Positions 1 to 31,462 of a stretch of DNA of 31,462 nucleotides are shown piece by piece. The position numbers and the translations under genes are program-made. Origin of the DNA: a virus (lineage: Duplodnaviria > Caudoviricetes). The notes under the pieces were generated by a model. It did no database searches. It was not told where the DNA came from and saw only the letters and a program-made list of their open reading frames with translations. The DNA lies in IMG/VR virus record IMGVR_UViG_3300025635_000107, positions 1 through 31,462 of that record. One strand, given 5' to 3'. Position 1 is the stretch's first letter, and each line of letters starts with the position of its first letter.

Positions 1-106
1 GGATAGTAAGGTTGCTTATTTTTTGGACGGTGACAGTCGAGAGTTTGCAAACGCAGCGGAACTGTATGTCGCTTATATGGAGAAAGTGTGCGGGGTGGAA
101 GCATGA
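1..106 (+). CDS. 3' end of a hypothetical protein (truncated by window start)
   Basis: Frame from position 2 is open (DSKVAYFLDGDSREFANAAELYVAYMEKVCGVEA*); its TGA overlaps the ATG at 103 (ATGA). Confidence 0.55.
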   Translation, partial: DSKVAYFLDGDSREFANAAELYVAYMEKVCGVEA

Positions 107-552
107 TCACACTAACACGCGAGGAAGCGCAACAGGTGCTGGATGCGTTGGTGTTTGCAACGCCATCAGGATATGGGCCTACTGAAGTGTATAAGGATTC
201 TATTGTCCTACTCCAAAATCGTCTCGCAAAGGAAACGCCATATGAAGTAGGTCAGCGGCTGTATCGGCAAGGGCTTGGTATCTCTGACATACCGACTGCT
301 GTTTATTCCGATAGTGATATTGCTGAGGCGTATCGTGGTTTTGAAGATGCTCGACTCGCGCAGCCTGAACCGGAGCCGGTGATGTTGATGGATGCGCCGT
401 TGCTTCTAAATGGTCAACCACTCTACACCGCCCCACCACAGCGCGAATGGCAGGGGCTGACGGATGAGGAAATACACATCATTATTCGAGATTCGCCGTT
501 AAGTATTTTCCGCGCCATAGAAGCCAAGCTAAAGGAGAAGAACAATGGATAG
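103..552 (+). CDS. hypothetical phage protein with modular C-terminus (PLYTAPPQREWQGLTDEEI...RAIEAKLKEKN)
   Basis: ORF 88..552; ATG at 103 preferred because of the ATGA overlap with the upstream stop. C-terminal module is shared with the next gene. Confidence 0.75.
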   Translation: MITLTREEAQQVLDALVFATPSGYGPTEVYKDSIVLLQNRLAKETPYEVGQRLYRQGLGISDIPTAVYSDSDIAEAYRGFEDARLAQPEPEPVMLMDAPLLLNGQPLYTAPPQREWQGLTDEEIHIIIRDSPLSIFRAIEAKLKEKNNG

Positions 553-743
553 ACAATGCCCAAGTTGCGGAGGTTTTTGCAAAAAGTCAGGTTGCGAACG
601 AGAAAATATCGCCCCACCACAGCACAAATGGCAGGGGCTGACGGATGAGGATATTGGTAATTTTACGAAAGCGGTTTGGCCTCGTGAAGCAACCTCGTCG
701 GATTTTATCCGCGCCATCGAAGCCAAGCTAAAGGAGAAGAACA
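430..743 (+). repeat. two pairs of near-identical direct repeats shared by adjacent genes
   Basis: GCCCCACCACAGC...AATGGCAGGGGCTGACGGATGAGGA at about 430-470 and 611-651; CCGCGCCAT(A/C)GAAGCCAAGCTAAAGGAGAAGAACA at 510-544 and 709-743. Confidence 0.9.
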
Positions 744-748
744 CATGA
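545..748 (+). CDS. hypothetical protein, Cys-rich N-terminus plus the same WQGLTDE...RAIEAKLKEKN module
   Basis: AGGAG RBS upstream; CPSCGGFCKKSGC motif; overlaps both neighbours. Confidence 0.75.
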   Translation: MDRQCPSCGGFCKKSGCERENIAPPQHKWQGLTDEDIGNFTKAVWPREATSSDFIRAIEAKLKEKNT

Positions 749-1023
749 GATACCTATTTCTACTACTGGCGACGCCTGCAATCGCTGCCCAGCCCGGCTA
801 CCTGACGTACACAAACGACATCAGCGTTCAGACGGTGTTGACTCAAGACCGGCCTGATTGGTGCCACGGCATGAAGATGGCCTTTGACATCGATGGCCTA
901 GACCGCGCCTACTACGGCTGCTGGGCCTTGTCGCAGGGGTTCGTGCATATCGAAATGTTGGACGGCGGCAAGCGTATTATCCCCATCTCTCGATTTATTA
1001 AACCCAAGGAGGAAGCAAAATGA
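745..1023 (+). CDS. hypothetical exported protein (signal-peptide-like N-terminus)
   Basis: MRYLFLLLATPAIAA has a basic N-end, hydrophobic core and AxA-type cleavage site; AGGAG RBS; ATGA overlaps. Confidence 0.75.
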   Translation: MRYLFLLLATPAIAAQPGYLTYTNDISVQTVLTQDRPDWCHGMKMAFDIDGLDRAYYGCWALSQGFVHIEMLDGGKRIIPISRFIKPKEEAK

Positions 1024-1166
1024 CGGACTTTACCAAGTATGAGACGCAGCGTGAGATTTTGATCGACTACCTGCATGTCATGATCGCCCGCAGCGATTGG
1101 CACGGCGTGTCCGATGTGGCCAACGATCTGCGCGAACTGGAGGCCGAACAACGTGAAAAGAATTGA
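1020..1166 (+). CDS. hypothetical protein, 48 aa (MTDFTKYETQREILIDYLHVMIARSDWHGVSDVANDLRELEAEQREKN)
   Basis: Translated by hand (below ORF-track cutoff); strong AAGGAGG RBS; ATGA overlap with the upstream stop. Confidence 0.75.
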   Translation: MTDFTKYETQREILIDYLHVMIARSDWHGVSDVANDLRELEAEQREKN

Positions 1167-1326
1167 TTATTGGAAGGCCAAATTAAAGGCCGCGCAGGTG
1201 GAAGAGCGCCAGCGCAACAAGGAGTACAACCAGATCGCCAACGCTTGGATGCGTGCGGTGGATAAATTAGAAACCATAGAACAGAAGGTCGAAGATGAAA
1301 AAGCAAAGCTGGCGCGCACTGAATGA
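1153..1326 (+). CDS. hypothetical coiled-coil protein
   Basis: ORF 1114..1326; GTG at 1153 follows GGAGG; charged helical sequence. Confidence 0.65.
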   Translation: MKRIDYWKAKLKAAQVEERQRNKEYNQIANAWMRAVDKLETIEQKVEDEKAKLARTE

Positions 1327-1489
1327 CCAGTTGCCGTCATTGTCAGAGGACGAGGTGTTCGCACTACTGACACATGAGACGTTGAACGAGCGCCGCAGCT
1401 CCCACCTGCAGCGCCTGCATCAGCGGTACTGCGCCCTGCGTGACGCCCGTGAACGGTTGGAAATTATGGCCAAGGCGGTACGCCCATGA
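1295..1489 (+). CDS. hypothetical protein
   Basis: Fills the gap in the coupled gene chain; ATGA overlap with the next gene. Confidence 0.7.
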   Translation: MKKQSWRALNDQLPSLSEDEVFALLTHETLNERRSSHLQRLHQRYCALRDARERLEIMAKAVRP

Positions 1490-1935
1490 ACAGAGATGAC
1501 ATTATTCGCATGGCGCGGGAAACTGACTTACTTGAAGTTATTGATGATGCTTATCAAGAACGTGACGACTGGCATTCTTTTGTTGAACGCTTTGCCGCTC
1601 TAGTTGCAGCAGCAGAACGCGAGGCGTGCGCTGAAATATGTGAGACAGCGGCAGGATGGGGAGAATATTGTTCTAAGTGTGGTTCGCCGCACAGAGGGGA
1701 TAGCCCAACCGGAATGTGGTGCAATTCCTGTGGTAATCAAAACCCTTGTAATTGCTGGAATAAAACCTATTGCTCGGCGCATGACTTAAACCATGTTCAT
1801 GAATTTGATGATTACGGTTATTGCAAAGGGAAAAAAGATGGATGCGCCGCTAGACTTGAATACCAGCGGACAAAAAGTAAAGAAAAAACGCCGATGGAAT
1901 TGGCAATAGCTATCCGCGCAAGGGGGCCAGAATGA
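1486..1935 (+). CDS. hypothetical protein with Cys/His-rich putative metal-binding insert
   Basis: EREACAEICE...AIRARG scaffold; CSKC, CNSC, CNC, CSAH motifs; ATGA overlaps at both ends. Confidence 0.75.
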   Translation: MNRDDIIRMARETDLLEVIDDAYQERDDWHSFVERFAALVAAAEREACAEICETAAGWGEYCSKCGSPHRGDSPTGMWCNSCGNQNPCNCWNKTYCSAHDLNHVHEFDDYGYCKGKKDGCAARLEYQRTKSKEKTPMELAIAIRARGPE

Positions 1936-2177
1936 AATGTCAGCACTGCGGCAGCAAGACCCATGTAGTCAACACTACGCAACAGCCAGGCGGCATCCGG
2001 CGGCAACGCAGGTGCCCATCATGCAAGAACAATGCCTACTCAGCAGAGGTGTGGGTCGCAGGCAACGTGACGGTGGGTAAATCGATTTATACTAAGGACG
2101 AGGCGGCGTTGATAAAAAAGAAAGGCGTCGACGCCCGCCGCGCAAACGAAGACAGGAGGAAAAAAGATGCTACGTGA
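1932..2177 (+). CDS. zinc-ribbon protein resembling the NrdR N-terminal domain
   Basis: MKCQHCGSKTHVVNT...IRRQRRCPSC matches the NrdR-type CxxC...RRRRxCxxC pattern; no ATP-cone domain. Confidence 0.75.
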   Translation: MKCQHCGSKTHVVNTTQQPGGIRRQRRCPSCKNNAYSAEVWVAGNVTVGKSIYTKDEAALIKKKGVDARRANEDRRKKDAT

Positions 2178-2349
2178 TGGATACTTTATTAAGGAAGAGC
2201 CACCCAAAATCGGCGCGCACTACATTCCGCAGTTCTACGCGCGCCCTGCAACGCCAGAGGAGCGATTCGTGCAGGACATCATGCTAGGCCAACGCCCAGA
2301 GGGTGAGTCGCCTGTGGTGAAGCTGTTTGGCCGGCTACTGAGCATATGA
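2167..2349 (+). CDS. hypothetical protein
   Basis: AGGAGG RBS; overlaps both neighbours. Confidence 0.7.
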   Translation: MLRDGYFIKEEPPKIGAHYIPQFYARPATPEERFVQDIMLGQRPEGESPVVKLFGRLLSI

Positions 2350-2534
2350 AGGAGTTTGTGGTGGTCTACTACGCGGCCATCGTGGTGGCGACCGTTGGCT
2401 TTCTGGCGCTCTTTGTGCCAGACCAGCCACGGCCCACGCCGTCCGATTGTGCTGTAGTCGAGTTCGGGCCGGACATGTCCACCCGCGACCGTGAGGTCTG
2501 CCGGCAGTTACGCCAGCATCGTCACCGCATGTGA
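2346..2534 (+). CDS. small membrane-anchored hypothetical protein
   Basis: N-terminal hydrophobic helix (FVVVYYAAIVVATVGFLALFV) followed by a two-Cys domain; ATGA overlap. Confidence 0.65.
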   Translation: MKEFVVVYYAAIVVATVGFLALFVPDQPRPTPSDCAVVEFGPDMSTRDREVCRQLRQHRHRM

Positions 2535-3020
2535 TTGCGCCTCCGCTACCCGGCGCATCCAGCCTTTGCCAAAGGTTGCGAACGTCGGGAGCGCCTTGTA
2601 GAACAGCTCCTTTTCCATGCTGAACTTGGCTATCAAGTCCTTCTGATCGGCGTCTTTTAGCGCCTGCATGGTCTTGGGGCCGATGACGCCATCAGGGTTC
2701 GTTCCGATCGCTTTCTGCAAGGTCTTGATCGCTCTGCCGGGTCCGGCATTGACTGCAAAGTCGAACATCAGATAGTCTAGCCCCGTTGGCAGCTCGTCGC
2801 CCTTGACCGCATCCCAGTACTTCTTCCTGTACATAGGCGCCACTGTATCCGGGGTCAACGCGCGCATCTCTTTTTCGCCAACAGCTTTGCCGACCCATTC
2901 TTCCCATACCTTTTTGGTGACGCCCAGATTGGTCATGCCGCCTGGATCTTTCGGATGATTACTGAACCCACCCTCATGCAGCAGGACGGCCTGCAGCGCC
3001 TGGCGAAAGTTTTCCTTCAT
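2508..3020 (-). CDS. endolysin, glycoside hydrolase family 108 with peptidoglycan-binding C-terminus
   Basis: HEGGFSNHPKDPGGMTNLGVT catalytic motif, FDFAVNAGP, DGVIGPKT, FGKGWMRR. Confidence 0.92.
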   Translation of the reverse strand: MKENFRQALQAVLLHEGGFSNHPKDPGGMTNLGVTKKVWEEWVGKAVGEKEMRALTPDTVAPMYRKKYWDAVKGDELPTGLDYLMFDFAVNAGPGRAIKTLQKAIGTNPDGVIGPKTMQALKDADQKDLIAKFSMEKELFYKALPTFATFGKGWMRRVAEAQSHAVTMLA

Positions 3021-3187
3021 TACTTGTCAGGCGCGACCACACCAATCAAGCCAGCTACAGCCAAGCCGGTCGAGATGACAGCTTCAGCCATCTGCGGTGC
3101 GATGGGCACGCCGATTGCGGTCAAGAACAGAATAGCGCCACGCCAAGTGGATGGCTCTTTAGCACGGGCAAGAAAATAGCTTCTCAT
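3020..3187 (-). CDS. putative holin, 55 aa (MRSYFLARAKEPSTWRGAILFLTAIGVPIAPQMAEAVISTGLAVAGLIGVVAPDK)
   Basis: Translated by hand; GGAGG RBS; two hydrophobic segments; TAATG overlap with the endolysin start. Confidence 0.75.
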   Translation of the reverse strand: MRSYFLARAKEPSTWRGAILFLTAIGVPIAPQMAEAVISTGLAVAGLIGVVAPDK

Positions 3188-3196
3188 AACGCCTCC

Positions 3197-3418
3197 TTAT
3201 TTGTCCTGCTTGTTATCGAGCTTGTCGAAAATCTTGGCCAACATATCCTTAATGTCGTGCATGTCGTCTTTGTAGTCTTCACGACTGACGTACATGTGCG
3301 GCATGGCGCGCACGTCCGTGTCCAGACGATCAAGCGATTTGTGGATGTTGTTCAATATCCAACCGCCGAAGAAGCCCGCAATCGCCACGGCGATATTAAA
3401 AAGCACCTGTGAATCCAT
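3197..3418 (-). CDS. small membrane protein of the lysis cassette (holin/antiholin-like)
   Basis: N-terminal TM helix plus coiled-coil; lies directly upstream of the holin and endolysin. Confidence 0.7.
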   Translation of the reverse strand: MDSQVLFNIAVAIAGFFGGWILNNIHKSLDRLDTDVRAMPHMYVSREDYKDDMHDIKDMLAKIFDKLDNKQDK

Positions 3419-3421
3419 GCG

Positions 3422-3943
3422 TCACTCGTAAAGAATGTTGATGGTGCCGGCGTCGAATGTATCGGTGCCGTTGACTGTTGTGATGCGTACTCTGTCTAAT
3501 GTATCTGAAGTTGATTTAGAACCGCCACCAGCATAAGGTGTCTGCGTATTTGATGAATCGCCAAGCGCAACGTTAGACACCCACGCATTAGTGTTTATAG
3601 AAGTAATCGTCATAATGCCAGATAAAACAGAAGCCGCCGCCCCATTACTTGTTGCAATAAGCCCAGCGGTTGACGTTGCTGTCGCGGCGTTGTTACCTAC
3701 CGCAGAAGTGTAGCCAGTTGTTTCAACCCCGCCTGAGTCCCCCAACTGAACCAAAATATTACTTGATCCACTTATACTCACCCCGCTAAACATCACCGTA
3801 ATCCGCTTGACCCAACTAGGAATGCTAGTAAAGTCAATGCTGGTTCCGCTAGTTGACGCAACAGCCGTACCACGCTGAATGCTGTCATACACAGCACCGC
3901 TATTCGTTGTTACACCTGCGCTACCGTTAATGACTACTGACAT
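3422..3943 (-). CDS. tail fibre / receptor-binding-like structural protein (paralogue of 5461..6045)
   Basis: S/T/G-rich beta-type sequence; shares DFTSIPSWVKRIT and TLDRVRITTVNGTDTFDAGTINILYE with 5461..6045. Confidence 0.7.
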   Translation of the reverse strand: MSVVINGSAGVTTNSGAVYDSIQRGTAVASTSGTSIDFTSIPSWVKRITVMFSGVSISGSSNILVQLGDSGGVETTGYTSAVGNNAATATSTAGLIATSNGAAASVLSGIMTITSINTNAWVSNVALGDSSNTQTPYAGGGSKSTSDTLDRVRITTVNGTDTFDAGTINILYE

Positions 3944-4167
3944 GACAGCCCCCTCAATTCATCTAAAGTCGTGCAAGTGTCCACCAGCGTAGTGATGTCA
4001 CGCAGACGCTGCTTCTCTGCGGCCACGGCAGCCAAGGTCACACCGTCAGCTGTTTCGGTTGCGCGCATGAAGGCCACATCTTGAGCAGCTAGCAGTGGTG
4101 TACGTTCAGCACGTAGCCGGTCTTTGGTAATCGCCTTGGCCTTGTCAAAATCTATCTGAATAGTCAT
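3934..4167 (-). CDS. tail fibre assembly/chaperone-like small protein
   Basis: RLRAERTPLLAAQD...EKQRLRDIT resembles the R..R...L...D...RQ.LRD(I/L) pattern of phage tail-fibre assembly proteins; located in the fibre cluster. Confidence 0.6.
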   Translation of the reverse strand: MTIQIDFDKAKAITKDRLRAERTPLLAAQDVAFMRATETADGVTLAAVAAEKQRLRDITTLVDTCTTLDELRGLSCQ

Positions 4168-4168
4168 T

Positions 4169-4828
4169 TTATAAACCTTTCAATTTGCAGTTATCTCCAT
4201 GCCATCTAGACATAGCACCGCCAGCGCCAACTTTACCGCAATGCTTGCAAATAATAGTTGAGTATTTTCCTATCTTAACGCCAGTTCTAGCTTTTGACAT
4301 TCTTTCTCTTTGTTCAGCTGACAATACAATGCCTTTTTTTGGTGAAGGTTTACCAAGTCTAGCAAGGCGCATTTTAAGTCTAGCTTCATCAGATGCTTTA
4401 TGGCCTTTTCTTTTGGTTGGCTTGCCTTTCCTAACCTCGCTCATTCTTGCAACATGAGCGGCAGTGAAAACCATACCTTTTCTTTTTTCGCTCACTTTTT
4501 TTGCTATTTCCGGCCTTTTCATTGGGTTTAATTCCCCAACAGAAGCGCCGAGAGCAGTGTTTTTTGAGTTGTAAGTATCCGAAAAAAATGCGTCAAGCAC
4601 TGCTTGTTCTATTTCCCTAGCTTCACTTTCTGTTTTTGCTTCACATTGAACAATAAACTGAAAACTGTCTATACCGTATTTATTCACCGCATTTTGTAAA
4701 TAGTTGCAATGATGCCTGTTGTTTCTTAATTTTGACTTGTGAGTTATTAATCTTTTTTTAACGTCAATTGAGCTACCGACGTAAAATTTACGTGATTGTG
4801 TATGTACTATTGTGTACACACCAATCAT
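4169..4828 (-). CDS. GIY-YIG homing endonuclease with NUMOD3-like repeats
   Basis: GVYTIVH...FYVGSS...KRLITH catalytic motif; repeated (R/K)MSxxRxG; terminal CKHC...H...C; visibly AT-richer than the flanks. Confidence 0.9.
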   Translation of the reverse strand: MIGVYTIVHTQSRKFYVGSSIDVKKRLITHKSKLRNNRHHCNYLQNAVNKYGIDSFQFIVQCEAKTESEAREIEQAVLDAFFSDTYNSKNTALGASVGELNPMKRPEIAKKVSEKRKGMVFTAAHVARMSEVRKGKPTKRKGHKASDEARLKMRLARLGKPSPKKGIVLSAEQRERMSKARTGVKIGKYSTIICKHCGKVGAGGAMSRWHGDNCKLKGL

Positions 4829-5016
4829 TCAGTCACCTCAGTAAAATCAGCCGTCCAAGCATTACGGAATGTACGGTCAGAAGGTACGTCAGCCGCATCA
4901 ATGATCTTGTAAGGCTTGCTAGCAGGAATGTCTTTCATAGCCGCTTCAACCGATTCCGCTGGGATGATGATGGAGATGCCGCCATCGTCGTTAGGATAAA
5001 TTATGCGCTTGTCCAT
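4825..5016 (-). CDS. hypothetical tail-associated protein
   Basis: AAGGA RBS; KRIIYPNDDGG...DRTFRNAW; ATGA overlap with the endonuclease start. Confidence 0.75.
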   Translation of the reverse strand: MDKRIIYPNDDGGISIIIPAESVEAAMKDIPASKPYKIIDAADVPSDRTFRNAWTADFTEVTE

Positions 5017-5028
5017 TGTTAGTCCTTA

Positions 5029-5451
5029 TTAACGGAAAATGCCGACATTGCAAAATAATGGGTCAACGCCAGAGCCACCGTCAGTCACCACAAACCTTAC
5101 AGAAGTTGTTGCATACGACCGAGGTGAAAATCCACGTTGAGTGTTGCCAGCAACAATAGTGTCATTTAAAGTACAAACGCCAATCGCGGAAAAGTTTGCA
5201 TCTGGCAACGCATTGGTAAAGTTGGCCGTATAGTCACCTGTACCATTATCCGTAATTGAAGTCACATTAAACGACGCGCGAATAGCGACAGTGCCTGTAC
5301 CGTTAAAGTTCACCCACGCACGACAGAACGTACCAATCTGCGTACCTGCGCTATCCTGAATCGTTGGCGGCGTGTTAGCCACACCGTTCTTAATCACCAA
5401 CGTGCTTGTCGACGCGGCTTCTAGTTGATCTGCTACGATAGTTCCAGCCAT
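5029..5451 (-). CDS. tail fibre-like structural protein
   Basis: CRAWVNFNGTG...IRASFNVTSITDNGTGDYTANF motif typical of small phage fibre-tip proteins; located in the fibre cluster. Confidence 0.7.
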   Translation of the reverse strand: MAGTIVADQLEAASTSTLVIKNGVANTPPTIQDSAGTQIGTFCRAWVNFNGTGTVAIRASFNVTSITDNGTGDYTANFTNALPDANFSAIGVCTLNDTIVAGNTQRGFSPRSYATTSVRFVVTDGGSGVDPLFCNVGIFR

Positions 5452-5460
5452 GATCGTCTC

Positions 5461-6045
5461 TCACTCGTAAAGGATGTTGATGGTGCCAGCGTCGAAGGTG
5501 TCGGTGCCGTTGACTGTTGTAATGCGGACGCGGTCTAATGTGCCTGAGAGGGCAATAACGCCCCCGCTAGTCCTAGACCCCGCAGTTCCACCGCCGTTTA
5601 CGCCGCCTTGCGAACAATCCATAACCCAAGTATTGCCCGTAATATTGTTTAACCGCATTGCACCAACTACAGTTGCGGCAGCACCAACTCCTGTTGTAAG
5701 TAATAAGCCAGAAGTGCTAGAGGTAGAATCACTAGAGGAAGAGAATGTACTGGTGGCGTAAGACAAGTACCCAGATGTTGTAAAACTACCCGAGCCTAGT
5801 TGTATTTGTATAGCGCTTGACCCGTTAGTGCTTAAACCATTAAACATTATCGTAATACGCTTCACCCATGACGGTATGCTAGTAAAGTCAACGCTTGTGC
5901 TAGAAGCCGTTACCGCTGTGCCCGACACAATCGGAGCCAACGTTCCAGTAGTTGCTACCAATGTCTGCGTATTGCTGCCAGCAATAGCAGGAGCCGATAC
6001 GGTAATCGATCCGCTTGTGTCGCCTGAAAGAACTAAACTTGCCAT
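5461..6045 (-). CDS. tail fibre / receptor-binding-like structural protein (paralogue of 3422..3943)
   Basis: AAGGA RBS; S/T/G-rich; last 26 aa identical to 3422..3943. Confidence 0.7.
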   Translation of the reverse strand: MASLVLSGDTSGSITVSAPAIAGSNTQTLVATTGTLAPIVSGTAVTASSTSVDFTSIPSWVKRITIMFNGLSTNGSSAIQIQLGSGSFTTSGYLSYATSTFSSSSDSTSSTSGLLLTTGVGAAATVVGAMRLNNITGNTWVMDCSQGGVNGGGTAGSRTSGGVIALSGTLDRVRITTVNGTDTFDAGTINILYE

Positions 6046-6059
6046 GATTTATCCTTGTA

Positions 6060-6947
6060 TCAAAGTACAACCCACCGAGCGCCAGATGAAACGGTGACAA
6101 TTACCGCAGCCGTGATTGTCGTCGAAGACACCGACTGCGACACATCGACCGTGTAAGTACCAATACCGCCAGTAGCAGTGCCCAACGCCGTGATCGTTGT
6201 GCCGGCAGTCACACCTGACCCGGTAATGACCGACCCCACACCCAAGGCGCCTGTGGTGACCGAGGCGATTGTCAAGGTCGTGCCTGCGATACTGCCGGTA
6301 CCACTAAACCCGCTACCCAATGTGATCGGGCCGGTGGACATGGCATTCTTGGTCGACGGTATTGTATAGCTGATCGTGACGGTTTGATCGTTTTCGTAGA
6401 ACACTTCGTCGCTGCCGCCGCCGGACGCGCCGTTGCCGCCCACTTGCCCCCAGGCGCTATTGGAGTAACCTTCAAAAACGTCTAGCGTGCTGTTGTAACG
6501 GAACATGCCTTCAGCAGGCACGGCAGGCCGGTCGGTCGTGGCGCCCACAGGCATCTGGACGTAACCAAAGCCGGAGAAGGTGACATCTTGTGTGGCCGAA
6601 AGAGTAGTGAACGCGCCAGTGTTGGGCGACACGTCACCGATCGGTGGCGGCGAGCCGAACGACAGGTTGTCCAAGGGCACCAAAATATTGTCAGTGGTGT
6701 ACTGGGTGACGTCGTTCTCGTCGGTGATGACGAACTTGTACGCAACGGTTGGCTGCAGCCAAATGTTGGCCATGCCACGCGAGTCAAGAATAATCGGGTT
6801 GGCGTTAGCTGTTCCGCCTGCCTGGTCGGTGTAGGTCGCAATCGGTGTCGTCGTGCCGCCGGCGTAGGTGTAGACCTTACCGGCTACCAGCGGGTTACCG
6901 TTGGCATCGAAGAACTGCTGCTTGGGTGTTGGGGTTAAGGATGCCAT
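6060..6947 (-). CDS. tailspike/fibre adaptor with virion-binding N-terminal domain
   Basis: [18 protein letters not shown]...NPIILDSRG resembles the head-binding domain of P22-like tailspikes; follows the ejection genes as P22 gene 9 does. Confidence 0.75.
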
Positions 6948-8873
6948 TTATTTCCTCAATTTGTTTCGGTTTTCTGGCGCCAAGGCGTTACTTACTTGCA
7001 CGCCACCTAACGTCAGCGGCGAACGTAAACCAAGCCCCGTTTCACCACGCATCATACGCGACGCGCCACGTCCAGCCCGCTGAAACGGGTCAGCCAAACG
7101 CTCACCTTTGGCTTGCCGCGCCATTGCTTTTTCCAGCACATCAGCTGCCAGTTTAGGATCTAACATTTCAGCCGCCAACTCTAGCGCGACTTTTTCGTTA
7201 ATCTTACCCTGTAAACGATCAATAATTGTGTTGGCAAGCGTAGCTAAACGACTAAAAAACGCCGGAGATTTAGACAATTCAGCAGCAGGCACGGCTTTGC
7301 CGCTTTTTGATCCTGCAGCAGCTTGCGCCTTAAATTCAGCTTCGCGAGCCAAATCTTTACGAATGCCTTCGACGACCTTAACTTGATCGGGCGACAGAAT
7401 TTGTGACAGCTCTTGAAACCGGCTGTCACCTGTTGACCGCTTTATTGTAGTAGGCGCATTCTTCAACGCTTCAGAAAATCTGCCCGCGCTTTCTGCCACT
7501 GGCGTTTCAATTGCCGGTTTAAGTTTGCCTTCAAGATATTGGCCAACCTGCATAATGTTGATTGGCTTACTCATTTCAGCAAACTTTTCTTGGGCTGCAC
7601 GATAGCCTGGCACTGCATCAGTTAGCAGTTCTCGGACGTCGCGTAATTTGCCTTTGATAAATTTAGTATCTTCTTTAGCCAATCGACTCTTAATGTCGTC
7701 AATGACTGACATTATTTCTTTTGCATCAGTACGCAAAGCACCTGTCTTTTTGTCCGCGACTAAACCTTTGCGAATTTCCCGCATCTCGCGCACCAACACA
7801 GTATTGCCAGGGTTTTTAGCAATTAAATCGTCAATTGTTGAAACTACACCGCTAACGTCTGCCACGCCTTGTTCAGCCGCTGTATAGAGAGGGCCAGATT
7901 TAGCAGTTCTAGCATTTTCAGCTGCAGTCATCGCGGCTTTATCTTGCGCGATAGGACCTAATGCTTGCTCACGGGCGGCTTTATTAGCAATATCACGCTC
8001 GTAATATTCAGTCGGCATACGCTTTGCAACTTCCGATTGCAACGCGGCGTATTTAGTGGCGCCTGCTGGCGTTGCAGCCACGCCCGCCGTAGGCATACCG
8101 CCCGCTACGTATTCGTCGTAGTTACGCAGCGCGTTAATAATCGCTTGCCCACGACCTTCAGTAGCATCTACCAAAGCAGCAAATTTAGGGTTGGCAACCC
8201 GGTTTAAATAGTTAACGCCCGCACCCACCATTTTGCCGCCCGTCTCTACTACCGGTGCAATAGCGGAAAATGGATCGGTACGCCGTGCGCCGGTTTGAAG
8301 CATAGACGCGGTGCTTGCTAGCGGTGCGGATACGGAAGGCGCGACCGTTGCAGTTGCTTTGGAGCCTAGTTTGGTAAGCCCCGCCCCGCCGCTAAGCAGC
8401 AAAGATAAATCAGAAATTGTGGATATTGGTCGTTCGGCGATACTGCGCTTAATAGCTTCCCAGCTGCCGTAGTTTTCAGCGTATTCACCGCCTAAAGCTT
8501 TTGCGGCTTCAGTAGCACGTTTAGCCGCTTCTGGGTTAGCGTCAAAAGAATCGACAAAAGCCCGCACAGGCGCCGGCACCGCTACGCGCAATGTGCCTGC
8601 AGCTAGGTCAAACAAACCACCTAATGTTCGGGCGGGGTCTTCAACCGCCTCTTTAAGTCCCGTAAGCTGTTTAGCCGCGTCGCCTGACGCACTAAATGGC
8701 GCTTCTATTAGCGCTTCACCAAAAGAATAGGTACGACGCGGAGCCGGTATGCGCTCTTCGCTTACGTCTTGAGCGCCAAATTTTTGCAACAACGTCTCAT
8801 TAGCCGACGCGTTTTCAGACGACGGGACGTCTACGGCACCAAAGCGCTTTAGCAATTCGTCATTGGCGCCCAT
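6948..8873 (-). CDS. DNA ejection/transfer protein (third internal virion protein)
   Basis: 641 aa, Ala-rich and helical; occupies the position of P22 gp16. Assignment is by gene order and composition. Confidence 0.6.
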   Translation of the reverse strand: MGANDELLKRFGAVDVPSSENASANETLLQKFGAQDVSEERIPAPRRTYSFGEALIEAPFSASGDAAKQLTGLKEAVEDPARTLGGLFDLAAGTLRVAVPAPVRAFVDSFDANPEAAKRATEAAKALGGEYAENYGSWEAIKRSIAERPISTISDLSLLLSGGAGLTKLGSKATATVAPSVSAPLASTASMLQTGARRTDPFSAIAPVVETGGKMVGAGVNYLNRVANPKFAALVDATEGRGQAIINALRNYDEYVAGGMPTAGVAATPAGATKYAALQSEVAKRMPTEYYERDIANKAAREQALGPIAQDKAAMTAAENARTAKSGPLYTAAEQGVADVSGVVSTIDDLIAKNPGNTVLVREMREIRKGLVADKKTGALRTDAKEIMSVIDDIKSRLAKEDTKFIKGKLRDVRELLTDAVPGYRAAQEKFAEMSKPINIMQVGQYLEGKLKPAIETPVAESAGRFSEALKNAPTTIKRSTGDSRFQELSQILSPDQVKVVEGIRKDLAREAEFKAQAAAGSKSGKAVPAAELSKSPAFFSRLATLANTIIDRLQGKINEKVALELAAEMLDPKLAADVLEKAMARQAKGERLADPFQRAGRGASRMMRGETGLGLRSPLTLGGVQVSNALAPENRNKLRK

Positions 8874-8875
8874 TA

Positions 8876-10729
8876 TTAGTCTACCTTCCCGCCTGCGGCT
8901 TTGTAAGCATCTAAAGTTTGTTTGTTTTTAAACCGTTTTAATTTGCCGTCAATCATAACGTCAACTGCGCCTTGCGCGCCGCTATTCGCCCTGTATACTG
9001 GGGCGACTTCTACAGGCGCGGTGCTAATACCTGTACCTTCAATTGCCGATTTAGGTATTTCTTTTACGCGCTTATTCCATTTAGCTGCAGTAGCGGTTGA
9101 AGCTTTATGTGCAAGTTCGGCCAAATGTCTTAGTGAGCTTGCTTCATAAGTAATCTGACCAGACTTAGCCCGCTCCAAAAATTCGCGGTCTTTATCTGTA
9201 AATCCTTGCCCAGAACCTAACCCAGACGATTTAATTGCGCCCAAGGTACTTTCGGCAAGCGAAGACATAAGAACTTCGGTGTTGGTAATTGCTTCGCTAT
9301 CGCTGCCGCCACCTAAATTAAGAAGTTTAGCAAGTTGCAGTTTAATGTTTGCTGCTGAACCAGTAATAACCTGACCACTTTGCAACAGGCTTAACACGCG
9401 GTTTGCAGTATTTGCAGTATCAGGCGCGCGTTCTGCAGCATCTCGCAAAGCAACATCAGAATCGGCGATATTGCCAGCAAATTTCTCACCGTATTTTTTC
9501 TCGGTAGATACGGATACGGGAACATTAACGTGAACTTTAGGTGCTTTTCCTTCTTTAGCCGTTTTAATCAAATCTAAAAGATCGTTTATGACTTCTAAAT
9601 TGTCTTTAGTTGGCGGCAATTTTCTAAGCTCTTGCACTTTTTGTCGTGCTAGAGCTACATTAAAAAATTCTCCAGTAAGCTGACCTGCTTTTCGTTTTTC
9701 TTCGACATCTTTTTCAAACGCGGTTTGAATTTTAGCGGCGGCCGATCTATAGGCTTCTGCTTCATTAGTGGTTTTAGCTGTAGCCGCTAACTGAAGTAAC
9801 CGTTGCGCCGTAGGATCAAGATAATCAAACCCACCTGTTTGACCAATTTTAGTAACTGGCGGGAATACTTTAGACCCATCTGCCGCTGTAGTAGCTACTA
9901 CTGGAGCCGTAGTATCCACTGTTGCTGGCGCTGTGACTGCGGCTGGCGCAGGGGCCGGCATTGCTGCCTGCGGCTCGCGGCGACTTCTTAGATAAGTGTC
10001 ACGGTCAACTGGCGTACGTCCAGCAAAAACTTCTGCAACTTTGTAGTTGTTGTAGTCTTCAGTTTCGCGGGCATCAGCAGCTTTTAAAATTTCCTCTGCC
10101 GACGTGCCAGCTAAGCGCGCAACGTAATTACGTGGGTCGCGCCTAAATTCAGCTTTATTGCGCTCAAGCGTGTCACCAAGCGACCCAAAACGGGTTGCTA
10201 GCGGGCCAAGCGTTTCATCGTTAGCCATCGCCAAAATGCGGGCTTCAACATCCTGTTCAGACTTAATGTTGTATGCAGGAAACGTCTCGTTAAATTGTTT
10301 TAGTCGAAGATCTAAAGCGTCTCTTTCTTCTTTTCTTTTTGCTAGATCTAAATCAAATTTGCTTTTTTGGGCAGCAGCTTCGCGCGTTTCTATTTGCGAC
10401 AACACACTTTCTCGGTTCGCAATTTTAGTCGCTATGTCGTTATACAAATCCGGCACTTCTGTATATACGCGCTCCAAATATTCTGGTGAACCAATTTTTA
10501 CTTTAGGGTCTGCATGTATACGGGCAAGTTTATTTCGGTTTTCTACCCCGCGCTGATACTCTTGCGTTTTCAGCGCATTCATTTGCGAAGCTTCCCGCGC
10601 TCTGAGCGCATTGATCTCAGATGTCTCTTGCAAGTTGCGCAGTTGCATGGCTTGCGCCATAGCGTTCATAGGCGATTCAAGCTGAATGCCTTTAAATTGC
10701 CCTGGGATAGTGTAATCAATACCAGCCAT
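8876..10729 (-). CDS. DNA ejection/transfer protein (second internal virion protein)
   Basis: 617 aa, helical, Pro/Ala linker; occupies the position of P22 gp20. Confidence 0.6.
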   Translation of the reverse strand: MAGIDYTIPGQFKGIQLESPMNAMAQAMQLRNLQETSEINALRAREASQMNALKTQEYQRGVENRNKLARIHADPKVKIGSPEYLERVYTEVPDLYNDIATKIANRESVLSQIETREAAAQKSKFDLDLAKRKEERDALDLRLKQFNETFPAYNIKSEQDVEARILAMANDETLGPLATRFGSLGDTLERNKAEFRRDPRNYVARLAGTSAEEILKAADARETEDYNNYKVAEVFAGRTPVDRDTYLRSRREPQAAMPAPAPAAVTAPATVDTTAPVVATTAADGSKVFPPVTKIGQTGGFDYLDPTAQRLLQLAATAKTTNEAEAYRSAAAKIQTAFEKDVEEKRKAGQLTGEFFNVALARQKVQELRKLPPTKDNLEVINDLLDLIKTAKEGKAPKVHVNVPVSVSTEKKYGEKFAGNIADSDVALRDAAERAPDTANTANRVLSLLQSGQVITGSAANIKLQLAKLLNLGGGSDSEAITNTEVLMSSLAESTLGAIKSSGLGSGQGFTDKDREFLERAKSGQITYEASSLRHLAELAHKASTATAAKWNKRVKEIPKSAIEGTGISTAPVEVAPVYRANSGAQGAVDVMIDGKLKRFKNKQTLDAYKAAGGKVD

Positions 10730-10732
10730 GAT

Positions 10733-11446
10733 TTACCTCTCAGAAGTAACGTCATAAGGGAACGGATTGCCCGGCATACCTAGCGGCGCTGTTCCACCAG
10801 TATTTGGTCGCGGAAAATACCGATCCATCATTTGCTGATTTTGATAGTAGTTTAGCCCAGTGCCAAGTCCCCCCGCCAATGCATTAGCAGTGTTCATGTA
10901 GCTTGACGCACGAATGTTGCCCACATTTGCGGCATTTTGCGCCATATTTTGGCCGTATGTACCTGCAAGGCCCGTCAATGTATTGGCAGTCGTTTGCCCC
11001 ATGCCAGTCAGACTTTGCAATGGCCCAAGCCGCGCTTGGCGCTCTAGTTGGTAGCGGTTAAACGCATTGCCAAATTCTTGCGACCCTAAATTTTGGCCAA
11101 ATTCAGTAACGCCACGCAGTTGATTACCAGACAACAAACCACCTCTTGCGGCAGCTGAACGATCTAAAGCTTTTAGCCCTTCTCTAAGCCGAAAACCATA
11201 GCCGGGATCAGCTTGGAATTGTTCCATGCCAAATGGCGTATAGCGAGACGCAGCCACCAGTTCGGGCAGCGCGTTGACGCCTGCTTGCCGGAAAGGTTCT
11301 TGCAGTTCAACACTTTTGTTGTACATGCGCTCTTGCGCAGCATTCGCTTCTTGCTGTCCTTGCAGTTGTTTTTTAGCTGCTTGATTAGAAGCGTAGCCGC
11401 CTATTAACGCGGCGCCCCCGATTGCGGCTGCTGTCCATCCGGCCAT
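10733..11446 (-). CDS. DNA transfer/pilot protein (P22 gp7-like)
   Basis: Hydrophobic Gly/Ala N-terminus; DPGYGFRL...AAARGGLLSG motif; Gln/Gly-rich. Confidence 0.75.
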   Translation of the reverse strand: MAGWTAAAIGGAALIGGYASNQAAKKQLQGQQEANAAQERMYNKSVELQEPFRQAGVNALPELVAASRYTPFGMEQFQADPGYGFRLREGLKALDRSAAARGGLLSGNQLRGVTEFGQNLGSQEFGNAFNRYQLERQARLGPLQSLTGMGQTTANTLTGLAGTYGQNMAQNAANVGNIRASSYMNTANALAGGLGTGLNYYQNQQMMDRYFPRPNTGGTAPLGMPGNPFPYDVTSER

Positions 11447-11937
11447 GATAGTTCCTTTACAATCTCAATTTCATTTTCAAGCGCCAATCGTTTACGAGCA
11501 TCACCTAATCCGCACTCTGGCACTACATACAAGCGATCTTCCAGCACATTTAGGTCTTGGCAATCGTCAGGGTTGTCATACACATCTACCCAGACAACTT
11601 CATCTTCAAACACTTGTCCAGCTCGTTGCTCACCTGCTTTAGCATCAAACTCACAAGGCGCTGTTAACACAACCACTTCAGTTTCACGGTTTACCGCAAT
11701 CGTGCCTTTTTCCAACCGCACGCGGTAACCTGTTTTGTGTGCGGCCCCGGTCAACACTGTCCAAGGCGGTATCGTAATTTTTCGCTCATACACACCCGGC
11801 AAAAACGTGTGTGTTGTTTCAATATCAGCCTGCGGCATTTCTAGCAATGCATTTTGCAATGCTACGACTTTTTGCCGCATTAACTCTGGCGTAACAACCG
11901 CCGTACTGTCAGAATTAAATATCTCAACCGCGTTCAC
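11404..11937 (-). CDS. hypothetical cupin-like protein
   Basis: HTFLPGVYERKITIP...GAAHKT beta-barrel-type pattern; GTG at 11937 overlaps the upstream TGA (GTGA). Confidence 0.65.
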   Translation of the reverse strand: MNAVEIFNSDSTAVVTPELMRQKVVALQNALLEMPQADIETTHTFLPGVYERKITIPPWTVLTGAAHKTGYRVRLEKGTIAVNRETEVVVLTAPCEFDAKAGEQRAGQVFEDEVVWVDVYDNPDDCQDLNVLEDRLYVVPECGLGDARKRLALENEIEIVKELSWPDGQQPQSGAPR

Positions 11938-13730
11938 ACTACCACCCATCGTGAGCCTGAAGATACCGTTACCGTCACGCCGCTAGAAATAGTCACCGTA
12001 CCAGCAGACATGCCGGAATACCCAGAAGCAATCGTGTAACTGGTGCCGATAGTTAAACTATTGACAAATATGCCATTTGATGCCGCTACTGCCGTGGATG
12101 TTAATTCACCGGTACTGGGTTTGTACAGCAGTTTTGCATTGCTGGTATAGATGGTCGACAGCGCGCCGGACGTAGCAGCTGCGAACGTCGGGTAGACGTT
12201 CGTTGACGTACTGGTGTCGTTCGTAATCGTTGCGCCCGAACCGCTGGCTACTGCCCACACAGCGGTTGTGCCGTTTGATGTCAGCACATAATTATTCGCG
12301 CCAATCGGCAGGCGGGTTGAGCTGTTGGCGCCGTTGCCAATAATCAAGTCGCCTGTACTAGTGACCGGCGACAAAGCATTAAAGGCTGCACTGGCAGTTG
12401 TCTGGCCGGTACCGCCGTTAGCGATCGCGACCGTCCCGGTCACATTACTGGCCGTACCAGTGGTATTTTGGTTCAGCGTCGGAATGTCAGCCGCAACAAT
12501 CGCACGGAAGGTCGGCACGCCGGCAGAACCGTTGGGTGCAGCCAAGAAATAGTTGGCCGTCTTACTGGCATACGGATTCTGCGTGTCGCCGTAGCCGGAC
12601 GCCAAGCTAATAGCAGGTGTTGCGCCCCCTGACGACACCACAGGCGACGTGCCGGTGACCGACGTGACAGGCGCGGTGCCGCTAGACGCAGCGGTAATTA
12701 AACCTTTGCCGTTGACCGTAATCGACGCGTTCGTAAAACTGCCCACGTTGGCGTTCACAGTTGCCAAAGTGCCGGCAGCCGTCACATTAGCCGAACCGTC
12801 AAAACTAGGGCTGGTGTAAGCCAAATCACCCGTAATAGAGATAGTCCTGCCGGTGGTCAGCGTGGCGGCAGACCCGGTCGTGTTCTGATTAAATGTGGGC
12901 CAAGTAAACGTGCCGGTACTGAAATTGCCCGACTGCGGGGTGCCGAGGATTGGCGTGGTAAAGCTTGGCGATGTAGCCAGTGCCACCACCGTTCCAGAGC
13001 CTGTAGTCGAGTACGACGTGCCCCACGCCGTGCCGGTTGAGTTCGGGATGCCCGCCCCAGGATACGTCATGGGCAGCGTGTTGGTGATCGTAAAGTTCGG
13101 GTACGTACCGGACGTGCTAATCCCTGTGCCGCCGGTCAAGGACACCGTCTGGTCTGGCGCGGAATTGTTGATCGTAACCGCTACCGAGCCGTTGTAAGTC
13201 GTACCAACGCTGTACGAGATGCCGGTGCCGGCAGTCAGGGCGTTGGCTACGCTGCCTGCTTGGCCACTAATGTTGCCGGTAACTTTACTGCCGGCAATCG
13301 ATGTAATCCATGTCGGATCGGCATACGAGCCGGTCGTATAAACGCCGTTGGTGACTGTTGCAGCGTTGCCCGTGATGTCAATAGCCCACGTACCAGACGC
13401 GCCTGATCCCGTAGTGCTAGGTACGCCCAAGTTAGTGCGGGCATTCGCCGCGGTAGTAGCGCCTGTGCCGCCGTTGGCGACGTTTAACGTGCCGGCCATT
13501 GTAATCGTGCCAGACGTTGTGACAGGGCCACCAGAGGTCGTTAAACCCGTCGTGCCGCCCGATACGTTGACCGATGTGACCGTGCCTGTACCGCCCCCGC
13601 CGCCACTATTGGCTTTATTAAGCAGGTTTAGGAAAAACCGGTACCAATCACGCGAGACAAGCCCTGTCCGATCGTCGGTAATCGGCGATTGGTTCTTGGG
13701 TAGTTGTGGCTCGTTATCGGGATTAGGCAT
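11934..13730 (-). CDS. long tail needle/fibre protein
   Basis: ATG at 13730 (MPNPDNEP) overlaps the end of the gp10-like gene; G/T/S-rich with repeated ANGGTG and PTxNQNTTG motifs. Confidence 0.8.
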   Translation of the reverse strand: MPNPDNEPQLPKNQSPITDDRTGLVSRDWYRFFLNLLNKANSGGGGGTGTVTSVNVSGGTTGLTTSGGPVTTSGTITMAGTLNVANGGTGATTAANARTNLGVPSTTGSGASGTWAIDITGNAATVTNGVYTTGSYADPTWITSIAGSKVTGNISGQAGSVANALTAGTGISYSVGTTYNGSVAVTINNSAPDQTVSLTGGTGISTSGTYPNFTITNTLPMTYPGAGIPNSTGTAWGTSYSTTGSGTVVALATSPSFTTPILGTPQSGNFSTGTFTWPTFNQNTTGSAATLTTGRTISITGDLAYTSPSFDGSANVTAAGTLATVNANVGSFTNASITVNGKGLITAASSGTAPVTSVTGTSPVVSSGGATPAISLASGYGDTQNPYASKTANYFLAAPNGSAGVPTFRAIVAADIPTLNQNTTGTASNVTGTVAIANGGTGQTTASAAFNALSPVTSTGDLIIGNGANSSTRLPIGANNYVLTSNGTTAVWAVASGSGATITNDTSTSTNVYPTFAAATSGALSTIYTSNAKLLYKPSTGELTSTAVAASNGIFVNSLTIGTSYTIASGYSGMSAGTVTISSGVTVTVSSGSRWVVV

Positions 13731-15156
13731 TGGTGCCGGACAACGCGAGTTCGGCACCCAGTATGGCGATCTTGACGGGGTCGGTGCCGGACACCTCGTA
13801 CACGCGGTCACGCAGCTTGTCAGTCATGCCTAACCGACGCCAGAACGCTCTGAATCCGTAATTGCCCATCTTGCCCATGCCGGCCCACTTCTCGTTTGAC
13901 CATGTGTGGCCACCGTCGTCTGAGAAGCGCAAAATAACTTTAGGGTCGTTGCCTTGACCGGTCACGATGCCGACGCCCGTCTCGCATTCAAGCTGCAAGG
14001 CGTGCTGGGCGGTACGCTTCAAGTTGTTCTGGCCGGTGGGTAACGCCCGCCACGACCGCAGCCACTTTTGTGGCAAATTGTCGTCAGCAAACACATCCAA
14101 GTCATAAGCGTAAATCTTGCCGTTTTGGAAGTCGCCGACTACCACTTGGTTGTTGAAAAAGGTCTGACAGTTCGCCCGGTGACGGATGAACTGGCCGTTG
14201 GCAAACCCAGCGCGCTCATGCCATGCGCCCGTGGCCACATCAAACACCCAAGTTTTTTGGGCAGTTGGAAAGGTCAGCACGTAAAACGAATGGCCATCCT
14301 GCTGATAAGTAAAACCAATGGCGTCTGAGATAGTGCCGTAGCTCTGGATAGCGTACTCGACCGCATGGGTTGAAATGCGCTGGCCAGAGTAACCATTGGC
14401 ACGGAACACGATGCCTTGACCACGGGCATCAGCGCCTAGCCAAAACAGCGAGTTGTCCATCTTGGCGACCGAGAAAGTCGCCGCGCAGCCGATCTCGTTG
14501 ACCGCACCTTGGATGCGAGCCAGAGGAAACGGCGAGGTGCCTGCGTCGTACCAGACCTCAACTGATTGGGTGCCAAACAGCCAAACCTCGCGGTGGTCCA
14601 CAAACAGCGACACCAAGTTGTCCGGCATACCTTCGGCGCTGGCAAACGACAGCGGATCAATCTGGGTGCCATCAAGCAATTGAGATGTCCAGAATTTCTG
14701 CGAGTTTGGCTCTTGGAAAATAAAGTAGCCGTCCAAGTAACCGACCGTCACCGCGCCTGGAAAGTCTACGTCGGTAATTTCGGCGTACTCTTCGGTCGAC
14801 GCATCGTAGATGTAGCCATCAGGGTTGGCCGCAATGAAGAGCTGTGTGCCATTGTCGACCATCGACACGGGGCCAGTACCACTGACGTTACCTAGCGGAA
14901 TGGCTGCCCAGTTGCTGTCCACGCGGTACAGTTTGCTGCCTGAGACAGCGTACATGTAGCTGCCATACGACCACAGCCCCCGAATAGGGCCAGTGCCGAC
15001 AACGCCTAGCTTACGCAAGCCTGGCGCCCGGTTCAGGTACGCAGGCTCCATACCTTCCGGTGCCGGTGTGGCTTCAGGAAACAGGTTCACCATGCGGCTA
15101 TCGGCAGCATTGACGCTGCGAGCCACGTAGGATTGGCCAAGGATAGGCGTCTTCAC
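13723..15156 (-). CDS. packaged DNA stabilization / tail hub protein (P22 gp10-like)
   Basis: 477 aa, beta-rich; SAEGMPD, FGTQSVEVW, FSDDGGHTW, WRRLG motifs; gene order. Confidence 0.88.
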   Translation of the reverse strand: MKTPILGQSYVARSVNAADSRMVNLFPEATPAPEGMEPAYLNRAPGLRKLGVVGTGPIRGLWSYGSYMYAVSGSKLYRVDSNWAAIPLGNVSGTGPVSMVDNGTQLFIAANPDGYIYDASTEEYAEITDVDFPGAVTVGYLDGYFIFQEPNSQKFWTSQLLDGTQIDPLSFASAEGMPDNLVSLFVDHREVWLFGTQSVEVWYDAGTSPFPLARIQGAVNEIGCAATFSVAKMDNSLFWLGADARGQGIVFRANGYSGQRISTHAVEYAIQSYGTISDAIGFTYQQDGHSFYVLTFPTAQKTWVFDVATGAWHERAGFANGQFIRHRANCQTFFNNQVVVGDFQNGKIYAYDLDVFADDNLPQKWLRSWRALPTGQNNLKRTAQHALQLECETGVGIVTGQGNDPKVILRFSDDGGHTWSNEKWAGMGKMGNYGFRAFWRRLGMTDKLRDRVYEVSGTDPVKIAILGAELALSGTNA

Positions 15157-15159
15157 GGC

Positions 15160-15882
15160 TTAGTAATTACCGGCGTAGATGTTAAACCGCTGACGAGTTG
15201 CCACCAACGAGTATGGCATGGACATCACGTCGTCAGGATTGTTGATGCGCTTCAGGTTACGTTTGGACGTCATGGCGATCCGCTGCACTTGCGGCATAGG
15301 CTCAACGCCAAACTCGTTGGCAATTTCCATTGCCAAGTTGTACTTGAACGCCCGCAGATAGCCTGGCGGGAACGTCAGGTTGGTGTTTAGCGTTGCCGGC
15401 TGATCCAACTCCTGCACGCTGATGAAGTGCCACTCCAACTCCCGCGTGGGTTTGGGGTAGATCGTCATCTGAATATTGGGGTACTCCATGTTGATCCACA
15501 TGACTTGTGGATACGTGGAGGTCACGGTTTTGACCGCAATGCCGTCGTATTGCTGCTGATTGATGAACTTAATGCCAAACGACACGTTGGTCTGCGGGTC
15601 GCGGAAGTAAGTCGAATCATCGAGCAAAACCGGACGAAGACCGTCAAACCCACCTATGCTTGCGCCGGACGGGCCAAGATGGCGCTGGATTTCTCCTGCA
15701 GGCCAAAGAAAGGTCTGATCGATCGTATTGAATACCGACAGGCGCTCTGTGTTCCACGAATCAATCATCTGATTCATGGCGTTTAGCGAGTCTTGAGCGG
15801 CCTGCGGAGATGGCTCTTCACCTTCAGCCAGCTGGCCTATGAGCCGAAGTGCCGCTTTGATCTGGTCGAAGGCGGTTGCCAT
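15160..15882 (-). CDS. head-to-tail adaptor (P22 gp4-like)
   Basis: IKAALRLIG...LNAMNQMIDSW N-terminus and YNLAMEIANEFG C-terminus; lies directly upstream of the gp10-like gene. Confidence 0.75.
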   Translation of the reverse strand: MATAFDQIKAALRLIGQLAEGEEPSPQAAQDSLNAMNQMIDSWNTERLSVFNTIDQTFLWPAGEIQRHLGPSGASIGGFDGLRPVLLDDSTYFRDPQTNVSFGIKFINQQQYDGIAVKTVTSTYPQVMWINMEYPNIQMTIYPKPTRELEWHFISVQELDQPATLNTNLTFPPGYLRAFKYNLAMEIANEFGVEPMPQVQRIAMTSKRNLKRINNPDDVMSMPYSLVATRQRFNIYAGNY

Positions 15883-15892
15883 GTCTACTCCT

Positions 15893-16087
15893 TTAAGCTG
15901 CCGCCTCTACGGTAGTGCGGCTACGACGACGTTTAACTTCCAGTTCATTGGCTGGTGCCGCCGCTTCAGGAGCTGAAGGCGTGTCGGGATTATACCGAAG
16001 CCAGCCGTTTTGTTCATCAAATTCGGCTTCCATCTCCATAGTGGCGACTTTGGTGCCGTGAACTGGGTGTTGTAAATATATAGGCAT
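15893..16087 (-). CDS. hypothetical protein
   Basis: 64-aa ORF between a hairpin and the adaptor gene. Confidence 0.7.
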   Translation of the reverse strand: MPIYLQHPVHGTKVATMEMEAEFDEQNGWLRYNPDTPSAPEAAAPANELEVKRRRSRTTVEAAA

Positions 16088-16092
16088 AGGGT

Positions 16093-16112
16093 AGAACGGG
16101 GCCGAAGCCCCG
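16093..16112 (-). terminator. GC hairpin with UUCG loop; weak terminator or mRNA stabiliser
   Basis: Minus strand CGGGGC-TTCG-GCCCCG-TTCT. Confidence 0.6.
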
Positions 16113-16118
16113 CCTTAA

Positions 16119-16529
16119 TTACTGACAGTGAATCAAAGCAAAGTTAATCACCACTGCTTCTGACAGCGAGCCGCCAGAAATATTACGCACAGTGATAGTC
16201 GCTGAACCAGCACTTAACCCCGATACCCAGCAGTTATACGCGCCGGAGGTAGCACCGCCGGACACATTAAGGATAAGAATATCGTTGCTGCTGATAAGTG
16301 AGTTATTGAGGGTAAAAGTTACGTTGGTAACCGACGCCAAAGCGGCGTTGTTCATTGTAATTTGACCCGCCGAAGTATTCAGGGTCACAGCGGTAGATTT
16401 GCTGGTTGCCTGAGTTACTGTGCCTTGAGCTGTAGTCGTATAACCTAGTTGACCACTAGATAAAACGTAATCTGAACCGATGATGTCTTGGTCAGTATAC
16501 GCAACACCAATAGGTTTCGTATTTGACAT
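16119..16529 (-). CDS. putative capsid decoration / minor structural protein
   Basis: AAGGA RBS; beta-rich S/T/A/G composition; second gene after the coat gene. Confidence 0.6.
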   Translation of the reverse strand: MSNTKPIGVAYTDQDIIGSDYVLSSGQLGYTTTAQGTVTQATSKSTAVTLNTSAGQITMNNAALASVTNVTFTLNNSLISSNDILILNVSGGATSGAYNCWVSGLSAGSATITVRNISGGSLSEAVVINFALIHCQ

Positions 16530-16542
16530 AATTTATCCTTTG

Positions 16543-16564
16543 AAAAACAGGGGCCGAAGCCCCC
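16543..16564 (-). terminator. intrinsic terminator
   Basis: Minus strand GGGGC-TTCG-GCCCC-TGTTTTT. Confidence 0.75.
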
Positions 16565-16570
16565 GTCAAA

Positions 16571-16984
16571 TTAAGCCATACGATACAGAGTCCAAGCGCC
16601 GTCGCCGGTCTTGCGCGCGCGGAAAGCTTGAGCCGTACCAGCAGTAGCCACAACAGTTGCCAGACCAACGATAGTCCAGCCAGTGCCTGCGACCAGAGTG
16701 ATAACGCCGGAGCTAGAGCCGTCGACGTTAACCACTGAGAAGTCAAAAGACACGCCGGGCTTAGTTGCTGCAGGCAGTGCTGCTTCCAGATCCGACACGG
16801 TAGGCAGCGTGTAACTAGCTGCCGAAGTGCCTGGGCTACCGAGCAGAATGCCGTTCAGAACTTGAGCAGCAGTCAGAGTAGCGGTTGCAGTTGCGGTTGC
16901 GGGAACAGGAACCGTCTTGATAATTGCTTCGTTGATATTGCCATCACCAATTTGATAGCCACCAGCGCCATTAGGAAGTGCCAT
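16571..16984 (-). CDS. putative capsid decoration (cement) protein
   Basis: AAGGA RBS; immediately downstream of the coat gene; TLTAAQVLNG...YTLPT beta-rich sequence. Confidence 0.6.
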   Translation of the reverse strand: MALPNGAGGYQIGDGNINEAIIKTVPVPATATATATLTAAQVLNGILLGSPGTSAASYTLPTVSDLEAALPAATKPGVSFDFSVVNVDGSSSGVITLVAGTGWTIVGLATVVATAGTAQAFRARKTGDGAWTLYRMA

Positions 16985-17013
16985 GATAATTTTCCTTTAA
17001 AAGATGTTGTCAA

Positions 17014-17031
17014 TGGGGGCCAAAGCCCCCA
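17014..17031 (-). terminator. hairpin after the coat gene (no strong U tract)
   Basis: Minus strand TGGGGGC-TTTG-GCCCCCA. Confidence 0.55.
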
Positions 17032-17038
17032 CCAAGAC

Positions 17039-18241
17039 TTAGCCCCAGATGCGGCAAGCCATTTGCGGACGAATCGTGCTGTAGCCGTACAGAACGTCGA
17101 TACGGCAAGGCATACGGTCATTGTTGATGTCGTATTGACGAACGATACGCATCGAGATGCCGTTATGAACTTGACGTGACGCCATGTCGACGCCTTGTGG
17201 CATCAGCAGGTCGGCGGTAGCCAGCGTGATTGCGTCTTTGTGATAGACGAGGTTTTGAGCGTACTGGGTAGCAGCCGAACCCAACATGGTGACAACAGCG
17301 CCCGAAACAGGCAGAGCGTCAACAGTGGCCAAAGCCTGACCAGCGGAGTACAGAGCTGGGCTGATCGACAGAGTAGCAGTCGAGGAGCCGGAAGCAACAG
17401 CAGTCACAACGAACTGCTGCAGCGAACCTGTGGACTCACGGGTCTGTGGGTTGACAGCGTTAACACCAGCAATGGTGAACACGTCGCCGACGTTCCAAGT
17501 CTTGCTCGAACCAGTAAAGCTGATTGGCAGAGTGGACTGACCTTCGGTAGTGACAGTTGAAGTCACAGTGATCGAAGTACCCCAGCTACCAGTGGTGTGC
17601 TGTTTGATCGACTGAGACATGTTGACTTCATCGAAGCCCAGAACACCTGTGCCCATCATGCCGTTCTTGAATTGGCGGCTGATGGTGTCGGTTGGGTTGA
17701 ACAGACCTTTCATGCCTTCGACCAGACCGGCGTTAGCAGCTGGGTTAACAGTTGCGTAACGTGGCGACATCACAGCAGCGTTTTCGTTCAGTTTCTGTTG
17801 CGCTTGCAGCAGAACGAGCGAAGTCGATGGGGTGGTGCCGGGGGTGCCGACGGAATTGAAGATGTTCTTGTACGCATTAGCAACGTCAGCATCAATGGAT
17901 GCAGCCAGCTGCGAAATACGAGGCTTCAGAACACGCTCTGCAAAGTCATCCAACTGCATGGTGAGTTCGGCAGAAGTGAAGTTAATGCCGATATGCTTCT
18001 GCGAAGCCACCGACAGTGTGGTGTACTGTTCGTTGTCGTCCTGAGTTTGCAGGGCGGCACCGTCGGTCACCAAAGCGCGGTCCGGCAAGCGGATACGCAG
18101 AGTGGAACCAATTTTTGCACCTTCAACGGCGAACGAGTCGTCGTATTGGCGGTTGACGTTACGAGAGATTACCAGGTTGTTCTCAAGGATTTCGAGAGCC
18201 TTGCGGGTAATCATGTCGATGGTAAGAATCGAGTTTGCCAT
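17039..18241 (-). CDS. major capsid protein (P22 coat gp5 family)
   Basis: MANSILT...LENNLV...VNRQYD...KIGSTLRIRLP and C-terminal RIDVLYG; follows the scaffold gene. Confidence 0.93.
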   Translation of the reverse strand: MANSILTIDMITRKALEILENNLVISRNVNRQYDDSFAVEGAKIGSTLRIRLPDRALVTDGAALQTQDDNEQYTTLSVASQKHIGINFTSAELTMQLDDFAERVLKPRISQLAASIDADVANAYKNIFNSVGTPGTTPSTSLVLLQAQQKLNENAAVMSPRYATVNPAANAGLVEGMKGLFNPTDTISRQFKNGMMGTGVLGFDEVNMSQSIKQHTTGSWGTSITVTSTVTTEGQSTLPISFTGSSKTWNVGDVFTIAGVNAVNPQTRESTGSLQQFVVTAVASGSSTATLSISPALYSAGQALATVDALPVSGAVVTMLGSAATQYAQNLVYHKDAITLATADLLMPQGVDMASRQVHNGISMRIVRQYDINNDRMPCRIDVLYGYSTIRPQMACRIWG

Positions 18242-18262
18242 GATTTATATCCTAAAAAAAAG

Positions 18263-19039
18263 TTAGCGATTACGTTGAGCTTCCCACTTTTTGATTTGAC
18301 GCTGGCGCTCTGCCTCAATCCACTCTGACGTACTCATGTTCTTGATAGAACGTGGGTCAGTTGTGTCATAAGACGGCGCGCCAGTGCCACGACCGCTAAT
18401 CGGTGCTATCGGAGGTGGGGCGCTAGTTGTTTTCTTTAAAACCGGTTCTGAAGCAATCTTAGCTTCTAGTTTGCCGATTTCTTTGGCCTGCAGAATAGGC
18501 GATAAGCGTGAAATCCGGCTAGCTTCGCTTGGGTGCGAACCCAAGTAATACGCTAGTTCGGGGCCGACATCAGACGATTGAATAGTCTCAGCCATCTCTC
18601 TCGTAATCGGCAGTGCGGGGTTGTATGCGACTTGTTCAAAGTCCTCATACTTAGTCCGCGCGTCCTCTTCACGATCCTGATATGCCTCAAGCATACTCAT
18701 GCGTTCGCGATCAGCTTCACGTCTGGCGAGCAATTCTTCTGCTTTACGAACCGCCAATGCTTCGGCGTATTCATCGACAGAGTTAAAATTCTCAACCGGT
18801 GGGAGTTCGGCAGGTGCGGCAGGCGCTTCTTGCGCTCGACGTGCCTGTTCTCTTTCCCACTTACGCTGTTCTCTTGCAAGCCGCTTGCCAATCGCAGCAT
18901 CGAGCTCTTCTTGTGTGAAGACTTTAGCTGGTTTTGGCTCTTCAGTTTCCGGCGCAACTGCTTCGGGTTCCGGTACTGCCGTCGGTTCCGGTTCCGGCGC
19001 GGGCACTGCCGCTAGTTCATTTTGTACTTCGTCAGACAT
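18263..19039 (-). CDS. scaffolding protein
   Basis: Acidic Pro-rich N-terminus, coiled coil, GPELAYYLG, EIGKLEA, APPPIAP, MSTSEW; directly upstream of the coat gene. Confidence 0.82.
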   Translation of the reverse strand: MSDEVQNELAAVPAPEPEPTAVPEPEAVAPETEEPKPAKVFTQEELDAAIGKRLAREQRKWEREQARRAQEAPAAPAELPPVENFNSVDEYAEALAVRKAEELLARREADRERMSMLEAYQDREEDARTKYEDFEQVAYNPALPITREMAETIQSSDVGPELAYYLGSHPSEASRISRLSPILQAKEIGKLEAKIASEPVLKKTTSAPPPIAPISGRGTGAPSYDTTDPRSIKNMSTSEWIEAERQRQIKKWEAQRNR

Positions 19040-19043
19040 TGTC

Positions 19044-19081
19044 GATTCCTAAAGAATCCCAGGTGTGCCGCACCTGTGCGG
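19044..19081 (-). promoter_or_regulatory. structured 5' leader of the scaffold gene
   Basis: Minus strand CCGCACAGGTGCGGCACACCTGGGATTCTTTAGGAATC: overlapping alternative stems plus a GATTC/GAATC stem over the AGGA RBS. Confidence 0.45.
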
Positions 19082-19090
19082 TATTTCGAT

Positions 19091-19357
19091 TTACTCGTAA
19101 ATAACTGTTGCGTTTACTGTACCACTGATTACAACATAAATGCCATTTTTAGCATACGCGCCGTCGAGCGGCAGCAGGTATGACGTGGCAGCAGCCGGCG
19201 TGAACGTTCCCAAAATCGTGGTAGTCGTGGTCGCTGCAGCTGAGTCGTAGACAGTAATGGTCGGGGTGCTAGAAGCTGCGCTGACAAAAATACCCTTCAG
19301 CTTACCCGCCATCGGTTTAATGTTGGCCGAAGCCGTGATATAGGTGTAATTTGCCAT
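19091..19357 (-). CDS. hypothetical virion-associated protein
   Basis: GAGG RBS; small beta-rich ORF in the head module. Confidence 0.7.
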   Translation of the reverse strand: MANYTYITASANIKPMAGKLKGIFVSAASSTPTITVYDSAAATTTTTILGTFTPAAATSYLLPLDGAYAKNGIYVVISGTVNATVIYE

Positions 19358-19365
19358 GTTTTACC

Positions 19366-19728
19366 TCAAGCAAGAAACTTCAATTTATAGAGCGTTGACA
19401 TGTACAGCCCTTCAATTTCGTCGATGATATTGTGGATTGCCGTGCATTCCTTATCGACGACCTTGTAGCGCGCAGCATGTATTTCATCTAGCTGATCCTG
19501 CAGGAATTCCAAAATATTGCCCTGCTTTTTGGCAGACTGCAACGTAATTGGGCCGATCAGGCCGTACTTGCCCTGATAAGCTTCAGCAAAACTGTCCGCT
19601 AAATCAACAATACCGTCGTAAAACTTCTGCAACGCCTTGTGTTTGGCGTAACTGCGGGTGTTCAGATGCACTGAATGAGCCACATCACGACCCAAAAACA
19701 GCGTACCTACAAAGTCTGCGGCGTTCAT
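19366..19728 (-). CDS. ferritin/Dps-like four-helix protein
   Basis: H..H...SYAKHKAL..FYD....D..AEAYQG...NIIDEI...YKL pattern; ATGA overlap with the portal stop. Confidence 0.7.
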   Translation of the reverse strand: MNAADFVGTLFLGRDVAHSVHLNTRSYAKHKALQKFYDGIVDLADSFAEAYQGKYGLIGPITLQSAKKQGNILEFLQDQLDEIHAARYKVVDKECTAIHNIIDEIEGLYMSTLYKLKFLA

Positions 19729-22004
19729 ACCATTGGCTCCTGAGGCGGCATATTCATCATTTCTGGCGGCATTTCAGCCGATTCAGGTGGGATCATACCC
19801 ATTTCAGGCGGCATTTGCTGCATTTCTTGCGGCATTTCCTGCGGCATGGCCATGTCGCCCATCAGCTGCTGGCTCTGCTGCTGCATCACCAAGTCACCTG
19901 TGGTCATCACATCACGCAGAGTCTGCATGACGACTTCTTGCACCTGTTCGGGATTCATAGCGCCAGATATGGCAGTCAGCCGCTGTGTCTCAGCCTGATA
20001 CGCCTTGATCTCGGCCTCGAAGTTCTTGCGCTCCAAGTCCTGCACCTCGACCGACTTGCCGACGTTTTGCAGCATCTGCTGGAGCTGATCCAGCTCTTGG
20101 CCCATCGCCTCGATCTGCTGCTTGGCCATCTGCATCTCGGGGCTGTCGTCCGAACCATCGCCCAGCACTTTCGGGTCGATGACGCGAGCAAACCGTTCGG
20201 CCATCTCTTGTGCGCCTGGCCAATCCATGTTCTTGATGAACAGGTCGCCGGCGACTTGCCAGAGCTGCGGGTTGGACTGCAGGATCATGCCCATCGCGTC
20301 CAGTGCCTCCTGACGCTTGGTCATGTAGGACGGGCCGGTGGTCACCACGACGTCGTACTTACCTACGCCGGGGTTGTATATCTTGTCGATCTCGATGTTG
20401 TTCTGATCCACGATCTTCTTGACTGGCATTGGCTGGGTGGGGTCGAGCTTGACCATGTCGGTGTCGCCGTCCACGCCAATAATGCGGGCAACCCGCTGGG
20501 TGTCGTAAATCTTCGGGATCAGGTCAACAATCTGGCGAGTGACGTGCCTAATAGCCCGTGCCAGATTGTCCACGTAATGATAAGTGCCAGTGTCAGACTG
20601 ACGCTCGCGCGCCATAATCGCCTTGCCCGAACGCTCATTCGATGTCGCTCCAAGACTAGTGTCGTACTGCCCCGTGGTCGACTTGATGTCGTCTGAGGCG
20701 CCCATCTTGGCCTGAATCAGGCCGGTCTGCGGCAGCGGTGGGGCGGCACGTTGTGGCAGCGGCAGGACAGCTCCAGAGCCGTCTGTTACGTCTGGATTGA
20801 CCTCCAGATACGGCCAGTTCTGCGTGTTGGCCGTCTTCCACTGCATCTCGTAGCCTTCAAACTGGCCACCATAACCAATGAATGGCGCTTTGGGTGCCAA
20901 GGCTAGCATCTCGGCCTCTTGGCTCGTCCAGTAGTTGTACATGCGCTGGGCGTCTTTAGCATTACGCACCAGACCCGACACGTACAGCTTGCCGTCAACT
21001 TCAAACTCGTTACCAATGACGCGCACGACCGGGATCCACTTGCCGATCCAATCCTGCTCTTCCAACATCTCGTAGCCGTTGGTTTTGCACCACTTGACCC
21101 GCTTGGCGTGTACCTGACGCTTACGCACAGGCTTGACACCCATCTGCTTCATCTGGCGAGCTTCGGGCGAACCTTCAAAAGCTGTCACGTTGCCGGGGTA
21201 CAGGTTCAGTGTCGCGTTGTCGTACTCGACGTAGTAATACTCAGCAATACGCACGGTGTCCTGGTTGATCCAGACCGAGATCGATTGGTCGCCCACACCC
21301 TGCGCCTGCAAGGTCGAGATAGGGCTTGCGTTGGGGAACATGCGCTCGTACTCGGCGCGTTGCAGGTCTTCGGTAATGAAGCACCACTTAGCATCTGCAC
21401 CGCAGGGGTCTTGGATGGTGGGGTCCATGTAGACCGAAAACGAGTTGCGTACCCGTGCGATCTTGATGTCTTGATCGAACGTGTCGTCGTCGCAATACTC
21501 GGTCAGGATGCGGATGTAACCTTCGCCGTAGCTTACTTGGTTCTCGCAGGCGGTGTCGTAGGCAACGTCGGCATCCGAGATGTACTCGATGTGCCTGACC
21601 ATGCCGTTGTAGATTTCGGCGACTTCTGGGTCGGCGTTGTCGTCAGCGGGTATAACTTTGCCGCTCGGACGGTTTTGTCTTTGGTCGTTCGTGACTTGTC
21701 GGACATGTTGCGGCAGCTTGTTGATCGTCAGTGTCGGACGGGCGTTGATCGTCTGCCCTTGCACTGCACCACGGGTGGCCAGAACATCTGCCGGCCACTG
21801 CCAGTGGTTGTCCGGCGAGCCTGCATAGAAGCGCAGGTCGTCTAGTTCGTCTTCTCGGCTCTCAGACAGCGCAGAAATCGCCATTTGCAGGCGCTTTCGC
21901 ATGGTCGACAACACATCCTGTGTGTCTTTTTTGATGTCGTCGGGCGGTGGATTTCCACCGATATCGGCGACTTTTGCTGCCTTATTTATGCCGGTATAGT
22001 CCAT
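19725..22004 (-). CDS. portal protein (P22-like)
   Basis: 759 aa; RPTLTINKL, GEGYIRI, GLVRNAKDAQRMYNY, SGKAI, GKYDVVVTTGPSY motifs; C-terminal helical barrel. Confidence 0.93.
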   Translation of the reverse strand: MDYTGINKAAKVADIGGNPPPDDIKKDTQDVLSTMRKRLQMAISALSESREDELDDLRFYAGSPDNHWQWPADVLATRGAVQGQTINARPTLTINKLPQHVRQVTNDQRQNRPSGKVIPADDNADPEVAEIYNGMVRHIEYISDADVAYDTACENQVSYGEGYIRILTEYCDDDTFDQDIKIARVRNSFSVYMDPTIQDPCGADAKWCFITEDLQRAEYERMFPNASPISTLQAQGVGDQSISVWINQDTVRIAEYYYVEYDNATLNLYPGNVTAFEGSPEARQMKQMGVKPVRKRQVHAKRVKWCKTNGYEMLEEQDWIGKWIPVVRVIGNEFEVDGKLYVSGLVRNAKDAQRMYNYWTSQEAEMLALAPKAPFIGYGGQFEGYEMQWKTANTQNWPYLEVNPDVTDGSGAVLPLPQRAAPPLPQTGLIQAKMGASDDIKSTTGQYDTSLGATSNERSGKAIMARERQSDTGTYHYVDNLARAIRHVTRQIVDLIPKIYDTQRVARIIGVDGDTDMVKLDPTQPMPVKKIVDQNNIEIDKIYNPGVGKYDVVVTTGPSYMTKRQEALDAMGMILQSNPQLWQVAGDLFIKNMDWPGAQEMAERFARVIDPKVLGDGSDDSPEMQMAKQQIEAMGQELDQLQQMLQNVGKSVEVQDLERKNFEAEIKAYQAETQRLTAISGAMNPEQVQEVVMQTLRDVMTTGDLVMQQQSQQLMGDMAMPQEMPQEMQQMPPEMGMIPPESAEMPPEMMNMPPQEPMV

Positions 22005-22352
22005 TTACTTCATCTTTTTTGGTTGTGGTCGCGCGTTATAGTCACGCAAATCCTGCTCCATAATGCCGTGCAGGCGCTGTTCAGCGGCCAATGCTTCTTC
22101 AACTGTTGGGTAGATGGGGAACTTTATGCCGGATTTTATGGCAAAACGCATGGCTTGGGGAATATCTCTAACCTGCCCATGCCAGTAAGTTGGTAGGATC
22201 ATATGGCCGCCATCGGCGCCTACAACCGACCCTTTGAACGTCGTAATTGACCCATCGGGGTTCTTCATCCCCCGGTTCTGGTACAGGTTTGACCTGTGGT
22301 AGTCAATGACTGCTTGTTCGTCGGGCGAGAGATCCATTTACTTCATCTTTTT
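22000..22352. repeat. 20-bp exact direct repeat TCCATTTACTTCATCTTTTT
   Basis: Copies at 22000-22019 and 22333-22352. Confidence 0.9.
22005..22337 (-). CDS. hypothetical protein flanked by a 20-bp direct repeat
   Basis: 110-aa ORF abutting both neighbours exactly. Confidence 0.75.
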   Translation of the reverse strand: MDLSPDEQAVIDYHRSNLYQNRGMKNPDGSITTFKGSVVGADGGHMILPTYWHGQVRDIPQAMRFAIKSGIKFPIYPTVEEALAAEQRLHGIMEQDLRDYNARPQPKKMK

Positions 22353-22484
22353 CGCTGGTTTGGCGGCTGCGCGCTTGGTCGCATACGCGATAGCCACACT
22401 TTGTTTCACCGATTTTCCGGATTTTACCTCAGCGGCTACATTTTTCCGGAAGGCGTCTTTGCTAGATGACTTTACGAGCGGCAT
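22338..22484 (-). CDS. small basic protein, 48 aa (MPLVKSSSKDAFRKNVAAEVKSGKSVKQSVAIAYATKRAAAKPAKKMK)
   Basis: Translated by hand; tiles exactly between its neighbours. Confidence 0.75.
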   Translation of the reverse strand: MPLVKSSSKDAFRKNVAAEVKSGKSVKQSVAIAYATKRAAAKPAKKMK

Positions 22485-22485
22485 C

Positions 22486-22641
22486 TTACTTCCCCTTTTT
22501 AGCCGTTTTGGCCGATTGCTTGAAGTCTTTGTTAGTCGGCGCGCCAGGCGAGCCGGGTTTGCGCATTTTTTCGCCCGATCCGGCCTTAATCCGCTCGCGT
22601 TTAGCGTGAATGTTCGCGTACAGCCCAGGTTTAGTCGCCAT
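22486..22641 (-). CDS. small basic protein, 51 aa (MATKPGLYANIHAKRERIKAGSGEKMRKPGSPGAPTNKDFKQSAKTAKKGK)
   Basis: Translated by hand; tiles between its neighbours with 1-2 nt gaps. Confidence 0.75.
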   Translation of the reverse strand: MATKPGLYANIHAKRERIKAGSGEKMRKPGSPGAPTNKDFKQSAKTAKKGK

Positions 22642-22643
22642 AA

Positions 22644-22904
22644 TCAGCACTTCCATCGTTTAAGTGACGCTTTCGCGCGTTCGCCGTCTTTAGCCTTGGC
22701 AGCAACGGCCCCCATTCTGGCGCAGAACGACTTTTTCCTACCCTCATCAGCCTTTGTCTTCGGGTGCGGCGCCGGTGCCTTCAAGTTGCTGCCTGTCTCG
22801 CGGTTGTACTTCTCTCGCCCTTTGGCTGTTAGGCCGGCGCCCTTACTGACGGGCAGCTTCTCGCCCCGGCCAACGCTTAACGACACACCTTTTTTCGTTG
22901 TCAT
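22644..22904 (-). CDS. small basic protein (GLTAKGR...RKKSFCARM...RWKC)
   Basis: ATG at 22904 forms a TAATG overlap with the terminase stop. Confidence 0.75.
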   Translation of the reverse strand: MTTKKGVSLSVGRGEKLPVSKGAGLTAKGREKYNRETGSNLKAPAPHPKTKADEGRKKSFCARMGAVAAKAKDGERAKASLKRWKC

Positions 22905-24442
22905 TACGCCCCCATCCAATTGGTCGCGGCGATTGTTCGCTGCTGATACCCATCGCTGCGCTTCGTCGCCCGCTCGTACCCCGACTCACGACTCGCCACC
23001 GGGAACGCGAACGTCACTGCCAGTGCGTCGGCGGCGTCCGGTGACGCGAGGCCACGCGACTTCATTTCTTTCTTGCCTTCCAGATAGATTGTTCCCGACG
23101 AGTCGGGCTTTTTCATCGGGCCGGTCAGGTCGGCTTTTAGTTGCCTATCGTTGGGGATACTGGCCGTTCGCAGCCAATCCTTCATTGCACCCCACATCTC
23201 AGCACGCTTGTTGCCCCACATGACGGGCTTGCTCGACTTCCATCCGAAGTTCACTCCCCGCACCTTGTAACGCTGTTCTTTTAGCCTGTCAAGTACCCCG
23301 TAGCCCAGACCACCTTCATCGATTACCGTCAGTGCTGGCCGGTACTCTTCGATGGCGTCAATCACCCGGCCAACGGTCGTCATGGTGTCCTCGCCGTGGT
23401 ACCGCTTGATCGCGACTAGATCCCGTCCTTGTCGGACGACGATGACGGTGGCGTCCGCGCCGCCGCGAGCTGGGTCAACGCCGACAACAATTGGCGCCGT
23501 CTCGTCCTTGTAGCGTGGCCGGTTGGCGGCATCGTCGACAGCAGACGCACCAATAAACTGATCTTCGCCAGCCGAAGGGAATTCACCGTAGACCTCAACC
23601 CTAGCCTGTGGCGAATCCTCGCCATATTCCGCAATGATCTGCTCATATATCTGCTTGTCCGTGTCCTCGACCGTTCGGGAGTCAATGTTCTCCGTGTGCC
23701 AGAAGTTACGCTTGGCGTTGAAGCACTCGTAGAAATAGCCTTGATTACGCCGGGGGTTGGAAAACGCAAACCAATACCTGTCTAAAATGGGTTCGGTAAA
23801 GAAGCCCGCACCGACCGACCAGATGGCGTCGGGGATACCTGAGGCCTCGTCGAAGATCAGCATCATGCCGTCGTGGTTGTGAACACCGGCGTAGCTGTCC
23901 GGATTCTCTTCCGACCAGAGCTTGCCTTCAGCCGCCCAGTAACGCGTACCTTTCTTCAAGTCGCGCTCAACCAACTCCGTGATCCATTTGGCAGGCACCA
24001 GTTTGGTTGCGCTGATCTCCCACCAGTGGCTGTTAATCACCATCGCCTGCCACTTGGTTAGCTCACCCCATGTCACGGATCTAAGCTGGGCTTCTGAGTT
24101 GGCGCTGACGATCACACTAGACCCGATGCGGGTGGACAGCATCCACAAGACGAGCCAGCTGACTAAGGCGGACTTACCGATCCCTCGACCGGACGCGACT
24201 GCAGTGCGTAGGGCGTCCATGTCAATCTGACCACGGTTGTTTTTAATATGGCTAGCTATCCTGCGCAGTATCTTGCGCTGCCAGGTGCGCGGGCCTTTGA
24301 ACTTGGCCAGCGGCGTGTTGGGTTGCCCCCACGGGAACGCAAACAACACGAACGCCTCGGGGTCGTCAGCGATGGTCGGCGCCCAGAGGCGCGTCATTAG
24401 GAGCTGCTCGCCCTCGGCGTCATAGATCGGCTGTTGCGCCAT
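22904..24442 (-). CDS. terL: terminase large subunit
   Basis: Walker A SGRGIGKS, Walker B LIFDEASG, FSNP motif, nuclease motifs GVDPARGGAD and SPDAADAL. Confidence 0.95.
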   Translation of the reverse strand: MAQQPIYDAEGEQLLMTRLWAPTIADDPEAFVLFAFPWGQPNTPLAKFKGPRTWQRKILRRIASHIKNNRGQIDMDALRTAVASGRGIGKSALVSWLVLWMLSTRIGSSVIVSANSEAQLRSVTWGELTKWQAMVINSHWWEISATKLVPAKWITELVERDLKKGTRYWAAEGKLWSEENPDSYAGVHNHDGMMLIFDEASGIPDAIWSVGAGFFTEPILDRYWFAFSNPRRNQGYFYECFNAKRNFWHTENIDSRTVEDTDKQIYEQIIAEYGEDSPQARVEVYGEFPSAGEDQFIGASAVDDAANRPRYKDETAPIVVGVDPARGGADATVIVVRQGRDLVAIKRYHGEDTMTTVGRVIDAIEEYRPALTVIDEGGLGYGVLDRLKEQRYKVRGVNFGWKSSKPVMWGNKRAEMWGAMKDWLRTASIPNDRQLKADLTGPMKKPDSSGTIYLEGKKEMKSRGLASPDAADALAVTFAFPVASRESGYERATKRSDGYQQRTIAATNWMGA

Positions 24443-24869
24443 TCGTCACTTTAGTGGGTAGCTGTTGAGGTTTCTGTTCCGTAATCAGCCCGTCGATGAC
24501 GCGCTCTTGTGCCTGCTGCAGCGCCTGCGTGATGCTGATCTTGTTCGTGATGTCGACGCTAATCTCTTGGCGGGCCGTCCAACCGTGGCTGTGCTGCAGG
24601 ATCGCGAGCGCCGCCTTGCTGTCGCCAGCGCGGGCTGCTTCGCGCAGGTGGCTACTTGCCTCCATCTCACTGTCGGCGCGGCCTTTCATGGCGGCCATGT
24701 CCGCAGCCGGGTCAAGCTCGCACAGCTGCCTGAACTCGGTGGGCAGCATACCAGCAGCCAGCGCGAGCGAGTCGCCCTTGAGTCCAAGCGCAGCCGCGTC
24801 ATAGATGGCCTGCAGCCTGGCTTCGGTCGCCTCGACTTTGCGCGGGGTGAACGGGATGGATTTGAACAT
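24420..24869 (-). CDS. terS: putative terminase small subunit
   Basis: 149-aa helical protein directly upstream of and overlapping terL. Confidence 0.7.
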   Translation of the reverse strand: MFKSIPFTPRKVEATEARLQAIYDAAALGLKGDSLALAAGMLPTEFRQLCELDPAADMAAMKGRADSEMEASSHLREAARAGDSKAALAILQHSHGWTARQEISVDITNKISITQALQQAQERVIDGLITEQKPQQLPTKVTNGATADL

Positions 24870-24875
24870 GGCTGC

Positions 24876-24903
24876 ATATTAGCGCATTTGCGCGTGATGT
24901 CAA
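24876..24903 (-). promoter_or_regulatory. sigma70-type promoter of the terminase/late operon
   Basis: Minus strand TTGACA-16 nt-TAATAT, then 6 nt to the ATG at 24869. Confidence 0.65.
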
Positions 24904-24905
24904 TT

Positions 24906-24923
24906 TGTGGGCAATGTGGGCTA
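24906..24923 (+). repeat. 9-bp tandem repeat TGTGGGC(A/T)A x2
   Basis: TGTGGGCAA TGTGGGCTA. Confidence 0.8.
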
Positions 24924-25020
24924 TTTTTCTGGTGGTCGTTGGCTGCGTGTAAAAAATAAAAAATTTTGTGCAGACCCTCCGTTTTCGTGACCGGCCAGCC
25001 GCCGGCCCCCCGCCCCCCAG

Positions 25021-25148
25021 GTTAGTGAGCACTCACTTACATGGTTGTCAGCCTGGCAAGTTAGTAAGCACTAACTAATTAGGTTAGTGAGTACTCACTT
25101 ACAAAGTTAGTGAGCACTAACTAACCAGGTTAGTGAGCACTAACTGTT
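25021..25148. repeat. array of five palindromic sites matching the SlmA-binding sequence (SBS)
   Basis: GTTAGTRAGYACTMACT at 25021, 25060, 25083, 25106 and 25129; exact GTGAGTACTCAC at 25087-25098. The repeat is certain; the SlmA identity is inferred from the motif match. Confidence 0.8.
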
Positions 25149-25167
25149 AGCATAATGTTATCAAATC

Positions 25168-25176
25168 TGTGGATAA
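25168..25176 (-). promoter_or_regulatory. consensus DnaA box
   Basis: TGTGGATAA, the reverse complement of TTATCCACA. Confidence 0.6.
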
Positions 25177-25199
25177 CTTTATTTGTTGTCATTCTGCTA

Positions 25200-25226
25200 T
25201 GTGGGCAATGTGGGCAATGTGGGCCA
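25200..25226 (+). repeat. 9-bp tandem repeat TGTGGGC(A/C)A x3
   Basis: TGTGGGCAA TGTGGGCAA TGTGGGCCA. Confidence 0.85.
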
Positions 25227-25462
25227 TGGTTTAAAATCGCACCGGCTACTGTAAACGCGGTCCTATTCCTGACAATATTGCCATAATGATAATGAAAAAA
25301 CACAAAAATCAGCTTTACAGAATAATCTGTCACATAGTCCACAAAATGCCAAAAGCCGCTCGCAGACTAGGTTTCGCCGTGGGTCAAATGGGGCGTTTTT
25401 TGGCGGCCACAATCCGCCCATTTCTGTCACAAAAAGACACCAAAATAAATGCAAAACAATCC

Positions 25463-25490
25463 TTGACATTTATTTTTGTGCCGCTATAAT
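25463..25490 (+). promoter_or_regulatory. consensus sigma70 promoter (early)
   Basis: TTGACA (25463-68), 16-nt spacer, TATAAT (25485-90); A-rich UP-element-like sequence upstream. Confidence 0.88.
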
Positions 25491-25556
25491 GGTTTCAGCA
25501 GCAAAACATTGTGTAGCAAAATAACTGCCTATTTTTTAAGCAAACCGGAGAAAAAC

Positions 25557-25721
25557 ATGAAAACCGCTTCATGGGTAATTGTAGAGAACGCCACCGGCAA
25601 CGCCATTTTTGAGACGTTCAACCCTGCTATTGCAGACAAAATAAACCGCGACAAATACTCAGCGGTGCCAATCCTGCAATATCTGCAGGCGCTCAATAAA
25701 TCATTGAAAGGCCAAAAATGA
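25557..25721 (+). CDS. hypothetical early protein
   Basis: GGAGA RBS before ATG 25557 (MKTASWVIVE...); first ORF after the promoter. Confidence 0.75.
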   Translation: MKTASWVIVENATGNAIFETFNPAIADKINRDKYSAVPILQYLQALNKSLKGQK

Positions 25722-25804
25722 AACCTACCATTCTCGAAATCGCTTGCGCCGTGTTCGGCTTTGCATCACTCGCGCTATTTGTCTTTATGTTGCTGGCTTA
25801 CTAA
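25718..25804 (+). CDS. small membrane peptide, 28 aa (MKPTILEIACAVFGFASLALFVFMLLAY)
   Basis: Translated by hand; ATGA overlap; AAGG upstream; single TM helix. Confidence 0.6.
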   Translation: MKPTILEIACAVFGFASLALFVFMLLAY

Positions 25805-25825
25805 CTAACTAGGGGAACCGACCAA

Positions 25826-26470
25826 ATGAAAATCTCTGTTACTTCAAAACTTGACGGCGTGCGCTCATGGTCTCTGCAGGCGCTCGAAACATGCCCAGGT
25901 AGTATCGCGGCGCCTGGCCAGCTGGTCGACGCCTGCGCAGGCTGTTATGCCACTACCGGCAACTATAGGTTTGAGAATGTCAAGGCACCGCGCAGGCACA
26001 ATAAGGAAGACTGGCAGCGGATCGAATGGTGCGACGATATGGTTCAGGAACTAGCCAAAGATACGCATTTCCGCTGGTTTGATTCCGGCGATATGTATAC
26101 GCTCGCTTTGGCTGAAAAAATACTCGAAGTTATGCGCCGCACGCCATGGGTAAAACATTGGCTCCCGACGCGCATGCACAAGTTTCCGAAGTTTCGGCAG
26201 GTACTGTCTGAAATGCAGGCGCTGAAAAATGTATGCGTGCGGTTTTCATCCGACAGCGTCACTGGCCAGTACACAAAAGGCCTTCACGGTTCCGTGATCG
26301 TGCCCACGCCCGACGATGTCAAGCGCGGTATGACATTGTGCGGCGCTTATGACAATGGCGGCGCATGTGGCCCGTGCCGTGCCTGCTATGACAAGAAAAT
26401 TAAAGTAATTGCTTATCCGGCGCACGGCGTCAAGATGAGCAAGGTAATTCGCATCAAATTGGCGGCGTGA
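25826..26470 (+). CDS. Gp88-like Cys-rich protein (probable Fe-S binding)
   Basis: SKL...SWSL...TCPGS...CAGCYA, FRWFDSGD, HWLPTR and C-terminal CGPCRACY match my recollection of the 'gene product 88' family. Confidence 0.75.
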   Translation: MKISVTSKLDGVRSWSLQALETCPGSIAAPGQLVDACAGCYATTGNYRFENVKAPRRHNKEDWQRIEWCDDMVQELAKDTHFRWFDSGDMYTLALAEKILEVMRRTPWVKHWLPTRMHKFPKFRQVLSEMQALKNVCVRFSSDSVTGQYTKGLHGSVIVPTPDDVKRGMTLCGAYDNGGACGPCRACYDKKIKVIAYPAHGVKMSKVIRIKLAA

Positions 26471-26628
26471 TGCGCTATCGCCTGCAGTACGGCCAGCTGG
26501 ATTGCTTCAACGAAGTGATCCGCTGGCAAGATTTTCCGCCGGCCAATGGCCGGTATATCACACGGCGCGTGCCTGTACCGGCGCGCCAGATTCCGACAAT
26601 CGAAAGCCACGGAGAGGCATTATGGTAA
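26470..26628 (+). CDS. hypothetical protein, 52 aa (MRYRLQYGQLDCFNEVIRWQ...GEALW)
   Basis: Translated by hand; TGATG overlap with the upstream stop. Confidence 0.6.
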   Translation: MRYRLQYGQLDCFNEVIRWQDFPPANGRYITRRVPVPARQIPTIESHGEALW

Positions 26629-26765
26629 CTAACATGCACAAAATATACTGGACTGTCATTTATTCAAGCGGGCATCGCGCCTATTTTAAGACTGAAGAAG
26701 CCGCCCGCGCTGAAGCGGTTTTATGTGGAATCGGTCTAATCCCTCCGCTTTACCGTGAAATTTAA
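26622..26765 (+). CDS. hypothetical protein
   Basis: GGAGAGG RBS before ATG 26622, within ORF 26502..26765. Confidence 0.6.
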   Translation: MVTNMHKIYWTVIYSSGHRAYFKTEEAARAEAVLCGIGLIPPLYREI

Positions 26766-26774
26766 GGAGATAAC

Positions 26775-26951
26775 ATGCAAACGATTAAAGATTATCTAAC
26801 ACTTGACGAACGCGAACGCGCGGCTTACATGGCCGGCAATTACGATCTGGCGCACGCGCTGCAGCAAATTGACGCGCTGGAGCGGGAAATTAGCCGGCTG
26901 CAGTACTTATTAACCGACCATGGAGTGAACTATGCGCAAAACGACGATTGA
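26775..26951 (+). CDS. hypothetical protein, 58 aa (MQTIKDYLTLDERERAAYMAG...)
   Basis: Translated by hand; strong TAAGGAG RBS. Confidence 0.75.
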   Translation: MQTIKDYLTLDERERAAYMAGNYDLAHALQQIDALEREISRLQYLLTDHGVNYAQNDD

Positions 26952-27183
26952 CACTTCGGCGCCCTGGTACCCGGCGCATCTCTGGCCGTACACCTACACA
27001 CACGGCGACACCGAACTGCTCTGCTTTGTCGACTGGGAACCCGCAGACCGGTCTGTCGGGTTTGCTGGTAATGCGTGGCTCATTCACGCGTACGCCGGCG
27101 GGGTTGACGTGGTCGACCTGCTCAAAGATACGATTATCCGTGACATTGAGGAGAATGCCGCATGTTCGCTCTCATCGGATTGA
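26932..27183 (+). CDS. hypothetical protein
   Basis: GGAG RBS; overlaps the upstream gene. Confidence 0.7.
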   Translation: MRKTTIDTSAPWYPAHLWPYTYTHGDTELLCFVDWEPADRSVGFAGNAWLIHAYAGGVDVVDLLKDTIIRDIEENAACSLSSD

Positions 27184-27221
27184 TACTTGCGGCCATGCTC
27201 GCCATCGTGCTAGGGTTGTGA
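27162..27221 (+). CDS. 19-aa hydrophobic peptide (MFALIGLILAAMLAIVLGL)
   Basis: Translated by hand; GAGGAG RBS 8 nt upstream; last ORF before the terminator. Confidence 0.5.
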   Translation: MFALIGLILAAMLAIVLGL

Positions 27222-27269
27222 CGCGGCTACTCTCCGGCCGCTGGCCCTTCGGGCCATCCTTCGGTTTTG

Positions 27270-27294
27270 GCCCGCCTTCCGGCGGGCTTTTTTT
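27270..27294 (+). terminator. intrinsic terminator of the early cassette
   Basis: GCCCGCC-TTCC-GGCGGGC followed by T7. Confidence 0.9.
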
Positions 27295-27298
27295 ACGT

Positions 27299-29617
27299 CT
27301 ATTTGACCAGGCGAACAGCGGACGGCGGTGGTGTTTCTTCGACCATGCGGCGCAATTCTGACTTGCTCGCCGTGTCGGCTAGCTCTGGCGCGCAGATAAT
27401 GTGCTTGCGGGTGTCAAACTCCCTCGACTTTATGCGCCCCATATCGACCCAGCCGGCCTCTTTCAGCGCATGCAGTAGCGCCTGCTGTACCACGCGGGTA
27501 TTCATCGGTGCGCCGCCCTGCAGCCGGTCGCACAGGCTATAAAACGGTGCGGCCACCACGCCCGCAGAGAACTCGCCCAAGCGGCGCTCGATCATCTCGA
27601 CAAGGTACGACTCAGCCGTTGACCTGCCCTGCTCGACCATGATTATTTTCGCCTCGGTCAGTGGTGGAGTGCCGCCCGGGTTGAATTTGCTCACGTCACG
27701 CTCATAGAGCCACGCCGCGACCGCCGAACAGCCGCCATTATCCAGCCAGCGCCACAAGCGGGCGCCTTCCTCCTCGGTCATGCGCGGCGCGTCCGAGTAC
27801 ACGACAAACCAGCGGCGGTCTTCGGACGGCAGCGACAAAGGCACGCGCTCATTCGAGAATGCCAGCACTAGCATTCGGTTCAGTGCCTGATACGGGTGCA
27901 AGCCTTTGCGGTTAACGGTTACAAACTCAGGCGGCGCCGCAATGATGGGCTTCAGGTGGTTCTCGAGCGCGCGCCGGTCTTTCGCTTCCGCTTGCCGCAG
28001 CTCTTCGAACACCATAATTTCGGACTCGTAGTTGTAGCCCCATTGAGACGTAATTTCCTCATTGCGCACGATAGCCACGTTACGCCGGCTAGCGCGAGCA
28101 CCCCCAACAGCCCATAAAAACGGCTCGTATAGCGTATCTTTGCCGCTGCCCTGCCGGCCAATGTGCAGAATCGCGTGATTGATCTTGACGTCTGGGCGCT
28201 GCACCTTGTGCGCTATAACGTCGAGCAAATGCTCCCGCTCAAACGCTTCGGGCACCATCCGCTGCAGATGGTCTAACCAAGGTGTTACATCGCCAGCTAC
28301 GCACGCCGGACGGCCATCCGACCATCGGTTGCCGTAGACTTGCCCGTCACGCGACACCAGCACCGTCTCGCCGGCAGCGTAAGTAATACCGGCTAGAGCG
28401 AGCGCGCCTTTCGCCTGTCGGTTTTCGTCAAAGCATGTAGACGCCTCAATTCGGCGCGGCGTTTTGCCCTTGTGGATGGAGTGACAGGTAACGTGCCGAA
28501 AGAGTGCATTAAAAGTATTGCGACTAATCTCGCGTCTATCCAGCATGTCAAAGTACGAATCATCATCCTGAATGTACGCAAAACGCTCATACCAGCTCTC
28601 CTTCTCGACCCTATCCAGTTGTTTTTTCTCAACCTCGGCGATCACCTCGGCGCCCTTGTCAGGAAAGGCTTCGGTCGGCGTCAGTTTTGCAAGCGTCTGA
28701 TCCATCACCGCCGCCAGCAGCTCCTCACGCAGACCAGGCGCGTGCTTTGGCCCACCATTGGCAGCGACCCAATCGAGAAACGCGTGAGAGTCAAAATCAA
28801 CGCAGTGACTATGCAGGCACCGGTAAGAGCGCGTTGACGGGCTGTAGCGCCCCTCTGGGTTGCCATCGGTATGCTCGTCCTTGTTCGGGCACAGGACGCC
28901 CGCCCATCCGGCAGGGTTTGGCAACGACAACAGCACGCCCTGATGCGAGAGCCACGCCATCACATCGTCAGCGCCATCGTCGGACAAACGGATAGGACGC
29001 ACGCCTAGCGACTCGGCAGGCGCTGGGGTGACGCCAAGAGCTACGCAAATCTCGGGCAGGCTGTACTCGCGGTCGGGGTGGAACTCGACTAGCCGAGCGG
29101 CGAAGTTATTTTTGTTGGGTTTTAAGTTGATCGACCCCGGCAGACGCCAGTTGCGCACCGCGTTGCAGGCACCAGGATCCGTATAGCCGGCGTCCGCAAT
29201 GGCTCGGATGGCCGCAGCATACTCGCCGGTGGTCGGCTGCTCTGAGAATGCGTAACCCCACTGGAACGACCCCTCGGACGTCTCCATGATCCATGTCGGC
29301 GGCAGGCTCGGCAGGTTCGGCGCCTTCTCGGGGTCGCCGACGTCATCCAAAACCATGACGAGAACGTAGTCGGCATTGGCTGCTGACGCGGACACATGCC
29401 CGTCCTTGAACCGGTCAACAATGAAGCTTGCCGTGTTGCCGTAGATCGCCCAATCGGGTTTGGTCGGGTAGTCCGGCAGATAAGCCGGCCAAGTGCATTT
29501 GATTGCGCCGTCGGCGTGAAATTGCAGCTGACCGGACTTCAGTTGTGGCTTTTGGCGCACAATGAGCGCCGTCTCACCCATCGGGGCCAGATTAGTATAA
29601 AATTCTAGGAATTCCAT
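27299..29617 (-). CDS. primase-helicase (RepB'-type AEP primase domain, Zn-binding linker, C-terminal SF3-like helicase)
   Basis: VMVLDDVG, PPTWIMETSEGSFQWGY, RNWRLPG; CPNKDEH...CLHSHC; Walker A GRQGSGKD, MVFEE, FSN, DRRW. Confidence 0.85.
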   Translation of the reverse strand: MEFLEFYTNLAPMGETALIVRQKPQLKSGQLQFHADGAIKCTWPAYLPDYPTKPDWAIYGNTASFIVDRFKDGHVSASAANADYVLVMVLDDVGDPEKAPNLPSLPPTWIMETSEGSFQWGYAFSEQPTTGEYAAAIRAIADAGYTDPGACNAVRNWRLPGSINLKPNKNNFAARLVEFHPDREYSLPEICVALGVTPAPAESLGVRPIRLSDDGADDVMAWLSHQGVLLSLPNPAGWAGVLCPNKDEHTDGNPEGRYSPSTRSYRCLHSHCVDFDSHAFLDWVAANGGPKHAPGLREELLAAVMDQTLAKLTPTEAFPDKGAEVIAEVEKKQLDRVEKESWYERFAYIQDDDSYFDMLDRREISRNTFNALFRHVTCHSIHKGKTPRRIEASTCFDENRQAKGALALAGITYAAGETVLVSRDGQVYGNRWSDGRPACVAGDVTPWLDHLQRMVPEAFEREHLLDVIAHKVQRPDVKINHAILHIGRQGSGKDTLYEPFLWAVGGARASRRNVAIVRNEEITSQWGYNYESEIMVFEELRQAEAKDRRALENHLKPIIAAPPEFVTVNRKGLHPYQALNRMLVLAFSNERVPLSLPSEDRRWFVVYSDAPRMTEEEGARLWRWLDNGGCSAVAAWLYERDVSKFNPGGTPPLTEAKIIMVEQGRSTAESYLVEMIERRLGEFSAGVVAAPFYSLCDRLQGGAPMNTRVVQQALLHALKEAGWVDMGRIKSREFDTRKHIICAPELADTASKSELRRMVEETPPPSAVRLVK

Positions 29618-29635
29618 TGCAGTCCTTGTAGTTGA

Positions 29636-29664
29636 AAGAGCCGCCCTGCCAGGCGGCTTTTTTA
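29636..29664. terminator. hairpin terminator with the better U tract on the + strand
   Basis: AGCCGCC-CTGCCA-GGCGGCT followed by TTTTT (+); only CTTTC on the - strand. Confidence 0.7.
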
Positions 29665-30141
29665 TTTGATGGCGCTTAACAACCGTGTTTCGGCAGCGTG
29701 CCGTGCAGCAATCGCAGCCGACACATCGTCGAACAAACCCAGATTAAAATTTTTGTAGCCTACTTTGATGCGCGCGTTCCACTTCTTGCGATCTGCGCGC
29801 CACGTGACGCCCGACACCCCACTTTTACTGCCGGATCGAACCGGAACATTGTGCATGTTCGTCGATTGATCTGCAAGCCGCAAATTGTTTATCTGATTGT
29901 CGTCTTTGATGCGGTTTATGTGATCTAAACCTCTTGCAGGCCATTCACCATACACGTAAAGCCATGCTAAACGATGCGCTTTATACAGCACAGTGTCTAG
30001 TCGAATCACAACGTAACCATAACCGTCTTTGGTCCCGGCAACTGCGCCTTGCTGCGCTCTAGGATGGCTAACTTTCCACGTAAACACGCCGGTTTCAGGC
30101 GCATAATGCAACAGCTCTTTTAGCCGTTTTTGCGTAATCAT
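29662..30141 (-). CDS. HNH homing endonuclease with AP2-like DNA-binding domain
   Basis: AHRLAW...LDHINRIKDDNQINNLR HNH motif; SGVSGVTW...KWNARI...LGLF...AIAAR AP2 motif. Confidence 0.92.
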   Translation of the reverse strand: MITQKRLKELLHYAPETGVFTWKVSHPRAQQGAVAGTKDGYGYVVIRLDTVLYKAHRLAWLYVYGEWPARGLDHINRIKDDNQINNLRLADQSTNMHNVPVRSGSKSGVSGVTWRADRKKWNARIKVGYKNFNLGLFDDVSAAIAARHAAETRLLSAIK

Positions 30142-30157
30142 TGTGCCCTCACTAAAG

Positions 30158-31462
30158 TTACTTGCCGTAGCGTAACATTATACTGCCCTCGGCAGCAAGC
30201 GGCAATCCTTTGGCCCACACAGGCGCTGTCGTCATTATTTCGTGCATCCGCGCGCTGACGCGTTCGGCGTCCGCTGCATCGCACTCCACGACCGCTTCAT
30301 CATGCACGTGCGCTACGACCGCGAACCCTTCCCGGTCTAACGCGCGCAATGTCTCGCGCAACAAATCGTGCGCAGCAGCCTGAGTTATATTTTCGCAAGC
30401 GAGCCCGCGCCACAAGCGTGCCCGTGGCCATTCCTTCGCATCAGCTGCCGGCTTCCAGGCTGCTTTGACGTACGTGATCTCGTCACCCTCAAACTTAGCA
30501 AATGGATAGCACAGGATGCGCCCACTGGGCAGCGCATACCAGAGGTGTTGACCGTCGTACAGGTAGGTGACCCGACCGGCTGAGAACTCGCGGTTCGGGT
30601 TGCGTAGCGCCCGTGTGTAGGCGCTCTCAAGCTTCTCCCAGTAACGCACTGCCCACGCATTAGCGCGACGCCAAGCGTCTACAATGCGGCGGGAGTCCGA
30701 CTCGGGCATAACAATGCCGTAGTTGCGACCCATCGCTGAAAAAGCGCCGACAGACCCCCCAAATCCTAGACTGAGGATTGCGACTTTCCCTATCTGGCGT
30801 TGCTCTTTTGATACTGTTTCTTCACTAATGCGATAAATACCCGCGGCCTCACGCTTGTAGATGTCGCGACCTTCACGAAAGACTTGCAACACCTCCTCGG
30901 CCTGCGCATCGGCTGACGCCCACGGCGTCATTCTTGCCTCGATAGCCGACCAGTCGTAACCAACAAATACTTTCCCCGGCGCAGGTATCAGTGCGGGCCT
31001 GAGCATTCCCCGGAGAACATCCGTAACGCGTTTTCCAAATCTTGGGGTGATGCTGTGGCCTCTGACCATAGCGTGGCGTATTGCTTCTGGGTCTTCGGCG
31101 CATTTCCGCGACATATTGTGTAATTGAGCGCCATAGCTTGAAGCACGTCCGGTGGCAGAGCCTCCTGCAAATACGAAAGCACCTCGTACTCGGTGATCGT
31201 CTTCGTCTGCCAGGCTCGCAAGGCGGCTGAACTTCGCAACTGACGACGCCCAGAGGTCATCTGCGCATTGAATGACGTCCGCAACAGTGGTCGGAATCTC
31301 ATCGGGGTTTTCCTCGGCAAAAGCCAGTAAATTGGCACGGACGGACTTGTCGATAGAATACTTCAAGTCGCCGTCCTTGTACGTCTCCATCATCTTTAAA
31401 GCTTGCGGGCCGACCCGGTCAATCACCCATGACTTCATCTTGGGGCTGCGCACGGACTTGAT
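30158..31462 (-). CDS. DNA polymerase family A (5' part outside the window)
   Basis: TGRASS...QLHN, motif A DWSAIEAR, motif B RQIGKVAILSLGFG, ENITQA, motif C HVHDE; frame is open to the window edge. Confidence 0.93.
   Translation of the reverse strand: MKSVRSPKMKSWVIDRVGPQALKMMETYKDGDLKYSIDKSVRANLLAFAEENPDEIPTTVADVIQCADDLWASSVAKFSRLASLADEDDHRVRGAFVFAGGSATGRASSYGAQLHNMSRKCAEDPEAIRHAMVRGHSITPRFGKRVTDVLRGMLRPALIPAPGKVFVGYDWSAIEARMTPWASADAQAEEVLQVFREGRDIYKREAAGIYRISEETVSKEQRQIGKVAILSLGFGGSVGAFSAMGRNYGIVMPESDSRRIVDAWRRANAWAVRYWEKLESAYTRALRNPNREFSAGRVTYLYDGQHLWYALPSGRILCYPFAKFEGDEITYVKAAWKPAADAKEWPRARLWRGLACENITQAAAHDLLRETLRALDREGFAVVAHVHDEAVVECDAADAERVSARMHEIMTTAPVWAKGLPLAAEGSIMLRYGK

Follow-up and report, generated by a model that had tools for sequence, protein, structure and literature searches.

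The window analysed here, a stretch of 31,462 nucleotides from a tailed virus (Caudoviricetes; IMG/VR record IMGVR_UViG_3300025635_000107), covers most of a phage genome with a P22-like coat and portal and its own polymerase A and primase, and its best-matching sequencing runs are freshwater metagenomes, with no RNA dataset listed. Two complete relatives (42 and 34 ORFs scanned) gave no match to an integrase, a repressor or ParA/ParB, which fits a lytic phage. Elsewhere in the window, two paralogous genes (3422-3943 and 5461-6045, both phrog_29482) share DNA stretches that are 73-89% identical, and the region between them holds a GIY-YIG homing endonuclease gene (4169-4828). A DUF5856 gene (19366-19728), labelled a starvation-inducible regulator in PHROG, directly follows the portal gene and is kept in relatives.

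The locus of interest lies between the terminase genes and the early genes. On the minus strand, the large subunit gene terL (22904..24442; phrog_2, E 9e-44) is preceded by a probable small subunit gene, terS (24420..24869), proposed from its position before terL and from a match to a terminase small subunit cluster (0.95); it gave no Pfam or PHROG match. Rightwards from the terS start (24869) come an A-tract followed by a GC/C-tract (24951..25018), an array of five SlmA-type sites (25021..25148), a DnaA box, 9-bp repeats, a sigma-70 match and the early genes; the tracts, the repeats and the palindromic sites are given no strand. The first early genes (25557..26470, plus strand) comprise small ORFs and a GP88-family gene (PF17338, phrog_25603, phrog_1392). 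A perfect sigma-70-type promoter match (25463..25490, plus strand) stands ahead of them, 314 bp from the last copy of the array, and a weaker promoter-like site (24876..24903, minus strand, 10/12 match) stands ahead of terS. Three promoter-like matches were found against 1.5 in shuffles, and no such element is overlapped by a site of the array.

Several smaller features surround the array. Tracts similar to the A-tract and GC/C-tract occur in relatives, including the array-less L016, L205, L206 and L374, and they may represent a packaging or genome-end signal. The perfect DnaA box (25168..25176, minus strand; consensus as given in 10.1101/866236), overlooked by the sequence-only reading that preceded this analysis, is the only exact one in the window and lies 20 bp past the array; beside the array it is exact in 54 of 60 relatives and within one mismatch in 59. 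The 9-bp direct repeats (25200..25227, with further copies at 24906-24924) flank the array on either side and may serve an origin or packaging; because their unit changes between relatives, a phage protein is their likely reader. In the first spacer, between copies 1 and 2, a pattern scan picked out a second, different quasi-palindrome of 15 bp (25045..25059). With at most one mismatch it occurs in 60 of 80 terS loci (whole locus), in either orientation among relatives, and in 9 of 124 viral and 0 of 120 bacterial loci carrying the SlmA-type motif; it is commoner in host genomes than its control, a surplus that is probably a coding-word bias. A scan with what we take to be the parS and matS motifs gave no parS in the window, parS half-sites in 8 of 60 relatives with a full site at three mismatches in one, and matS in none of the 60. 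The half-sites lie 180-320 bp upstream of terS (L004, L005, L009, L016, L043, L055, L056 and L059), mostly as tail-to-tail pairs, and could be the site of another regulator.

SlmA is a TetR-family nucleoid-occlusion protein that blocks cell division over DNA. Judged by its letters, the unit of the array is a full 20-bp SlmA site, reaching beyond the 12-bp core. Identity was scored against SBScons, the 20-bp palindrome within the consensus oligonucleotide of PMC4423959, which is that of E. coli. It amounts to 18/20 for copy 1 (25021..25040), 14/20 for copy 2 (25060..25079), 17/20 for copy 3 (25083..25102), which has the exact 12-bp core, 16/20 for copy 4 (25106..25125) and 14/20 for copy 5 (25129..25148), whose right flank is decayed. 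The sequence-only reading had described five such copies in non-coding DNA, the last four 23 bp apart, with an exact core in the third and one to three changes in the others. Each of these details is correct: the DNA is non-coding, with divergent genes on its two sides, all five 20-mers are found at the starts it gave, their spacings are 39, 23, 23 and 23 bp, and their mismatches to GTGAGTACTCAC number 1, 3, 0, 2 and 2. It had noticed no full copy elsewhere, and the five copies are indeed the window's five top 20-mer scores. Their scores stand above those of shuffled windows, 200 of which gave a best score of 16 once and of 17 never, while the 12-bp core alone, at up to three mismatches, matches the window 10 times against 9.15 expected and is thus not above chance. 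An RNA or hairpin role was set aside, since the good folding of the array strand (z -4.5) is a consequence of its palindromic units. Contigs from two other samples (X4 record 8, X6 record 20) span the array without differences, and it is therefore not an assembly artefact.

A search of related phages at this locus, as the sequence-only reading had proposed, showed that 63 of 80 relatives carry two or more copies ahead of terS; one more has a single copy within the 188 bases that are available, and the remaining 16 carry none. Among the relatives that share the gene order and offer enough DNA, 59 of 60 carry the array. One relative (L001) is identical to the window and perhaps of the same population. 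Eight of the 16 array-less records have at most 110 bases of upstream DNA; among these eight, one record shows five copies at the opposite end and one is cut off at the array. In seven, terS is immediately preceded by a coding region, and L016, at 93% TerS identity, has the same layout and no array. The coding region ahead of TerS in L028, L029, L030, L042, L045, L047 and L063 (88-93% identity) represents another gene order. As the relatives without an array include some at 66-71% terL identity and one at 93% terS identity, the array is dispensable in this phage family.

Where present, the array is variable in size and placement, with three to seven copies, a first site 94-154 bp from the terS start (47 loci) and a last site 296-686 bp from the early promoter (39 loci). 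The phasing presented by the sequence-only reading as part of the feature did not survive this comparison: the regular 23-bp interval belongs to this genome only, spacings of 22-23 bp make up 79 of 351 across 171 distinct arrays, and helical phasing as a functional feature was rejected over the same arrays (R = 0.12 at 10.5 bp). Variation within the sites is more constrained. In 183 sites from 52 terS loci, which are related, so that the 340 core mismatches are not independent events, 322 of them fall at positions 3, 6, 7 and 10. Purine or pyrimidine exchanges of the kind that E. coli SlmA tolerates (a purine at 3, a pyrimidine at 6, and symmetrically; PMC3020112) account for 268 of the 340; a further 54 are C10A, outside the published rule yet present in the natural site SBS12.

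The motif extends well beyond this family. The exact 20-mer was found in 124 viral stretches from 9 of 64 parts scanned, from which about 950 are estimated in all. A terminase gene lies within 1.5 kb in 41 of the first 80 viral stretches, recognised in 20 by similarity to window proteins and in 21 by PHROG (149 of 271 ORFs submitted), and the TerL pieces beside these 20-mers form five groups with no BLAST link between them, two single pieces being set aside. Tandem arrays in metagenomes had a terminase match nearby in 45 of 80 cases and an SlmA-like gene in 0 of 80. The sequence-only reading had seen no TetR gene, and none appeared: TetR family matches number 0 among the 44 window proteins, none of 23 virus records, 14 of which are 90% complete or more, has a TetR_N match over the cut-off, and no cognate TetR or repressor was recognised in the phage genome, which has many small ORFs without a family that may include an unrecognised binder. 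A motif that sits beside unlinked terminases, is absent in some close relatives and comes with no cognate gene indicates a binder supplied by the host.

BLAST, which misses variant sites, found no array among 50,697 GenBank phage records; many of these phages infect hosts with slmA. Single intergenic sites are present in cultured phages, namely Klebsiella phage Bp5 (one mismatch; L369 6004-6023) and PY100-like Yersinia phages (three mismatches; Yersinia phage PY100, L368 15491-15510). Three further 30-base queries against GenBank phages returned scattered short matches only, and one plasmid query returned one weak match. A phage that is unrelated to the window and has an amidoligase gene cluster (L375, G005:C117) was binned in a genome that bears slmA; its contig opens (1-500) with a C run, a pair of DnaA boxes and a pair of SlmA-type sites, followed by the early genes.

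The identification of the sites as SlmA-type sites in the sequence-only reading is supported; what it missed is that many other TetR proteins use this palindrome as their operator. The exact 20-mer gave 120 listed matches in bacterial genomes of many phyla, about 340 being estimated, and a TetR gene adjoins 42 of the first 80. Among the 36 of these 42 neighbours that could be parsed, T33 and T34 each occur in 33 and E45 in 27, and H51, F52 and K55 are also held in common with SlmA. The palindrome is thus likely the operator of a cross-phylum TetR subfamily with a predicted SlmA-like recognition helix (L209-L288). Since the 20-mer is not unique to SlmA, the chromosomes of candidate hosts were examined.

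In a sample of 151 genomes from the order that holds the betaproteobacterium Aquitalea, which is not the whole order, slmA exceeded the cut-off in 110 and was not found in 41. All 11 aligned betaproteobacterial proteins share T33, T34, S44-F52 and N102 with E. coli SlmA; F65 is nearly invariant, R101 is mostly K and L105 mostly M. R73 is not conserved; in E. coli its replacement by D disables the regulation of FtsZ. A search of open-access PMC and bioRxiv found no functional study of a betaproteobacterial SlmA. In E. coli K-12, taken as a positive control, the phage-derived pattern matches 16 times at up to three mismatches and its reversed form 4 times; SBS17 is among the 16 sites, none of which falls between 0.41 and 2.64 Mb.

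Chromosomal placement in the sampled order follows the presence of slmA. The comparison used the 16 chromosomes with slmA and a located dnaA, 13 of which had matches; two duplicates that overlapped, and a control match on a second contig, were excluded. The origin half contains 39 of the 41 matches to the motif and 20 of the 36 to the control (p = 4e-6), or 34 of 35 and 17 of 31 once four multi-contig genomes are removed. One later match brings the count to 40 of 42, to be compared with 10 of 19 in the seven closed slmA-less chromosomes that had matches (Fisher p = 2e-4; p = 0.015 when taken per genome); in one of the closed genomes without slmA (G261), the three matches also lie in the origin half. 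Matches cluster around dnaA in G283, G345, G264, G306, G294, G213 and other chromosomes of the sample. Real and control matches number 287 and 295 with slmA, and 73 and 178 without it; the motif shows no excess in slmA-bearing genomes, but it is retained where slmA is present. Counting at two mismatches likewise gave no excess (23 of 151 genomes, similar to the control), and a looser pattern permitting C at position 6 was rejected as it brought only more noise. No chromosomal site with zero or one mismatch occurs in the 151 genomes. Their sole exact match belongs to a contig of an unrelated phage, assigned by binning to a slmA-bearing genome; it is found close to the end of that contig, accompanied by two DnaA boxes and ahead of early genes. 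The dispersed motif avoiding the terminus that the sequence-only reading expected of the host is seen in E. coli and in this betaproteobacterial order, in which slmA is frequent and which is a candidate and not a proven host.

These results strengthen the SlmA-type identity of the sites through the 20-bp match, the tolerated variation, the recurrence beside unlinked terminases, the lack of a phage TetR, the frequency of slmA in Betaproteobacteria and the origin-proximal motif in slmA-bearing chromosomes, and we consider SlmA very probably the binder of the array. The array could instead be bound by another host regulator of the TetR family with an SlmA-like helix, which the phage would titrate or use as a sensor. 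The TetR genes adjoining 42 of 80 bacterial matches, with their shared helix residues, speak for such a protein, as do weaker SlmA-like paralogues in 7 of the 151 genomes. An autoregulated operator would give the chromosomal sites with zero or one mismatch that are missing from the sample, the origin-proximal placement and the retention of the motif track slmA, and six of nine host matches checked lie inside reading frames, as chromosomal SBS do; such a regulator is improbable. SlmA-type nucleoid occlusion has been studied in E. coli, Klebsiella and Vibrio, and from the placement of the motif it appears to operate across Betaproteobacteria.

The phage host is itself likely a betaproteobacterium, as suggested by habitat, by binning and by cultured relatives, which are distant. 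Binning placed a contig (L283) that has three sites and the layout seen here in a genome labelled Betaproteobacteria. A relative at 82% coat-protein identity was binned in Aquitalea's order, but it carries no array and slmA was not found in its draft genome; the nearest cultured terminases, at 50%, are those of Ralstonia phages. For another relative, DSL-LC05, in which no array was found over the 11 kb read, Enterobacterales are the predicted host according to PMC10611076. The order of G001 was dropped as a host proxy because the locus genes do not look betaproteobacterial and the sample differs from that of Aquitalea's order; slmA was found in 0 of its 201 genomes. The bin concerned (L270, G001) is labelled Janthinobacterium lividum, has Bacteroidota-like genes and is probably mislabelled. 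Endolysin homologues provided no useful host names.

SlmA and FtsZ are a solved pair. We infer that a betaproteobacterial host's SlmA binds the array and stops FtsZ rings, holding off host division, a reading that we consider evenly poised between right and wrong. The array would load host SlmA onto the phage genome with no protein of its own required, and DNA-bound SlmA would stop FtsZ rings over the phage DNA and then, as the phage replicates, all around. The phage would benefit from a cell that is not cut by a septum and grows larger for the burst. Presumably the array lies at the genome end that enters first.

Each E. coli SBS binds two SlmA dimers, or four monomers (PMC4423959), and the nucleoid holds about 500 SlmA dimers for 24-52 sites (PMC3573117). 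If fifty phage genomes each contributed five sites, SlmA would face 250 near-consensus sites, while a 1.7-Mb chromosome of a candidate host has seven matches, none better than two mismatches. In E. coli, a multicopy plasmid with tandem SBS keeps Z-rings from forming anywhere in the cell (PMC3573117, PMC4117426), and colony formation is blocked at about 4-fold SlmA with an SBS plasmid against 40-fold without it (PMC4117426). This 4-fold level, which the sequence-only reading had also overlooked, means that a full block at native SlmA is not established, and the realistic effect may be a local block over phage DNA. A broader proposal would have arrays acquired independently in several unrelated aquatic phage lineages, next to a DnaA box at the first-entering end, out-competing the few weaker chromosomal sites and turning SlmA into a cell-wide division block; the phage would then take over its host purely through DNA, and immune sensors would have no protein of the phage to recognise. 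We advance it tentatively, as somewhat less probable than not.

SlmA may also bind for another purpose. Together with the DnaA box, the array could form a docking region at the first-entering end, for tethering, entry, shielding from nucleases or the start of replication. Here and in unrelated phages, arrays adjoin an A-tract/C-tract at the junction of terS and the early genes, a fixed position that a division block does not require, although this junction is also the main non-coding space of compact genomes, and some phages have sites at several places, even between late genes. Within 300 bp, an exact DnaA box accompanies 51 of 59 close arrays, 5 of 20 that are more distant and 7 of 92 from unrelated phages, a group in which 0.44 would be expected. 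SlmA binds lipid membranes (PMC7468209), and for T5 a preprint puts forward that conserved DnaA boxes take part in injection (10.1101/866236). The T5 model is a proposal only, and the place of the genome ends in the present phages is judged from contigs; docking seems to us unlikely.

Other explanations turn on the neighbouring genes. From a position between two promoter-like sites, host SlmA could regulate the early or the late phage promoter in the way it activates Pchb of Vibrio cholerae from 167 bp upstream (10.1101/141812). Plain repression is unlikely since no site overlaps a promoter, and as to activation, a shift of 3-12 bp cuts that of Pchb (10.1101/141812), whereas copy number and the distances to terS and to the early promoter vary freely among the phages; promoter control is accordingly decidedly improbable. 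A packaging or replication signal for a phage protein, TerS or a primase-helicase, with the likeness to SlmA sites due to convergence, would suit repeats that adjoin terS and a candidate end signal, and the terminase genes near 41 of the first 80 viral motif loci. The same 20-mer accompanies five unlinked terminase groups and different TerS families, close relatives at 58-93% TerS identity do without it, and the repeat does not change with its cognate TerS as the sequence of a pac or cos repeat would. The 9-bp repeats, changing from phage to phage, fit a phage-read signal better, and we find a packaging role for the array very improbable.

To return to the division block, a SlmA site is a known kind of element in a new setting on a phage, and searches of open-access PMC and bioRxiv full text found no paper on phage-borne SlmA sites. 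If the block holds, the strategy would represent a novel form of host takeover. All phage division inhibitors in the literature found are proteins, and at least one of them, T7 Gp0.4, sets off an anti-phage system when complexed with FtsZ (PMC13423816). With a DNA-made block, the host would have no phage protein of this kind to sense, and the effect could precede all phage gene expression. Arrays could also mark the hosts of abundant uncultured freshwater phages, and the core claim is testable with a 128-bp fragment.

Among known systems, the array shares with the chromosomal SBS of E. coli and V. cholerae (PMC3020112, PMC4423959, PMC6549158) the same 20-bp quasi-palindrome and the tolerated changes, and the phage-derived pattern recovers both SBS17 and the terminus-free distribution of the E. 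coli sites. Phage sites differ in being tandem (3-7 copies) and nearer the consensus than chromosomal matches. TetR operators of proteins with an SlmA-like helix-turn-helix have the same 20-mer directly upstream of TetR genes in many phyla; these are mostly single and beside their own gene, whereas no TetR gene accompanies the arrays in the phage genomes. The V. cholerae chb site (10.1101/141812) is likewise non-coding and upstream of a promoter; it is single and of strict geometry, and the phage arrays are free in number and distance. Like the injection-stop DnaA boxes of T5 (10.1101/866236), the arrays are conserved sites for a host protein in non-coding DNA near the first-entering part, as far as that part can be placed here; T5 has eight precisely placed DnaA boxes with a proposed role, and the preprint makes no mention of SlmA.

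The laboratory plasmids pUC-2xSBS and p2SBSK (PMC3573117, PMC4117426) share the proposed mechanism, as their tandem SBS delocalise SlmA and block Z-rings in the manner proposed for the phage. They are artificial, carry two sites and are lethal at about 4-fold SlmA, whereas the phage array is natural and has five. In outcome, the proposed division block would join the array to lambda Kil (PMC3961180), T7 Gp0.4 (PMC13423816) and SPO1 gp56 (10.1101/2020.02.06.938217), which are phage proteins; the array, made of DNA only, would employ the host's own effector.
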